Shown one piece after another: positions 1 through 64,000 of a DNA stretch of 64,000 nucleotides. The first letter of the stretch is position 1. Every line of letters begins with the position of its first letter. The translations under genes and the position numbers were made by a program. Source of the DNA: a bacterium OM1 bin76 (GTDB taxonomy: Bacteria > Actinomycetota > Acidimicrobiia > Spongiisociales > ZC4RG35); the NCBI GenBank assembly GCA_002238785.1, contig MPNA01000003.1, positions 7,368 through 71,367 of the forward strand. The letters are read 5' to 3'. Below the pieces are notes generated by a model, which saw only the letters and a list, made by a program, of their open reading frames with translations, had not been told where the DNA came from and searched no databases.

Positions 1-618
1 GCACATGTCGATTGCCTGCCAACCGGTCCGGCACCCGGCGGGTGGCCAAAGTCATGTCCACCAGGTCCGGGCGCAGGTGGAGCATCAGCGATGTCTCGTC
101 ATGGCCTCCATGGACTCCCATCCCCAGTTCGCCGGACGGGGCCGTAGCCGACCTCCCGCCGTGATCGGGGGGAAGGAACGGATGGAGCAGGAAGGTCTGC
201 ATGCCTGCGGCCAGTCGCGCCTCCCGGCAGGCGACCACCAGTAGGGCCGTGTTTCCACCGTGGGAGTTGAGAAAGACCAGACGCCGGGCACCGGTGGCGG
301 CCGCCGAGGCAGCGATGTCGTTCACCACCGAAAGGAGGGTGGTAGCTTGCAGCCACAGCGTCCCCGGCGCCCAAGCGTGCTCGTTGGCCTTGGAGACCGC
401 CAGGGTCGGCAGCAGCCACAGATCGAGTTCCTCTCCACACCGGGTCCCCACCTCCCTGGCTGCTTCGCGGGCGATCAGATGGTCCGTTGTGAGAGGAAGG
501 TGCGGGCCGTGCTGCTCCACCGATCCGATCGGAAGCAAAAGGATCGATGACGGTCCGATCATCTCCTTTACCTGGGGAAGGGTCAGATCCTCGAGTCGTC
601 GGGAACCGCGGGCAGCCA
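1..618 (-). CDS. creatininase-family amidohydrolase (partial, 3-prime end runs off window start)
   Basis: My own minus-strand translation starting at the ATG at 616-618 gives MAARGSRRLEDLTLPQVKEM...LLLPIGSVEQHGPHLPLTTDHLIA...FLNSHGGN...GVHGGHDETSLML. These are the classic creatininase/creatinine amidohydrolase motifs. The frame is not listed as one ORF in the track because it leaves the window. Confidence 0.6.
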
Positions 619-654
619 TTGCAGATATGGTAAACTGTGCTTACCATCGTCCTG

Positions 655-1977
655 ATGTTGGTGGTCCAAAACGCCCGAGAAGTGTGGACCGGATCCCGAC
701 GGCTTCGGGCCGCATCAGTGGTGTGCGAAGCGGGCAGGATCAAGAAAGTGACATCCGATCCCGTTCTGCCCCCAATCCTGACCCGTTCCGAACGCCTGGA
801 TGGCACCGGCTGCATTGTCATCCCCGGGTTGGTCAACGCCCACCATCATCTTCTGCAAACGGCCTTCCGCACCCTTCCTGGCACCCGGCATCTCTCGATG
901 GGCGCCTGGCTGGCCGCCATGGCCGGCTACTACGAGCGGGCTTCGGTCGATCCCCATCTGGGTGCGGCCGCCGCCGCGGTTGGAGTGGCAGAAGGCCTGC
1001 TGGCGGGGGTGACCACCGTGGCCGACCATCATTTCACCTGGCCTGAGGAGATCTCGCCGACAGATCTGGTGGACGCCACCGTCGGCGCCGCCCGCCGGTT
1101 GGGAGCCAGGCTGGTGTTCGGCTATGGATCGGCGGGGAATTCACCTACAGCCATCGCTGCGGGGCTGGAAGCGGTGATGGACCGGTACCCGGCCCTCAGT
1201 ACCGACGGAATGCTGCAAATGGCGTGCGGTCCGGCGGGAGTCCATTCCGACGGCCCGGAAACTTTCAATGTCTTCGCAGAGGCCGCCCGGCAGTGGGGGA
1301 TTCGTCGGCGAACCCAGGCCAACGAACAGATCGACGTCGAGAGAGCCAACCTCAGACATGGCCGACGCCCCCTGGAACTGTTGGAGGAGTGGGGCTGGCT
1401 GGAACCCGATGTGACCATTGCACATCTCTGCGAGATCTCCGACTCCGAACGGACCCGTATTGCCGCTTCGGGGGCGTCGGCCACCCACGCCCCCGGTTTC
1501 GACGTCCCGATGGGATTGGGGATCTGCAAGGTGGGGGCCCTGATCGACGAAGGGATAACCGTGGGCCTAGGCACCAGCGGCGGCGGGTACAACGATGGCG
1601 GCAACCTTTTGGCCGACGCCCGGTTGGCCCTCCAGGTGGGGGGACTCACGGAACGGTCTCCCACGGCCCTTGAACTACTGACCGCAGCCACCGCGGGGTC
1701 GGCGCAGGGGCTCGGGAGACCTGAGTTGGGCCATCTGGAACCGGGCGCCGCGGCAGACCTGCTCTGCTACGACACAACCGGGCCGGAAGACGCCGGAGTG
1801 GCGGATCCCCTGTCCGGACTGCTGTGGGCCAACCCGGGCCGCCGTCCCCGCCATGTGGTGGTAGCCGGTCGGGTGGTCGTCAGGGACGGGGAACTGCAAA
1901 CCGCCGACGTCTCTGTCCTGGCTGCCCGTCTGCGGGAACTCATGGCGGCCCGCCTGGGTCAGCCCGACTACCCCTAG
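655..1977 (+). CDS. amidohydrolase-family protein (chlorohydrolase/aminohydrolase, SsnA/TRZ-ATZ-like)
   Basis: The 637..1977 ORF contains MLVVQNAREVWTG...IVIPGLVNAHHHLLQTAF, the typical N-terminus and metal-binding HxH motif of the amidohydrolase superfamily. I place the start at the ATG at 655 because that position gives the standard N-terminus. Confidence 0.65.
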   Translation: MLVVQNAREVWTGSRRLRAASVVCEAGRIKKVTSDPVLPPILTRSERLDGTGCIVIPGLVNAHHHLLQTAFRTLPGTRHLSMGAWLAAMAGYYERASVDPHLGAAAAAVGVAEGLLAGVTTVADHHFTWPEEISPTDLVDATVGAARRLGARLVFGYGSAGNSPTAIAAGLEAVMDRYPALSTDGMLQMACGPAGVHSDGPETFNVFAEAARQWGIRRRTQANEQIDVERANLRHGRRPLELLEEWGWLEPDVTIAHLCEISDSERTRIAASGASATHAPGFDVPMGLGICKVGALIDEGITVGLGTSGGGYNDGGNLLADARLALQVGGLTERSPTALELLTAATAGSAQGLGRPELGHLEPGAAADLLCYDTTGPEDAGVADPLSGLLWANPGRRPRHVVVAGRVVVRDGELQTADVSVLAARLRELMAARLGQPDYP

Positions 1978-1995
1978 TGCAAGCCCATCGGCTGC

Positions 1996-2592
1996 CTACA
2001 TTTGCTGGCGGCCGGCCAGGGCTCTGCCCAGGGTTATCGCATCGGCGTAGTCCAGATCTCCTCCCACTGGTAGTCCCGAGGCAAGGCGCGTGATCCGCAC
2101 GCCCCTTGACTTGAAAACCCTGGCCAGGTACAGGGCGGTGGCGTCTCCCTCCAGGGTGGGATTGGTGGCCATCACCAGTTCCACGATCCCCTCCGTGTCC
2201 ATCCGCTGCTCCAATTCGGGGATGCGAAGTTGCTCCGGTCCTATGCCCCTCAGGGGTGACAAGGCACCTCCCAAGACGTGATATCCGCCCCGAAACTCGT
2301 TGGTCCGCTCGATCACAGAGATGTCCTGGGGCCGTTCCACCACACAGACCAAGGTGTGGTCCCTGCGGGTGTCCCTGCAGATGGAACACAGTGCCTCGGA
2401 GGTGAGATTGAAGCAGCGACCGCAGTTCTTGACCTTGTCGGTCATTTCCAAGATCGCTTCACCGAGGCGTTCCGCCGCTTCCTTGGGAAGGGACATCAGG
2501 TGAAAAGCCAACCGCTGCGCAGTCTTGGCGCCGATCCCCGGCAATCTGGCGAATTCGTCAATTACCTTCTGAACGGGCGCCTCGAATTTCAT
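1996..2592 (-). CDS. recR: recombination protein RecR
   Basis: MKFEAPVQKVIDEFARLPGIGAKTAQRLAFHLM...CGRCFNLT..C.IC: helix-hairpin-helix plus C4 zinc finger/Toprim, full-length RecR-like at 198 aa. Confidence 0.9.
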   Translation of the reverse strand: MKFEAPVQKVIDEFARLPGIGAKTAQRLAFHLMSLPKEAAERLGEAILEMTDKVKNCGRCFNLTSEALCSICRDTRRDHTLVCVVERPQDISVIERTNEFRGGYHVLGGALSPLRGIGPEQLRIPELEQRMDTEGIVELVMATNPTLEGDATALYLARVFKSRGVRITRLASGLPVGGDLDYADAITLGRALAGRQQM

Positions 2593-2737
2593 ACCTCTCT
2601 CAGGGTATTGACCGACAGGGACAAACCGCGGGAACCCGTGGGGGTCATGCCATCACCCGTAACGGTCAAGCTCGTTGCGGTGAGTGCTGGTTCCCTAACG
2701 GCGGCGAACAGCAGGAGTCATAGGCCGCAAGCGCTGG

Positions 2738-4661
<1,924 letters not shown>

Positions 4662-4752
4662 ATGGTTCGAATGGTATATTCGGCCACTGACATCATGTCT
4701 GAGACCGCATCAAAAACAGTTTGCGGAGGCGACAGCAAAGGGAGGAAAGACC

Positions 4753-5775
4753 GTGAAGCGCCATCGGCCCCAGCCGCCGCTAGGCATCCGGGATCGAATC
4801 CATCGCCAGCAGGCCGAGACGGCGCTATCTCCTGCAGCCACTCGTTCGGCCGACTCCCGGGGAAGGTATCTGCCCGAACCGGATGACGATCTGCTGACCC
4901 CCTTTCAGGTAGATCGGGACCGCCTGCTGTTCTCCAAGGCATTCCGGCGCCTCCGCAACAAGACCCAAGTCTTCCCCGACCCACCGGGAGACCACGTCAT
5001 CACGCGGCTCACCCACACAATCCATGTGGCCCAGATCGGCAGGTCGCTGGCGGTGGCGTTGGGTCTTAACGAAAGCCTCGCCGAGGCGATATGTCTGGGC
5101 CACGACATCGGTCACTCCCCCTTCGGGCATGTCGGAGAGGAGGCCCTCTCTCCCTATGTCCAGGAAGGCGATTGGCATCACGCTGCCCACGGAGTGCGGC
5201 TATTGAACACCCTGGAGCCGCTGAACCTGACCTTTGAGACCCTGGACGGAGTCCGGGCCCACACCTGGCGGATCGACCCGGGACCCTCCACCCCGGAAGG
5301 CATGCTGTGCCGATTCGCGGATCGCATCGCCTATCTGACACACGACCTTGATGATGCCTTCCGTCATAACGCACTCTCCCGCAGCGAGATTCCGGCGGCC
5401 ATGGTTGAGAGGTTCGGGGAACCTCAACAGTGGGTCTCAGCCATGGGCCGGGCCGTGGTCGACCAATCGGCTCGCAGCGGGAAGGTATCCATGGACCCCG
5501 AGGCGTTGTCAGTGATGACCGAATTCCGGACCATGATGTTCGAAAGGGTGTACGAGAGCCCACCGCGGATCAAGGAACACAAATGGGCTGTGGCAGTCAT
5601 CACCCGGTTGGTGGAGCACTTCATCCGCAATCCCGAGGATCTACCGTCGGATTTCGGCTTGGAGAGTGATCCTCCCCAGGTGAGGGCGGTCGACTATGTG
5701 GCCGGTTTCACCGACCGGGCCGCGATGTCCGCGTACCGGAGGCTGTTCGGCGATATACCCGGTTTTCCGGGCTAA
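4753..5775 (+). CDS. dgt: dGTP triphosphohydrolase-like HD-domain phosphohydrolase
   Basis: PFQVDRDRLLFSKAFRRLRNKTQVF...THTIHVAQIGRSLA...GHDIGHSPFGH: the dGTPase-family N-terminus and HD motif. Confidence 0.75.
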   Translation: MKRHRPQPPLGIRDRIHRQQAETALSPAATRSADSRGRYLPEPDDDLLTPFQVDRDRLLFSKAFRRLRNKTQVFPDPPGDHVITRLTHTIHVAQIGRSLAVALGLNESLAEAICLGHDIGHSPFGHVGEEALSPYVQEGDWHHAAHGVRLLNTLEPLNLTFETLDGVRAHTWRIDPGPSTPEGMLCRFADRIAYLTHDLDDAFRHNALSRSEIPAAMVERFGEPQQWVSAMGRAVVDQSARSGKVSMDPEALSVMTEFRTMMFERVYESPPRIKEHKWAVAVITRLVEHFIRNPEDLPSDFGLESDPPQVRAVDYVAGFTDRAAMSAYRRLFGDIPGFPG

Positions 5776-6419
5776 CCGGTCCAGAGAGGCTGTTCAACCG
5801 TCCAGGACACCGGGTTGCCCCATCGCTCAGCGTAGCTCACCTTATGAACCGGGCGACGGGCAGCCAACCCCCACCTCCCCTTCGGGTACCCGCAGGGAAC
5901 CGCGGCTGCCTGCTTCCATCCCCGGTCGGTTGGGACACCCAGCAGTGCCGCAGTCTCCTCCGCTTTGAAGGCTCCCAAGATGGTGGTGAGGCAGGTGCCC
6001 ACGCCATGTCCCCGGGCGGCGAGCATGGCGCTCCACACCGCCGGGTAGATGGATGCGCCCGACTCGTCTCCCCTCGCGTAGAAGAACAGCCACAACGGCA
6101 CCTGCGCGGCGTTGTCGGCCAACCACTGTGCAGACCTGAAGACCCGCAGGGTCCCCTCGTCACCCTCCCGCCGGGCCTTTTCCAATGCCTTGCCGTAAAC
6201 CTCATCCAAGAGAGTGGCGAAAGCCTCCTGATAGAGAGCACCCACGCAAGCGCGGGTGTCAGGGTCGGCGACCGCCACGAATCTCCAGTTCTGCGAATTG
6301 CCTCCCGAGGGAGAACGCACCGCGGCATCCAGCATGGCTTTTATCACAATGGTCGGAATCGGGTCGGGCAGCACTCGCCGCATCGCCCGGGTGGTGTAGA
6401 GAGCCTGTGTGAGATCCAT
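5772..6419 (-). CDS. nitroreductase-family protein
   Basis: MDLTQALYTTRAMRRVLPDPIPTIVIKAMLDAAVRSPSGGNSQNWRFVAV is the classic nitroreductase N-terminus. The start is placed at the internal Met (residue 20 of the 234-aa ORF). Confidence 0.6.
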   Translation of the reverse strand: MDLTQALYTTRAMRRVLPDPIPTIVIKAMLDAAVRSPSGGNSQNWRFVAVADPDTRACVGALYQEAFATLLDEVYGKALEKARREGDEGTLRVFRSAQWLADNAAQVPLWLFFYARGDESGASIYPAVWSAMLAARGHGVGTCLTTILGAFKAEETAALLGVPTDRGWKQAAAVPCGYPKGRWGLAARRPVHKVSYAERWGNPVSWTVEQPLWTG

Positions 6420-6496
6420 ACCTGTCAGAGTAGACGGGTTAGCAGAGTCTGAATCCGCCGGGACTGTGCCTGTCACCCTTCTTCTAAGCTTGTCCT

Positions 6497-7369
6497 ATGA
6501 GCAACTTTGCATCCTCCAAGAACCATGTAGAAGTCCTGGGCAAGCGCATGGCCTACACCGAGGCCGGCGAAGGTGATCCCATCGTGTTGCTGCACGGCAA
6601 CCCGACTTCCTCCTACCTGTGGCGAAAGGTCATTCCTGCGGTGGTCGGGCAAGGTCGTTGCCTGGCGCCCGACCTGATAGGCATGGGGGACTCCGACAAA
6701 CTCGACGATTCGGGTCCCGGTTCCTACCGATTCGTGGAACATCGCCGATACCTGGACGGATGGTTGGAGGCGGTGGGGGCCACCGACAACGTCACCCTGG
6801 TGGGTCACGACTGGGGCGGGGCGCTGGCCTTTGACTGGGCCAATCGTCACCGCGATGCGGTGCGAGGCTTGGTCTATATGGAGACCATCGTGTGCCCCGT
6901 TTCATGGGATGACTGGCCGGGTCCCGCCCGGGGGATATTCCAAGCGATGCGGTCGCCGGCCGGAGAGACGATCGTCATCGAAAAGAACGTCTTCGTAGAG
7001 AGGATCCTCCCGGCTTCGGTGCTTGATCCTCTTTCGGAGGAGGTCATGAGCGAGTATCGCCGACCCTACGTGGAAGGTGGGGAGACCCGCCGCCCCACCC
7101 TCACCTGGCCCAGGGAGATCCCCATTGACGGCGACCCTGCGGACGTGGCCGAGATAGCAGCAGCCTATGGGAAGTGGCTGGCGGAAAGCGATGTTCCCAA
7201 GTTGTTCATCAACGCCAAGCCCGGAACCATCCTGATCGGCAAGCAGCGGGAGATCTGCCGCTCCTGGCCCAACCAGACCGAGAAAACCGTGCGGGGAACC
7301 CATTTCATCCAAGAGGATTCCGGAGAACGGATCGGAGCCTACATCGCCGACTGGATGGCCGGCATCTAG
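6497..7369 (+). CDS. haloalkane dehalogenase (DhaA-type alpha/beta hydrolase)
   Basis: NHVEVLGKRMAYTEAGEG...VLLHGNPTSSYLWRKVIPAVV...DLIGMGDSDK...GHDWGGALAFDWANRHRDAVRG aligns motif for motif with DhaA/Renilla-luciferase-like dehalogenases (HGNPTSSYLWRNI, IHDWGS). Confidence 0.8.
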   Translation: MSNFASSKNHVEVLGKRMAYTEAGEGDPIVLLHGNPTSSYLWRKVIPAVVGQGRCLAPDLIGMGDSDKLDDSGPGSYRFVEHRRYLDGWLEAVGATDNVTLVGHDWGGALAFDWANRHRDAVRGLVYMETIVCPVSWDDWPGPARGIFQAMRSPAGETIVIEKNVFVERILPASVLDPLSEEVMSEYRRPYVEGGETRRPTLTWPREIPIDGDPADVAEIAAAYGKWLAESDVPKLFINAKPGTILIGKQREICRSWPNQTEKTVRGTHFIQEDSGERIGAYIADWMAGI

Positions 7370-7485
7370 CCGCACGGCGGTGACCTGTCCGGTCAAAAAG
7401 GCGGCGGACAATTCGTATGGTGTCACACCCGGGGGACAAACCAGTAGCAGTACATCGGTCATTGGTGGTCTGAAGGGAGGTCCAC

Positions 7486-8214
7486 ATGAACAACCACGGC
7501 AGCATCCGGTACGGCGACACCACCATCACCTATGAGGTGATTCGAAGCGAGCGCCGCAAAAAGACGATTCACACCAAGGTCCGTCTTGATAGCGTGCGAG
7601 TGCTGGCGCCTGCCCGTACCTCTGACCAAGAATTGGAGGACCTGGTCCAAAAGCAAGCGCCCTGGATACTCAAGAAGAGGCAAGTCCTGGCTGACAGGCC
7701 CCCTCCCAAACGGTTCGTTACCGGGGACACGATGCCGTACCTTGGTAAGGACCATCTCCTGGTGGTTGACACCGACAGTTTCATGCGGCCCTGGGTCCGC
7801 TTCGAGGACGGGAGTTTTCTGTTCGACGCGCCACCCAGAATGGATGAGGGAGAGCGGCGGGAGTTGATCAGCAACGGATTCAGGGACTGGTACCGGCAGA
7901 GAGCCGAGCAATACCTGCCTGAGCAGGTGGAGTACTGGTTGCCATTTGTGGCCAGCCATCGTGAGCCTCGCATTCTGATCCGTGATCAGAAACGCCGCTG
8001 GGCCAGTTGCTCCTCGGACGGAACTCTGCGTTTCAACTGGCGGGTGATCATGCTTGACCCTGAACTCATCGATTACCTGGTTGTGCACGAACTGACTCAT
8101 CTCACTGTCATGAATCATTCTCCCGCATTCTGGGAGTCGATGCGCTTCGTCATGCCGGACGCCAAGGACCGCAACAAACGACTCGACCAAACAAGCTTGA
8201 GTCTTCCCTTTTGA
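7486..8214 (+). CDS. YgjP-like metal-dependent hydrolase (DUF45/M48-related)
   Basis: C-terminal DYLVVHELTHLTVMNHSPAFWE is the YgjP/SprT-like HExxH...NHS...FW signature. Confidence 0.6.
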   Translation: MNNHGSIRYGDTTITYEVIRSERRKKTIHTKVRLDSVRVLAPARTSDQELEDLVQKQAPWILKKRQVLADRPPPKRFVTGDTMPYLGKDHLLVVDTDSFMRPWVRFEDGSFLFDAPPRMDEGERRELISNGFRDWYRQRAEQYLPEQVEYWLPFVASHREPRILIRDQKRRWASCSSDGTLRFNWRVIMLDPELIDYLVVHELTHLTVMNHSPAFWESMRFVMPDAKDRNKRLDQTSLSLPF

Positions 8215-8230
8215 TGGACCATCATCTCAC

Positions 8231-9247
8231 ATGCCGGCCGGCATGGCGATCAAGACTCCATCGGCAGCCAAAGTCACCATTCAAGAGAAGGCGGGGTGTG
8301 CAGAGTTGATCCTGGTAGCGATCCCGGCTTTGCTGGTCGGCACGGTCAGCCTGCTTGCCTTCCTCGGCAAGTGGATATGGCCGTTAGATCTGGCCACCAG
8401 CTTTCGCCCCCTTTATGCGGTGGGGCTTTTGGCGGCGGGAACCACCCTTTTGTTGGGTAAGTGGCGGCGTCTGGGCTGGGCGGTCGTCATTGTCGGGTTG
8501 CTGAACCTGGCTTTTGTGGCGCCCTTGTTCTGGGGGAAACAGGACATTCCTCCCCAGTCGCCCACGATGCGGGTGATCTCGTTCAATGTCCAGGGGCAGA
8601 ACGAGGAGTACCAGCAGGTGATCGACTTTTTGCGGCGAACAGCGGCCGACGTGGTTTTCCTCCACGAAGCCAACCGGCTCTGGGAAGAAGCCCTTTCAGA
8701 GGCCATTACGGAGGGGGGGTTTGAATACCACCAACACCGCTCTCGCCCCGACCATCTCATCTTCTCCACCCTGACGCTCACCAGGATCCGGCCGGTGGAG
8801 GTCACCAGTCACGGGTGGGCGGAAAGGGAAGCCAGGGCGATGGAGGTAGTGGTTGGTGTGGGCGACACGGAAGTGACGTTGCTGGGAATCCATCCGCTGG
8901 CGCCCACCAATCCCCGCCGAACGGCCCTGCGGGACGCGCAATTCGAATTCGTGGCGAAGTGGGCTGGCGGATCGGGAGGACCGACCGTGGTAACCGGAGA
9001 CTTCAACGCCACTCCCTGGTCCCATGTATTCGTGTCTCTAACTGACGCCGGGCTTCGTAACTCCCAGCGCGGTTACGGGCTCGCCCCCAGCTTCCCCACC
9101 AACGGCAATCTTCTCACCCGCGTCCCCATAGACCATCTCCTTCACTCCCCACACCTGGCGGTGGCGGACCGGTGGCTGGGACCGGACTTGGGCTCCGATC
9201 ACCTGCCACTGGTGGTAGACCTGGCTTTGGTTCCCCCTTCGGGATGA
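8231..9247 (+). CDS. membrane-anchored endonuclease/exonuclease/phosphatase (EEP) family protein
   Basis: Hydrophobic segments at the N-terminus. C-terminal GDFNATPWSHVF...SDHLPLVVDLAL matches EEP catalytic motifs. Confidence 0.6.
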   Translation: MPAGMAIKTPSAAKVTIQEKAGCAELILVAIPALLVGTVSLLAFLGKWIWPLDLATSFRPLYAVGLLAAGTTLLLGKWRRLGWAVVIVGLLNLAFVAPLFWGKQDIPPQSPTMRVISFNVQGQNEEYQQVIDFLRRTAADVVFLHEANRLWEEALSEAITEGGFEYHQHRSRPDHLIFSTLTLTRIRPVEVTSHGWAEREARAMEVVVGVGDTEVTLLGIHPLAPTNPRRTALRDAQFEFVAKWAGGSGGPTVVTGDFNATPWSHVFVSLTDAGLRNSQRGYGLAPSFPTNGNLLTRVPIDHLLHSPHLAVADRWLGPDLGSDHLPLVVDLALVPPSG

Positions 9248-9324
9248 CTTTTTCCAAGTAGTGCGGATGGTGCAGATCTTCTTTATCCTTCGGAGTCAGT
9301 CTTTGTCACAACCAAAGGACTTGA

Positions 9325-10776
9325 GTGGACAGCTTTTTCGCCCGCAACCGGCGACGACTGGCCGAGATGGTCGGTCCTCAGGGTTTGGCAGTGGTGATGG
9401 CCGGTGTCCCGAGTGCCCGAAACCCGGATGTGGAGCACGCCTTCCGCCAGGACTCCGACTTCTTCTACCTCACCGGCTTCAGCGAACCGCGTGCGGCAGC
9501 GGTGATCGCTCCCGACCATTCCCAAGGAGAATTCACGCTGTTTGTCCAGCCCGCAGATCGCCAGAGGGAAATATGGGACGGACCCCGGGCGGGCGTGGAC
9601 GGCGCCAAGGAAATGTATGGCGCCGACGCCGCCTACCCGGTGGCGGAATTCGACAAGCGCCTCACCGGACTGGCGCAGGGACGTTCGCAAGTGTGGCTGT
9701 CCCTGGCCCCGTCCGCCCGGTCCAAACAGGTCATGAACCTGCTGGACAGGGCCCATGCCTTGCGGACCCGACTGGGAGTGGACTTTCCCCGGCGCCTCTT
9801 CGACTTGCGACCGGTCCTCTCCGAGCTTCGGCTGCGCAAGTCTTCCGAAGAGATCCAATGGCTGCGGGAGGCCTGTGATCTCACCATGGAAGGCCACCGG
9901 GAGGCCATGCGCTTTGCCGGGCCCGGCCGCTGGGAGTACCAGGTCCAGGCTGCCATGGAGAACGTGTGGCGGATGGGTGGCTCCCCTCGCGACGGGTACC
10001 CGTCCATCGTGGCTTCCGGACCGAATGCCTGCATTCTCCACTACGTGAACAACAGCCGAAGGATGGAGGACGGAGATCTCTTGCTGGTGGACGCGGCCTG
10101 CGAAGTGAACCACTTCACATCCGACATCACCCGAACCTTCCCTGTCTCGGGCTCCTACACGGCTGCGCAGCTTCGCGTCTACCAAGTGGTTCTGGACGCC
10201 CAAGAGGCTGCGATCGCCGTCTGCCAGCCGGGCAGTCACATCCGGGCGCCCCACGAAGCGGCGGTGGAGGTCCTGGTGGAAGGCATGGTGGAATTGGGGC
10301 TCTTGCCCACCGGGGTCGAGGATGCCATGAACATGCACCTTTACCAGGAGTTCTTCATGCATGGAACCTCCCACTGGTTGGGAATGGATGTCCATGACGT
10401 CGGTGTTTACCGGGTTGGAGAGGCCAACCGCCGTCTGGAACCGGGAATGTCCCTGACGGTCGAACCGGGGTTGTATGTCGACCCCTCCCGCCCCGAGGTG
10501 GAGTTCACCATGCTGGATTTCGATTCCGACCAGTGGGCCAAGGAAAAGATGCTTGACCCCGCGGCTTCAGCCCGCCACAAGCAACTACGGGATGATGCTC
10601 CCAAAGTCACCCACACCGTTCCCCCTGAACTGCTGGGAATCGGGGTCAGGATCGAAGACGACGTGGTAATAACCGATCGGGGCCACGAGGTGCTCACCGC
10701 CGACCTTGCCAAGGCGCCCGACGATGTTGAGCAGTTGTGCCAACAGGCTCCACGACACAACCCGCAACGAAGGTAG
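9325..10776 (+). CDS. pepP: Xaa-Pro aminopeptidase (aminopeptidase P, M24B)
   Basis: N-terminal AMP_N-like region plus HGTSHWLGMDVHDVG and the metal-ligand pattern of M24 peptidases. Confidence 0.8.
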   Translation: MDSFFARNRRRLAEMVGPQGLAVVMAGVPSARNPDVEHAFRQDSDFFYLTGFSEPRAAAVIAPDHSQGEFTLFVQPADRQREIWDGPRAGVDGAKEMYGADAAYPVAEFDKRLTGLAQGRSQVWLSLAPSARSKQVMNLLDRAHALRTRLGVDFPRRLFDLRPVLSELRLRKSSEEIQWLREACDLTMEGHREAMRFAGPGRWEYQVQAAMENVWRMGGSPRDGYPSIVASGPNACILHYVNNSRRMEDGDLLLVDAACEVNHFTSDITRTFPVSGSYTAAQLRVYQVVLDAQEAAIAVCQPGSHIRAPHEAAVEVLVEGMVELGLLPTGVEDAMNMHLYQEFFMHGTSHWLGMDVHDVGVYRVGEANRRLEPGMSLTVEPGLYVDPSRPEVEFTMLDFDSDQWAKEKMLDPAASARHKQLRDDAPKVTHTVPPELLGIGVRIEDDVVITDRGHEVLTADLAKAPDDVEQLCQQAPRHNPQRR

Positions 10777-10784
10777 GAGGCGCG

Positions 10785-12569
10785 GTGAAGACCCTGCGTA
10801 TCGCCAATTGCTCCGGCTTTTACGGTGACCGGCTCGCCGCAGCACGGGAAATGGTGGAAGGAGGTCCCATCGATATTCTCACCGGCGACTATCTGGCTGA
10901 ACTTACCATGGCCATTCTCTGGCGTCTTCGGCGCCGCGATCCCAAGGGCGGGTATGTCCGCACCTTCCTTACCCAGATGGAACAGGTGCTGGGGACCTGC
11001 CTGGATCGGGGGATCAAAGTGGTGTCCAACGCCGGCGGACTCAACCCCGAGGGAATGGCGGAACAGTTGGGAGAACTGGCCGGTAGCCTCGGTCTGCAGC
11101 CCCGGATCGCCTGCGTCACGGGGGACGATCTTTCTGCGCGTGTTGGGGAATTGCAGAAGCTGAACGGACTACGCCACTTTGATACCGGACAGCCCCTGCC
11201 GTCGAGCATCAAACCCCTCACCGCCAACGCCTACCTGGGCGGAACGGGCATTGCCGAGGCGCTTTCCTGGGACGCCGATGTGGTGGTGACGGGACGCGTG
11301 ACGGATGCCGCAGTGGTGATCGGCCCGGGGATGTGGGCCTTCGACTGGGCAGCGGACGACTATGACGCTCTGGCCGGCGCCTTGGTGGCGGGCCACATCA
11401 TCGAATGCGGAGCACAGTGCACCGGGGGAAACTATGCCTTCTTCGATCGGGTGCCTAAACCCGAGCGGGTGGGATTTCCCATCGCCGAGCTGACGGCTGA
11501 CGGCTCGGCGGTAATCACCAAACACCCGGGAACCGGAGGAGTGGTGTCGGTGGGAACAGTGACCGCGCAACTCCTGTACGAGGTGGGAGGGGTGCGGTAT
11601 CACAATCCTGATGTAACCGCCCGCCTGGACACCATCCGGCTCTCCCAGGAGGGACCCGACCGGGTATCGGTCACCGGAGTCCGCGGTGAACCCCCTCCCT
11701 ACACCCTGAAGGTTGCTCTCAACTACCTGGGTGGGTACCGCAACAGCGTCACCATGATGATCACCGGGCTGGATGCCGATCGGAAGGCAGAGTCGGTTAC
11801 CACGGCTCTATGGGAGAGTCTGGGGGGTGCAGAGCAGTTCGAGGAGGCGGCGGTCACCTTCAGCGACACCGGCCATGCCGATCCGACCACCAATGAGGCA
11901 GCCATGTCACAGCTTCGCATCACGGTCAAGGGTCCCGACCCCAACAAGGTTGGCCGACGTTTTTCGCGGGCGGCCGTGGAGTTGGCGCTGGCGCACTATC
12001 CCGGATTCTTCATGACCGCTCCGCCGCAGGGCTCCTCCCCCTACGCCGTTTACTGGCCAACCACCGTGGACGCCTCCGAGGTCGTACAGCAGGTCCGAAT
12101 GGGTGACCGGGAGAGGACAGTGTCCCCGCCGCGGCGATCGGAGCCGGGCATTGCGGAAGACGCCAGTACTGATCCGGTCGAGGTCGATTCCACCCCTTCA
12201 ATAAAACACAGTCGGCGGTGGCAGGACACAGAGACCGTGACGGTACCCCTGGGAAGAGTGTTAGGCGCCCGCTCCGGCGACAAAGGCGGGGACGCCAACG
12301 TCGGGGTTTGGGCAGAGAGTCCGGATGCTTTCGAGTGGATGGTCGAGTTCCTGACCGAATCACGTTTCCGAGAGTTGATATCCGAAGCCGCCGGCTTGGA
12401 GGTCGAACGTCATGTTCTTCCCAACCTGTGGGCCGTCAACTTCGTGGTCAGGGGGCTCCTAGGAGAGGGCGTGTCATCCAATACCCGCACCGACCCCCAA
12501 GCCAAGAGCCTGGGCGAGTACCTGCGGGCCAAATTCGTTCCGCTGCCTGCATCGCTCCTGAAGGGATGA
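10785..12569 (+). CDS. AtuA-like acyclic-terpene-utilisation family protein (DUF1446 with C-terminal extension)
   Basis: VKTLRIANCSGFYGDRLAAAREMVEGGPIDILTGDYLAELTM resembles the DUF1446/AtuA N-terminus. The GTG start at 10785 is 4 nt after a perfect AGGAGG (10771-10780). Confidence 0.5.
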   Translation: MKTLRIANCSGFYGDRLAAAREMVEGGPIDILTGDYLAELTMAILWRLRRRDPKGGYVRTFLTQMEQVLGTCLDRGIKVVSNAGGLNPEGMAEQLGELAGSLGLQPRIACVTGDDLSARVGELQKLNGLRHFDTGQPLPSSIKPLTANAYLGGTGIAEALSWDADVVVTGRVTDAAVVIGPGMWAFDWAADDYDALAGALVAGHIIECGAQCTGGNYAFFDRVPKPERVGFPIAELTADGSAVITKHPGTGGVVSVGTVTAQLLYEVGGVRYHNPDVTARLDTIRLSQEGPDRVSVTGVRGEPPPYTLKVALNYLGGYRNSVTMMITGLDADRKAESVTTALWESLGGAEQFEEAAVTFSDTGHADPTTNEAAMSQLRITVKGPDPNKVGRRFSRAAVELALAHYPGFFMTAPPQGSSPYAVYWPTTVDASEVVQQVRMGDRERTVSPPRRSEPGIAEDASTDPVEVDSTPSIKHSRRWQDTETVTVPLGRVLGARSGDKGGDANVGVWAESPDAFEWMVEFLTESRFRELISEAAGLEVERHVLPNLWAVNFVVRGLLGEGVSSNTRTDPQAKSLGEYLRAKFVPLPASLLKG

Positions 12570-12705
12570 GGAGCCCCAGGCTCGGGTGGCCTGACACCGT
12601 TAACTGGTGGGGTTGCCGTCATATCTATCACCTTGGGGGATCCTCCCCTACCCCGCTCGAATCTCCCCGCGACGATCATTGCAGGCAGGAGGTATCCTCC
12701 TTTCG

Positions 12706-13617
12706 GTGGCTTCTGCTATAAGGGTCAAGAATCTCGTCAAGACATACGGCGAGGTCACTGCGCTCGGTGGAGTGAGCTTTGCAGTGGACGAAGGGGAGGT
12801 GCTGGCATTGCTCGGTCCCAATGGAGCGGGGAAAACCACCGCGGTCGAAATCCTAGAGGGGTACCGGCAGGCAGACTCGGGAGAAATAGACGTGCTGGGC
12901 TTTCGCCCAACCGCCGGTGGACGAGCCTTCCGCGATCGGATCGGCATCGTGCTTCAGGAAACCGGCATCGAACTGGTATTGACCGTTCGGGAGGTGATCG
13001 AACTGTACGGGGTGTCCTACTCTCGTCGGCGCCCGGCCGATGAACTCATCTCGCTGGTGGGGCTGGAGGAAAAGGCCGACGCCCGCATCAAGACTCTCTC
13101 GGGTGGCCAGCGTCGTCGACTCGATCTTGCCCTGGGACTGGTCGGAGATCCTGACCTGGTGTTTTTGGACGAGCCCACCACCGGCTTCGACCCTGCCGCC
13201 CGCCGCAAGTCTTGGGAATTGGTCGAAGGGCTCACCGCCTTGGGCAAGACCATCCTCCTCACCACCCACTACCTGGACGAGGCCCAGCATCTGGCCGATC
13301 GGATAGTGGTCCTGAATGAGGGAAGAATCGTAGCCGAGGGGACGCCCCAATCTCTGGGATCGGCTCAGGCAGTCACCACAGTCCGATTCAGGATGGCCGA
13401 TCCCGCCGGGCTCCCTGCCCTCGGCGACGGTCCCGACATCGAGGACAACCTGGTGACATACCGGGTTACCCAGCCGACCGCCGATCTGTACTCCCTCACC
13501 CGCTGGGCTGTTGAGCGGGGGGTGGAATTGGCCGATCTGGAGGTTACCCGGCCCAGCCTGGAGGACATCTACCTCGACATCATGGATCAGGCGGACAATG
13601 AAAGGCGGCAAGAATGA
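12706..13617 (+). CDS. ABC transporter ATP-binding protein (ABC-2/drug-exporter type)
   Basis: IRVKNLVKTYGEVTAL..LLGPNGAGKTT (Walker A) ... LSGGQRRRLDLALGL ... LVFLDEPTTGFD. The GTG start is inferred at 12706; the M-start track frame begins earlier in leader sequence. Confidence 0.75.
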   Translation: MASAIRVKNLVKTYGEVTALGGVSFAVDEGEVLALLGPNGAGKTTAVEILEGYRQADSGEIDVLGFRPTAGGRAFRDRIGIVLQETGIELVLTVREVIELYGVSYSRRRPADELISLVGLEEKADARIKTLSGGQRRRLDLALGLVGDPDLVFLDEPTTGFDPAARRKSWELVEGLTALGKTILLTTHYLDEAQHLADRIVVLNEGRIVAEGTPQSLGSAQAVTTVRFRMADPAGLPALGDGPDIEDNLVTYRVTQPTADLYSLTRWAVERGVELADLEVTRPSLEDIYLDIMDQADNERRQE

Positions 13618-14396
13618 CGGGCTTGCGAGCCGACCTCCCCTTGCTGTGGCGACAGATCCGCAGCCAGAACCGCACTTTTTGGAGAACACCGGTGGCCGCC
13701 TTCTTCACCTTGGCCCTCCCGGTCTTCTTCCTGGTGTTGTTCAGCGTGCTCTTTGGAAGCGCCGAAGTGGCCGAGGGGTACCGCTTCTCTCAATTCTTCG
13801 CACCCGCCATGGCGGTGTTCGCGGCCGGTTCGGCAACTTTCACCAGCCTGTCGATCGGAACTGCCCTGGCCCGTGACCAGGGCATTCTCAAGCGGGTGCG
13901 GGGCACACCGCTTCCACCCTGGATCTACATGAGTGGGCGGATCGGCTCGGCGGTGTGGATCGCGGTGGTGTCGGTGGTGGTTATGTTTTCCGTGGCATGG
14001 GCCCTGTTCGGCTTCGTCATGCTGTGGGACAACCTGGGCGTAGCCCTGCTGATGTTCGTACTGGGCATGGCTACCTTTTCGGCGCTCGGGTTGTCGGTGT
14101 GTGCGGTCGTCAAGAACGCGGACTCGGTGCCGGCGGTGGCCAATGCCTTCTTTCTGCCGATGGCTTTCATCTCGGGGATCTTTATTCCGCTCGACGACGC
14201 ACCGGGTTGGCTACTTGTCCTGGGAGATGTCTTCCCGCTCAAGCATTTCGCAGAACCCTTCGGCGACTCCTTCAATCCTTTTCACACCGGGCAGGTCCTC
14301 GGTTGGGAGAATCTGGCGATCATGAGCGCCTGGCTGGTGCTTGGGTTGATAATAACCATCCGGTTCTTCAGTTGGGATCCGAAGGGCTCCGGATAG
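13614..14396 (+). CDS. ABC-2 family transporter permease
   Basis: Six hydrophobic segments. The start overlaps the ATPase stop (ATGA). Confidence 0.65.
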   Translation: MTGLRADLPLLWRQIRSQNRTFWRTPVAAFFTLALPVFFLVLFSVLFGSAEVAEGYRFSQFFAPAMAVFAAGSATFTSLSIGTALARDQGILKRVRGTPLPPWIYMSGRIGSAVWIAVVSVVVMFSVAWALFGFVMLWDNLGVALLMFVLGMATFSALGLSVCAVVKNADSVPAVANAFFLPMAFISGIFIPLDDAPGWLLVLGDVFPLKHFAEPFGDSFNPFHTGQVLGWENLAIMSAWLVLGLIITIRFFSWDPKGSG

Positions 14397-14428
14397 GATT
14401 CACAAGCAACCGACCTGCCGACCTGTTC

Positions 14429-15211
14429 ATGACCACACCCTTCACCAGCCTCCTCTACCGCATATACGAGCGACGCCTGTTGGCTCAGATGGACGCCTCC
14501 CGTTTCCCCAGACATGTGGGGGTGATCCTCGACGGTCACCGCCGTTACGCCCGCCAGAGTGGGTTGCCGGCCTACACGGACAGCTACTGGGAGGGCATGC
14601 GGAGGTTCGAGAAGTTCATCGACTGGTCGGCGGAACTACAGATTCCGGCCATAACCGCTTGGGCGCTGTCAAAAGACAATCTCAGCCGCTCCGCTGCTGA
14701 ACTCGATCCTATCTACGAAGTGCTGATCAGCTTCTTCGAACGCATTCCCAAGCGTTGCCGGCAGCACGGAATGGGACTGCGGTTCATTGGAAGCCTCGAT
14801 CTGCTCCCATCCGGGTTGATAACCGCAGCCAAGATCGCCATGGAGCAAACCGGCCCGGGCTCCAGAGACCGCAATCTGACCATTGCGATGGGATATGGCG
14901 GACGTCAAGAGATCGTCGACGCCTGCCGCAACCTGGTGGCTGAACTCGGAGCCACCGTCACCGACCCCGTTCAGTTGGCGGAGAAGATCGATCATGAAGG
15001 ACTGGCCCGTCACATGTACTCCTCGGACCTGCCCGATCCGGACCTGTTGATCAGGACATCGGGAGAGTCCCGGCTGTCGGGTTTCTTGCTATGGCAGTCC
15101 GCCTACGCCGAGTTCGTCTTCGCCGATGTTTACTGGCCGGCCTTCCGCCGGGTCGACTACCTTCGGGCCCTTCGTGACTTCTCGCGCCGGGAGCGTCGCT
15201 ACGGGCGCTGA
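14429..15211 (+). CDS. isoprenyl transferase (cis-prenyltransferase, UppS / Z-prenyl diphosphate synthase family)
   Basis: PRHVGVILDGHRRYARQ...AITAWALSKDNLSRS...ESRLSGFLLWQSAYAEFVF are the UppS family motifs. The start is at the ATG at 14429 (MTTPFTSLLY). The upstream part of the 418-aa track ORF overlaps the permease and is spurious. Confidence 0.7.
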   Translation: MTTPFTSLLYRIYERRLLAQMDASRFPRHVGVILDGHRRYARQSGLPAYTDSYWEGMRRFEKFIDWSAELQIPAITAWALSKDNLSRSAAELDPIYEVLISFFERIPKRCRQHGMGLRFIGSLDLLPSGLITAAKIAMEQTGPGSRDRNLTIAMGYGGRQEIVDACRNLVAELGATVTDPVQLAEKIDHEGLARHMYSSDLPDPDLLIRTSGESRLSGFLLWQSAYAEFVFADVYWPAFRRVDYLRALRDFSRRERRYGR

Positions 15212-15213
15212 GA

Positions 15214-15954
15214 CTATTGGGTCACCTGCTCCGCTGACAGGTGGGTGACATCTCCGAATCTCTCCAGGGCGAACATCACCGCATGGGCCATGGGATAGGT
15301 CCGGAGCATGGAGACAGCAGTGTGTAGGGACCGGAACTTGTGCCAGGCGATGGGGATGGCGCCACATCCCAACAGCGTCTCGTAGATAACCGCGTTGGTG
15401 CCGCCATGGCCCACCAGCACAATTGATTTCTGCTGACCCGCCTGCCATAGGCGCGGCTGGTCGGGCTCCAGCATCTTTACGCCGTAACCCTCCAGTGTGC
15501 GCAGCAGCCCAGCGGCGATTCTCTCCCGAAAGCGATGGTAGGGCTCACCCCTGCGCACTCCTCTCCACAGCCTGTCCAGAGAGGGGGCTCCTTCAAGCTT
15601 GGAGACCCGAGCTTTGACCTGCTGGATCGGCATCCCGTCCCACTCCACGGGGTCCCCGATCTCGTTCATCCAAGGTTGCACCTGAGGCGTCAGGCCCAGC
15701 CTCTCGGCCAGAGGCGCCGCGGTCTCCCGGGCTCGCCGTAGCTCCGAGACCCACAGTTCATCCACCCTGGACCAGGACCGATCCGCCAACTGGTGGGCCT
15801 GGATTGTCCCCAACTCGGTGAGAGCCGGGTTACCGACCATTCGCCCACGGTGGGTCCAAGCGGGCTCGGCGTGCCGGATGAGGGTGAGCTTCATGTCCCT
15901 GAAGGTAACGCCTCTGTCTTTGCATTTGCCAATCGCTTCGCGAATCCGAGGCAC
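15214..15954 (-). CDS. histidine phosphatase family protein (phosphoglycerate mutase-like)
   Basis: LTLIRHAEPAW...G...H (RHG motif) and HGG near the C-terminus. Confidence 0.6.
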   Translation of the reverse strand: MPRIREAIGKCKDRGVTFRDMKLTLIRHAEPAWTHRGRMVGNPALTELGTIQAHQLADRSWSRVDELWVSELRRARETAAPLAERLGLTPQVQPWMNEIGDPVEWDGMPIQQVKARVSKLEGAPSLDRLWRGVRRGEPYHRFRERIAAGLLRTLEGYGVKMLEPDQPRLWQAGQQKSIVLVGHGGTNAVIYETLLGCGAIPIAWHKFRSLHTAVSMLRTYPMAHAVMFALERFGDVTHLSAEQVTQ

Positions 15955-16013
15955 ACTCCGTCAACTTGGGGGAGGCGGTGGGGTATCGTGTATTTCGCCG
16001 CTATTGGGAGAGC

Positions 16014-16589
16014 ATGGAAACAATCACGGTCCACAATTCTTCGCGGCGAGGCTGGCTGATCGTCCTGGTGGGCCTTGTCCTGGTTGCTTTGGCGTTGGAT
16101 CTGCTGGTGTGGAACCGGCTGGTCGCCGATCTGGCCAATAGGGTGTACCAGGGAGAGGAGGTCTTGGAGGCCCGAGAGCGGGTGTGGGCGGGAATCATGC
16201 TGGCGGCCGGAGTGATTCTCGCTTTGTGGGGCGTCGTCTCGTGCATCAGACCCCGCCCGGTGATGATCGTGGCGCCCGCAGGGCTCCATGTTGCTTTGCG
16301 CGGGCCCCTGAAGCCACTCGATTTGTTGCCTTGGGAGTCGATCGAGGCAGTCCTCCCGCAACCGGTGGCCGATGACGGAAGCCTGCTACGGAGTCTCACC
16401 ATCGTATTCCATCCGACGGCCGGCCGGCCCGACCTGCCCCATGATCCGTGGGGCGCCAGATGGACGGGAAGTCGAATCTTGAGGGTGTTGTCCTCCGACT
16501 GGTCGGTCCGGGCCGAGGTAGTGTCCGTTGTGAGCAATCACTACCTGACCCACATGGCAGAACGAGTGGAGGTGAGCAACAGTGTCTAG
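16014..16589 (+). CDS. hypothetical membrane protein
   Basis: Two N-terminal TM-like helices (LIVLVGLVLVALALDLLVW; AGIMLAAGVILALWGVV) followed by a soluble domain. No family recognised. Confidence 0.35.
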   Translation: METITVHNSSRRGWLIVLVGLVLVALALDLLVWNRLVADLANRVYQGEEVLEARERVWAGIMLAAGVILALWGVVSCIRPRPVMIVAPAGLHVALRGPLKPLDLLPWESIEAVLPQPVADDGSLLRSLTIVFHPTAGRPDLPHDPWGARWTGSRILRVLSSDWSVRAEVVSVVSNHYLTHMAERVEVSNSV

Positions 16590-17361
16590 TCCCATGCTGA
16601 TCGGAGCTCACCTGTCTAACAAGATGCCCCTGGAGGAGGCCGGGGCAATCGGCGCCGAAGTGATCCAGTGCTTCTTGTCCAATCCCCAGAGTTGGAAGAA
16701 GCCCCTGCCTCGAGATGACGCCAAGGAGTTGGCGGCGTCACCGATTCCCATCTATGTGCATGCTCCTTACCTGGTGAATGTCGTGGCGAAAGTGCCCAGG
16801 ATCCGAATACCGAGCCGGCGGATCCTGGCCGAGACGTGTGAAGCTGCCTCCGAGATCGGCGCGGCGGGCGTCGTGGTTCACGGCGGGCACGTGACAGGGG
16901 GAGGCGACTTGGGAGAAGCCGCCGAACGCTGGCGCAAGGCTCTGGTGCAACTCGACACCGATGTTCCGGTCTTGATCGAGAACACCGCTTCCGGCGATTT
17001 CGCCGCCGCCCGAAGGCTGGAGGACATCAGGCGGCTTTGGGAGGAGATTGGCGACTTGGAGGTGGGTTTCGTGCTCGACACCTGCCACGCCTGGGCCGGA
17101 GGGGAACCGCTGGAAGGACTAGTGGAGCGGATTCTGGCTGTGACAGGAAGAATCGACTTGGTGCACGCCAACAATTCCCGGGATCGCTTCGATTCGAGGA
17201 GGGATCGCCACGCCAACCTCAAGGACGGGGAGATCCCGCCGGAACTACTCGCCGAGGTGGTCCGCGATGCCGCCGCTCCCGCCGTGGTGGAGACCCCCTC
17301 GGAGGGCCAGGAGGCGGACATCGTCTGGCTGAGAGACCAAGTGCTCCACCCCAACAGATGA
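16582..17361 (+). CDS. nfo: deoxyribonuclease IV (endonuclease IV, AP endonuclease family 2)
   Basis: MLIGAHLS...VHAPYLVNV...VVHGGH...IENTASGDF...VLDTCHAWAGGE...VHANNSRDRFDSRRDRHANLKDGEIP matches Nfo motif for motif. Confidence 0.75.
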   Translation: MSSPMLIGAHLSNKMPLEEAGAIGAEVIQCFLSNPQSWKKPLPRDDAKELAASPIPIYVHAPYLVNVVAKVPRIRIPSRRILAETCEAASEIGAAGVVVHGGHVTGGGDLGEAAERWRKALVQLDTDVPVLIENTASGDFAAARRLEDIRRLWEEIGDLEVGFVLDTCHAWAGGEPLEGLVERILAVTGRIDLVHANNSRDRFDSRRDRHANLKDGEIPPELLAEVVRDAAAPAVVETPSEGQEADIVWLRDQVLHPNR

Positions 17362-17389
17362 TCAACAGGGGCCCCACCCAGGCAAGCGC

Positions 17390-17710
17390 CTAGCGAATCA
17401 CCGACTTCGGAGTAGGGCGGAGTTGCGAGACGACGGATCGCTCCCGGTGGACCATCTCCGACACGGCAGGCAGCATCTGGTGGTTCCAGGTCTCACTCGC
17501 ATACATCGCCTGGTAGATCCGGTCGCGCTCCTCTGGGGAGTCGAACCGTCGTATCCAGACATAGCCGTCGGGGTCTTCCTCGTCTGTGAATGATCCCACC
17601 ACAACCACTCCCTGCGAGACTTGGAAGGGGATCAGTGTTTCCTCCATGAAACGAACGAATTCGTCGCGTTTTCCCGATATGCATTGGTACTGCCTCAGTT
17701 CAAACAGCAT
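17390..17710 (-). CDS. NIPSNAP-family (Dabb-like alpha+beta barrel) protein
   Basis: MLFELRQYQCISGKRDEFVRFMEETLIPFQVSQG...RFDSPEERDRIYQAMYASETW, 106 aa. Confidence 0.5.
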   Translation of the reverse strand: MLFELRQYQCISGKRDEFVRFMEETLIPFQVSQGVVVVGSFTDEEDPDGYVWIRRFDSPEERDRIYQAMYASETWNHQMLPAVSEMVHRERSVVSQLRPTPKSVIR

Positions 17711-17887
17711 TGGATCCTCACTGTCGCCTTCTTCTGTGCTCGGGTTGCCCGAACGATCTGCTCACGGTCAAGGCGTCCCGTCCGATTCCACGGGCTTCAG
17801 ATTAACAACTATGCACACCTGGTACCGCCTGCGCCGCAGTCTCGTCATTCCAAGGGACTAGAACCTAGAACCGATATCATCACAGGT

Positions 17888-18241
17888 ATGGACTTTCTGC
17901 TAGAGACACATTCGGGCCTGCGGTGGCTGGTGCTGGTCGCCTTGATCGCCATGGTGGTGATCGGTTTGGCAAAGTGGAGCAAGGACTCCTCTCATCACCC
18001 TGCCCTGGTAAGCGTTAGCACCATTCTGCTGGACGTCCAGGCTTTACTGGGGATCATCCTGTTGGTGGTCAACGGGACCTGGGATGACCTCTTCCACCCT
18101 GTGGTGATGTTGATTGCCGTGGGATTGTTCAAGATCGGCAAGATCAGGACCGAAAAGGTCGAAGAGCCGACCAGGGGAAAGAGACTCACCGCAGTAACCA
18201 TCCTCACTCTTGTTGTGATTCTCCTGGGCATCTACCTGTAA
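17888..18241 (+). CDS. small integral membrane protein (hypothetical)
   Basis: Starts MDFLLETHSGLRWLVLVALIAMVVIGL and has four hydrophobic segments in 117 aa. Confidence 0.35.
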   Translation: MDFLLETHSGLRWLVLVALIAMVVIGLAKWSKDSSHHPALVSVSTILLDVQALLGIILLVVNGTWDDLFHPVVMLIAVGLFKIGKIRTEKVEEPTRGKRLTAVTILTLVVILLGIYL

Positions 18242-18459
18242 CAGTCCTCTCGCCCTCACCCCACCGGCAACGGCACACACCTGTAAAACCATTCCACAAA
18301 TCTCGGATCTGCGCACCAGGTAGCGGCTTATCATTGAGGGCAGCTAGCCCCCAGGGGGCGGTCGACTCGACTTGCAGCGTGCTGACCCCCGTCACCGGGC
18401 AACCTGAAACCCAAGAACCGATCCCCCAACCCATGGCGGTGGGGAGAGAGGAGCTAAAC

Positions 18460-19323
18460 ATGGCAAAGGTGACTGTTCCGGTCATTCGAGCCCGCAAAGG
18501 CGTCGAGAAGATCGCCATGGTGACTGCCTATGACTTCCCCGGCGCAAAACTGGCCTCAGAAGCAGGCATAGACATCATATTGGTGGGAGACTCCGCCGCC
18601 AACGTCGTACACGGTTTCGACACCACCCTTTCGATCAGCCTGGAGATGATGGCCTTTCATGTGGCTGCAGTCGCCCGGGCGAAACCCCACTCACTGGTGG
18701 TGGGAGACATGCCTTGGATGAGCTTTCACATTTCCCCCGAGGACACGGTTCGCAATGCCGCTACCTTGGTTCGAGCAGGCGCCGAAGCTGTCAAGATAGA
18801 AGGGGGCTCCGAGCGAATTCCCCACATCGAGCGTCTGATTGCGGCGGAGATTCCAGTGATGGGTCACCTGGGACTCACCCCCCAGTCGGTCCATGCCGAG
18901 GGCGGATACCGAGTCCAGGGTCGTCGGCTCGACACTGCCCGACGGATCATCCGTGATGCTCAGGCTTTGGAAGAGGCGGGTATATTCGCCCTTGTTCTGG
19001 AGGGAGTGCCCGAAGCGTTGGCGTCGGTGGTGACCGACCGGATTTCCACTCCCACCATCGGGATCGGCGCCGGTCGTTCAGCGGACGGTCAGGTGCTGGT
19101 CTTCCACGATCTCCTGGGAATGGGATTCGGCCGGTACCCCAAGTTCGTGCGGCAGTATGCCAACTTGAGGGACATCGCCACCGACGCGCTCCGCCGCTTT
19201 CGTGACGACGTCAAGACCGGGAACTTTCCCGGCAAGAAAGAGACCTACCGGGTGGACCCCGGCCTTGAGGAAGCTCTGCAGCTGGAGGAGACACCTTCGA
19301 CCGCAAACGTCTTCTCCTTGTAG
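18460..19323 (+). CDS. panB: 3-methyl-2-oxobutanoate hydroxymethyltransferase
   Basis: MAKVTVPVIRARKGVEKIAMVTAYDFPGAKLASEAGIDIILVGDSAANVVHG are the PanB motifs. The ATG at 18460 is preceded by a GGAGAGAGGAG ribosome-binding site. Confidence 0.85.
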   Translation: MAKVTVPVIRARKGVEKIAMVTAYDFPGAKLASEAGIDIILVGDSAANVVHGFDTTLSISLEMMAFHVAAVARAKPHSLVVGDMPWMSFHISPEDTVRNAATLVRAGAEAVKIEGGSERIPHIERLIAAEIPVMGHLGLTPQSVHAEGGYRVQGRRLDTARRIIRDAQALEEAGIFALVLEGVPEALASVVTDRISTPTIGIGAGRSADGQVLVFHDLLGMGFGRYPKFVRQYANLRDIATDALRRFRDDVKTGNFPGKKETYRVDPGLEEALQLEETPSTANVFSL

Positions 19324-19376
19324 TTCTTCTGACGCTTCCGGCCTGGGCCTGCGGAGAGGTCCAGGTCGCAGACGAC

Positions 19377-20018
19377 GTGGGTGGCGGCAACACAACTGCC
19401 GCTGCCCACCGGGAATCTCCCGGCGACGTTCCTGCAACCGACGCCCCAACGGCGCCTTCGACGACTCTCCCCGAGACTGTCACCACCTCGACATCTACCC
19501 CGCCCACCGCGGCGCCAGACACCGTCACCGAAACCTCTCCTCCTACAACTACCACCTCTCCCGCTACGGCCACCGCTCCCGCCGGCACCTCCACGACGAC
19601 CACCACATCGTCCCCTCTTCTGGAGACCGGAGACGTGGAAGGACTCGAGATCATCACCGCCCGCCTGGGAGAGCGGTCTCTGCTGCTGGCATTGGCAGAT
19701 ACCAACAGCCTGCGCTCCCGCGGTTTGATGGGGGTCCAATCTCTGGGCGACCTGGATGGGATGGTCTTCGCCTGGAAGGATCCCGTTGGAGTCTCCTTCT
19801 GGATGAAGAACACCCTGATACCTCTGGACATCGGGTACTTCGACGAGGACGGCGCGCTTTTCGCAGTGCTGGCAATGGTCCCCTGCACCCAAGACCCCTG
19901 TCCCACCTACCCCTCGGCAACGGCGGTCCGTTTCGCCCTGGAAGCAGTTCCCGGATTCTTCGACGAGGTCCCCTTGGGGGAATCTTTGATCCTAGGTGAG
20001 ACGGTCGCTTGGCCGTGA
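19377..20018 (+). CDS. DUF192-domain protein with Thr/Pro-rich N-terminal linker (probable secreted/lipoprotein)
   Basis: The C-terminal LLLALADTNSLRSRGLMGV...GMVFAW...FWMKNTLIPLDIGYFDEDG matches DUF192 (COG1430). The in-frame upstream codons (19302-19376) encode RKRLLLVVLLTLPAWAC, which looks like a signal/lipobox, but no canonical start codon is present there. Confidence 0.45.
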   Translation: MGGGNTTAAAHRESPGDVPATDAPTAPSTTLPETVTTSTSTPPTAAPDTVTETSPPTTTTSPATATAPAGTSTTTTTSSPLLETGDVEGLEIITARLGERSLLLALADTNSLRSRGLMGVQSLGDLDGMVFAWKDPVGVSFWMKNTLIPLDIGYFDEDGALFAVLAMVPCTQDPCPTYPSATAVRFALEAVPGFFDEVPLGESLILGETVAWP

Positions 20019-20039
20019 GACGGTAGCACCGCGATTCTT

Positions 20040-20062
20040 TAGGTTCCGATCTCCGCTACAAT
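20040..20062 (+). promoter_or_regulatory. possible promoter of the rpsF-ssb-rpsR-rplI operon (TACAAT -10 box at 20057-20062, weak -35)
   Basis: TTCTTT-16nt-TACAAT lies about 100 nt upstream of the rpsF start. Assigned by pattern only. Confidence 0.25.
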
Positions 20063-20159
20063 GATGTTCCGCACCCCCAAAATGCGCTTAGCGCCTGTCC
20101 TGCCCCCAAGGAAGGGGCCTTCTGCTCTCGAAGCGGATGACCAAAGGAGGTGACGCCAC

Positions 20160-20447
20160 TTGCGTCAGTACGAGCTAATGACCATCCATCGCCCGGAGAT
20201 ATCCGAGGCCCAGTACCGAGACAAGGTCCTGGAGTTGAAGGAGTTCCTCACCAATCAAGGGGCTGTGAACCAAACGGTTGACCCGTGGGGAAAGAGGCGG
20301 TTCGCATACAAGATCGATCATGTCTCCGAGGGTTACTACACCGTCAACCGGTTCGAATCGGAGCCGTCCACAGTGGACTCCTTGAGGCGAGTGCTGTCTT
20401 TGGCCGACGACGTGCTACGTCACAAAGTCATCCGTCCCGAGGTTTGA
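20160..20447 (+). CDS. rpsF: 30S ribosomal protein S6
   Basis: (L)RQYELMTIHRPEISEAQYRDKVLELKEFLTNQGAVNQTVDPWGKRRFAYKI... with a TTG start. Confidence 0.9.
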   Translation: MRQYELMTIHRPEISEAQYRDKVLELKEFLTNQGAVNQTVDPWGKRRFAYKIDHVSEGYYTVNRFESEPSTVDSLRRVLSLADDVLRHKVIRPEV

Positions 20448-20483
20448 GTTTGGTTCCCATGAGTAAGGAGAGGAAGAAGAGCA

Positions 20484-20948
20484 ATGGCAAATAACTACAA
20501 CGCGGTGACCGTAGTCGGGAATCTGGTGGAGGATCCCGAACTCCGTTTCACCACCGCGGGAATACCGCGGGCCAATATCCGGGTGGCAGTCAATCGGAGC
20601 TGGCGTGATCCGAACAACGAGTGGCAGGAAGAGACCAGTTTCTTCAGCGGAACCGTCTGGCGTCAATACGCCGAGAATGTCGCCGAGTCCCTTGAAAAGG
20701 GAGCCAGAGTGATCGTTACCGGCCGCCTTCAGCAGCGTCAGTGGGAAACGGCAGAAGGTGAACGCCGCTCGGTGATTGAAATCAGGATCGAGGAAGTCGG
20801 GCCCGCGCTTCGATTCGCGACCGCCGACGTCCGGCGGACAACCCGCGAATCTGGAGGTAGTTACTACGAAGGGTCACAACGGCCCTCCCGTCCTCCAGCT
20901 GCTCCCGCCAAGCCCTCCGCTTACCAACAAAACGAAGAGCCGTTCTAG
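20484..20948 (+). CDS. ssb: single-stranded DNA-binding protein
   Basis: MANNYNAVTVVGNLVEDPELRFTTAGIPRANIRVAVNRSWRD... is an OB fold. The C-terminal tail is Gly/Pro-rich and ends EEPF. Confidence 0.9.
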   Translation: MANNYNAVTVVGNLVEDPELRFTTAGIPRANIRVAVNRSWRDPNNEWQEETSFFSGTVWRQYAENVAESLEKGARVIVTGRLQQRQWETAEGERRSVIEIRIEEVGPALRFATADVRRTTRESGGSYYEGSQRPSRPPAAPAKPSAYQQNEEPF

Positions 20949-20960
20949 GGGAGGAGCGTT

Positions 20961-21227
20961 ATGGCACGCAAAGCATCACCCCGCAGACGCCCCCGTTCGG
21001 GATCGGGCTACCGCAGACTCAAGAAGAGGTCCTGTTACTTCTGCGACAACAAGATCCGCTACGTCGATTACAAGGACATAACGTTGCTGCGCAGATACAT
21101 CTCCGATGCCCGCTGCAAGATCCGGGGAAGACGCTCTACAGGAAACTGCCAGCGGCATCAGAATGCCGTGGCACGAGCCATCAAGAACGCCCGCGAAATG
21201 GCGCTTCTGCCCTACACCAACCTATGA
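20961..21227 (+). CDS. rpsR: 30S ribosomal protein S18
   Basis: [67 protein letters not shown]. Confidence 0.9.
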
Positions 21228-21685
21228 GCGCCCGGCTGATCCTCACCGAGGACATCGCCGGACTCGGCTACAAGGGAGAGGTGGTGGAGGTGGCTCCCGG
21301 GTACGCCCGCAACTACCTGATACCCCGCAGGAAGGCAGTCAAAGCCACTCCCAAGGCCATTGCCCACATACAGGCCCTCAAGCAGGCCAAGCTGGCCGAA
21401 TACCTTCGGAGGAAGACACAGGCCGAACAGGTAGCCACCAGGCTGGTGGGCAAAATGGTGGTGATCGCCGCCCGCGCTTCTGACGCGGGAAACCTGTACG
21501 GTTCCGTGGGCTCCAAAGACGTTGTAGAGGCAGTGCGTCGGGACACCGGATTCCAACTCGAACCCACCCACGTGGTGCTGGAGGCCCCCATCCGCAAGAT
21601 CGGGGCCTTTCCGGTCACCATTCGTCCCCACGAGGATGTCCAATTTCCGATCACGGTGGATGTCTATCCTGCAGAAGACGATTAA
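21224..21685 (+). CDS. rplI: 50S ribosomal protein L9
   Basis: [39 protein letters not shown]...; the start overlaps the rpsR stop. Confidence 0.9.
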
Positions 21686-21697
21686 GGAAAGACTCTG

Positions 21698-22090
21698 ATG
21701 CTGAGTGGATCCAAGAAGCAGGTGCCGTCCAACCGCCCGTGGGACCCGGTGGGCTACTCGAGGGCGGTTCGAGTGGGAAACCTGATCGAGGTGGCCGGCA
21801 CCACGGCCGGGGCGCCGGATGGCTCGGTAATCGCCCCCGACGACATGTACGGGCAGACCAGAGCCTGTCTGGAGATCATCCTGCGGGCACTGGCCAAGCT
21901 GGGAGCCTCGGCCGAGAACGTGATCCGCACCAGGATGTTTCTCACCGATATCTCCCGCTGGGAGGAAGCCGGAAGAGCCCACTCAGAGATCTTCGGCGAT
22001 GTCAAGCCCGCGTCCACCATGCTCGAAGTCTCCAAGTTCTTGGATCCAGGATATCTGATCGAGATCGAAGCCACCGCCGTTTGCGACTAA
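21698..22090 (+). CDS. RidA/YjgF-family reactive-intermediate deaminase
   Basis: EVAGTTAG...MYGQTRACLEIILRALAKLGAS...IRTRMFLTDISRWEEAGRAHSEIFGDVKPASTMLEV. Confidence 0.7.
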   Translation: MLSGSKKQVPSNRPWDPVGYSRAVRVGNLIEVAGTTAGAPDGSVIAPDDMYGQTRACLEIILRALAKLGASAENVIRTRMFLTDISRWEEAGRAHSEIFGDVKPASTMLEVSKFLDPGYLIEIEATAVCD

Positions 22091-22119
22091 CCAGCACAAG
22101 GCAAGAAGCGCCCCGACTC

Positions 22120-23184
22120 TCAGGTTCGGCGGCTTCTGCGAACACCGGGAGGTAGGACCTCCCCCAGCCACGGGGCTGCGGGGAGCAACCCGGTGGCGTT
22201 GTACAGACCCGGCGGCGCCGACAGCACCGAAGGGATACTGTTGACCAGACGGGCAGAAGTTGTCAACACCGCCTGAGTGCCGGGTTGGATGGTGACGTCG
22301 ATGGTGTTCTCCCCTTCGATCCGAATACGGTCCCGGGTCTGGATGCGGACCGAGTCGGGATCCACATGAAGGGACAGGTCAAACCGCAACCACGGTCGAC
22401 CATTCACCGATGCGGTGGCCTCCTGGGTGACTCCGGCAGTCTGACCTGGTGAGATCACGTATTCCCTCAACCGGTAGGACCGATCAGCTATCAGAGGCTG
22501 AACGGTCTCGCTGAAGTGGTCGAGGTCTCGGCCCAGCGCCTCGGCAATGACCTCGGCACTTTCCTCGAAACCGATGTGGCCGCGGATGATTCCCGCCTCT
22601 CGGGCCTCCTCAAAATCCTCCAGAGAGTATCCCACGCCCAGCGAACGATGCACTCGCTGCCCGAAGACCGAGGCGTCCAGCGCCCTGGTCACCGAAATCC
22701 GCTGCACATCCCAGCAAGCCCCGGCGACCACCACCGGCAGGACATCGAATACGAAGCCCGGATTGATCCCGGTGGCGACCACTGCCGCCCCGAAGCGACG
22801 GCAAGCATCCGCTATCTCTTCGCCAGCCGATGCATCCGTAACTTCGGGATAGGCCAACTCCTCGCTGGAAGTGACCACGTTCACCCCCCGGCGCACGCAC
22901 CGGAGGATGTCGTCTTTGACCTCTGCTATAGGGGACCGGGTGGCTATTAGAGCCACCTCCGGCCGGAACCGGTCGAGCAACTGATCGGGGTCGGGGGAAA
23001 GTGCCAGGTCATCGGGGATCTCCCCGGACTTGACTAGCTCCCCAACCGGCGAATTCCCGCCGATCACCGCTGCTACCGGTCGCAGCCACTCTCGGGTCCG
23101 AGCCAGCCGCAGGGCGGCTCGTCCCACGTTTCCCAGACCGAAGTGAATCACTTCCACCGGGCGGCCCTGATGAAGTCCTCTCAT
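22120..23184 (-). CDS. NAD(P)-binding dihydrodipicolinate-reductase-like (amine-dehydrogenase family) protein
   Basis: N-terminal Rossmann motif VIHFGLGNVGRAALRLA and a DapB-like domain arrangement, 354 aa. Confidence 0.45.
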   Translation of the reverse strand: MRGLHQGRPVEVIHFGLGNVGRAALRLARTREWLRPVAAVIGGNSPVGELVKSGEIPDDLALSPDPDQLLDRFRPEVALIATRSPIAEVKDDILRCVRRGVNVVTSSEELAYPEVTDASAGEEIADACRRFGAAVVATGINPGFVFDVLPVVVAGACWDVQRISVTRALDASVFGQRVHRSLGVGYSLEDFEEAREAGIIRGHIGFEESAEVIAEALGRDLDHFSETVQPLIADRSYRLREYVISPGQTAGVTQEATASVNGRPWLRFDLSLHVDPDSVRIQTRDRIRIEGENTIDVTIQPGTQAVLTTSARLVNSIPSVLSAPPGLYNATGLLPAAPWLGEVLPPGVRRSRRT

Positions 23185-23240
23185 GGCAAGTCACTCCTTT
23201 CCCGGCACATTTGCAGATCCCAACTTTCTTGAAACATCGA

Positions 23241-24152
23241 CTACCCGGCGAATAGGCGGCGGGGATTGTCCACCGTCAGCGCGATCGTATCTTCCTCAGT
23301 GATTCCCCGCTCCCTCAACAGCGGAAGGAACCGGGTGATCACATGGTCATACCCCGTCCCGCCATAGGACCTCATGGCGCCTCTCTTCCCTACATCCGTA
23401 GAGAGCAGGATGCGGTCCCGATATCCCTCACCGATCAACCGCGCGATGGCGTCCGCTCTTCTCTCGTCGGTCTGCTTGTCCAGTTGGCCGATAGCATCGT
23501 AAGCAATCCAGACTCCACGCCGGAGCAACTCGATGTGATAGTCGACGTCTGGAGTGGTGTCGACATGCCCGATCACCAGCTTGTCGAGGTTGGCACCGGC
23601 GTCTTCGAACAGCCGCAACTGCTCCATTCCTATCCGCGTGAAGAGAGCGTGGGTTGAGATGGGTACTTCCGTCTCCTGCTGGGCAACGGAGCAAGCCCTA
23701 ATCACCCGCTCCTCGGCGGCAGAGATTCTCCGGTGATGGGTGCCGATCTCCCCCAGGATCCCCGCTCGGATGTCGGTCCCGTAGAACCCCTCAGTCAGAT
23801 CTTTCACCAGCATGGCCACGATGTCGCGGTCGGTCATATCGGTAAGCCAGGGCGGGTGGAATTTCTCCCAGTAGAAGCCCGTCCCTGCAATGATGTTGAT
23901 GCCGACATCTCGCGCCACTTCCCGCAGCGCCACCGGATCGGGCCCGAGCCCATGCACGGTCTGATCGACGATGGTGCTGCCGCCGCTCTGCTTGAAGAAC
24001 CCCAACTCGTAGCGGGCCACCTCCGGGTCGCTCAGAATGAGATGGGAGTTCATGGTTATCTCGTATAGGTCGGAGAACACATGCTCATGCGGCAAGGTCA
24101 AACCCAACTGGTCCGGGGAAATCGGTCCCAGGACGGTCTGGATGGCGTTCAT
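23241..24152 (-). CDS. phosphotriesterase-family (PTE/Php-like) metal-dependent hydrolase
   Basis: GPISPDQLGLTLPHEHVFSDL is the PTE-family HxH metal-ligand motif. 303 aa, typical TIM-barrel size. Confidence 0.7.
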   Translation of the reverse strand: MNAIQTVLGPISPDQLGLTLPHEHVFSDLYEITMNSHLILSDPEVARYELGFFKQSGGSTIVDQTVHGLGPDPVALREVARDVGINIIAGTGFYWEKFHPPWLTDMTDRDIVAMLVKDLTEGFYGTDIRAGILGEIGTHHRRISAAEERVIRACSVAQQETEVPISTHALFTRIGMEQLRLFEDAGANLDKLVIGHVDTTPDVDYHIELLRRGVWIAYDAIGQLDKQTDERRADAIARLIGEGYRDRILLSTDVGKRGAMRSYGGTGYDHVITRFLPLLRERGITEEDTIALTVDNPRRLFAG

Positions 24153-24164
24153 CGGCGACCTGGG

Positions 24165-24938
24165 CTAATACATGACCAGAGCGCCGCTCACATTGATAGT
24201 GGCGCCGCTTACGAAACTGGCGTGTTCGGAGGCCAAGAAGGCAACCACCGTCGCCAATTCCTCGGGATCGCCCATCCGCTGCAGCGGGCACTGGGCGATC
24301 CCGGCTTCAACGATCTCGGGGAGGTTGTCCAAGTGCTGCATGGGAGTGTCGATCTGGCCGGGAGAGATGCAGTTCACCAAAATGTTGTGCGGACCGTATG
24401 CTCGAGCGAAGCCCCTGGTCATGGAGACCACTCCCCCCTTGCTGGCTACATAGACATGACTGCCGTACACCGGTCCGCTCAGCCATGCCCCGGAGGTGAA
24501 GTTGATGATCCGGCCCCCTCTCCCGGTGGCGATCATGGCCTCCCCCACCGCCTTGTTCAAGAAGAAGGACCCTTTCAAGTTCACATCATGTTGAGCGTCC
24601 CAGTCCTCCTCGGTGACATCCCCCAAGTCCTTTCGCCGCAGATAGGCAGCCACATGGGCAAGGGTCCACAAGGGCCCCAACCGCGCCTGTATGTCGGCCA
24701 CCAGCGCCGGCATCGACGCGGAGTCGGCCAGATCGAAAACCACCGGCAAATGTGGACCGGGGCCATCCAGTTCCGACACAACCTCTCTCACCGTTTCCTG
24801 CAGATCCAGTGCGGCGACCCGGGCGCCCAGGGAAGCCATAGTCTGGGCGGTGGCCCTTCCTATCCCGCTTGCCGCCCCGGTTACCAGCACCGCCCGGTCT
24901 TTCAATCCGGCGCCCAGGGACCAGTCCTTTTTGATCAT
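24165..24938 (-). CDS. SDR-family oxidoreductase
   Basis: VTGAASGIGRATA...YVASKGGVVSMTR (YxxxK) ...GATINVSGA. It is a paralog of the SDR at 59698..60477. Confidence 0.8.
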   Translation of the reverse strand: MIKKDWSLGAGLKDRAVLVTGAASGIGRATAQTMASLGARVAALDLQETVREVVSELDGPGPHLPVVFDLADSASMPALVADIQARLGPLWTLAHVAAYLRRKDLGDVTEEDWDAQHDVNLKGSFFLNKAVGEAMIATGRGGRIINFTSGAWLSGPVYGSHVYVASKGGVVSMTRGFARAYGPHNILVNCISPGQIDTPMQHLDNLPEIVEAGIAQCPLQRMGDPEELATVVAFLASEHASFVSGATINVSGALVMY

Positions 24939-24984
24939 GCTTCTCCCGACTCCGTGACCCTGCTTGCTGGTATCCAGCCCCAGA

Positions 24985-27219
24985 TCATTCGGAGGGCATC
25001 CTGAACGGCTGGGGATCCAGGAAACGGTTGAGAACGTTACGACTCACCGCTGCCACATTGTTGTCATACCGGGCGTGGCTGAGACTTCCCGACCAAGCGA
25101 TCGATCCCACCGAGAACACCGCCCCGCCTCCGGGGCTCTCGTAGAACACCATGTCGGCCCGGATACGGTCGGGGTCATCGGGGTTGGTGGGAGGCAGGGA
25201 ATCTACCAGGGAGGTGACCATCAGGTCATAGAGGTTGGAATGGCCCTCCGAGGAGGCCAGTACCAGGGCATGGCGAGGGGTGCCCATGAGAGCGTCGGCC
25301 CGGTCGATCTCGTATCCGGCCGCCCCTCCCATCAGCAACCCGAAGTCGCCGATGAGTTCGTCGTCGACGCCTTGGAAGATGAATGCCGCCCGCTCGTCGT
25401 TGGAGGCCACAGTGCGCCGGTAATAGGAGCACTCGTCAAACCCCTGCGTGATGAAACCCACCCCCAAGAAAGTCTGGGGAGGACGGCCCGCCCAAGACCA
25501 GGTACCCGCCCGCTCACCAGAAAACGACAGATGCCCCTGACTGACATCGGCCGCCCACAACCGGGGAGCATCGGGCCGTCGGACCTCCACAATACCTGAT
25601 CGAGTCGGGTGATAGCCGATCCGCCAGTACCAACCGTTGCCGCCCAGGTACATCATCCGCCCTCCCTGTCTCACATGCTCCTCGGTGGCGTCGAACATCT
25701 CCGTGCTGGTGTACTCGGGATGGGAACTGGAGATGACCACCCGGTATGGCTCCAGGGCCGCCAGGCCTTCCCGGTGCACATCCTCGTCGGTGATCACGTC
25801 AAAGTCATATCCGTCCTCCTCCAGCCACGAGACCAGCAACAGGTCCTGGCAGAACTTGTAGATGCGGCCCTTGGGACGGAAGTTGGTGACCGGGCGGCGC
25901 ATCGAGGAGTAGACCACCGTACTGCCGTCGGTATGGCTGTCGTAGGTGGAGCCACCGATCTCGGGGAACCGCAGCATCAGAAGATCCGTGTCGTCCAGCA
26001 CCGTGAGCCGCCCATGGATCAACTCGTTCCAAGGAAAGACCACCCGCAGACGGAGATTGGCGTAAGCCCCGTAGGTGGCGGTGGACAGCAACAGAACCAC
26101 GTCGGATTCCTTGCCGGATGCGGCTCGCACCACGAATGGAACGTAGAACTCGGCGTCATCTGCCCGCAGGCGGGCGGCATAGCACCCGCTCCTCCAATCG
26201 TCGGGGACGACGAGCGTGAAAGTGGTGCACCAACGGGCGTCATCCACATCGTCGTCGTGGAAGTGGATGGCGCCGTACTGTTCGGTTCCTTGCTGCCAGT
26301 TGTCCGTCTGTCCGGCCCAATTGGAGCCGCCCACCGCCCGGGAGGGGAGGTTGACAGTCTCTCCGTGGCGACCGTTGCCCGACACGTCAGTCACCGACTC
26401 GGTGTCAATTCCGATCGAAAAGTCCCAATCGGCAAATGCGTCCTCCACGGCGGTAGGCCCGGCCACTGCGGATAACGCACCGATGTCTTCTCGGTCTAGT
26501 GTCCGTGCGTAAACCCGGGGCCGCTCGATCCTGCCGTTAAAGCATGCATCGGTGTGCTCCACGCCCCGGTCGTCCACTGCGCGAGCGGCGCCGATGTAGA
26601 GGTTCCCGCTCCCCGTTGAACCGGGTGCCGCCTCTTCCAACCTCTCCCGCGAGGAAAGCTCCACTTCCAAGCGCTGCCGTTCCAGTCCGGCGGCGTGAAA
26701 TTCCACGGTGCCCGTGCCTGGTTCATAGGTGACCGCCACTGCCGTCCAGCGATGCTCGATCACGCTGATGGAACTGGTCACAATGGCGGTGGAATCCCCC
26801 CTCCCCACGGCCAGCGCCAGCGCTCCGTCTTCCAGAATCAGACTTACACCCGAGTCGTCGGTAGCACAGTAGGTACCCACGATGCCCTGCCTACCGGCAG
26901 ACAACAGGGTAGGAAAGACATTGGCGCTCAAGGTGATTCCCTTCCTCAACGGAAGGCCATCGGAAAGCGGAACCCGCACCGCCGAGCCTGGATGGATGGG
27001 CTGCCACTCGGTGGGGTAGTCACTGCAGACTGGGGTATCCAGTTCGATCTCCTTGAAATCGGGGCAGTCGTCTCCCAGACCCACCTCCGGAGCGATGAGT
27101 CGCACGATGTCGACCCGATAGGTCTGCGGCCCCACGCTGCTCACCTTGAACTCGATAGGCTCACCCGGCCGGACGCTTTGCCGGTCGGCATATCCCATGA
27201 CAGCCGCCTTGACGTTCAC
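24985..27219 (-). CDS. N,N-dimethylformamidase large (beta) subunit-like protein
   Basis: 744 aa with an N-terminal LamG/concanavalin-like region and a large C-terminal domain (…SSSHPEYTSTEMFD…GGNGWYWRIGY…). The size and organisation match the DMFase beta-subunit family, but the assignment is from memory, not from a search. Confidence 0.45.
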   Translation of the reverse strand: MNVKAAVMGYADRQSVRPGEPIEFKVSSVGPQTYRVDIVRLIAPEVGLGDDCPDFKEIELDTPVCSDYPTEWQPIHPGSAVRVPLSDGLPLRKGITLSANVFPTLLSAGRQGIVGTYCATDDSGVSLILEDGALALAVGRGDSTAIVTSSISVIEHRWTAVAVTYEPGTGTVEFHAAGLERQRLEVELSSRERLEEAAPGSTGSGNLYIGAARAVDDRGVEHTDACFNGRIERPRVYARTLDREDIGALSAVAGPTAVEDAFADWDFSIGIDTESVTDVSGNGRHGETVNLPSRAVGGSNWAGQTDNWQQGTEQYGAIHFHDDDVDDARWCTTFTLVVPDDWRSGCYAARLRADDAEFYVPFVVRAASGKESDVVLLLSTATYGAYANLRLRVVFPWNELIHGRLTVLDDTDLLMLRFPEIGGSTYDSHTDGSTVVYSSMRRPVTNFRPKGRIYKFCQDLLLVSWLEEDGYDFDVITDEDVHREGLAALEPYRVVISSSHPEYTSTEMFDATEEHVRQGGRMMYLGGNGWYWRIGYHPTRSGIVEVRRPDAPRLWAADVSQGHLSFSGERAGTWSWAGRPPQTFLGVGFITQGFDECSYYRRTVASNDERAAFIFQGVDDELIGDFGLLMGGAAGYEIDRADALMGTPRHALVLASSEGHSNLYDLMVTSLVDSLPPTNPDDPDRIRADMVFYESPGGGAVFSVGSIAWSGSLSHARYDNNVAAVSRNVLNRFLDPQPFRMPSE

Positions 27220-27554
27220 GCTTCCGCTCCGGGGTCGGCGCCGAACATCTCCTCCCAGCGGCGCCGGAAGACAAAAAACTCCGCGTCTTCGATCGATGTG
27301 AAGACATGTTCAGGCAGTGTCTCGGTATTCAGCGGGAAGGTGTCGCTAAAGCGGGCCAGCGTCCATTCCGAGTGAGGGCCGGTCAACTTCAGGAAGTACT
27401 TTCCGGTGATGGGGCCGCCTCGCATGTAGTCCAGGAGAGCCTGCAGGTCTGGCGAATGCTTGCCGAAGGGCTGCCGGTGAAACTCCTCCCATAAGTCGAG
27501 CCGCGACCCGTCAATGCCGGCAGGGAGTCGGGGACGTTTCAAGAAGTCTGACAT
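27216..27554 (-). CDS. small hypothetical protein, candidate DMFase small (alpha) subunit
   Basis: 112-aa ORF whose stop overlaps the start of the large-subunit-like gene (ATGA coupling). No family recognised; the assignment rests on position and size only. Confidence 0.3.
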   Translation of the reverse strand: MSDFLKRPRLPAGIDGSRLDLWEEFHRQPFGKHSPDLQALLDYMRGGPITGKYFLKLTGPHSEWTLARFSDTFPLNTETLPEHVFTSIEDAEFFVFRRRWEEMFGADPGAEA

Positions 27555-27733
27555 GGTGTGCGTCCCCCCATCTTAAACCACATTTACGAGATCGGTCCCG
27601 GGAGAGCAAACATTTTGCAGATTTCCCTCAAAGTTTTCATGGCATAGCAGAGTGGGTTGGCTCGTCGGCTCTTATTCTGCCTTAAACAAGGTTTGTCCGA
27701 CGATTGGACATTCATTACCCCCAAGGAGCTTCT

Positions 27734-29605
27734 ATGAAGAAACTACTTACGCTATTGGCCATCCTGGCCCTGGTTGCCACAGCCTGCGGAGGTGACGACA
27801 CCTCGGCGGCTGATGCGGAGGCGGAAGCGGCCGCACGCGCCGCAGCTGAGGCACAGGCTGCCCAAGCACAGGCAGAAGCAGACGCTGCGGCAGCCGATGC
27901 CGCGGCCGCGGCCGAAGAGGCTGCGGCAGCACAGGCTGCCCTGGACGAAGCCATGGCCGAGTTGGAAGCCACCAAGATGGCCGCCGACGAAGGTGACGAG
28001 GCGGCGCAGGCAGCGTTGGCGGAGGCAGAGGCGAAGGCGGCCGATGCGGAGGCTATGGCAGCCGAAGCCGAAGAAGCAGCGGCCATGGCCCAGCAGGAAC
28101 TGGACGAGGCTGCTATGGCCATGGAAGAGGAAATGTCCCTCCATGGCGGAACCCTGGTCATCGCCCAACCAGGCGACCCGACGGGTCTGCATCCCAACCG
28201 GTTCGGATCCACCAACGACCGCAACATCATCACCAACATGTATGACACGCTGGTGGAGTTCGACCTGAACACCTACGAGATCGTGCCGTCGCTGGCCACG
28301 GATTGGAGCGTGTCCGAGGACGGCCTCACCTGGACCTTCAACCTCCGGGAAGGCGTATCCTTCCACGATGGCTCCCCGTTCGGCGCCGAAGACGTGGTGA
28401 CATCCATGTCCCGGGCGCAGGAACCCGAATCGGGACGCACCGCCTCGCTTCTGACCCGCGTGTCAGAAACTGTGGCGACCGGTGACCTGACCGTGGAGAT
28501 CCGTCTCAGCGAGCCCGACCGCATCCTGGCCAGCACCCTGGTGGATGTGTACATCTCGCCGAGGGATCCCGACATCGATCTGAACGAGACGCCGATCGGC
28601 ACCGGTCCCTTCAAGTTCGTGGAGTGGGAGCGGAACCAGCAGGTGGAAATCGTGCGCAACGATGACTTCTGGATGGAAGGCCTGCCCTACCTGGACGGAA
28701 TCATCTACACCACGGTCCCCGACGGCACGGTGCAGTCGCTGCAGATCCGCACCGGCGAGGTCGACATGCTCGCCTCGACACCTTTGGGAGACATTGGTGT
28801 GTTGCAAAGCGCCGGTGTGCAGATTCTCGGCCCGGCTGCGGGCTTCAACTCGGGGCTCTATCACTTCCATGTGAATACCCGTCGCGACCCGTGGTCGAAC
28901 CCGTTGGTCCGAAAAGCTGTCAGCATGGCCCTGGACCGCCAGGCCTTGCAGCGCAGTTTGTTCGGCTTCATGCAGATACTCTCCAACCCGATGGAAGCCA
29001 ATCCCGCCTTCTTCAACCCGGATGCAGCTTCCTACAACACGCCTGACTTGGAAGGCGCCAAGGCCCTGATGGCCGAGGCCGGCTATCCCGACGGGTTCGA
29101 CGGTGGAGAGATGATCAACTGCAGCCTGGGCTTCCAGTTCGATACCCTCGCTCAGGGAGTTCAGAGCCAGTTGCAGAACCTCGGCATCGAGGTGTCTCTC
29201 AACCTCATGGATGTGGGCACCTACGTGAACCGGACGCTGATTGCCTTCACCCAGGACCCGGACAACTTCGGCAACTTTGACCTGGCACTTTGCGCCATGG
29301 TTCCCAAGCCGGACGAGTACGACCTGATGAACCATCCCTACAACAAGCTTTTCACCGAGACAATGGGATGGATCGACACCAGGCCCGAGTTCTTCGAATT
29401 GCTGACCAATGCCCGGTCCATCGCCTCCGACGAGGAATACACCGAAGCGATGCACCAGTTGCAGATGTGGGCTATGGAGGAACAGCCCCAGATCGTGATC
29501 GGTGGACGGGTGACACCCATTGCGGCGGCCGGCAACGTCCACGGCTTCATCGCCCATACCCAGGGACATCTGTTCCTCACCAATGTCTATAAGACAGACG
29601 GCTAG
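27734..29605 (+). CDS. ABC transporter substrate-binding lipoprotein, family 5 (peptide/nickel/Opp type), copy 1, with ~110-aa Ala/Glu-rich linker
   Basis: MKKLLTLLAILALVATACGG (lipobox), then an A/E low-complexity stretch, then an SBP_bac_5-like domain (TLVIAQPGDPTGLHPNRFGS...YDTLVEF...). AAGGAG ribosome-binding site 5 nt upstream of the ATG. Confidence 0.8.
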   Translation: MKKLLTLLAILALVATACGGDDTSAADAEAEAAARAAAEAQAAQAQAEADAAAADAAAAAEEAAAAQAALDEAMAELEATKMAADEGDEAAQAALAEAEAKAADAEAMAAEAEEAAAMAQQELDEAAMAMEEEMSLHGGTLVIAQPGDPTGLHPNRFGSTNDRNIITNMYDTLVEFDLNTYEIVPSLATDWSVSEDGLTWTFNLREGVSFHDGSPFGAEDVVTSMSRAQEPESGRTASLLTRVSETVATGDLTVEIRLSEPDRILASTLVDVYISPRDPDIDLNETPIGTGPFKFVEWERNQQVEIVRNDDFWMEGLPYLDGIIYTTVPDGTVQSLQIRTGEVDMLASTPLGDIGVLQSAGVQILGPAAGFNSGLYHFHVNTRRDPWSNPLVRKAVSMALDRQALQRSLFGFMQILSNPMEANPAFFNPDAASYNTPDLEGAKALMAEAGYPDGFDGGEMINCSLGFQFDTLAQGVQSQLQNLGIEVSLNLMDVGTYVNRTLIAFTQDPDNFGNFDLALCAMVPKPDEYDLMNHPYNKLFTETMGWIDTRPEFFELLTNARSIASDEEYTEAMHQLQMWAMEEQPQIVIGGRVTPIAAAGNVHGFIAHTQGHLFLTNVYKTDG

Positions 29606-29622
29606 GTCCCGCTAGAGAAACC

Positions 29623-29662
29623 GAGGAGAGAGGAGACGCGTTACAGGGTTCCCTCTCTCCTC
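29623..29662 (+). terminator. stem-loop downstream of SBP copy 1 (GAGGAGAGAGG ... CCTCTCTCCTC), putative intrinsic terminator without U-tract
   Basis: Perfect 11-bp inverted repeat read from the sequence. Confidence 0.35.
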
Positions 29663-29782
29663 CCACACCTTCGTTATAAATTCGCCTCTTTTCTGGAAGC
29701 ATGACCTACACATCGGTTATTCTGACTCCTAGAGGTTTAATGACAGTATGACTAAATGCCCGATGACAAAGGAGCGATCCAG

Positions 29783-31663
29783 ATGAAGAAATTACTCGCA
29801 CTGCTCGCCATTCTGGCCTTGGTTGCAACGGCCTGTGGAGAGGACACCTCGGAAGCTGAGGCCGCAGCCGAAGCCGCGGCCGCAGCCCGCGCCGCCGCCG
29901 AAGCACAGGCAGCCGAAGCCGAAGCGGCAGCCGAAGCAGCCGAAGCCGAAGCCGAAGCCGCGGCCGCGGAAGCTGCCGAAGCGCAGGCTGCCCTGGATGA
30001 GGCCATGGCGGAACTGGAAGACACCAAGATGGCCGCCGAAGAAGGGGACGAAGCAGCCATGGAAGCATTGGCTGAGGCCGAAGCGAAGGCAGCCGAAGCC
30101 GAAGCAATGGCAGCCGAAGCCGAAGCAATGGTAGCCGAAGCCGAGGCGGCAGCCGCCGCGGCCGAGATGGAGTTGGAAGAGGCCACCATGGCGATGGAAG
30201 AGGAGATACCTGTCGGTGGGACTCTCGTCATCGCCCAAAGCGCCGATCCCACTGGTCTTCATCCGAATCGCTACGGATCGACGGCCTCCCGTAACGTCGT
30301 CACCAACATCTATGACACCCTGGTTGAGTTCAACCTGAACACCTATGAGATTGTGCCTTCGCTGGCCACTTCGTGGACCGTCTCAGAAGACGGTCTGTCG
30401 CATGTCTTCAATATTCGTCCAGACGTGATCTTTCACGACGGCTCGGATCTGGACGCCGTTGACGTTGTTCGCTCAATCGAACGCGCGCAGGAGCCTGGAT
30501 CTGGAAGGACAGCTTCCTTGCTGACTCGGGTCGCTGAAGTCGAAGCGATTGACGACCTCACCGTGGAGGTTCGGCTCTCAGAGCCGGATCGCATATTACA
30601 CAGCACGCTGATCGACGTGTATATATCGCCTTCTGAGGACATCGACTTGAACCAGACGCCTACTGGCACCGGCCCGTACAGGTTCGTCTCCTGGGAGAGA
30701 AATCAGCGGGTTGTCATAGAGCGCAACCCCGACTTCTGGGGCGACGCTTACCTGGACAGGATCGAGTACGTCACCGTTCCTGATTTCAGCGTCCAGTCGT
30801 TGCAGCTTCGCTCCGGCGAGGTCCACATGCTGGCCCAGGGTCCGTTGGCCGAGTTGGCAACCCTCAGCGAGGCGGGCATGGTACTCGCCAGTCCAACAGG
30901 GAACACCGGCCTGTATCACTTCCACGTCAACACCCGCCGGGACATCTGGTCGAATCCGTTGGTGCGCCAGGCGACCAGCATGGCGATTGATCGCCCTGCG
31001 CTACAACGAACCCTGCTGGGCCACATGCAGATTCTTTCCAACCCCATGGAGAGCAACGCGCAGTTCTTCAACCCGGACGCGGCCTCATACAACGCTCCTG
31101 ATGTCGACGGAGCGAAGGCCCTTCTCGAGAGTGCGGGGTATCCCGACGGCTTCGACGGCGGGGAAATGATAGTCTGCGATACGGACGACGAACACACCTG
31201 GCTGGCCCAGGCCGTTCAGGAGCAACTGAGATCCAGCTTGAACATCAACATCGAGCTGAACATCATGGATGTGGCAACCTATGTGAACAGAACGCTCCCC
31301 ACCCACACGAGCGACCCTGACCAGCTTGGCCTGTACGACTTGGCCGCGTGCGCAATGGTGCCCAAGCCGGACGAGTACGACTTGCTGAATCATCCCTACA
31401 ACAAACTCTTCGTTGAGACCATGGGATGGATCGACCACAAGCCCGAGTTCTTCGAACTGCTGGCCAGTGCCCGATCCATCGCTTCCAACATTGAGTACAA
31501 GGAAGCCATACACCAGTTGCAGTTGTGGGCCATGGAGGAACAACCCCAGATCGTCCTCGGAGGGCGAATGAACCCCATACCCCACAGTCCCAACGTCCAA
31601 GGCTTCATCTCGCATACTCAAGGGACCCTTTACCTCACCGATGTCTACCTGACAGGGGGCTAA
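29783..31663 (+). CDS. ABC transporter substrate-binding lipoprotein, family 5, copy 2 (tandem paralog) with Ala/Glu-rich linker
   Basis: MKKLLALLAILALVATACGE, an A/E-rich linker, and an SBP domain roughly 70-75% identical by eye to copy 1. Confidence 0.8.
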   Translation: MKKLLALLAILALVATACGEDTSEAEAAAEAAAAARAAAEAQAAEAEAAAEAAEAEAEAAAAEAAEAQAALDEAMAELEDTKMAAEEGDEAAMEALAEAEAKAAEAEAMAAEAEAMVAEAEAAAAAAEMELEEATMAMEEEIPVGGTLVIAQSADPTGLHPNRYGSTASRNVVTNIYDTLVEFNLNTYEIVPSLATSWTVSEDGLSHVFNIRPDVIFHDGSDLDAVDVVRSIERAQEPGSGRTASLLTRVAEVEAIDDLTVEVRLSEPDRILHSTLIDVYISPSEDIDLNQTPTGTGPYRFVSWERNQRVVIERNPDFWGDAYLDRIEYVTVPDFSVQSLQLRSGEVHMLAQGPLAELATLSEAGMVLASPTGNTGLYHFHVNTRRDIWSNPLVRQATSMAIDRPALQRTLLGHMQILSNPMESNAQFFNPDAASYNAPDVDGAKALLESAGYPDGFDGGEMIVCDTDDEHTWLAQAVQEQLRSSLNINIELNIMDVATYVNRTLPTHTSDPDQLGLYDLAACAMVPKPDEYDLLNHPYNKLFVETMGWIDHKPEFFELLASARSIASNIEYKEAIHQLQLWAMEEQPQIVLGGRMNPIPHSPNVQGFISHTQGTLYLTDVYLTGG

Positions 31664-31685
31664 GTCCCGCTAAAGGCAAACTCAG

Positions 31686-31722
31686 GAAGGAGGGGACGTT
31701 CTCCCAGCGTCCCCTCCTCTCC
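31686..31722 (+). terminator. stem-loop downstream of SBP copy 2 (GGAAGGAGGGGACG ... CGTCCCCTCCTCTCC)
   Basis: Near-perfect inverted repeat. Its 3-prime flank (GTCCCGCTA.AG...) is shared with copy 1. Confidence 0.35.
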
Positions 31723-31762
31723 TCCCGCCCAAACGTCGCCCAGCAAAGTATCTTCTATCTCG

Positions 31763-32759
31763 ATGCCAATTCCGTTGCTAACCGTCGAAAACCTTTCGGT
31801 CCGGTTCAAGACCCCTGATCAGGTGATCAATGCCGTCAATGGCGTGAGTTTCTCCCTCAACACCGGGGAGACCCTCGGAATAGTCGGCGAGTCCGGATCC
31901 GGCAAGACGGTGACGGTGCTGAGCATCCTGGGGCTCATCCCCAAACCCCCCGGGGAGATTGCCGGTCGAAGGGCAGGACTTGCTGCCCCTGTCCACGGAA
32001 GCGCTCCGCTCGATCCGGGGACAGGAGATCTCCATGGTGTTCCAGGATCCCATGACCTCGCTGAACCCGGTTATCAAGGTGGGGGAGCAACTGCGGGAAG
32101 CTCTGTGGACCCACAATCCTTCCGATTCCAAGTCCAATCACCGCCGGCGCGGCATCGAGTTGCTGGACATGGTGGGGATCCCGCAACCGGAACGGCGCTA
32201 CAACCAGTTTCCCCACGAGTATTCCGGCGGAATGCGCCAGCGCGCCATGATCGCCATGGCCATGGCCAACCGGCCCAAGCTGCTGATCGCCGACGAACCC
32301 ACCACGGCGCTGGACGTGACCATCCAGGCGCAGGTGATCGAGACCCTCAAGGCAGCCCGCGAGGAGACGGGGGCGGCTTCCATCCTCATCACCCACGACC
32401 TGGGTCTGGTCTCCCAGATTGCCGACCGGGTTATTGTGATGTACGCTGGCCGGATCGTGGAGGAGGGCCGCATCGGCGACATCTTCTCCCGGCCACGGCA
32501 TCCCTACACGATCGGACTGCTGGCTTCCATTCCTTCGATCACTCAAAGGAGGACGAAACTCTACTCCATTCCCGGCCAGCCTCCGGACATGGCCAACGTA
32601 CCCCCGGGCTGCCCCTTCCATCCCCGGTGCGCCGTTGGAGGGGAGCGTTCGGTCTGCCGATCCGACTCTCCTCGGCTGCTGGAGGTGGGATCCGCACAGC
32701 AGGCAGCCTGTCACTTCACCGAGGAGGCGGCATCCTGGTTCACCGAGAGAGCAACATGA
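31763..32759 (+). CDS. oligopeptide/dipeptide ABC transporter ATP-binding protein (OppD/DppD-like), frameshifted near 31960
   Basis: The N-terminus [15 protein letters not shown]...[12 protein letters not shown]...[10 protein letters not shown] is in one frame. It continues in another frame (from 31959) as [10 protein letters not shown]...[14 protein letters not shown]...LSGG-like...HPYT. A few nucleotides appear to be missing between EIAG and VEGQ. Confidence 0.7.
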
Positions 32760-33762
32760 ACACCGACGCCGCCCAGAAGCCGATCCTCGATATCCGGGAT
32801 ATCACCACCAGTTACCACATCCGCCGCAGCGGCGCCCAGAAGGCCACCAGCCTGGTGGCGGTGGAGAACGTCACCCTGTCCATCAAACCCGGTGAGACTC
32901 TGGGCCTGGTGGGAGAGTCGGGGTGCGGCAAGTCCACCCTGGGGAGGACCATCATCCGACTGCTGGAGCCCTCGGCGGGAACGGTCAGCTTTGCGGGACA
33001 GGACATCACCCACTGCGACCACCGACAGATGCGTCCCCTGCGCCAGGAGATGCAGATCGTCTTCCAGGATCCCTACGCCTCCCTCAATCCCCGGTTCAAA
33101 GTCCAACAGATCCTGTACGAGCCCTTCCGTATCCATGGCATCCCCCGGGCGGTGGCCAGCCAAAAGATTCCGGAACTGCTCTCCCTGGTTCAGTTGCCAC
33201 CCGACTCCCTGCGCCGGTTCCCCCACGAGTTCTCCGGCGGCCAGCGACAGCGGATCGCTATCGCCCGAGCCCTGGCCCTGGAGCCCTCTCTTCTGGTGCT
33301 GGACGAACCGGTGTCGGCGCTGGACGTCTCCATCCAGGCCCAGATTCTCAACTTGCTGGAAGACCTGCAAACCGAACTCGGCCTGGCGTATCTGTTCATC
33401 GCCCACGATCTATCGGTGGTGGGCCAGGTCTCCGATCGCGTGGCGGTCATGTACCTGGGCCGCATTGTGGAAGAAGGCCCCCGGGACGCGGTCTTCAACT
33501 CCCCCCAGCATCCCTACACGATCGCCCTCCTGTCGGCGATCCCCGATATCTCCGCCGCCCAGGGTCGACAGACCCGGGAGCGGATAATTCTCACCGGCGA
33601 CCTGCCCAATCCCCTCGATCCGCCATCCGGTTGCCGGTTCAGAACCCGGTGCTGGCGAGGCGACCAACTCTGCGTCGACCAGGACCCTCAATTGGCGCCT
33701 GTCTCCGACAGCCTGGTGGCCTGCCATTACCCGGGCGGGGAAGACCACTCCGGCGCACGATC

Positions 33763-33766
<4 letters not shown>
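32756..33766 (+). CDS. oligopeptide ABC transporter ATP-binding protein (OppF/DppF-like)
   Basis: LVGESGCGKSTLGR...IVFQDPYASLNPR...FSGGQRQRIAIARAL...LVLDEPVSALD. ATGA overlap with the upstream gene. Confidence 0.8.
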
Positions 33767-34710
<944 letters not shown>

Positions 34711-34732
34711 GCAGAGAAGGACCAACCCGGAT

Positions 34733-35590
34733 ATGACATCTACCGCACAGTTCTCGGAGAGACGCAAGATCTGGAGGAGGATCGTCCACAATCCCCTTCA
34801 CCTCTTCACGCTCAGCATGGTGACGCTGCTGGTGCTGATGGCGGTGTTCGCCGATCTCGTGGCGCCTTACGGCGCAATCGAAGTGGTCGCCTATCCCTTC
34901 CAGTTGCCTACCGAACAGTTCTGGCTGGGTACCGACGAGATAGGAAGGGACATCTTCAGCCGGGTCATCCACGGGTCGCGCGTCTCGCTGTACGTGGGCT
35001 TTGCCTCCACGGCCATCGCGGTGATATTCGGGGTGCCGATGGGCGTGGTCAGCGGGTACTTCGGCAAGCTCACCGACACCATAATGATGCGCACCACCGA
35101 CGGCCTGCTGGCTTTCCCTCCCATCATCTTGGCCATGGCCATGGTGGCGGTGCTGGGAACCAACCTGCGGAACACCATCATCGCCATCGGGATAGTGCAG
35201 ATCCCCCGTTTCGCCCGTCTGGTGCGAGGAATGGCCCTCTCCCTCAAAGAGAGCGAATTCATCACCGCCGGCAGAGCCTTGGGCGCCAGTCATGTATATC
35301 TGATGCAACGGTCGCTCCTGCCCAACCTGACCTCGATCATCCTGGTGCAGTTCACTCTCACTTTCGCCACCGCGGTGCTAACCGAGGCCGCCCTCAGTTT
35401 CCTGGGTCTGGGCGCTCAGCCTCCCGCCCCGTCCTGGGGCGCCATGCTCCTCTCCGGAAAGACCCTGATCTCCACCAATCCGTACCTGGCGTTGGGAGCG
35501 GGAAGCGCCATATTCCTCACCGTGCTGATCTTCACCCTGCTGGGCGACACCCTCACCGACCTGCTCAACCCCTACCGCACCGACCGTTAA
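34733..35590 (+). CDS. ABC transporter permease (OppC/DppC-like)
   Basis: Six TM segments and an EAA motif region (ITAGRALGASHVYLMQRSLLPN). Confidence 0.8.
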   Translation: MTSTAQFSERRKIWRRIVHNPLHLFTLSMVTLLVLMAVFADLVAPYGAIEVVAYPFQLPTEQFWLGTDEIGRDIFSRVIHGSRVSLYVGFASTAIAVIFGVPMGVVSGYFGKLTDTIMMRTTDGLLAFPPIILAMAMVAVLGTNLRNTIIAIGIVQIPRFARLVRGMALSLKESEFITAGRALGASHVYLMQRSLLPNLTSIILVQFTLTFATAVLTEAALSFLGLGAQPPAPSWGAMLLSGKTLISTNPYLALGAGSAIFLTVLIFTLLGDTLTDLLNPYRTDR

Positions 35591-35638
35591 AGGACAGGGG
35601 CTTCCCGGTCACGGAGAGACTCCCGAAGCGATCGATCA

Positions 35639-36763
35639 TCACAACTTGTACTTTTGGATGACGCTCTCCTGCACGTCGATGCCCAGACCGGGTCGCTCCG
35701 TGGGGATGCCGACGGTGCCCCGATCATGGACGAAGGGGTTGGTGACCAGTTCATGCTGCATCGGATTCTCGATCGGCTTGAACTCGAACAGCAGACATCG
35801 GTCCGTGCTAAACGACAGCGCCAGGCTGGCCGAGGTCACCACTGCGCTGCTCCACGCATGGGCGTTGAACCACACTCCTGCTTCTTCCACCAGGCGAATG
35901 ATCCGCAGGGAGCCGGTGAGGCCCCCGACGCGACCGGGGTCGACTCCCAACACGTCGGCGTTGCCGGTGCCGATCACCTCGCGGTAGCCGTCCTCGTCCC
36001 ACTCCCGCTCTCCCCAAGCCAGCATGGTGTTCACGGCGCCTCGGAGTCTCTGGTAGTTGATGTACTCGCGGGGCTCGAAGGGCTCCTCCATCCACCGCAG
36101 TCCGTACTGTTCCCATTCGCGGATCAGTCGGATGGCGTGTTCCAGGTCCCAAGTGCAGTTGACACCTCGATCCAGCATGATCCAGGCATCGGGACCCACC
36201 GCCTCCCGGAGCCGGCGCATGAATTCGATGTCCCGTTTGGCATCGTAACCCAGGCGGGTAATCCCCGCCTTGCCCAATCCGATCTTCACCCCCCGGTAAC
36301 CGTCTTCCTGCACCCACCGGCCGTGTTTTTCGATCTCCTCGTCCATGGTCAGGAAGGCGTGGGTGCTGGCAATGGCCGGAAGCGAATCCCGGACGGGGCC
36401 GCCCAGCATCCTGAGAACCGACTGGCCCAAGTCCTTTCCCTTCAGGTCCCACAGGGCCAGGTCGATAGCCGAGAGAGCAAAATGAGAAATCCCGCCCCGA
36501 TATCCATACCACCAGGCGTGCTTGCGCAACTTCCGCCAGATGGCGATGTTGTCAGCCACGTCCCGTCCCAGAATGAGTTCCCCCATCCCTGAGATGATCT
36601 GCTCGGTTGCTCGGCACGCCTCCGGCCACATGGTCACCGACTCTCCCCATCCCACGGTCCCATCGGTGGTCTCGATCCGGCAAAAGGTGAGGTGCCGGGT
36701 GGCGCCCGAGTCGTTGGGCTCGGGATAGGCGACCGAGATTGGAGTTACTTTGGCTATGCGCAT
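35639..36763 (-). CDS. enolase-superfamily enzyme (mandelate racemase/muconate lactonizing/D-galactonate dehydratase-like)
   Basis: MRIAKVTPISVAYP...TDGTVGWGES...SAIDLALWDLKGK...; metal-ligand D/E/D spacing typical of the MR subgroup. Confidence 0.7.
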   Translation of the reverse strand: MRIAKVTPISVAYPEPNDSGATRHLTFCRIETTDGTVGWGESVTMWPEACRATEQIISGMGELILGRDVADNIAIWRKLRKHAWWYGYRGGISHFALSAIDLALWDLKGKDLGQSVLRMLGGPVRDSLPAIASTHAFLTMDEEIEKHGRWVQEDGYRGVKIGLGKAGITRLGYDAKRDIEFMRRLREAVGPDAWIMLDRGVNCTWDLEHAIRLIREWEQYGLRWMEEPFEPREYINYQRLRGAVNTMLAWGEREWDEDGYREVIGTGNADVLGVDPGRVGGLTGSLRIIRLVEEAGVWFNAHAWSSAVVTSASLALSFSTDRCLLFEFKPIENPMQHELVTNPFVHDRGTVGIPTERPGLGIDVQESVIQKYKL

Positions 36764-36903
36764 CACTATCTCCTGTTCCGGGACCACTCAGCCCCTATTT
36801 CTGCAAGAAAGCCCTATGAGGTAATGGTAGAGCACAGACCCTCCGGCGCTCCGATGGGAGAGAGAGTTAAATGACGGGGAGAATCCCCGGGCCGAGGCCG
36901 GTG

Positions 36904-38322
36904 TCAGACCGCCCGGACCTCGAAGCCCATCCACTGCGACATCAACTCCAGGGTTCGGAGGTGATGACCGGGAGTCAGCACACTGTGATGGGTGGCGCCG
37001 GCATTGCAGAATCGTTGGAACGCCTCACGGGCCGGGCCGGAGGAAAAACGGAACATCCCGTTTGGTCCCTCAATCGCCTCGTGCCGGGAGCCGATGATTT
37101 CCCCCTCGCCCACCACCAGCGCCCATCCTCCGTCTGCCCCCGCGATGGGTGACATGCTGAGCAAAGTGGCCGGACCGGTGGGAAGAGAGAAGACGATGGC
37201 GGTGCCCGGACCTCCCACACCCATGTAATGGTCTTCGGGCAAAAGGATGATGGGTCGGGCGGGATCGGCCATCGACACATCGCTCTCACCACCGTTGGCC
37301 AACAACACCCAGTCGCCCTGGAAGTCCACGCCATAGACCTCGCAGTACAAAGACCCTCCCGCTACGGCCTTTCCGATCACTAAGGCGATCCCAGCGGGAA
37401 GGTCGCCGGTGCACGATAGAGGCGTTCCAGATTCGGTCTGACAGGTAACCCCTAGGCAGGCGGTGATCCCGACTTCAGGATTCCAGCGGAACATGTCACC
37501 ATGACAGTTCACCGTCCCGCCTGCCAGGTCGTTCCGTTCGCATATGTCCTGAATGGCCAGAGCCAAGCGGGCCGAACGTTGAAGTGTCCCATCTGGGACT
37601 TTGTCTGTCTCAAAGCGTCCTCGAAGGCTTTCGGCCAGTTTCTGGATGCTCTCCTCTGACGCTCCGGCAAAAGCCGAATTGAGCTCCTCCCTGGACACGG
37701 ACACCATCTCCAGACCCAGCCGTGCCACCTCTTCAGGCGTCGCCTCCACATCCAGATACCCTCCGATCGGAGCGCCGATCGCTCCCACCCGCGATCCCTG
37801 AAGCCGGTTAGCCAGCGCCGCCGCCCGGACCGTTTCCGCCACCTCCGCCGCGAACTCATCCGACTCCAACCGCCCCACCAGGGTGACCATCGGTTTGCCC
37901 TCCCGTGCCAGCACGTTGGTGAACATCACCAGGCCCACCAGGGTACTCCGCTGGGTTCCCTCCTCGGTGGTGTACACGTCGGGTATCGAAGTGAGTTCTT
38001 GAGCGGCCACCGAGATGATCGGAACATCCAGCCCGCAGATAGCCTCCCACCCGTAACTGGGAGGCGCGGCCATCGAAGGAACGAAAACCACCACTTCGAC
38101 CTGCTCAGCCGCGAAGACTCCGCTTGCTCGCCGCCCGGCCTCCTCGGAGTCCACCAGACCCGGATAGACCACGTCTCCCCCAGCAGACAAAAACTCGGTG
38201 AAACGGCGCGCCAGGGCTTCTCGGTCCTGCCGGAACTCCGGCGGCATCGCCTCGTCGAACAATCCGAAATAGACCGACAGTTGGCCGATACGAGGTGGGC
38301 GGTGCAGGGGGGTGCTGCTCAT
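36904..38322 (-). CDS. L-arabinose/L-fucose isomerase-family protein (putative sugar isomerase)
   Basis: About 470 aa. Central FVPSMAAPPSYGWE/…ANGGESD…HHSVLTPGHH resemble the AraA/FucI-like fold. Assignment is approximate. Confidence 0.4.
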   Translation of the reverse strand: MSSTPLHRPPRIGQLSVYFGLFDEAMPPEFRQDREALARRFTEFLSAGGDVVYPGLVDSEEAGRRASGVFAAEQVEVVVFVPSMAAPPSYGWEAICGLDVPIISVAAQELTSIPDVYTTEEGTQRSTLVGLVMFTNVLAREGKPMVTLVGRLESDEFAAEVAETVRAAALANRLQGSRVGAIGAPIGGYLDVEATPEEVARLGLEMVSVSREELNSAFAGASEESIQKLAESLRGRFETDKVPDGTLQRSARLALAIQDICERNDLAGGTVNCHGDMFRWNPEVGITACLGVTCQTESGTPLSCTGDLPAGIALVIGKAVAGGSLYCEVYGVDFQGDWVLLANGGESDVSMADPARPIILLPEDHYMGVGGPGTAIVFSLPTGPATLLSMSPIAGADGGWALVVGEGEIIGSRHEAIEGPNGMFRFSSGPAREAFQRFCNAGATHHSVLTPGHHLRTLELMSQWMGFEVRAV

Positions 38323-38378
38323 CAGTTGGCCTAACTTTAATGGCAACGCCCATCCCGCCAACCAAAGGAACGACCCTC

Positions 38379-39245
38379 ATGCGGCTTTCGTGCGCCGACT
38401 ATTCCTTCCCGCTCCTCCCCTATCAGGTGAACCTCGATCTGATCAAGGGATTGGAATTCGACGCGGTGGACGTGGCGGTCTTCTCAGGCAATCCCAACAA
38501 TTCCGCCGAAGAGGTGATCGCTGACCCGACCGGGGTAGGTCGACGGGTAAAAGGCATGATCCACGACACCGGGTTGGTGGTGGCGGACGTCTTTCCCATT
38601 GTGATAACCGACTTCAGGCCTGTGTTTGACGTGCAGTCGGCAGCGCCCAATAACCCCTCACCCCAGGTGCGCCGCCAGGCTCGAGAAGACTTCCGTCGTT
38701 TCGTCGAGTTCACCCTGGTCTGTGAGTCTCCGGGACTCACCATCCTGCCGGGATGCCCCTTCGAAGGAGGCGACCCCTCCCGGGACTGGGGACTGGCAGT
38801 GCAAGAACTGGCCTGGCGGGTGGACGTGGCCCAGGAAGCCGGCTTGGAACTGGGCTTCGAACCGCACATCGGCTCCATCACAGAGACTCCCGAAACCACC
38901 GCCCAGTTCGTAGCGGAGGTACCTGGCCTCAAGGTGTGCCTCGACTTCGCCCACTTCGTCTACCAGGGCATCTCCCAAGACCGCATCGAAAGGCTGCTGC
39001 CGATATCCCGACACCACCAGGTCCGGCAAGCGGCTGAGGGCGTGATGCAAGCCATCTCCTACGAGGGAACCATCGACATTAAACGGTTGGTGAGGCAGTT
39101 AATCGCGCAGGGTTACGAGGGCTTCATAGCCGCCGAGTATGTGTGGATGCAAAAGTGGGCGTGTGACCGGGTGGACAACCTCTGCGAAACCATCCATGTT
39201 CGCAACCAGATCCGCGAGGCGCTGGCAGATCTGAGTTCAAACTGA
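38379..39245 (+). CDS. sugar phosphate isomerase/epimerase (xylose-isomerase-like TIM barrel)
   Basis: Starts MRLSCADYSFPLL...LEFDAVDV...; ATG at 38379 after an AAAGGAA ribosome-binding site. Confidence 0.6.
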   Translation: MRLSCADYSFPLLPYQVNLDLIKGLEFDAVDVAVFSGNPNNSAEEVIADPTGVGRRVKGMIHDTGLVVADVFPIVITDFRPVFDVQSAAPNNPSPQVRRQAREDFRRFVEFTLVCESPGLTILPGCPFEGGDPSRDWGLAVQELAWRVDVAQEAGLELGFEPHIGSITETPETTAQFVAEVPGLKVCLDFAHFVYQGISQDRIERLLPISRHHQVRQAAEGVMQAISYEGTIDIKRLVRQLIAQGYEGFIAAEYVWMQKWACDRVDNLCETIHVRNQIREALADLSSN

Positions 39246-39290
39246 ATCCGTGCGCCCAAGGTGGGTGAGCCGGTCTCGGTGAGTCGGCGC

Positions 39291-40313
39291 CTACCGGCCG
39301 TGGCGGCGGTCGGCCATTGCGCGGACCGCTTCCTCGGGGAAGTGGTCCCAGACGATGGACAGGGCCGCGGCCGCCCTGGCTGGGAGGGTGGCGATGATTC
39401 CATCTATTTCCTGCAGATCGCTTTCTGACAACTCCCAGTCCTCGGCGCCGGCCATCGCCTCGATGTGGCGCGGCGTCTTGGCCCCTATCAGAGTTGAAGT
39501 AACACCGGGGGTGGCCAGTGTCCAAGCCACGGCCAGTTGCACCAGGCTCCGGTCGTGGTCCCGCGCCCACCCTTCCAGCCGATTCGACAGCCGCGCCCAT
39601 TCCGGATAGACATCGGGCTGAAACCGGGGCAGATAGAAACGCTCGTCATGAGTCGGAAAGGTGCGGTCGGGCGACAATCCGTCGGCAAGCAGACCTCGGG
39701 CGAGGGGGCTGAAGGCGAACACGTGCACTCCATTCTCTCGTGACCAGGGAATGATCGATTCTCCCACCGGCAGGTGGATTCCGTCGTCCGTGCCCATCTG
39801 GTCATAGAGCGACCATAGGTTCTGGGTCGAGAATAGGGAGACGGTGGTGGAAAGCTCCTCCATCAGAGAAACCGGCAGGTTGCAGACACCCACGTTCAGC
39901 ACGTCGCCGCTTTCCACCAACCGCGCCAGGGACTCCCCTACCTCGGCCATGGAAGGTGCGTCATCGAAGGTGATCACCCAGTCCGGCGGGCCGTGCAACT
40001 GGAGGAGGTCGATTCGATCGGTGCGTAGTTTTCTCAGGCTGTTATTCAATGAGACCCGCATGTTCTCGTAGGTGTAGGGCTCGTTGGGAAACACCTTGGT
40101 GGCCAGGAAAACCTGATCCCGCCGACCTGACAGGAACCGGCCCAACCTCACCTCGGAATCGAGGTATCCCTCCGCGGTGTCGAAGAAGGTCCAGCTGGCA
40201 TCCAGGGCCGCGTCCACGGTGGCGCGGGCTGTATCCAGGTCCAGTTCCCCGTATCCACCCCCGAGGGGGTAGCAGCCCAGGGCGAGCTTCGAGAGTCTCG
40301 GATCACTCATCAT
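39291..40313 (-). CDS. aldo/keto reductase
   Basis: LALGCYPLGGGYGELDLDTARATVDAALDASWTFFDTAEGY...IDLLQLHGPP. Confidence 0.75.
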   Translation of the reverse strand: MMSDPRLSKLALGCYPLGGGYGELDLDTARATVDAALDASWTFFDTAEGYLDSEVRLGRFLSGRRDQVFLATKVFPNEPYTYENMRVSLNNSLRKLRTDRIDLLQLHGPPDWVITFDDAPSMAEVGESLARLVESGDVLNVGVCNLPVSLMEELSTTVSLFSTQNLWSLYDQMGTDDGIHLPVGESIIPWSRENGVHVFAFSPLARGLLADGLSPDRTFPTHDERFYLPRFQPDVYPEWARLSNRLEGWARDHDRSLVQLAVAWTLATPGVTSTLIGAKTPRHIEAMAGAEDWELSESDLQEIDGIIATLPARAAAALSIVWDHFPEEAVRAMADRRHGR

Positions 40314-41524
40314 CAACCTCCTTGAGGTTCGAAAGACCATGCGGGCGTCACGGGCGATTGGGGATCGAAAAAGTAGAGACGGCTGTCCTGATTCGGGACG
40401 ATGTGCGTTTCCTTGCCGGCGCCAACCGGACGATCGCCGCTCAGCTTGATGACGAACCGGCTCTCCTCAGCCGTCTCCAACTGACTCAACACCGTGTCAT
40501 CAATGTCCTGGGCAATCTCACGAAGACCTTCGGTGACGACGGTGGGCGCCGCCACATCGACATGCACCAGTGTCTCCGAACCCAACACCTCCGAGAACCG
40601 CACCTTCACGGGTATGCCCTGATCCGATCCGTTGCCGGCAAATGTGAGATGTTCGGGACGAACACCGAGGATCACTTCTTTGCCATGAACATCGGAGCGC
40701 GGAGGGCCAGCCAGCAAACGAGATGGCAGTTCGAATATCTTTCCTTCCCCGTACACCATATGCACCCGGTCACCAACCACCTGCAGCCGTCCCTGGAGGA
40801 GGTTCATGGCCGGGGAGCCGATGAAGTCGGCCACGAACAGGTTGGCGGGTTCCCAATACAGTTCTCGGGGCGTTCCCACCTGTTGCAGCACCCCCCGCCT
40901 CAATACCGCGATGCGGTCCGCCATGGTCATCGCTTCCACCTGATCGTGCGTCACATAGATCATGGTCGAACCGAGGCGGCGTTGGAGTTGGCGAACTTCG
41001 GTGCGCATCTGGGTGCGCAATTTGGCGTCCAGATTCGAAAGCGGCTCATCCAGCAGAAAGACCCGCGGATCTCGCACCATGGCGCGTCCCATGGCCACCC
41101 GTTGGCGCTGGCCTCCGCTCAGTTGAGCCGGTTGCCTTTCCAATAGTTCACTCAGACTCAGCACATTGGCGGTTTCGCCAACCACCCGCTTCCGGACCGC
41201 TCTGGCCACATGCTGAAGCCTCAGGCTGAAACCCATGTTCTCCGCTACGGTCATGTGCGGGTACAGGGCGTAGTTCTGAAAGACCATGGCGATGTTGCGC
41301 TTGTCCGGGGAGACATCGTTCACCAGTTCCCCTCCGATGTGCAGGGAACCGGCCGATATCTCTTCAAGACCGGCGATCATTCTGAGAATGGACGACTTTC
41401 CACAGCCCGACGGCCCCACCAGCACCATCAACTCCCCCTCCTCGACGGTTAGATCCAAGCTGTCGACCGCCACCGTTCCGTCGAGGTAAACCTTCCATAC
41501 GTTTTCGAGAGTTACAAAAGTCAT
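40313..41524 (-). CDS. sugar ABC transporter ATP-binding protein (MalK/UgpC/MsmX type, with C-terminal TOBE domain)
   Basis: LVGPSGCGKSSILRMIAGLE...MVFQNYALYPHMTV...LSGGQRQRVAMGRAMV...FLLDEPLSNLDAKLR. Confidence 0.85.
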   Translation of the reverse strand: MTFVTLENVWKVYLDGTVAVDSLDLTVEEGELMVLVGPSGCGKSSILRMIAGLEEISAGSLHIGGELVNDVSPDKRNIAMVFQNYALYPHMTVAENMGFSLRLQHVARAVRKRVVGETANVLSLSELLERQPAQLSGGQRQRVAMGRAMVRDPRVFLLDEPLSNLDAKLRTQMRTEVRQLQRRLGSTMIYVTHDQVEAMTMADRIAVLRRGVLQQVGTPRELYWEPANLFVADFIGSPAMNLLQGRLQVVGDRVHMVYGEGKIFELPSRLLAGPPRSDVHGKEVILGVRPEHLTFAGNGSDQGIPVKVRFSEVLGSETLVHVDVAAPTVVTEGLREIAQDIDDTVLSQLETAEESRFVIKLSGDRPVGAGKETHIVPNQDSRLYFFDPQSPVTPAWSFEPQGG

Positions 41525-42246
41525 GTGGATACCCCCAGAGGCTTATCGAAAGAGGCGACGCTCTCGTCAACCTCCCGGCGAACGTAGTTGAGGCGACGAT
41601 CCCATTTCAACGAATCTGCCACGATTCGGTCTATGAACCGTGCGGTCAGATCAGGCGCCCTGGGCTGATCCAACTCCACCAAGACGACGCGATTGCCAGG
41701 AGAGTTGTAATACTGAACGGGCAGTCCCCGCACCGCTTTACCCCATTGGGCCCACTGACATCCGGGAATGCTGCGCAGCGCCGGCAGGTGCCTACGAATC
41801 ACCCAATCATCAAACTCCTTCTTTTGATCATCAGGTACCTCGAATCGTTGCATGAGCAAACATCCCTCCAATAATGGTTCTGGGTCCCCGGGCCACCGGG
41901 GCCCGAGCTGGTAGACATTTCCTGTGTAGGTGCTGTCATCCAATTCGTTGAACGAATCGAAGAATTGGCTTCCGTCTTCAATGGCCTCTGACAAGCCGGG
42001 ATCCTGCATCCACCGTTTGATCCCGGGGAGATCCTCGGCCCAGTAAGCCGCCATGCGGTTGCCGCTTCCCTGCCAGGCTTGTGGGATGCCGCACGTTCGG
42101 GTGGCGTAGTAACTAACCCGTTGGATTCCAGGCAAGGCCACCAGATCGACCAGATGCTTGGTTTGCTGCCACCGATCGAACTCCGAGAGGGCGTGCTGTT
42201 GCGGCCACGCCCGTGCTACCAACAAGGCGCCGAGGTGCGGTGTCAT
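41521..42246 (-). CDS. hypothetical protein, paralog of 45587..46369 (possible tandem Dabb/EthD-like alpha+beta-barrel domains)
   Basis: Lies between the permease and ATPase genes and is coupled by 1-nt overlaps. Shares QRFEVPDDQKKEFDDWVIRRHLP... and ...ADSLKWDRRLNYVRREV with the 45587 protein. Confidence 0.4.
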   Translation of the reverse strand: MTPHLGALLVARAWPQQHALSEFDRWQQTKHLVDLVALPGIQRVSYYATRTCGIPQAWQGSGNRMAAYWAEDLPGIKRWMQDPGLSEAIEDGSQFFDSFNELDDSTYTGNVYQLGPRWPGDPEPLLEGCLLMQRFEVPDDQKKEFDDWVIRRHLPALRSIPGCQWAQWGKAVRGLPVQYYNSPGNRVVLVELDQPRAPDLTARFIDRIVADSLKWDRRLNYVRREVDESVASFDKPLGVST

Positions 42247-43139
42247 CAGCGTCCTCCCAATCCTGAGAACAGGAATCCCTGTTTGAACCGCCTCTGCGCC
42301 AGAACGAACACCACCGCAACCGGCAGCACCATCAGCACCGTGGACATCATGAACAGAGCCCACTGAGGATCCCAGGTCGCCTGGTAGTTGGAGAGAATGC
42401 CCTGGGGAAGGGTCTTGCAAACCCTTGTTTGGCAGAACACCAGGGGCCCCAGCAGATCATTCCAGAAGTAGGCGAAATGCAGCATCCCCAGGGCCACCAG
42501 CACCGGAACCGCTTGGGGCATCAGCACCAACCACATGGTCCTCCATGGACCTGCGCCGTCGATCAGGGCGGCCTCGTCGAACTCTCGGGGAATGGTGAGG
42601 AAGAACTGGCGCATGAGGAATATCCCGTAGGGGGACCCTCCGAACCACCAGGGAAGGATCAGCGCCCAGTAGGTGTCCACCAGCCCGATCTTGCTGAACA
42701 ACAGGAACTTGGGGATGATGGTCGCCACGAACGGCATGATCAGCATGCCAACCGTGAGCGCGAAAATGACGTTCCGACCGGGAAAACGCATCCGCGCCAG
42801 CGCGAAGCCTGCCATTGATTCGGCTACCAACGCTCCCAGCGTGCCCAACCCCGCGTACAGAATGCTGTTCTTGGCAAAACCCCACAGCGGAGTGGCGGTT
42901 CCTTCCGGTGCCCGCGCAATGTTCTCGAATTTGATGGGGTCCGGTATCAACCCGGGTGGGAACACGAATTCCTTCCCGAGTTCCGAAAACGCCAGATAGA
43001 TCATGTAATAGACGGGAAGGATCATGACCAGAGCGATGAAAAGCATGCTCAGGTACCACAGGATCTTGCGTCGCTGCTGCAGGCTTTGAGCCAGGTTTCC
43101 AGTTGGGATCGGACGCGCCTTGGTTCGCAGGGCTGTCAT
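42246..43139 (-). CDS. carbohydrate ABC transporter permease (MalG/UgpE-like)
   Basis: Six TM segments and the EAA loop (…DEAALIDGAGPWRTMWLVLMP…). Confidence 0.8.
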   Translation of the reverse strand: MTALRTKARPIPTGNLAQSLQQRRKILWYLSMLFIALVMILPVYYMIYLAFSELGKEFVFPPGLIPDPIKFENIARAPEGTATPLWGFAKNSILYAGLGTLGALVAESMAGFALARMRFPGRNVIFALTVGMLIMPFVATIIPKFLLFSKIGLVDTYWALILPWWFGGSPYGIFLMRQFFLTIPREFDEAALIDGAGPWRTMWLVLMPQAVPVLVALGMLHFAYFWNDLLGPLVFCQTRVCKTLPQGILSNYQATWDPQWALFMMSTVLMVLPVAVVFVLAQRRFKQGFLFSGLGGR

Positions 43140-44098
43140 CTGGATCTGCCTTCGTAGTGGACCCACCAGCGCGACGTGCGAAAGATCAGGCCCGTGACGC
43201 AGGCGACAACTATGAATAGCACCCAGGACAGCGCCGAAGCATATCCCATCTCAAAGTCTTGGAAGGCGCGCCGGAAGATCAACAGCACCCAGAAAAGTGT
43301 GCGATTTGCCGGACCTCCGTCGGTCAGAACCCAAGCAATGTCGAACACCTGGAATGAGAGCACGATGCCAATGATGAGGTTGAACAAGATCACCGGGCTC
43401 AGCATCGGCAGGGTAACGTGCCAGAACCTGCGAACCGCCGATGCCCCATCCACCGTGATCGCTTCATACAGGTGAGTCGGGATCGACTGAAGTCCCGACA
43501 GGTAAACCAGAAAAGCCGATCCGATCGACCAGAACGTCAACATTCCCACCAAGGGCAATGCCTGCTGAGGACTTTGAAAAAACCCTTGTCGGGGGAGGCC
43601 CATCTCCTCCAGCAGGTAGTTGATCAGGCCAAAATCGGTGTTGAAGATCCACCCCCACAGCACGGCCGCCGCGAACAGCGGGATCAGGGACGGCAGGAAG
43701 ACGATCAGCCTGAACAAGCCCGATCCTCTCCCTGGCCGGTTGGCCAGCATCGCGACGAACAGCGACAGAACCACGTACATCAACAGGAAGAATGCCGTGT
43801 AATAAAGAGTCACCTTCAGAGCTTGGACAAACTCCCCGTCGGTGATCATCTTCTCGTAATTGTCAAAACCGGTGAACTCCGCCGGTGAGATGATGTTGTA
43901 ATCGGTGAACGACAGAATCGCCGAGGTTGCCACCGGCCCTAGGTAGAAAACCACCAGGCCGATGATCCATGGCGCAAGGAATGCATAGGCCACCAGGGTG
44001 CTCTTGCGCCTCCAGCGCAGCCTTGGTCTCTTGAATGCGGGGGACTCGGCCTGCGAGTCCCCCGCGTCCGCTCTGACAGTTTCTGTATTGGTGATCAT
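43136..44098 (-). CDS. carbohydrate ABC transporter permease (MalF/UgpA-like)
   Basis: …YEAITVDGASAVRRFWHVTLPML… EAA motif. Start placed at MITNTET (the upstream part of the track ORF is leader sequence). Confidence 0.8.
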   Translation of the reverse strand: MITNTETVRADAGDSQAESPAFKRPRLRWRRKSTLVAYAFLAPWIIGLVVFYLGPVATSAILSFTDYNIISPAEFTGFDNYEKMITDGEFVQALKVTLYYTAFFLLMYVVLSLFVAMLANRPGRGSGLFRLIVFLPSLIPLFAAAVLWGWIFNTDFGLINYLLEEMGLPRQGFFQSPQQALPLVGMLTFWSIGSAFLVYLSGLQSIPTHLYEAITVDGASAVRRFWHVTLPMLSPVILFNLIIGIVLSFQVFDIAWVLTDGGPANRTLFWVLLIFRRAFQDFEMGYASALSWVLFIVVACVTGLIFRTSRWWVHYEGRSR

Positions 44099-44114
44099 CG
44101 TCACCCGGGGCGGA

Positions 44115-45494
44115 TCAGGCCAGCGCTTCCGTGATTCTGTTCGCCGCGTCCTGGGTCGCTTCCTCCGCAGTAGCCTCACCGGCCCACAGCAGATCCAACG
44201 CTGCCCCGGCGGCGGTGTCCACCGCGAAGCCCTTGGTCGTGAACGGAGTCCACGTTCCGGCCTCGACCATGGCAACGGCATCCTTCTTCCACTGGACGTC
44301 GTTGAAGCCGGCAATCTCCAGGGAACTGCGCCGAGTCGGTGTGGCAACCTGGCTCCATATTTCAAGACCCCTGGTGTCCGTGATGGTCTTGGTGAAGGCC
44401 CACGCAGCTTCGGGATTCTCTGACTGGGAAGAAATCGAGATGGTTCCCAACTCGAGTTTTCCAGCCCTAACGCCGTTGAAACTGGGAAGAGCCGTCACGT
44501 CATAGTCGAAATCGACCGTTCCCGCCAGGGCGCCATACCACCATGGGCCCATCAGGTACATACCGGTCTGCTGGTTGCGGAAGGCCTCCAGGTGAGTTCC
44601 TCCGGCCACCACCGGGTTGGGCGACTTGCCGTCCTCGATGAGCTTGGCGAAGTAGCCCAGCATCTGGGGACTGGCGCCCTGATGGATGGTTGGCTCAAGG
44701 GCCTCGTTGATGATGGTCCCGCCACCCATGAAGCAGAAGGTGTCGTAGTTCCACGACTCGAAGGAGACCCCGAAACGCATGCCGTTGCCGATCAGCGCGT
44801 CGATCGAATTGGTGAAGGCCTCTTCATTCCACTCGCCGTTTTGGAAGAGCACCTGAGGGTCTTCCAAGCCTGCCGCCGAGAAGGCATCGCGGTTGTAATA
44901 GATCACATAGGGCTCGGTGTTGTCGGGCATTCCGTACGCCTTGCCGTTGACCAAGGTGCCCTCGACCGTGGTGGGAATGAAGTCACCCATGTCAAGCTCT
45001 TCAGCGTCCCGTGCGATGTAATCGTCGATTTGCAGGAGTGCTTCGCCTTCCGCGGTCAGCTGAGTCAACTGGAAGTTGAGCATCCGCATCACGTCCGGCG
45101 CGTTACCTGCCGCAAACCTGGCCAGCAGTTGCGGGTACTCCTCGTAACCGTTGGCGGCCAGCGGCTCCCAGTTGACTTGGACATTCGGATACTTGGTGTT
45201 GAAGTAGTCAATGCGCTGCTGGATTACCTCACCTTCCAAGCCGGCGCCCCAGGCCCAGAGCGTGATCTCGCCACCGATGTCGTCGGAATCGGGTGCGGCC
45301 GTGGTCGTAGGTGCGGCCGTGGTGGGCGCAGCAGTGGTCGCCGGGGCGGCCGTCGTGTCGGCGGTGTCATCGCCGCAGGCCGCCAGGAATGCTGCCGCGG
45401 CCGCGGCCGTACCGCCGAGGCGGATGAATTCGCGTCGGGACATTCCGGCCTGCTTGGCCCGCCGGATAATGTCCATTTCCTTGGATAATCGCAT
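44115..45494 (-). CDS. sugar ABC transporter substrate-binding lipoprotein (CUT1 family, Tat-type signal)
   Basis: MSRREFIRLGGTAAAAAAFLAACGDD (RR motif plus lipobox), a TTAAPTTAAP linker, and an SBP_bac_1-like body. Confidence 0.8.
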   Translation of the reverse strand: MRLSKEMDIIRRAKQAGMSRREFIRLGGTAAAAAAFLAACGDDTADTTAAPATTAAPTTAAPTTTAAPDSDDIGGEITLWAWGAGLEGEVIQQRIDYFNTKYPNVQVNWEPLAANGYEEYPQLLARFAAGNAPDVMRMLNFQLTQLTAEGEALLQIDDYIARDAEELDMGDFIPTTVEGTLVNGKAYGMPDNTEPYVIYYNRDAFSAAGLEDPQVLFQNGEWNEEAFTNSIDALIGNGMRFGVSFESWNYDTFCFMGGGTIINEALEPTIHQGASPQMLGYFAKLIEDGKSPNPVVAGGTHLEAFRNQQTGMYLMGPWWYGALAGTVDFDYDVTALPSFNGVRAGKLELGTISISSQSENPEAAWAFTKTITDTRGLEIWSQVATPTRRSSLEIAGFNDVQWKKDAVAMVEAGTWTPFTTKGFAVDTAAGAALDLLWAGEATAEEATQDAANRITEALA

Positions 45495-45586
45495 TTTGTA
45501 TTCCTTTCTTTATTGAGGCTGTGTACTCACTCGAAGCCACTGGGGCACCTGGGAGGCGCCTTGGGCACCCCTACGCTGCTCCAGGT

Positions 45587-46369
45587 TCAGACTGCCGAGG
45601 GAATGTGTGACAGGTCTCGGGCGATGAACTCCTCACACGCTTCACGGGTGATGTAGGGCAATACAGAGTCCCAGCGAAGCGAGTCTCGAAGTATCTTGTT
45701 GTAAGCGGAGTCTCTGACGAACTCTTTGGGATCCATATCCTCCTGCAACTCGCACCAGATCATCCGGTTTCCCTTGCCCAGGTAGCGGTTCCAGGGAAAG
45801 GCATAGTCGGCGGTTCGGTCCGCCCGGCATGTGCGGATCCTGACCCATCCGTCCAACTCTGCGTATCTTGCCAGATGGGGACCCTCGAGCCACTCGTCGA
45901 ACCCCTCGGCGTGCTCAGCACCGACCTCGAAGCGTTCGACCACACAGCCACCGCTGCCGACCTGGTCCCGTCCGATGGCGCCCACCACCTTGGAGACGCT
46001 CATCATCGTTCCGTTGAACGGCTCCTCCTCCAACGTTGGATACTTCGACTCTCGTTCCAGCGTGGGTTCGTCCAGTCCTCCGGTAACTACTTCGCTGCCG
46101 ATCCAAGCGTGCATGTCTGGGATGCTGGTGGCCACATAGGGAATGAAACGGGTGGCCTGGGAAGAGTTGAAGGCCGCTGGAAGACCACTCTCAGGATCGA
46201 AATCGCGAATTATCTTGTAGCTGGAGGCTCCCAGTACTGCATAGTGACGACCGAAGTCGTCGAAGTGCCAGGGGGTCCAACCGTCAAGCTCTTCTTGCAG
46301 AGGGGGAGGACAGTCGACACGACAGACCAGAAGCGGGCGCTCGTCGGGCGGAACACTTGCCATACTCAC
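45587..46369 (-). CDS. hypothetical protein, paralog of 41521..42246
   Basis: Shared C-terminal pattern …RDSLRWDSVLPYITREA… and ERFEVGAEHAEGFDEWLEGPHL…. Confidence 0.4.
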   Translation of the reverse strand: MSMASVPPDERPLLVCRVDCPPPLQEELDGWTPWHFDDFGRHYAVLGASSYKIIRDFDPESGLPAAFNSSQATRFIPYVATSIPDMHAWIGSEVVTGGLDEPTLERESKYPTLEEEPFNGTMMSVSKVVGAIGRDQVGSGGCVVERFEVGAEHAEGFDEWLEGPHLARYAELDGWVRIRTCRADRTADYAFPWNRYLGKGNRMIWCELQEDMDPKEFVRDSAYNKILRDSLRWDSVLPYITREACEEFIARDLSHIPSAV

Positions 46370-46638
46370 CTGCCTTTTTGCAACATTCGATCATTAGATG
46401 ACCGATCACTTAATGATCCATGCTAGGTTGAGTTACCGTTCACCGACTGCCGTAGGCTCGGTTTTTTTATCGATGAAGGTCGTCATTAGGTCGGCCGACT
46501 CCAAGTCAACAGGATGGCAGACCAGGGTTTCCCATTCACCACCCCACCTCTCGCCAGGATCAGGGGAACCTGCAGGGAAGACACCAAGACCGTTTGGCGT
46601 TGTTCTCAGATGAAACCGTGGTGGTCTAAGCCGCCTGC

Positions 46639-47730
46639 CTAGTCCAGCCGGACGCCGCTGGCTTCGGCTTCCGCCACCGCCGAAGAAACCTGCTCGGCAC
46701 GGCGAGTCCGCGCCGAGCGGAGGCCGGCTTCGATCACCGCGATCCCTAAAGCAGAGGGGACCGGGTCTCCATGATTCACTGCATTCGGGTAACCGAGAGC
46801 CAGATCGCAGAAACCATGCACCGGGAGAGTTCCCGGATAGAGAGTGGCGCCGTGCATCAAGGGAAGGGCGAAGTCTTCTCCGTCCTCACGAACCACCTCG
46901 ATGCGGTCCCGCTCCAGGTCAACGATCACGACTCCCTCTGTTCCGAACACCCTCACCTCCATATGGTGACGTTGGGATGTCGGGACCCCCGCTCCACCCG
47001 AGACCGACACCAGGGGACCCTGGCGGGTGGTGGACAGGAATGCGTCAAACAGGTCGCTGCCCGCCGGGCCCGCGGTAACCGCTCCCATTACTTCGGCAGG
47101 AATCAGACCGGTGAGCCAGAACACCAAGGAATAGAGATGGCTCAACTGCCCATAGGCATAGCCGCCGTCATCGCCGACCCAGGTTGACGGTTCCGGCGGA
47201 CTCTCCGCGCCGGGTATGGAGTCCTCCTCGCCAGAGAAAAGGCCTCTAGCAGGAGAGGCCATCTGGGCAACCACATGCTCCAAGCGGCCGATCCGACCTT
47301 CCCTGATCCACTCCCGCGCCGCTGCGGCCTGGGGAAGGAATTGCCATCCGTGCGGAACCAGCAGGACTACACCCTGTTCCTGGGCCCCTCTCACCATGTC
47401 GAAGGCGTCAGCGGCCGTGATGGCCAGCGGCTTCTCACACATTACGTGCAAGCCCCGGTCCAGGGCGGACATGGTTTGCTCGTGGTGAAAACTGTGCGGC
47501 GAGGAAACCACCACCGCATCCAGTTCGTCCCAAGGCAGGTGGTTGTGATCCTCGGTAGCGATAGGGGCGCCGAACCGGTCTGCAACTGCCTTTACCTCAG
47601 CGGCGCCCTTCCGGCAAACAGCCCGGACTTCCACATCAGGACGGGACGCAAGAACCGGAAGGTGGTTCTCCACCGCCCACCACCCGGCGCCGATCACGGC
47701 AACTCTCAGGGGGAATCGGTTCATGCCCAC
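46639..47730 (-). CDS. Gfo/Idh/MocA-family oxidoreductase
   Basis: LRVAVIGAGWWAVENHLPVLASRPDVEVRAVC…EKPLA. Confidence 0.8.
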   Translation of the reverse strand: MGMNRFPLRVAVIGAGWWAVENHLPVLASRPDVEVRAVCRKGAAEVKAVADRFGAPIATEDHNHLPWDELDAVVVSSPHSFHHEQTMSALDRGLHVMCEKPLAITAADAFDMVRGAQEQGVVLLVPHGWQFLPQAAAAREWIREGRIGRLEHVVAQMASPARGLFSGEEDSIPGAESPPEPSTWVGDDGGYAYGQLSHLYSLVFWLTGLIPAEVMGAVTAGPAGSDLFDAFLSTTRQGPLVSVSGGAGVPTSQRHHMEVRVFGTEGVVIVDLERDRIEVVREDGEDFALPLMHGATLYPGTLPVHGFCDLALGYPNAVNHGDPVPSALGIAVIEAGLRSARTRRAEQVSSAVAEAEASGVRLD

Positions 47731-47802
47731 ATGCAGAATTCTACATGGCGTGGGCCGCAGACGCCCTGGCTTCCTGAATTGCCGGTTGGAAGTGAGACTG
47801 CC

Positions 47803-48036
47803 CTAAATGAAGAAGCCGCTGACCAGTTCTGCGAGTACAGCTAGACCGATGGCCCCTCCCACCCATTTCATCCACTGCAAATCATTGTGGAGTACCGCCA
47901 CCGCGGCTTTCAGGTCTTCTCGGGTCGCCAGCAGGTCTTCTCGGGTCGCCAGGGGCTCCAAGGCCATGGCCAGCGCATTTGTCTGAGCCTCGCTGAATCC
48001 CGCCTCTCGGAGAGCCACTCGTTGAGTTGTCTTCAT
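47803..48036 (-). CDS. small coiled-coil protein with C-terminal TM helix (DUF1640-like)
   Basis: MKTTQRVALREAGFSEAQTNALAMALEPLATREDL…KWVGGAIGLAVLAELVSGFFI, 77 aa. Confidence 0.3.
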   Translation of the reverse strand: MKTTQRVALREAGFSEAQTNALAMALEPLATREDLLATREDLKAAVAVLHNDLQWMKWVGGAIGLAVLAELVSGFFI

Positions 48037-48169
48037 TTCCTAACGTCACCTCCCGTGTTCACCCTTCGTCACTTCCAGTCTAACCAGCGCCAGTCCCTCC
48101 CGCCGCCCGAAACAGGATGATTCTCAGAGGTCGAGGTGTCCAAGCCGCCGGTGGCGGACATGGCTCAAC

Positions 48170-48232
48170 GCGGATCCCGACCCTATTGGACCACGGCGAC
48201 GTATTCTGTGATCACCTGCTGGCCAGCAGCCT
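48170..48232. repeat. degenerate direct copy of the add 3-prime end (last ~15 codons plus ~10 nt of 3-prime flank)
   Basis: 48186-48232 (minus) encodes …AAGQQVITEYVAVVQ*, versus the add C-terminus …VALQQEITEYVASVL*. It shares an 18-nt identical core GCGACGTATTCTGTGATC with 53160-53215. Confidence 0.7.
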
Positions 48233-48245
48233 ATCGGGGCTCAGC

Positions 48246-51200
48246 CTACAAGGGGATTGGCAGTTTGAGGAGCTTGGTTTTCTGATGAGAACGGCGAGCA
48301 CTCGCCCATTGGACCACAAGTTGGTCCTGGGTGAATAGGATCACCTGATGGTCGTTAGATGATTGGAGAAGGTATTCCAGCACCTGCTCCTTGCGTTCGG
48401 GGTCGGCATGCACGGTGGGATCGTCAAGTAACACCGGACACGGTTCGTGTCCGTCGGTCAATACCTGAGCGAGAATAATCCGCAACAGTAAGTACACCTG
48501 TTCAGCGGTCCCATGAGATAGGAGTGCCGCCTCCCTGATCATGCCATCCATATGTCGCAGTTTCACCTCAAGCGTCTCTGGGTCGACGAATGCGTCCACA
48601 TAGCGCCCACCTGTGACAAATGGAATCCGCTCCGTCATGAGGGCTTCCAACCTGGGCGCTAGAAGCCGATGGGCGCGCTCAGCAGCTCTTTGCAGGTATT
48701 CCCTGGCCGTGTCTAGGGTACTCTGGAGACGCTGCACCTTTGCCAGCTCACTCTTAGCTTTTTCGACAGTTGCCTTGGCCGTGGCCACATCCACGCGGTC
48801 TGTGCTTATTTGTTCAAGTTGTCCAGCAGCCCTGCTTGCTTCTTTACGAGCTTCTCGCAATTGACGATCACTCCGTTCTAGGACCACCCGGATGTTGTTT
48901 GACCCCAGTAGTTCCCCTTCTAAACCAGCAGACAACTCCTTTGCCTTTCGTCTGAGTTCCCTCGCTTCACGCTTGACGTGGGCGGCGTCGGTCTGCCATT
49001 CTTCTACCGAAAGACCCCCTAACGCCTCTTGAAAACGGCCCCACTCCGCAACGTCCTCTTGTCGCTGCTCCGCCAAACCCTCCAGATGACCCAACAGACC
49101 AACAGCCACCCTCAAGAGCTCACCCTCATCACCAGAACCATCCCCCCCATACGAGACCACAACACTACGCAACTCCTCAAAAGCCTCCTCCCGCGCAAGA
49201 CTCCGCCTCGCTTCCTCCTCATCAAACCGCCTACGCCGCCTGGCTAGCTCCGTAGTCTTCGAATGCTGCGCTTCAATTTCCTCTTTACACATAGGCGCCA
49301 CATCCAAGATGGCTGCCAAAGAATCGGTCTCATCTGCTGCCAACTCAACATCCCGGCGTGCACTCTTTGCCTCCTCCCTCCACTCCTCTATTGATCGACC
49401 CGAGAGTGCCTCTTGAAAACGGCCCCACTCCGCAACGTCCTCTTGTCGCTGCTCCGCCAAACCCTCCAGATGACCCAACAGACCAACAGCCACCCTCAAG
49501 AGCTCACCCTCATCACCAGAACCATCCCCCCCATACGAGACCACAACACTACGCAACTCCTCAAAAGCCTCCTCCCGCGCAAGACTCCGCCTCGCTTCCT
49601 CCTCATCAAACCGCCTACGCCGAAATATCATTTCCTCGGTCACTAGCCTTTCGGCGTCGATTGTCTTCGTTTCTAAGGTTTTACCATGAACCTTGGCGGT
49701 CATTTCCTCCACTCTTCTTCTCGCTAGATCCACATATTGTCTAGAGCTTTCAGCTTCAACTCGCCACGCTTCTACCGAGCGATCCCCCAGCGCCTCCTGA
49801 AAACGTCCCCACTCCGCAACATCCTGCTGTCGCTCTCGCGCCACCCGCTGAAGATCACTCAATAAATACGTGGACTCACCGAGAACCTGGCCTTCATCAC
49901 CAGATGCATCTCCCCCGTATAGAGACAAAACCCTCCGCAGCTCTGCAAAAGCATCCACCCGTTCAGCTTTCCGCTTCGCCTCCTCGTCATCGAACCGCCT
50001 GCGCCGCGCTACCATCTCCTCAAGCCTGCGCCGTTCGGAGGTTTGCTCACTCCAGGCGCGTTCCCTGTTGTAGAACTCGGCTATCGCGGCATCTGGATCA
50101 AGAGGAAGCTCCCACTCGTGAAGGAGACGATGAGCTTCAACCACCCTTGCATCGAAGGTCTCTCGCTCCCGGAGTTGACGCTCCAGAAACTGGAGCGCAA
50201 CCGGTGCAGCTGATCTCTGCTTAGACGGAACGACTCGAAGAAACCCCAATCCCAGAGCTACTAGGACTCCGGCCGAGATTCCATACAGAAGCTCCGTAGT
50301 AACCATCCAGACCCCAGCAGCCGCCACAACACCAAAACCGGTTAACATCGCCACTCTCCAACCCGACAAACCGGTCTCCGTTGGCGCTTGTATGCGACGG
50401 GCCTCCACCACTTGAGATTGCAGTTCCTGCTGTGGAGGAGGGTTTTCTCTTAGGGGAATTACCCACCGCTGGACATCGCCTGGACTAGGGCATGGCTTCG
50501 GGGGTGAGGCGTCGAGCATGCCGATGCGTTCCTCAAGATTGTCGAGAGGATCGAGGTCCGTGAACCCGGATGTTGGCAGACTGTTACACCGGGCAACGGC
50601 TGATGCCATATCGGCAAAACTCATCAGCTCCCGATTGCGTGGGTCCGCATCAAGAAATCGCTGCTCCCATTCTTCCAGACGCTCAACCTTCCGCTCCAAT
50701 TCCTCCGCCCGCCTCTCCGCCTCCTCCAAGTCCTCCAAATCCTCCACTAACTCCTTCTTCAGGCCCAATTCCTCCAAACGGTCCTCAAGGGCCTCCAACG
50801 GATCAAGATCCGTCCCAACAGACTCAGGCGCACTCTGAGCGCGGCGAATAGCAATTACAAGGTCCGCGGTACTGATTTCTTCCAGAGCTCGCGGATTACC
50901 ATCAACAAACCGACGCTCCCACTCCTGCAGACGTTCAACCTCTCTTGTTAGTTCGTCAGCTTGCTTCTCGGTCTCGTCTAGACCCTCAAACGCCTCAACT
51001 AACTCCTGCTGCTGATCCAATTCCCTTAGGCGACCTTCAAGAGCCTCCAACGGATCAAGATCCGTCCCAACAGACTCAGGCGCATTCTGAGCACCACTTA
51101 TGGCAACCACAAGGTCCGCCGTATTCTCCTCCCCTAGGATCCGCGGATCCCCTTCAGGAAACTGCCGCTCCCAGTCTGTCAGTCTGGTTGCTCTTTCTGT

Positions 51201-52013
51201 CAGTTGACTTGCCCTTATTTCAGCTTCGTCACTGGCCAACGACGCCTTCAGCGCTGCCTCCCGATCCTCCAGATCCCGAACCCTTCGACGATACCTGTCC
51301 ACTCGCCTCGCTAATTCCACATATTCTTGGCGGCGTTCCTGTGTTCTGGACAGTTGGCGTTCGGCTCTTTTCACACCATCGATCGCAAGCCGAAGAGGTC
51401 TTCTTGAATTCCTGCGATCAAGTCCTACATTCTCAGTTGAAAACTTCCTTATGCGCTCAATAGCTCCCGCCGCCGTGCCACCTGCGCCACCTGCGGCGGC
51501 CTGAGCGAGACTCTCTTGTAAGGCATCGCGCTCAGTCTTGCGCTCTCGTCTTCTTAGATCGAGGATCGAAAGTATGTCTGCTTGGCTAACCGACGCTGTT
51601 ATCGGAAAGGTTGTCCGATCGAGTCCTAGCCACTTAGAACCGTCGGGACTTCCCTGATTCATCAGGTCATCGGTTACTTTCCTTCCACCCACACCTATAT
51701 CCAGAACCCTGGTACTCGGAACCCTTAGATCGCGATCTATTTCGATAATGCGCCCATCATCCAGCGCTAGCTCCAAGGTGACCTGCCAATGGTCCGGATC
51801 GTCCCAAGGCTGGCGGCGTCTCTTGAAGTCTCTCTCTGCGTTGGTTCGACCACTCCCGTGCCTACGTCCGCACAGAGCTACTACTAGGGCAGCATGCCAC
51901 GTCGATTTGCCAGACTCGTTGGGTCCGTAGACAATGTTGAGAGCCTTACCGAAATTCAAACCCTCGTCGCGCAAGTGCCCGAAGGCCCCAGCGGTAATCT
52001 TGCGGAACCACAT
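48246..52013 (-). CDS. SbcC/Rad50-like SMC-family ATPase (YhaN/SbcE-like) with central transmembrane hairpin and internal tandem repeats
   Basis: N-terminal LNIVYGPNESGKST (Walker A). C-terminal LLSHGTAEQVYLLLRIILAQ plus PVLLDDPTVHAD (signature/Walker B-like). A very long charged coiled coil lies between them. Mid-protein …WRVAMLTGFGVVAAAGVWMVTTELLYGISAGVLVALGLGFLRVV forms two hydrophobic helices. No CxxC zinc hook. Confidence 0.7.
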   Translation of the reverse strand: MWFRKITAGAFGHLRDEGLNFGKALNIVYGPNESGKSTWHAALVVALCGRRHGSGRTNAERDFKRRRQPWDDPDHWQVTLELALDDGRIIEIDRDLRVPSTRVLDIGVGGRKVTDDLMNQGSPDGSKWLGLDRTTFPITASVSQADILSILDLRRRERKTERDALQESLAQAAAGGAGGTAAGAIERIRKFSTENVGLDRRNSRRPLRLAIDGVKRAERQLSRTQERRQEYVELARRVDRYRRRVRDLEDREAALKASLASDEAEIRASQLTERATRLTDWERQFPEGDPRILGEENTADLVVAISGAQNAPESVGTDLDPLEALEGRLRELDQQQELVEAFEGLDETEKQADELTREVERLQEWERRFVDGNPRALEEISTADLVIAIRRAQSAPESVGTDLDPLEALEDRLEELGLKKELVEDLEDLEEAERRAEELERKVERLEEWEQRFLDADPRNRELMSFADMASAVARCNSLPTSGFTDLDPLDNLEERIGMLDASPPKPCPSPGDVQRWVIPLRENPPPQQELQSQVVEARRIQAPTETGLSGWRVAMLTGFGVVAAAGVWMVTTELLYGISAGVLVALGLGFLRVVPSKQRSAAPVALQFLERQLRERETFDARVVEAHRLLHEWELPLDPDAAIAEFYNRERAWSEQTSERRRLEEMVARRRRFDDEEAKRKAERVDAFAELRRVLSLYGGDASGDEGQVLGESTYLLSDLQRVARERQQDVAEWGRFQEALGDRSVEAWRVEAESSRQYVDLARRRVEEMTAKVHGKTLETKTIDAERLVTEEMIFRRRRFDEEEARRSLAREEAFEELRSVVVSYGGDGSGDEGELLRVAVGLLGHLEGLAEQRQEDVAEWGRFQEALSGRSIEEWREEAKSARRDVELAADETDSLAAILDVAPMCKEEIEAQHSKTTELARRRRRFDEEEARRSLAREEAFEELRSVVVSYGGDGSGDEGELLRVAVGLLGHLEGLAEQRQEDVAEWGRFQEALGGLSVEEWQTDAAHVKREARELRRKAKELSAGLEGELLGSNNIRVVLERSDRQLREARKEASRAAGQLEQISTDRVDVATAKATVEKAKSELAKVQRLQSTLDTAREYLQRAAERAHRLLAPRLEALMTERIPFVTGGRYVDAFVDPETLEVKLRHMDGMIREAALLSHGTAEQVYLLLRIILAQVLTDGHEPCPVLLDDPTVHADPERKEQVLEYLLQSSNDHQVILFTQDQLVVQWASARRSHQKTKLLKLPIPL
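49025..50176. repeat. three in-frame tandem 384-bp units inside the SbcC-like gene; copies 1 and 2 share a ~222-bp identical core
   Basis: 49025-49246 equals 49409-49630 (read directly). A third diverged unit starts at 49793. Each unit encodes the 128-aa module RRRRFDEEEARRSLAREEAFEELRSVVVSYGGDGSGDEGELLRVAVGLLGHLEGLAEQRQEDVAEWGRFQEAL…. Confidence 0.85.
50487..51050. repeat. 2.3 tandem 252-bp (84-aa) units inside the SbcC-like gene
   Basis: The module TDLDPLEALE(G/D)RL(R/E)EL…EWE(R/Q)RF(V/L)D…P…SVG is repeated. GGATCAAGATCCGTCCCAACAGACTCAGGCGCA occurs at both ~50800 and ~51052. Confidence 0.8.
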
Positions 52014-52016
52014 AGC

Positions 52017-53123
52017 TCAACCCACGGCTAAGTCGTTGCGGCCCTCAAGAGCACGTAACCCCGTGATAATAACCCTGTGCCGTTCGTCATCATCAAGATC
52101 GGCTGCGATCAAGTCGCGGACGAACTCCCCTCGCACTGTGGACTCCTCCTGTATAGCCGCAACATCATACCCGGGATTCAGGCTGCCTGCACGTACCACT
52201 AAATCCTGCAGTTGGCCTCGGCGTTGGCTGAGTACGGCAAGGTCAAGTTGTACAGCACTAGCCAATTCCCCATGAAGAGTGACTCTGGCTACCCCTTTAA
52301 GAGGCTCCAACGCGGCCTTCATGCGGTCCTGTATTTCTCCGAAATCAACGCATCCGCTCACATCCATTACGAGATCGTGGATCTGCAAGCTTGTAACCCT
52401 ATGCGAAGTGCGTTGAACCGTGCCCCGAGCGTCAAACGACATCTCAACTGCTCCCCCTCTGCCTTGATCCTTGAATGAAAGCGGGGCGGGAGTTCCAGGG
52501 TATGTGTGGGAATCTCCCATGAAAGGACTGTGGTAATGACCGACTATGCAATGAACAAGTCCCGCCGCGGAAATGTCGTCGGCGCGAAACGGTGCATGTC
52601 GTATCTTCTCAGGATGGGATTGCGCTACGCTTGCCCAGCCACCAATCTCCGATCCGTGAAACAACCCTAAGTGCAAAGCATCGCCTTCCACCTCAAATCG
52701 ACTTAGTGGATTCACGGTTTGTGAAGGGTTTCTATGGGCGAAGCCCCACACCCGAACACCGTCAAGGCCATCGTATGGCGTCAGATCACCCGCACCAAAT
52801 ATGTGGACGTTGGGTGACCAGTCTGCCGTCACGTAAATACTTCCTGGTCCATACCAATCGTGATTTCCGGGAGAAATCAAGACCGGAATCGGTGCCACCT
52901 CAGCGAAGAGGCGCTGCAACATCTGAACGGTGTCCGGAGTGTAAAGCTCGTGCTCGTAGAGGTCCCCAGCACACATCAGCATATCCACCTCTAAATGACT
53001 GGCCAATCGAACAATCCTGCTTAAGGTGTTTTTCAATTCGCCACGCCGCAATTGAGACAAGGTGGGCCCTCTCCCAGTAAACGGGGCATCCAAGTGGAGA
53101 TCGGAAAAGGCGAGTACCTTCAA
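52017..53123 (-). CDS. SbcD/Mre11-like calcineurin-type metallophosphoesterase nuclease (YhaO-like)
   Basis: MKVLAFSDLHLD, CAGDLYEH, SPGNHDW and GHYH are phosphoesterase motifs I-IV/V. Its stop is 3 nt from the start of the SbcC-like gene. Confidence 0.75.
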   Translation of the reverse strand: MKVLAFSDLHLDAPFTGRGPTLSQLRRGELKNTLSRIVRLASHLEVDMLMCAGDLYEHELYTPDTVQMLQRLFAEVAPIPVLISPGNHDWYGPGSIYVTADWSPNVHIFGAGDLTPYDGLDGVRVWGFAHRNPSQTVNPLSRFEVEGDALHLGLFHGSEIGGWASVAQSHPEKIRHAPFRADDISAAGLVHCIVGHYHSPFMGDSHTYPGTPAPLSFKDQGRGGAVEMSFDARGTVQRTSHRVTSLQIHDLVMDVSGCVDFGEIQDRMKAALEPLKGVARVTLHGELASAVQLDLAVLSQRRGQLQDLVVRAGSLNPGYDVAAIQEESTVRGEFVRDLIAADLDDDERHRVIITGLRALEGRNDLAVG

Positions 53124-53159
53124 GATTTATGCTCTCTTAGATGATCGTGTCTGGTGCAG

Positions 53160-53215
53160 TTCCCAACCTTAGAGAACAGACGCGACGTATTCTGTGATCT
53201 CTTGCTGGAGAGCAA
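53160..53215. repeat. native add 3-prime end that is duplicated at 48170-48232
   Basis: See the 48170 repeat. Together the two copies bracket the SbcD/SbcC-like module. Confidence 0.7.
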
Positions 53216-54167
53216 CCTTCCGATCCTCCGGTAGGAAGGAAGCGGTGACAGAGTTGCGCGCCAGTTGCGCCAGATCATCGCAGGAGAGATCCAGGGCCGT
53301 GGCGATGGCGAGGTAGTTATCCCCGACGTATCCGCCGAAGTAGGCAGGGTCGTCGGAGTTGACGGTGACCAGAACCCCGGCATCCAGCAACTCCTTGAGA
53401 TTGTGGCAGCGGAGGTCAGGGAACACCTGGAGCTTCTGGTTCGACAGAGGACACATGGTCAGAGGAATCTGCTCTCGGACCAACCGCTCCACCAGAGCGG
53501 GATCATCCGCGGCCCGCACTCCATGGTCGATGCGTTCCACTCCCAATACATCGAGAGCTGACCAGATGTATTCCGCCGGGCCCTCCTCGCCGGCGTGGGC
53601 CACAGGTCTCAGGCCAGCCTCTACAGCCCGGCGGTAAGCCTCGGCAAACAACTCAGGGGGATTACCCAACTCGCCCGAGTCGAGTCCCACCCCTTGGATG
53701 TAAGCAAGGTATGGTCGGGCCTGCTCGAAGACCTCGACAGCCGATTCGGGTGAAAGGTGCCGGAGAAAACAAAGGATCAGGGTCGACGAGACTTCCGCCA
53801 CTCTTTTCTGTCCTCGTGCGAACCCGCGGATCACCGTCCCGATGTCGATCCCCCGCTCGGTGTGCGTTTGAGGATCGAAGAAGATCTCCGCGTGACGCAC
53901 CCCGTCCGACGCCGCTTTCGCAAGGTAGGCAGCCATCAATTGGGCGAAGTCGTTCTCTGTTTGCAGCACCGCGGCAGCTTGGTAATAGATGTCGAGAAAC
54001 GATTGGAGATCGTCGAACTCGTAGGCCGCCGCAACATCCTCGACCGACTGGAACGGCAGTGCCACGCCGTTGCGCTCCCCCATCTCGAACATCATCTCCG
54101 GCTCCAGAGTGCCCTCGATATGAATGTGTAACTCGGTCTTCGGTAGGCCCCGGACGAAACTCTCCAT
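53169..54167 (-). CDS. add: adenosine deaminase
   Basis: LPKTELHIHIEGTLEPEMMFEMGERNG…FF…HAGEEGPAEYIWSALDVLGVERIDHGVRA…TVNSDDPAYF. Confidence 0.8.
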   Translation of the reverse strand: MESFVRGLPKTELHIHIEGTLEPEMMFEMGERNGVALPFQSVEDVAAAYEFDDLQSFLDIYYQAAAVLQTENDFAQLMAAYLAKAASDGVRHAEIFFDPQTHTERGIDIGTVIRGFARGQKRVAEVSSTLILCFLRHLSPESAVEVFEQARPYLAYIQGVGLDSGELGNPPELFAEAYRRAVEAGLRPVAHAGEEGPAEYIWSALDVLGVERIDHGVRAADDPALVERLVREQIPLTMCPLSNQKLQVFPDLRCHNLKELLDAGVLVTVNSDDPAYFGGYVGDNYLAIATALDLSCDDLAQLARNSVTASFLPEDRKVALQQEITEYVASVL

Positions 54168-54282
54168 GTCTCTGCTCCCTTTCATGGACATAGCTCAATA
54201 GGGACGTTGTTACTACGGGTATTTGGAAAAACGAGAGAGCGCACCCAGGCGCTCTCTCGTGAATCCAACTTAGGTGCCTGGG

Positions 54283-55602
54283 TTACAGGAACATCTCGAT
54301 CCAATCGCTGGCAAAGTAGACCAGGCTGGCAATGGAGACGACCCACATCAAGACGTGAATCTCGCTTGACTTGCCCTTCACCACCTTGATCAGGGTGTGC
54401 GTCACAAACCCGGCGGCAATACCGACGGTGATCGAGAAGGTCAACGGCATGAGGATGATCGCCAACAGTGCCGGCAATCCTTCTTCCAAGTCCGTAAAGT
54501 CGATGTGCTTGAGCAGCCCAACCATGAGGAACCCGATCAGGATCAGCACCGGCGCCGTCGCCTGCCCCGGAACAATCCCGGCCAGCGGCGACAGGACGAT
54601 AGCAATCAAAAAGAGGATTCCCGTGACCACGGACGTGAGCCCGGTCCTTCCTCCTTCTGCTACCCCCGCCGAACTCTCGATGTAGCTGGTGTTCGAGCTA
54701 ACTCCGGCCACACCGCCGAAAGCGGCACCCAGCGAGTCCACCAACAGGAGGCTCTTGAGACGACCAATCCCGCCGTCCTTCTTGGTCAACCCGGCTTGCT
54801 CGACGATGGCAGTGGCTGTGCCCATCGTGTCGAAGAAGTCGGCGAGCATCAGAGTGAAAATCGCCAGGATCGCCGACAGGAAGCCGAGTTCTGCAAACGA
54901 GTTGCCCAGGTCGAATCCCCCGAAGGTCTCGAAGTTCACTGATGCCGAGATGGTGTCCGGCACACTGGCGACTCCAGCTATCAGCGCCACGATGGTGGTG
55001 GCCACGATGGTGATGATCATCGCACCCCTCACCTTGCGCGCCACAAGAACCACACCGATCAGCACCCCGATCAAGGTCACGCCCTGGCCGGCCTCGGTGG
55101 GGAACACGAACTCGACGATCGTGCCCCCTTCTCCGTGAACCAGCCCGCCGTTGACCAAGCCGATGAACAGGATGAATAGGCCAATGCCCACCCCGATGGA
55201 GTACTTGAGACTGGTCGGTATCGCTTCCATCACGGCTTCCCGCAGGCCCAGCAAGACGAGTATGGTCACCAACACGCCCTCCCAGACCACGACTCCCATG
55301 GCTCCCTCTATCGAGAGGCCTTGGGCCGTCAAACTATAGGCCACGACCGCGTTGAGCCCCAGACCTGCCGCCATGGCGATCGGGTAGTTGGAGAAAACCC
55401 CCATGGCGATCGTCATGATTGCGGCTACCAACGCTGTACCAGCCGCTACGGCAGTGGGGTCAAGACCCGCGTCGCCAAGAATCAAGGCGTTCACGAACAG
55501 TATGTAGGCCATCACCAAGAATGTGGTGATGCCCGCGCGAACCTCCGTGCCTAACGAGGAGCCCCGCTCTGAAATGCGGAAATAGCTGTCTAAACCTTGC
55601 AC
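54283..55602 (-). CDS. NCS2-family purine permease (AzgA/PbuG-like adenine/guanine/hypoxanthine permease)
   Basis: From the GTG start: VQGLDSYFRISERGSSLGTEVRAGITTFLVMAYILFVN… is the AzgA N-terminus. AGGAGG lies 8 nt upstream of the GTG at 55602. Confidence 0.8.
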   Translation of the reverse strand: MQGLDSYFRISERGSSLGTEVRAGITTFLVMAYILFVNALILGDAGLDPTAVAAGTALVAAIMTIAMGVFSNYPIAMAAGLGLNAVVAYSLTAQGLSIEGAMGVVVWEGVLVTILVLLGLREAVMEAIPTSLKYSIGVGIGLFILFIGLVNGGLVHGEGGTIVEFVFPTEAGQGVTLIGVLIGVVLVARKVRGAMIITIVATTIVALIAGVASVPDTISASVNFETFGGFDLGNSFAELGFLSAILAIFTLMLADFFDTMGTATAIVEQAGLTKKDGGIGRLKSLLLVDSLGAAFGGVAGVSSNTSYIESSAGVAEGGRTGLTSVVTGILFLIAIVLSPLAGIVPGQATAPVLILIGFLMVGLLKHIDFTDLEEGLPALLAIILMPLTFSITVGIAAGFVTHTLIKVVKGKSSEIHVLMWVVSIASLVYFASDWIEMFL

Positions 55603-55625
55603 TATTCCCACCTCCTTCCAAATTT

Positions 55626-55644
55626 GTTGTCTACTGATAGGACA
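55626..55644. promoter_or_regulatory. imperfect palindrome TTGTCTAC-tga-TAGGACAA 24-42 nt upstream of the purine permease start (candidate operator)
   Basis: TTGTC-N9-GACAA core read from the sequence. A 10-bp direct repeat CTATTCCCAC occurs twice nearby (55603 and 55661). Confidence 0.25.
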
Positions 55645-55859
55645 ACTGGCCACTCCTCATGCTATTCCCACAGAGTGGAATTCTGGGGGGCTAACAGTGG
55701 TTTTTTTCCGCACCGACCTCTTAGATTTGCCTTCCCTGGTCCCCTAATCAGCTTTTCGAGGCCAATACCCACACGCGCCACAGGGTTCGGGCCGCCGCGA
55801 CAGATCAGGTCCCGCGACCGCCTCTCCAACTCTCGCGCCGTCGAGACAAACCCAGCCGG

Positions 55860-56096
55860 CTACGTTTCGATAACGCAGATCACCTCGCCGGTGACCACCT
55901 CGGCATCTTCTTCCACCAGGATCTCAATGATCGTTCCAGCCACAGGAGAAGGCACCTCCGTCTCAACTTTGTCGGTTTCCACCAGGGCCAGTTCGGTGTC
56001 CTCATCCACCTCGTCACCCACCTCGACCATCCACTGGAGAAGTACCACCTCGTCGACCGTCTCGCCCAGCCTGGGCATCTTCACCTCAAAAGGCAT
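55860..56096 (-). CDS. stand-alone lipoyl/biotinyl-attachment domain protein (E2-like lipoyl carrier, no catalytic domain)
   Basis: MPFEVKMPRLGETVDEVVLLQWMVEVGDEVDEDTELALVETDKVETEVPSPVAGTI is the lipoyl-lysine motif ETDKV. Only 78 aa. Confidence 0.7.
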   Translation of the reverse strand: MPFEVKMPRLGETVDEVVLLQWMVEVGDEVDEDTELALVETDKVETEVPSPVAGTIIEILVEEDAEVVTGEVICVIET

Positions 56097-56112
56097 TGGT
56101 TGGCACCTCCTT

Positions 56113-57105
56113 CTAAACGGGCGCGTAGATGTTGCGGAACATGGCGTCGACACCAGCCGGAGGACTGGCTTTCACCGTCTCCATCGCCGCCTCGATGCGG
56201 GCTGCGACTTGCCGGTCCACCTCGTCGGCCTGTCCCTCGGCCAGCAAACCTTCGGATTCCAGTCTGGCCCGGAAGGTGTTAATAGGATCCCGCTGGAACC
56301 ATCGCTCGAATTCTCCTTCCGGCCGATACTCGGCCTTGTCGGCGCGGGAATGGCCGGCGTAACGGTAGGTCTTCATCTCCAACAGAGTCGGGCCCTCCCC
56401 CGAACGTGCTCTGTCCAGAGCTTCGCTCACCGCCTTTACCGTGGCATCCGGATCCTGTCCGTCCACCATGATCCCCGGAATCCCGTAGGAGACCGCCCGG
56501 TCGGCCAGATCCTCTATGGGCGTAGTCAGGTTGATCCGGCTGTATTCGCCGTACTGGTTGTTCTCACAAACGAACACCACCGGCAGTTTCCAGATCGCCG
56601 CCAGGTTGAGACCCTCGTGGAAAGCGCCGATGTTGGATGCGCCGTCCCCGAACACCCCGATCGCCGCGTCGTCGGTTCCCTTCACCTGGGCGGTCAACGC
56701 CGCGCCGGCAGCCACCGGAATCCCGGCGCCGATGATGGCAAAAGTGGGCAGCAGGCCCAGTTCCTTATCAACCAGGTGCATGGAGCCGGCGATGCCCCCA
56801 ATGCATCCCATTTCCCGGCCCATGATCTCCCCGAGGATCGATTCGGGGGTCATTCCCAGGGCCAACCCCATTCCATGTCCCCGATAGGTGCAGGTGACCG
56901 TATCAGTCGGGCGGGCCACCGCGGCGATACCCACCGCCACCGCTTCCTGTCCCTGGGCGGTATGGGTGGTGCCATGCACCACTCCCTCGGCAAAGAGACC
57001 CTGTACCCGATCCTCGAAAGCACGGATTTCCACCATCCGCTCGTACCGCGCCACGCGGTCGGCGGCCAGAGCCAAGCGGCGTTCCATTTTCGTTCTGTCG
57101 CCCAT
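56113..57105 (-). CDS. 2-oxoacid (pyruvate/acetoin) dehydrogenase E1 component alpha subunit, TPP-dependent
   Basis: …YRGHGMGLALG…GDGASNIGAFHEGLNLAAIWKLPVVFVCENNQYG… is the TPP-binding motif. Confidence 0.8.
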   Translation of the reverse strand: MGDRTKMERRLALAADRVARYERMVEIRAFEDRVQGLFAEGVVHGTTHTAQGQEAVAVGIAAVARPTDTVTCTYRGHGMGLALGMTPESILGEIMGREMGCIGGIAGSMHLVDKELGLLPTFAIIGAGIPVAAGAALTAQVKGTDDAAIGVFGDGASNIGAFHEGLNLAAIWKLPVVFVCENNQYGEYSRINLTTPIEDLADRAVSYGIPGIMVDGQDPDATVKAVSEALDRARSGEGPTLLEMKTYRYAGHSRADKAEYRPEGEFERWFQRDPINTFRARLESEGLLAEGQADEVDRQVAARIEAAMETVKASPPAGVDAMFRNIYAPV

Positions 57106-58130
57106 CAGACGCGGCTCCCTTCTCCCACCCACCAGGGCTCCGGCACCCGGCCGGTGGCCATCAGTTGATCTATCTGGTCCGTTACATACTCTTTGTTCGG
57201 CATGTATCGCAACTCCAACTCCCGCCCGAACGGCACGGGGACATCGGGGCATGTAACTCGTAGGACCGGCGCCTTCAGTTCACCGAATAGGCGGGAACCG
57301 ACATAGGCGGAGATCTCAGTCCCCCAACCGGAGGTGTAAGGGCTCTCCTCCACGATTACCAGCCGACCGGTCCGCCGCACCGCCGAGACAACCGCGTCAC
57401 GATCCCATGGGATGAGGGTTTGGAGGTCGATGACTTCCGCCGACCAGTTGTCCGAAGACTTGGCGGCGGCCATGGCCACCCGCAACATCGCTCCGGCGGT
57501 AACGATGGTGACATCGTCGCCTTCCCGGACCCGGGCGATCTCTCCCAGCGGAATAATCCCCTCTTCTCCCCTGGTCACCGGACCGCGGCCGCCGTACAGT
57601 GCCCGCGGTTCCAAAACGACCACCGGATTGGGATCGCGGATCGCCGACCGCATCAGCCCGTAGGCAGATTGGGGTCCGGAGGCAACGGCCATCTTCAGGC
57701 CGGGGGCATTGTTCAACCAGTTCTCAAACGTCTGGGAGTGTTGGCATCCAAACCCCAACCCGGCGCCGACCGAAGCCCGAACCACCATCGGACATGTGAA
57801 TACCCCGTTGGAGAGGAAATGGAATTTGGCTGCTTCTGTCACCACCTGGTCGAGCGCCACTCCCAAGAATTCGATGAACATGATCTCGGCCACCGGGCGC
57901 AGTCCCGAAGCGGCGGCGCCAACCGCCATGCCGAGAAATCCCATTTCCGATATCGGAGTGTCTCTCACCCGCAGCGGTCCGAACTCCTCCAGCAGTCCGT
58001 CCGAGGTCTTGAAAGGTCCCCCGGCAGCCGCCACGTCCTCCCCGAATACCACCACCGTGGGGTCTTGGCGCATCTCATCGCCAAGGGCGGCCGCCACCGC
58101 CTGGTTCATCCGCATTCGGGCCATTACCAC
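57105..58130 (-). CDS. 2-oxoacid dehydrogenase E1 component beta subunit
   Basis: …VVVFGEDVAAAGGPFKTSDGLLEEFGPLRVRDTPISEMGFLGMAVGAAASGLRPVAEIMF…. Confidence 0.85.
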   Translation of the reverse strand: MVMARMRMNQAVAAALGDEMRQDPTVVVFGEDVAAAGGPFKTSDGLLEEFGPLRVRDTPISEMGFLGMAVGAAASGLRPVAEIMFIEFLGVALDQVVTEAAKFHFLSNGVFTCPMVVRASVGAGLGFGCQHSQTFENWLNNAPGLKMAVASGPQSAYGLMRSAIRDPNPVVVLEPRALYGGRGPVTRGEEGIIPLGEIARVREGDDVTIVTAGAMLRVAMAAAKSSDNWSAEVIDLQTLIPWDRDAVVSAVRRTGRLVIVEESPYTSGWGTEISAYVGSRLFGELKAPVLRVTCPDVPVPFGRELELRYMPNKEYVTDQIDQLMATGRVPEPWWVGEGSRV

Positions 58131-59563
58131 AACTCCTCCAGCATCTTGACTCCTGCTTCCACCAGGATCGCCTCCGTTTCGGGGGCCACCTGCTCGATCA
58201 AACCGTAACTATGGTGGGCGTAGTCCACCTCGTAACCACCATGAGGGTACTCAGCGGCACTGGGCAGGTAGGAAATGACCCCGTTGGAGTATCCCGAGAA
58301 GATGGTGTTGGCTCGGTCGGTGGGAGACCGATCCCTGATGGCCAAAGCGATCTCGGCAAAAGCCTCTCCGGGGATGGCCACGATGGCGGTTTCCCCAATC
58401 CGGATGGCTTGTATGAAGGCTGGAACCCGGTCGTAGGGGGCTTCCTCCAACTGGGCGATCGCCGCCTCCGCCCAACTGATGTGGTACTGGATGGGGTTGA
58501 GTTCCTCGGGTCCGGCGCCAGCCTCCTTGGCTTCCTCCAAGTTGCCCTGGTAATGGTCCAGTTCAGCCTGAACTTCGGCGATGGTGGGTACCCGCTTGAG
58601 AGGCAGGTCGACCATGGTTGATGCGACAGCCAGTTCCTGAGGCGGCTGGTTGTCGGCCCTCACCACCCGATAGAGCACAATGGGGGTAACCGAACCGTAA
58701 GCGTGGCGCTCGATTTCAGTCTCGAACGTCTCGATGTTGCCCATCGCACGGAGTGCTTCTGCCGCCAGTTTCTCGCCGAACTCCACCTCTGCCCCGGTGT
58801 CGGGGATGAAGGCCTGCAGGGGAAGGACGTTGCCACCTGCGCCTTGCAAAAACACACACATCGCCCCGGTTGCCTCTTCCACGGCGTCTCTCAAAGGCCA
58901 GGGAAAGTCGGGATTGATGGCCGGATCCTCGGGTCCCACCACCACCGGGTGGCAGCCGAAACTAACCACTACTGCCAAGGGTGTGCCGTCCTCGCGGTCG
59001 ACCCTGATAACACCCGCATCGCGATCGATGGGACCGTCGGGGTTCCAGCCCAGAATGGTATTGAGAGACCCCGCCGTTCCCTCAACACCTTGAACCCGTT
59101 CCCTGCGGTTCACCGACAGTCCCTGTACCTCCGTGCTGGTCGACCCCACCCTTACCGGCACCGTGTTCTCCGCCGCGATCAGGGCCGCCGAGACCAACTG
59201 GTGTGGAAGTATCTCCGCATACGCCCGCTCCGACGGCCTGATCTCGTCGAGCCGACCCCCCAGTTTCACCCGTCCCGGCGTGTGAGGCCCGGCATGGGTG
59301 TGGCTTACATTCAGCAGCACCGATTCAGGACGGGTGCCGATGGCCTCAGCTATCTGCTCCCTGATCATGGTGGCGTAATCGGGATTCAGAATGGCCACGT
59401 CAATTCCCAGTATCGCCACCCGCTCGGTTTCGGACTCCAGGACCAGAGCCGTGGCGGTCAGCGGCGCCCGAACTTCTATGGCGGGACGCCACCGTCGAAC
59501 GTAACCGACCAGATCGGCTGGCACGGGCGGGGTTATGTCGGTGCGGCCCACCCCACCGCACAA
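58124..59563 (-). CDS. neutral/alkaline ceramidase-like hydrolase family protein
   Basis: 479 aa with an N-terminal …ILGIDVAILNPDYA…NVSHTHAGPH… pattern resembling the bacterial neutral ceramidase N-domain. Assignment is approximate. Confidence 0.4.
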   Translation of the reverse strand: MCGGVGRTDITPPVPADLVGYVRRWRPAIEVRAPLTATALVLESETERVAILGIDVAILNPDYATMIREQIAEAIGTRPESVLLNVSHTHAGPHTPGRVKLGGRLDEIRPSERAYAEILPHQLVSAALIAAENTVPVRVGSTSTEVQGLSVNRRERVQGVEGTAGSLNTILGWNPDGPIDRDAGVIRVDREDGTPLAVVVSFGCHPVVVGPEDPAINPDFPWPLRDAVEEATGAMCVFLQGAGGNVLPLQAFIPDTGAEVEFGEKLAAEALRAMGNIETFETEIERHAYGSVTPIVLYRVVRADNQPPQELAVASTMVDLPLKRVPTIAEVQAELDHYQGNLEEAKEAGAGPEELNPIQYHISWAEAAIAQLEEAPYDRVPAFIQAIRIGETAIVAIPGEAFAEIALAIRDRSPTDRANTIFSGYSNGVISYLPSAAEYPHGGYEVDYAHHSYGLIEQVAPETEAILVEAGVKMLEELW

Positions 59564-59697
59564 ACTCGTGTTGTTAGCAGTAATGGCGCTCTCCTTGGTT
59601 GTCCTCTGATAGCAAATCCATTTTGTCCCGACTATAGGGAAGCAATCTTCAGGCCGGACCTCGCCTGCCGATGTTTTTTGGGAATGCCTGCGGTCGG

Positions 59698-60477
59698 TCA
59701 GTAGAAGAGCAACCCGCCGCTGACATTGATGGTGGCAGCCGATATGTAGCTTGCGTGGGTGGAGAGCAGAAACACCGCCACTTGGGCGATCTCTTCCGGT
59801 CTGGCCAGCCTTCCCATCGGACAGGAGGCGGCGATCGCATCGAGGTCTTCGGGGGTCAGGCCGACGCCCAGCATGGGGGTGTCAACCACCCCGGGCGCGA
59901 TGGAGTTCACCATTATCCCATGGGGAGCGTAAGCGGTGGAGAGCCCTCGGCACATGGAGACGATGCCTCCCTTCGACGCGGAATAGGCCACCGCCCCATG
60001 GCTTCCGCCCGTCCACCACCCTTGCGAACTGAGGGTGATCATGCGCCCACCCCCGCCGCGGGCCTTCAGCGTCTCGCCAACTGCCTGATTCATGAAGAAG
60101 GAAGCCTTCAGGTTCACGTTGTGCTGGACATCCCATTCCTGGCGGGTCACCTCCGCGGGGCTTGATCGGCGCACCAAGACCCCCGCGCAGTGGACCAGAC
60201 CCCACAGGTCACCGAACTCTTCCAGCACCGCCTCGACCACCGTCTGCGGGGCATCGGCGCCGGTGAGATCAATCTCCACACCCAGGTGACGATCGGGACC
60301 CTTCCATTCCTGCATTTCCTCCCGCAAAGAGGGACCGTTCAAGTCCACGCCACACACCCGCGCCCCACAGGCTGCAGCCAATCGGGCGGTAGCCCGACCG
60401 ATTCCACTGGCGGCGCCGGTAACGATCACACCCCGGCCGCTCAACCCCGCCCCTAGAGATAGATGGTCGTCTGTCAT
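59698..60477 (-). CDS. SDR-family oxidoreductase (paralog of 24165..24938)
   Basis: VTGAASGIGRATA…YSASKGGIVSMCR…ATINVSGGLLFY. Confidence 0.8.
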   Translation of the reverse strand: MTDDHLSLGAGLSGRGVIVTGAASGIGRATARLAAACGARVCGVDLNGPSLREEMQEWKGPDRHLGVEIDLTGADAPQTVVEAVLEEFGDLWGLVHCAGVLVRRSSPAEVTRQEWDVQHNVNLKASFFMNQAVGETLKARGGGGRMITLSSQGWWTGGSHGAVAYSASKGGIVSMCRGLSTAYAPHGIMVNSIAPGVVDTPMLGVGLTPEDLDAIAASCPMGRLARPEEIAQVAVFLLSTHASYISAATINVSGGLLFY

Positions 60478-60558
60478 GGTCTCACCAGGGTAGGGTGAGC
60501 AAAGCCTCTGGAGATCACTTCCGGTAGGGTAAATCTGGCTGCCAATCGGTCACCGACT

Positions 60559-61857
60559 ATGAAATCCCAGTCCTCCAATTCCCATGAGAGCCACCCGTCC
60601 AGACTGGCGCTTGTCCCAGACCTGTTGTGGAACCCGCCGGATCAGGACAGCCAATCCGGGAAGGCGTTGCTGATCTCGGGAGGGCAGATCGATGGAATCA
60701 CTGATGCCAAGGCTCTCCCTGGTGATGTGGACCGGATGACCTTTCCCGGTTGCACCCTGCTCCCTGGATTGATTGATGCTCATACCCACCTGGCCTCGTG
60801 GATGATCCCGGCTCTCCTGGCTGCGGGGGTGACCACCGTGCGGGATATCGGCAACGATCTCGACTGGATCCTGGGGCTGCGCCGGCGACTGGACGCCGAC
60901 CCCCGGCCGACTCCCCGGATTCGGTGCTGCGGGCCGGTCTTGGACGGGGAGCACGTCAACTGGCCTTTGCTGGGAGAACCCCACGCCACCGCGGAGGCTG
61001 TGGATGCGAAGATAGATCTACTGGCTGCTGCCGGGGTTGACGAGATCAAGCTCTACGTTCACCTGAACCTGGAACAGGTGAGAGCGGCGGCAACGGCCGG
61101 TAGGCGAAATCATGTGCCGGTGGTGGCTCACCTGGGTGGGGTGAACGCCTTGGAAGCGGCCCGGGCAGGCGTCGCCGAACTGCAACACTTGAGCGGGATC
61201 ATCGATCCTTTCGACGGCGCCCACCTAGTCGACCTCGAAGTTGCGGCGAAGACCCTGACGGCAGCCGACACCGCTCTGTGCCCCACTGTGGTGGTATGGG
61301 ATCGCCTGGCTCGCCTCAGCCATTTCGTCTCCAGGCCCGACCCGAGGCTTCGTTGGGTGCCAGACGAGGTCAGGCAAGCCTGGGACGCCTTCCCCCATCG
61401 CCATGATCCGGAGGGCTCCCGGGGACGCATGGCAGCCATCGAAGAGATAGAGAGGGTAATTCCCGTCTTCTACAGAGCTGGTGTCTCGATCATCGTCGGC
61501 ACGGACGCGCCTTGGCCATACCTAATCCCTGGCTTCAGCTTCCACGACGAACTGGTGATTTTGCATCGTGCGGGACTCACCCCCGCCCAGGTACTGACCG
61601 CCGCTACCCGAGAAGCGAGCCTGAGACTGGGCGTTGACCATCTCACCGGGACCCTCGAAGAAGGCAAGGCGGCCGATCTGCTGATAGCGGCGGGAAACCC
61701 CCTCTCGGAGATAGAAGACATCCGGCGGGTGCGGGAGGTCTTCCGAGGGGGGCAACGGGTTGATGTGGCCCGATTGGAACCTGGAGAATTCCACCCCGGC
61801 GACCCTGTAAACGCAAGCCTGCTCGCATACGCCGAAGGGATCTCCCGGCCGAAATAA
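60559..61857 (+). CDS. amidohydrolase-family protein
   Basis: …GCTLLPGLIDAHTHLASW… (HxH metal site) …IIVGTDAPW…. Confidence 0.7.
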   Translation: MKSQSSNSHESHPSRLALVPDLLWNPPDQDSQSGKALLISGGQIDGITDAKALPGDVDRMTFPGCTLLPGLIDAHTHLASWMIPALLAAGVTTVRDIGNDLDWILGLRRRLDADPRPTPRIRCCGPVLDGEHVNWPLLGEPHATAEAVDAKIDLLAAAGVDEIKLYVHLNLEQVRAAATAGRRNHVPVVAHLGGVNALEAARAGVAELQHLSGIIDPFDGAHLVDLEVAAKTLTAADTALCPTVVVWDRLARLSHFVSRPDPRLRWVPDEVRQAWDAFPHRHDPEGSRGRMAAIEEIERVIPVFYRAGVSIIVGTDAPWPYLIPGFSFHDELVILHRAGLTPAQVLTAATREASLRLGVDHLTGTLEEGKAADLLIAAGNPLSEIEDIRRVREVFRGGQRVDVARLEPGEFHPGDPVNASLLAYAEGISRPK

Positions 61858-62006
61858 TGCCGCCGAGGGCGCCCCTTCCCGCATAGGCGTGGTTAGGATA
61901 ATTTTGAGCGGAAGGACCGGTTTGTATACCAACATACAAGTGGGTTCGCTCCGGTTGGCGAAGACATCAATCGCCACCATGACGTTGCAAGAAAGAAGGA
62001 CCCAGA

Positions 62007-63089
62007 ATGCCACGCAAACTGATAGTCGGAATCGCAGTCATTGCCTTATTGTTGGCAGCCTGCGGAGACGACGAGGAACAGGCTCCAGCCACCACCGCGG
62101 CCCCGGCGACCACGGCCGCCGCGGTGGAAGAAGCACCGGAGGAAGTCGCAGAGGAAGAGGAGCCTGAAGAGTCCAGCGGTGCTTACGACGCTGTGATCCG
62201 CCCGGCTGAGCAGCGTTGGAAGATCGGGTATGGCGATGGCCTTTCCGGTATTCCGTTCACCGACAGCGTGACCGACAACATCAACGCCATCGCCGAAGAG
62301 ATGGGCGTGGACATTGTCTACTGCGATAACGCCTACGACCAGGAAAAGACCGTGGAGTGCTCCAACCTGCTGGTCACCCAGGAAGTTGACGGAGTGATCT
62401 TCGCCAACTGGATCGCCGGTACCGAAGAACTGATCGCCGGTATCTTCCACGATGCTGGTATCCCGTGCGTCTCCTACGACGGACCCCACCCCGGATGCGT
62501 GGCGTTCGGCCCCGACAACTATGAGGCCGGCGTGGCCGCCGGTCAATACCTGGCCGCCTTCGCCCAAGAACAGGGTTGGGCACCAGAGGACACCGAACTG
62601 TTGTTGGTCTGGACACCGGACGTGCCCGTCCACAAGGCACGCGCCGACGGCGCCACCGACGGCGTGCGGGAATCGTTCGCCATTCCCGACGAGAACATCC
62701 ACGACATCCCCACCGAGGGACTGACCGACACGCTGCCCAACGTCACCACCTGGGCCACCGCCAACCCCAACGCCAAGCACGTGCTCTGCTTCGGACACAG
62801 CGACCAACCCGGCGTGGACTGCGCGCTCGCCCTGGAACAGAGCGGCTACCTGGGACACGCCGCCGCCGTCGGCACCGGAGCCTCCACCGAGGCATTGGTG
62901 GACCTGCGTCAGCGCTCCGATGAAGAATCGGTGTTCAAAGCCACCATCTCCTACTTCCCCGAGCGCTACGGCACCTACCTGGTCCCCGCCATCGTGGACC
63001 TGATCGAAGGAAACACCGTTCCCGAACGGCTCATTCCTTCCGTTTTCCCGGTAACCCGAGACAACGTCTTCGACCTTTACCCGGGGTAG
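62007..63089 (+). CDS. sugar ABC transporter substrate-binding lipoprotein (periplasmic-binding-protein type I, RbsB-like)
   Basis: MPRKLIVGIAVIALLLAACGDDEE (lipobox) plus an Ala/Thr/Pro linker and a PBP1 body. Confidence 0.7.
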   Translation: MPRKLIVGIAVIALLLAACGDDEEQAPATTAAPATTAAAVEEAPEEVAEEEEPEESSGAYDAVIRPAEQRWKIGYGDGLSGIPFTDSVTDNINAIAEEMGVDIVYCDNAYDQEKTVECSNLLVTQEVDGVIFANWIAGTEELIAGIFHDAGIPCVSYDGPHPGCVAFGPDNYEAGVAAGQYLAAFAQEQGWAPEDTELLLVWTPDVPVHKARADGATDGVRESFAIPDENIHDIPTEGLTDTLPNVTTWATANPNAKHVLCFGHSDQPGVDCALALEQSGYLGHAAAVGTGASTEALVDLRQRSDEESVFKATISYFPERYGTYLVPAIVDLIEGNTVPERLIPSVFPVTRDNVFDLYPG

Positions 63090-63177
63090 AGATAACTAGC
63101 AAGTAATGGAGGTGCCCGGCGTCCCCGCCATGGGAAGGACCCCGGGCACCTCCCCCAAGATTTAGTGGTGAAGAGAT

Positions 63178-63951
63178 ATGGATAAAGACAGTCAACAACC
63201 GTTGATGGCGATGTCGAATGTCTCAAAGGCGTTCGGACAGGTTCAGGCTCTGGTCGACGTGAGCTTGAACCTATACCCCGGAGAGGTGGTGGGTCTGCTG
63301 GGCGACAACGGCGCCGGAAAGTCCACGCTGATCAAGATCCTGTCTGGCAACTACCATGCCGACCAGGGAACATTCGAACACCAGGGCCGGTCGGTCACCA
63401 TCAATCACCCCGCTGACGCCCAGGCACTGGGAATAGCCACCGTCTATCAGGATCTGGCGCTGGTGGAGACCCGGTCGGTTGCCCACAACATCTACCTGGG
63501 ACGCGAGCCTCGCCGTTTCGGGTGGTTCATGGACCGCCGCAAGATGGAAAAGGACGCCACGGTGATGCTGGATAGTCTGAACATCCGGTTGCCGTCCCAG
63601 AAAGTCGACGTGGAGTTGCTGTCAGGAGGACAGCGTCAGGCTGTTGCCCTGTCACGGGCCATAGCAATGGGGGGGAGCATCCTGCTGCTCGACGAGCCCA
63701 CCGCCGCCTTGGGGGTTGAACAGACTCAGCAAGTGCACCACCTGATCACCGGCATGCGCCGACAGGACAAGGCAGTGGTGGTGATAACCCACGACCTCAG
63801 TGACATTCTCGACATAACCGATCGAATCGCGGTGCTAAGACAGGGCAAGCTTTGGGCCTACGTCCCCTCCTCGGAGACCACCACCAACCAGATCATCGGA
63901 TGGATAACCGGTGTTGCCCCACCGCAGATCCAGAATGGAGCCGGCCAATGA
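63178..63951 (+). CDS. sugar ABC transporter ATP-binding protein (single-domain)
   Basis: LLGDNGAGKSTLIKIL…LSGGQRQAVALSRAI…LLLDEPTAALGVEQ. Confidence 0.8.
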   Translation: MDKDSQQPLMAMSNVSKAFGQVQALVDVSLNLYPGEVVGLLGDNGAGKSTLIKILSGNYHADQGTFEHQGRSVTINHPADAQALGIATVYQDLALVETRSVAHNIYLGREPRRFGWFMDRRKMEKDATVMLDSLNIRLPSQKVDVELLSGGQRQAVALSRAIAMGGSILLLDEPTAALGVEQTQQVHHLITGMRRQDKAVVVITHDLSDILDITDRIAVLRQGKLWAYVPSSETTTNQIIGWITGVAPPQIQNGAGQ

Positions 63952-64000
63952 TCTCGGCTTTCAAGAGGCAGGACAACTGGACCCTGATCGGTCTGTTCGT
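63948..64000 (+). CDS. ABC permease, 5-prime fragment (continues beyond window)
   Basis: ATGA overlap with the ATPase stop. MISAFKRQDNWTLIGLFV is a hydrophobic start. Confidence 0.35.
   Translation, partial: MISAFKRQDNWTLIGLF

What the first reader, a model, noticed from the sequence alone, without database searches (positions are those of the whole stretch)
49025..50176. Three in-frame tandem 384-bp units (128 aa each) in the SbcC-like coiled coil, two of them nearly identical
49025-49246 and 49409-49630 are identical over ~222 bp, and a third, diverged unit starts at 49793. This is a recent intragenic duplication, or ongoing unit-number variation, in the coiled-coil arm. Variation in arm length would change the reach of the Rad50-like complex. 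The identical copies also make the region prone to assembly collapse or expansion, so the true copy number is uncertain.
Basis: seen in the sequence. Interest (0 to 1): 0.55.

Follow-up and report, generated by a model that had tools for sequence, protein, structure and literature searches.

The report
Variable repeat modules in SbcE-like arm
The gene encodes a Rad50-like DNA-repair ATPase of the poorly studied SbcE/YhaN type. Its long helical arms are built from old tandem repeat modules that recombination keeps partly identical, and the module number differs between closely related strains and trips up short-read assemblies.

Summary
Three in-frame 384-bp units lie at window 48867-50018 on the minus strand. 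Two of them share an exact 215-bp tract (49024-49238 = 49408-49622).

The gene (48246-52013, 1255 aa) is not a classical SbcC. It is an SbcE/YhaN-type (Pfam AAA_27) Rad50-like ATPase with no CxxC zinc hook and a hydrophobic hairpin at the arm apex. It sits 3 nt downstream of an SbcD/Mre11-like nuclease gene. The N-terminal arm also carries three 252-bp (84-aa) units.

The triplication is old, not recent. The linkers between cores are positionally orthologous in sister species at about 78% DNA identity. Cores 2 and 3 are identical within each genome, with 0 synonymous differences, yet only 80-84% identical between species. That pattern is concerted evolution by gene conversion.

Unit number does vary. 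Apparently long-read assemblies of sister species carry (N,C) = (3,3), several differently joined (2,2) alleles and one (2,3). The outgroup is (1,1).

The window's own strain exists as a 3-unit assembly, a 2-unit assembly (100% identical over 23.4 kb apart from one unit), and an assembly broken inside the repeat. The unique 169-bp linker shows that at least three units are real.

This is a new variant of a known kind, of moderate interest.

The parts
52017..53123 (-). SbcD/Mre11-like (YhaO/SbcF-like) metallophosphoesterase gene, 368 aa. Its stop codon lies 3 nt upstream of the ATPase start codon.
   Evidence: Pfam Metallophos E 1.2e-11 and Metallophos_2. Sub-threshold NCBIfam sbcd hit. PDB sequence hits to Mre11/SbcD, E 2e-8. 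Motifs DLHLD, GDLYEH, GNHD and GHYH are present.
48246..52013 (-). SbcE/YhaN-type Rad50-like ATPase gene, 1255 aa. The protein is identical to NCBI MCQ3804067.1, 'AAA family ATPase [Acidimicrobiia bacterium]'.
   Evidence: Pfam AAA_23 (E 5e-11) and AAA_27 (30.3 bits against a cut-off of 22), plus a sub-threshold SMC_N hit at the C terminus. A family profile hits Rad50 heads in the PDB, E 3e-17. The AF2 model of orthologue P0003 best matches Rad50, then SMC proteins. Identity to P0116 shown.
50427..51182 (-). N-terminal arm: three in-frame 252-nt (84-aa) units at 50931-51182, 50679-50930 and 50427-50678. The third unit is diverged and runs into the apex motif KPCPSPGDVQRWVIPLRE.
   Evidence: the repeat finder family D2. 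Self-BLAST at offset 252, 72.6% identity. Unit HMM gives three hits. Translations checked. The longest exact tract between units 1 and 2 in this genome is only 42 nt.
50223..50357 (-). Two adjacent hydrophobic segments (aa 553-597) at the arm apex, where SbcC/Rad50 would carry the CxxC zinc hook. Predicted membrane hairpin.
   Evidence: Kyte-Doolittle 19-residue means reach 1.85 only in this stretch; the maximum elsewhere is 1.15. The protein has no CxxC motif. 109 of 120 family members have a central segment with KD of at least 1.6, and none has a central CxxC.
49635..50018 (-). C-arm unit A (aa 666-793): core 1 (RRRRFD...EWGRFQE) plus linker l1. This is the diverged copy.
   Evidence: Core 1 is about 70% identical to cores 2 and 3 in DNA and 81-82% identical to core 1 of sister species.
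49251..49634 (-). C-arm unit B (aa 794-921): core 2 plus linker l2.
48867..49250 (-). C-arm unit C (aa 922-1049): core 3 plus linker l3, which leads into the head-proximal helix.
49408..49622 (-). Core 2: a 215-nt tract exactly identical to 49024-49238 (gene-conversion tract).
   Evidence: There are 0 synonymous and 0 nonsynonymous differences in 71 codons.
49024..49238 (-). Core 3: a 215-nt tract exactly identical to 49408-49622.
49239..49407 (-). Unique 169-nt B-to-C linker (l2), encoding ...DSLAAILDVAPMCKEEIEAQ... It is absent from the 2-unit contig and orthologous to l2 of sister species.
   Evidence: It is missing from L001, where the two BLAST HSPs overlap by exactly the 215-nt tract. 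Linker l2 is 66-70% identical to l2 of L081 and L086, against 39-54% for non-orthologous linkers.

Best explanation
**What it is.** The gene encodes an SbcE/YhaN-type Rad50-like ATPase. It has a bipartite ABC head and two long helical arm halves. At the arm apex it has a hydrophobic, probably membrane-inserted, hairpin where SbcC and Rad50 carry a zinc hook. The gene forms a two-gene operon with an SbcD/Mre11-like nuclease.

**How the arms were built.** In this Acidimicrobiia lineage both arm halves were lengthened long ago by tandem duplication of modules:
- an 84-aa unit in the N-terminal half;
- a 128-aa unit in the C-terminal half, made of a 71-aa core plus a 57-aa linker and predicted to form three helices of about 45, 36 and 30 residues.

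The outgroup has one unit of each kind. This clade has two or three.

**Why two copies look identical.** The near-identity of C units B and C is not a recent duplication. Intragenic gene conversion keeps the cores of units B and C identical within each genome, while the linkers diverge and stay positionally orthologous between species.

**Why unit number varies.** The same homology (215 nt in this genome) drives unequal recombination or replication slippage. This adds or removes whole in-frame units, so the unit number differs between strains of one species.

**Inferred, not shown.**
- One N unit and one C unit pack together as one arm module, so selection favours matched numbers: (1,1), (2,2), (3,3).
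- Each module would add roughly 6-7 nm between the membrane-bound apex and the ATPase-nuclease head.

**State of the window's own strain.** The 3-unit form is real. The 2-unit contig of the same strain is most likely a short-read collapse, although true heterogeneity in the population is not excluded.
For: **Family assignment**
- AAA_23 plus AAA_27.
- Rad50 is the closest match by sequence and by fold.
- The protein has no CxxC and has a central hydrophobic pair of segments. This holds across the family: 109 of 120 members have the central hydrophobic segment and none has a central CxxC.
- This matches the published description of B. subtilis SbcE: no CxxC, a unique central domain with a hydrophobic half, insolubility, and an adjacent SbcD-like YhaO/SbcF (PMC2811018).

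**Old repeat, homogenised by gene conversion**
- Linkers l1, l2 and l3 align by position across three species groups: 63-74% DNA identity for orthologous pairs against 39-57% for non-orthologous pairs.
- The groups share only about 78-81% DNA identity in the surrounding syntenic locus.
- Core 2 against core 3 within a genome is 100% (window), 99% (L081) and 100% (L086). Between species the same cores are 80-84% identical.
- Within genomes there are 0, 1 and 0 synonymous codon differences. Between species there are 13 synonymous and 16-19 nonsynonymous differences in 71 codons.

**Unit-number polymorphism**
- Species X: the (3,3) strain (L081/L082, P0119) and the (2,2) strains (L083/84, L085) share 96.4-96.8% local DNA identity.
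- L087 is 99.1-99.8% identical to the (3,3) strain, yet is (2,2).
- The four (2,2) alleles have different junctions or mosaic linkers in both arms.
- Species Y: (2,3) against (2,2) at 96.8% identity.
- These contigs are 0.12-2.9 Mb long, apart from one 12-kb contig (L082) whose '_3x_l' suffix looks like 3x coverage. They carry long-read-assembler style names and homopolymer indels.
- The outgroup P0011-P0029 has one N unit and one C unit.

**Assembly behaviour in the window's strain**
- L001 is 100.000% identical over 23.4 kb except for a 384-bp deletion, and the two HSPs overlap by the 215-nt tract.
- P0118 and P0117 are the first 844 aa and the last 305 aa of the same protein. Both are labelled partial, and both end or begin inside the identical core.

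**Helix pattern of the units:**
Against: **Recombination mechanism.** No reads were available, so the copy number in the window's strain (three, or more) and the status of the 2-unit contig (collapse or real variant) are not settled.

**Pairing of N and C units**
- L086 is (2,3). Its frameshifts look like homopolymer errors, so it may be an intact mismatched allele.
- L001 is (3,2).
- The sample of independent alleles is small.
- The tools return no coordinates for the AF2 models, so N-to-C packing could not be read off.
- The C arm modelled alone had low confidence (pLDDT 64, pTM 0.29) and no significant fold match, which does not decide either way.

**Membrane insertion.** This rests on hydropathy alone.

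**Functional consequence.** Nothing here tests whether arm length affects function.
Confidence: 0.8

Rival explanations
1. Recent whole-unit tandem duplication. Unit C (or B) would be a young copy of its neighbour that has not had time to diverge.
For: The 215-nt tract has zero differences. The spacing is exactly 384 nt and in frame.
Against: A young 384-nt duplication would be identical across the whole unit. Instead identity drops abruptly to about 40-60% outside the core. The B-to-C linker l2 differs from l1 and l3 and has orthologues in species X and Y, whose loci are only about 78-81% identical to the window. The same 'cores 2 = 3 identical' pattern recurs independently in three species, each with its own species-specific core sequence.
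Confidence: 0.04
2. Assembly artefact in the window. The third unit would have been created by the assembler traversing a repeat twice, and the true gene would have two units, as in the JGI contig.
For: A contig identical over 23.4 kb has only two units. The 1255-aa protein is recorded from MKWU01, which is an Illumina-only SPAdes assembly. The 215-nt tract exceeds the largest k-mer used there, 127.
Against: Traversing the core twice cannot invent the 169 nt of unique, in-frame l2 sequence between the cores. That sequence has clear orthologues in the same position in apparently long-read assemblies of sister species. The collection records the same 1255-aa protein on two contigs, and it carries both an NCBI MAG protein accession and the MKWU01 record. 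The (3,3) architecture recurs in three assemblies of species X, on contigs up to 2.8 Mb.
Confidence: 0.05
3. The identity of cores B and C is maintained by strong purifying selection on the protein, for example two identical binding sites, without gene conversion.
For: Cores are more conserved between species (80-88% DNA identity) than linkers (63-74%), so the cores are under more constraint.
Against: Selection on the protein does not preserve synonymous sites. Within genomes, cores 2 and 3 show 0, 1 and 0 synonymous differences. Orthologous cores between species show 13 synonymous differences in 71 codons. In addition, 16-19 codons changed amino acid between species, and they changed in parallel in both copies.
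Confidence: 0.05
4. The N-arm and C-arm units are structurally independent, for example with C units as free-standing three-helix (spectrin-like) bundles. On this reading the unit numbers in the two arm halves drift independently, and the matched (2,2) and (3,3) states are coincidence or linkage.
For: Unit lengths differ (84 against 128 aa). Each C unit has three helices, which could form a bundle on its own. L086 (2,3) and L001 (3,2) are mismatched alleles.
Against: In species X every allele is matched. There are four distinct (2,2) alleles with different junctions in both arms, and one of them is about 99% identical to the (3,3) strain. This implies repeated paired changes. The outgroup is (1,1). 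The C arm modelled alone is low-confidence, and no spectrin-repeat protein appears among the top 50 fold matches, none of which is significant. Both mismatched alleles carry caveats: one is a short-read contig, the other has two frameshifts in the operon.
Confidence: 0.3

Closest known systems
SbcE (YhaN) / SbcF (YhaO) of Bacillus subtilis (Krishnamurthy et al., NAR 2010, PMC2811018)
   Same: It is an SMC/Rad50-like ATPase with long helical arms and no CxxC hook. It has a distinctive central domain with a hydrophobic half. Its gene is adjacent to, and presumably co-transcribed with, an SbcD-like metallophosphoesterase gene. It has the Pfam AAA_27 N-terminal domain.
   Different: The window protein comes from an uncultured Acidimicrobiia MAG whose 1255-aa protein is also recorded from an Aplysina aerophoba sponge metagenome assembly. 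It is about 30% longer than typical family members (about 790-960 aa) because both arm halves carry tandem modules. No such repeats were detected in the other long family members tested. Direct sequence comparison with B. subtilis YhaN itself was not made here. The DNA-repair and competence roles shown in Bacillus are untested for this organism.
SbcCD / Mre11-Rad50
   Same: The ABC head has a Walker A motif, a signature motif and a Walker B-like motif. Rad50 is the best match by both sequence and fold. The partner nuclease has Mre11/SbcD motifs. The overall topology is head, arm, apex.
   Different: There is no zinc hook: no CxxC anywhere in the protein. The apex is hydrophobic. NCBIfam SbcC/Rad50 and SbcD equivalog models score far below their cut-offs. 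Walker B reads LLDD rather than the usual D-E. The arm helices are interrupted every 30-45 residues.
Length-tuned SMC arms (Burmann et al., Mol Cell 2017, PMC5344682)
   Same: Arm length changes in discrete steps. In engineered B. subtilis Smc only particular arm lengths work, following a periodic pattern. Here natural alleles differ by whole modules, mostly in both arm halves together.
   Different: That work resized a continuous coiled coil by engineering. Here the steps are natural, arise by recombination, and occur in a different SMC-like family. The same paper notes that periodic constraints in Rad50 arms remain unclear.
Concerted evolution of intragenic tandem repeats in bacterial repeat proteins (for example streptococcal M and alpha-C proteins; from general knowledge, not tested here)
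   Same: There are in-frame tandem units with identical cores within a genome. Recombination causes gain and loss of units between strains. Short-read assemblies collapse such regions.
   Different: Those are surface proteins under immune selection. This is a cytoplasmic or membrane-tethered DNA-repair-type ATPase. Here only the unit cores are homogenised, and the linkers stay distinct.

Membership tests
SbcE/YhaN family (Pfam PF13514 AAA_27) | N-terminal AAA_27/AAA_23 P-loop domain scoring above the Pfam gathering score | tested here: met
   AAA_27 scores 30.3 bits against a cut-off of 22. AAA_23 scores 44 bits against 27. Almost all homologues carry PF13514.
SbcE/YhaN family (Pfam PF13514 AAA_27) | No CxxC zinc hook, and a distinctive central domain with a hydrophobic half between the two arm halves (PMC2811018) | tested here: met
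   No CxxC is present. There are two hydrophobic segments at aa 553-597 with KD up to 1.85. 109 of 120 relatives have this feature and none has a central CxxC. The published description was read.
SbcE/YhaN family (Pfam PF13514 AAA_27) | Adjacent SbcD-like (YhaO/SbcF) metallophosphoesterase gene | tested here: met
   ORF 52017-53123 lies immediately upstream with a 3-nt gap and hits Metallophos at E 1e-11. The pairing is conserved in orthologous loci.
SbcE/YhaN family (Pfam PF13514 AAA_27) | Direct homology to B. subtilis YhaN over the full length, and a role in double-strand-break repair or competence | not tested
SbcC / Rad50 | Zinc-hook CxxC motif at the coiled-coil apex | tested here: not met
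   No CxxC anywhere in the 1255 aa. The cysteines are at positions 48, 476, 508, 909 and 1192.
SbcC / Rad50 | Scores above the curated cut-off of the SbcC/Rad50 family models | tested here: not met
   NCBIfam Rad50 models score 22 and 15 bits against cut-offs of 1000 and 700. Pfam SMC_N scores 27 bits against a cut-off of 40.
SbcC / Rad50 | Rad50-type ABC head fold with a Mre11/SbcD-type partner | tested here: met
   The family profile hits Rad50 heads at E 3e-17. The best Foldseek hit is Rad50 7zr1, E 5e-12. The partner hits Mre11/SbcD at E 2e-8.
Lamassu LmuB and other defence SMC-like ATPases (considered) | Full-length match to the defence-system model and a defence-type gene neighbourhood | tested here: not met
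   The PADLOC LmuB hit (E 2e-18) covers only the C-terminal head and arm part. The neighbours are a permease, an adenosine deaminase, an oxidoreductase and a sugar ABC transporter, syntenic across species.

The most novel reading that the evidence does not exclude
Arm length of a membrane-tethered Rad50-like nuclease complex is a quantised, evolvable trait. One 84-aa N unit and one 128-aa C unit would form a single structural arm module. Intragenic recombination switches strains between 1, 2 and 3 (or more) modules. Selection would enforce matched changes in both antiparallel arm halves, which would make this a natural counterpart of the engineered finding that only particular SMC arm lengths work. 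Module number might then tune how far the ATPase-nuclease head reaches from the membrane.
Probability: 0.25. Interest if true: 0.65.

Novelty: new variant of a known kind. Interest (0 to 1): 0.45.

Why it matters
SMC and Rad50-type proteins depend on their long arms. Engineered Smc works only at particular arm lengths, and whether Rad50-like arms obey similar rules is still open (PMC5344682). This lineage offers natural alleles of one orthologous gene that differ by whole arm modules, mostly in both antiparallel arm halves at once. They occur between strains sharing 96-99% DNA identity at this locus. That is a ready-made allelic series for asking how arm length and the matching of the two halves affect an SbcE/SbcF-type complex, a family whose mechanism and apparent membrane anchoring are almost unstudied.

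There is also a practical lesson. The same strain is represented in public data as a 3-unit gene, a 2-unit gene and a gene split over two contigs. Short-read MAG catalogues will therefore misreport the length of such genes.

The caveats are substantial. All organisms involved are uncultured, no function has been tested, and the intragenic repeat dynamics themselves (concerted evolution, unequal recombination) are textbook processes.

Tried and rejected
1. **C arm modelled alone** (window aa 655-1050), to see whether the units fold as free-standing bundles. The model had pLDDT 64 and pTM 0.29. The Foldseek search of the PDB gave no hit with E < 0.09, only generic coiled-coil and helical-hairpin matches. 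Inconclusive.
2. **Full-length AF2 model of the (2,2) orthologue P0003** (pLDDT 76). It gave the secondary structure and Rad50/SMC fold matches. No coordinates are returned, so N-unit to C-unit contacts could not be examined.
3. **AlphaFold database fold search**, intended to test for B. subtilis YhaN directly. The library was not available.
4. **Scan of JGI metagenome contigs for the unique l2 linker**, looking for an orphan contig that would prove collapse. It returned 0 hits. A positive-control motif that must occur in the JGI contig L001 also returned 0 hits. The collection therefore does not hold that sample, and the negative result is uninformative.
5. **Exact look-up of the window protein in the contig index.** It is not on record there, although the identical sequence exists as cluster member P0116.
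6. **Other long family members** (1030-1264 aa) were tested for internal repeats by self-BLASTP. None was found at E <= 1e-4, so repeated modules are not a general feature of long members.
7. **Defence-system reading** (Lamassu, Gabija or AbiE-like ATPases). Rejected: the PADLOC matches are partial, covering only the head or head plus part of the arm, and the context is housekeeping and syntenic.
8. **Literature searches** for newer work on YhaN/YhaO, Rv1277/Rv1278 or AAA_27 found nothing beyond the 2010 SbcE paper.
Full report
**1. The observation**

Tandem Repeats Finder reports a period-384 array at 49001-49843. The repeat finder reports three copies with 384/384 spacing at 48996, 49380 and 49764, at 95% and 71% identity to the first.

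A base-by-base comparison at offset 384 shows one exact run, 49024-49238 = 49408-49622, of 215 nt. Identity falls abruptly to about 40-60% on both sides of it.

The repeat lies inside a single ORF on the minus strand, 48246-52013, encoding 1255 aa. Each unit is 128 codons. With a unit HMM and motif anchors, the units are A 49635-50018, B 49251-49634 and C 48867-49250. In the protein, the diverged unit (A) comes first and the two near-identical units (B and C) follow.

**2. What the gene is**

- Pfam assigns AAA_23 and AAA_27 at the N terminus, both above threshold, and a weak SMC_N hit at the C terminus.
- A profile of 82 relatives hits Rad50 ATPase heads in the PDB at E 3e-17.
- An AlphaFold2 model of the (2,2) orthologue P0003 (pLDDT 76) matches Rad50 best, then Smc5/6, MukB, JetC and LmuB.
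- The upstream ORF 52017-53123 ends 3 nt before the ATPase start. It is a metallophosphoesterase with Mre11/SbcD motifs.

So this is a member of the Rad50/SbcC superfamily with its nuclease partner. It is not SbcC proper:

- There is no CxxC motif anywhere in the protein.
- The only strongly hydrophobic stretch is a pair of segments at aa 553-597, in the middle, where the zinc hook would be.
- Across 120 relatives, 109 have such a central hydrophobic segment and none has a central CxxC.

This is the description given for B. subtilis SbcE (YhaN): SMC-like, closest to SbcC, no CxxC, a unique central domain with a hydrophobic half, insoluble, and next to the SbcD-like YhaO/SbcF. SbcE has roles in double-strand-break repair and competence (PMC2811018).

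NCBIfam SbcC/Rad50/SbcD equivalog models score far below their cut-offs. PADLOC hits (LmuB and others) are partial, covering the head or the head plus part of the arm. The neighbourhood is housekeeping (xanthine/uracil permease, adenosine deaminase, GFO/IDH oxidoreductase, sugar ABC transporter) and syntenic between species.

The window protein is identical to NCBI MCQ3804067.1, 'AAA family ATPase [Acidimicrobiia bacterium]'. It is also recorded from MKWU01, the Illumina-only assembly of the Aplysina aerophoba sponge metagenome.

**3. Age of the repeat and the source of the identity**

Orthologous, syntenic loci were recovered from three species-level groups:

| Group | Loci | Local DNA identity |
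|---|---|---|
| W | window, L001 | 100% |
| X | L081-L085, L087 | 96.4-99.9% within the group |
| Y | L086, L004 | 96.8% |

Between groups the identity is about 78-81%.

Each C unit splits into a 71-aa core (RRRRFD...EWGRFQE) and a 57-aa linker.

*Linkers are orthologous by position.* Window l2 (...DSLAAILDVAPMCKEEIEAQ...) is 66% and 70% identical in DNA to l2 of X and Y. It is only 39-54% identical to any l1 or l3. The same holds for l1 and l3.

*Cores behave the opposite way.* Core 2 against core 3 is 100%, 99% and 100% identical within the window, L081 and L086. The same cores are only 80-84% identical between species. At the codon level, the within-genome pairs show 0, 1 and 0 synonymous differences. 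Orthologous cores between species show 13 synonymous and 16-19 nonsynonymous differences in 71 codons, with the amino-acid changes shared by both copies in each genome.

Three conclusions follow:

- The three-unit architecture predates the split of these species.
- The identity of B and C is maintained by ongoing gene conversion (concerted evolution).
- Neither a recent duplication nor protein-level selection explains the pattern.

The conversion tract is bounded by the diverged linkers: 215 nt in the window, 214+21 nt in L086, and about 254 nt with two mismatches in L081.

In the N arm, linker orthology between W and X likewise shows that three units are old. The homogenised tract there is 130 nt in L081 but only 42 nt in the window.

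**4. Unit number varies**

Counts are written as (N-arm units, C-arm units).

| Source | State | Notes |
|---|---|---|
| Window | (3,3) | |
| Outgroup P0011-P0029 (about 790-810 aa, 42-49% identity) | (1,1) | |
| Species X: P0002 (two assemblies), P0119 (2.8-Mb contig) | (3,3) | |
| Species X: P0003 | (2,2) | N linker is an n1/n2 chimera; C arm is c1-l2-c-l3 |
| Species X: P0004 | (2,2) | same N junction; C arm ends in an l1/l3 chimera |
| Species X: P0124/P0007 | (2,2) | mosaic n2-type N linker; C arm is c1-l1-c with an l2/l3 chimera |
| Species X: L087 | (2,2) | 99.1-99.8% identical to the (3,3) strain, one unit fewer in each arm, and an IS insertion in the N arm |
| Species Y: L086 | (2,3) | |
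| Species Y: L004 | (2,2) | |
| P0006, P0127 (other lineages) | (2,2) | |

These relatives sit on contigs of 0.12-2.9 Mb, apart from the 12-kb L082 and the 37-kb P0006 contig. The contigs have long-read-assembler style names. Their only defects are single homopolymer indels. I therefore take them to be long-read assemblies in which a 1.2-kb repeat is spanned. This is an inference, not a record.

The different junctions and mosaic linkers show several independent recombination events.

No internal repeats were detectable in other long family members, so the modular expansion is specific to this clade.

**5. Assembly behaviour in the window's own strain**

JGI contig Ga0209544_1000961 (L001) is 100.000% identical to the window over 23.4 kb. 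The one difference is that it lacks one 384-bp unit, and the two BLAST segments overlap by exactly the 215-nt tract.

A third assembly carries the same protein as two 'partial' pieces. The first 844 aa end inside core 2, and the last 305 aa begin inside core 3.

The direction of the error can be argued. The 169-nt l2 linker (49239-49407) is unique, in frame and orthologous to l2 elsewhere, so an assembler cannot have invented it. At least three units exist in the sampled population. The 2-unit contig is either a collapse that dropped l2 or a genuine minority deletion allele. More than three units cannot be excluded without reads.

A scan for an orphan l2 contig in JGI metagenomes returned nothing. 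A positive control also returned nothing, so that test is void.

**6. How it probably works**

*Shown:* two arm halves built of repeated helical units. Each C unit is predicted as three helices of about 45, 36 and 30 residues, separated by an 8-residue GGDGSGDEG loop and short turns. Each N unit has one long helix of about 45 residues plus a short 13-residue helix. The apex is hydrophobic, and the head is Rad50-like with a nuclease partner.

*Inferred:* as in other SMC-like proteins, the N- and C-terminal halves run antiparallel from the head to the apex.
- If the three helices of a C unit zig-zag, its net advance (about one long helix, 6-7 nm) would match that of an N unit.
- One N unit plus one C unit would then form one arm module, and adding modules would move the head further from the membrane-embedded apex.

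This would explain three things:
- The outgroup is (1,1).
- All five alleles of species X are matched.
- A strain about 99% identical to a (3,3) strain differs by one unit in both arms.

Against it:
- There are (2,3) and (3,2) alleles, each with a caveat.
- The number of independent alleles is small.
- No coordinates were available.
- The isolated C-arm model was uninformative.

I put the module-pairing idea at roughly 45%. I put the core account (old repeat, gene conversion, recombinational unit gain and loss, and an assembly hazard) at about 80%.

**7. Novelty and interest**

The gene family is known but barely studied. Intragenic concerted evolution and unit-number polymorphism are textbook processes. 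What is unusual is where they occur: in both antiparallel arm halves of a Rad50-like ATPase, giving natural within-species arm-length alleles.

Engineered B. subtilis Smc works only at particular arm lengths, and the corresponding question for Rad50-type arms is open (PMC5344682). These alleles are a natural series bearing on that question. I rate this a new variant of a known kind, with interest 0.45.

Noticed in passing
window 50223-50357 (aa 553-597 of the ATPase): The arm apex carries two adjacent hydrophobic segments instead of a zinc hook. The feature is family-wide: 109 of 120 relatives have it and none has a central CxxC. This suggests the whole SbcE/YhaN family is membrane-anchored at the apex, a point the 2010 paper noted only as a 'hydrophobic, insoluble central domain'.
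   Followed up: partly
window 48429-48443 (Walker B, aa 1194-1198) and the family alignment A3: Walker B reads VLLDD, with Asp where ABC ATPases normally have the catalytic Glu. The strand that normally ends in the H-loop His reads ILFTQ. Both appear in the consensus of the 82-sequence family alignment (LLLDDxTV, QVILFSQE). This hints at a slow or atypical ATPase cycle.
   Followed up: no
L087 808-3928 (sister species X, ENA ERZ21829562 ctg252287l): The orthologous ATPase gene is split by an insertion carrying IS110-family and DDE_Tnp_1 transposase genes inside the N-arm repeat core. The gene is therefore dispensable in at least one strain. The same sample also holds an intact (2,2) allele on another contig (L084).
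   Followed up: partly
L086 2251-3950 and L004 about 6371-6471 (species Y): Single-base homopolymer indels fragment the nuclease and ATPase ORFs in L086 and the ATPase ORF in L004: GGG for GGGG in L086, AAA for AA in L004. The positions differ between the two strains. These are probably long-read errors, but pseudogenisation of the operon in L086, the only (2,3) allele, is not excluded.
   Followed up: partly
window 47911-47952: A perfect 2 x 21-bp tandem duplication (CAGGTCTTCTCGGGTCGCCAG) lies in the 515-bp intergenic stretch between the ATPase gene and the downstream GFO/IDH oxidoreductase gene. It is also present in the JGI contig, which is 100% identical over this stretch.
   Followed up: no
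window 53169-54191 (-): The adenosine deaminase gene next to the operon hits the PADLOC model 'CARF5--CARF_ADA' at E 2e-40. The hit covers only the deaminase part of that model (profile positions 250-597). It is an ordinary ADA in a conserved permease-deaminase pair, not a defence gene.
   Followed up: partly
L086 7472-7996: An HNH endonuclease gene and a small ORF lie between the ATPase gene and the GFO/IDH gene in species Y strain L086. They are absent at that position in the window and in species X.
   Followed up: no
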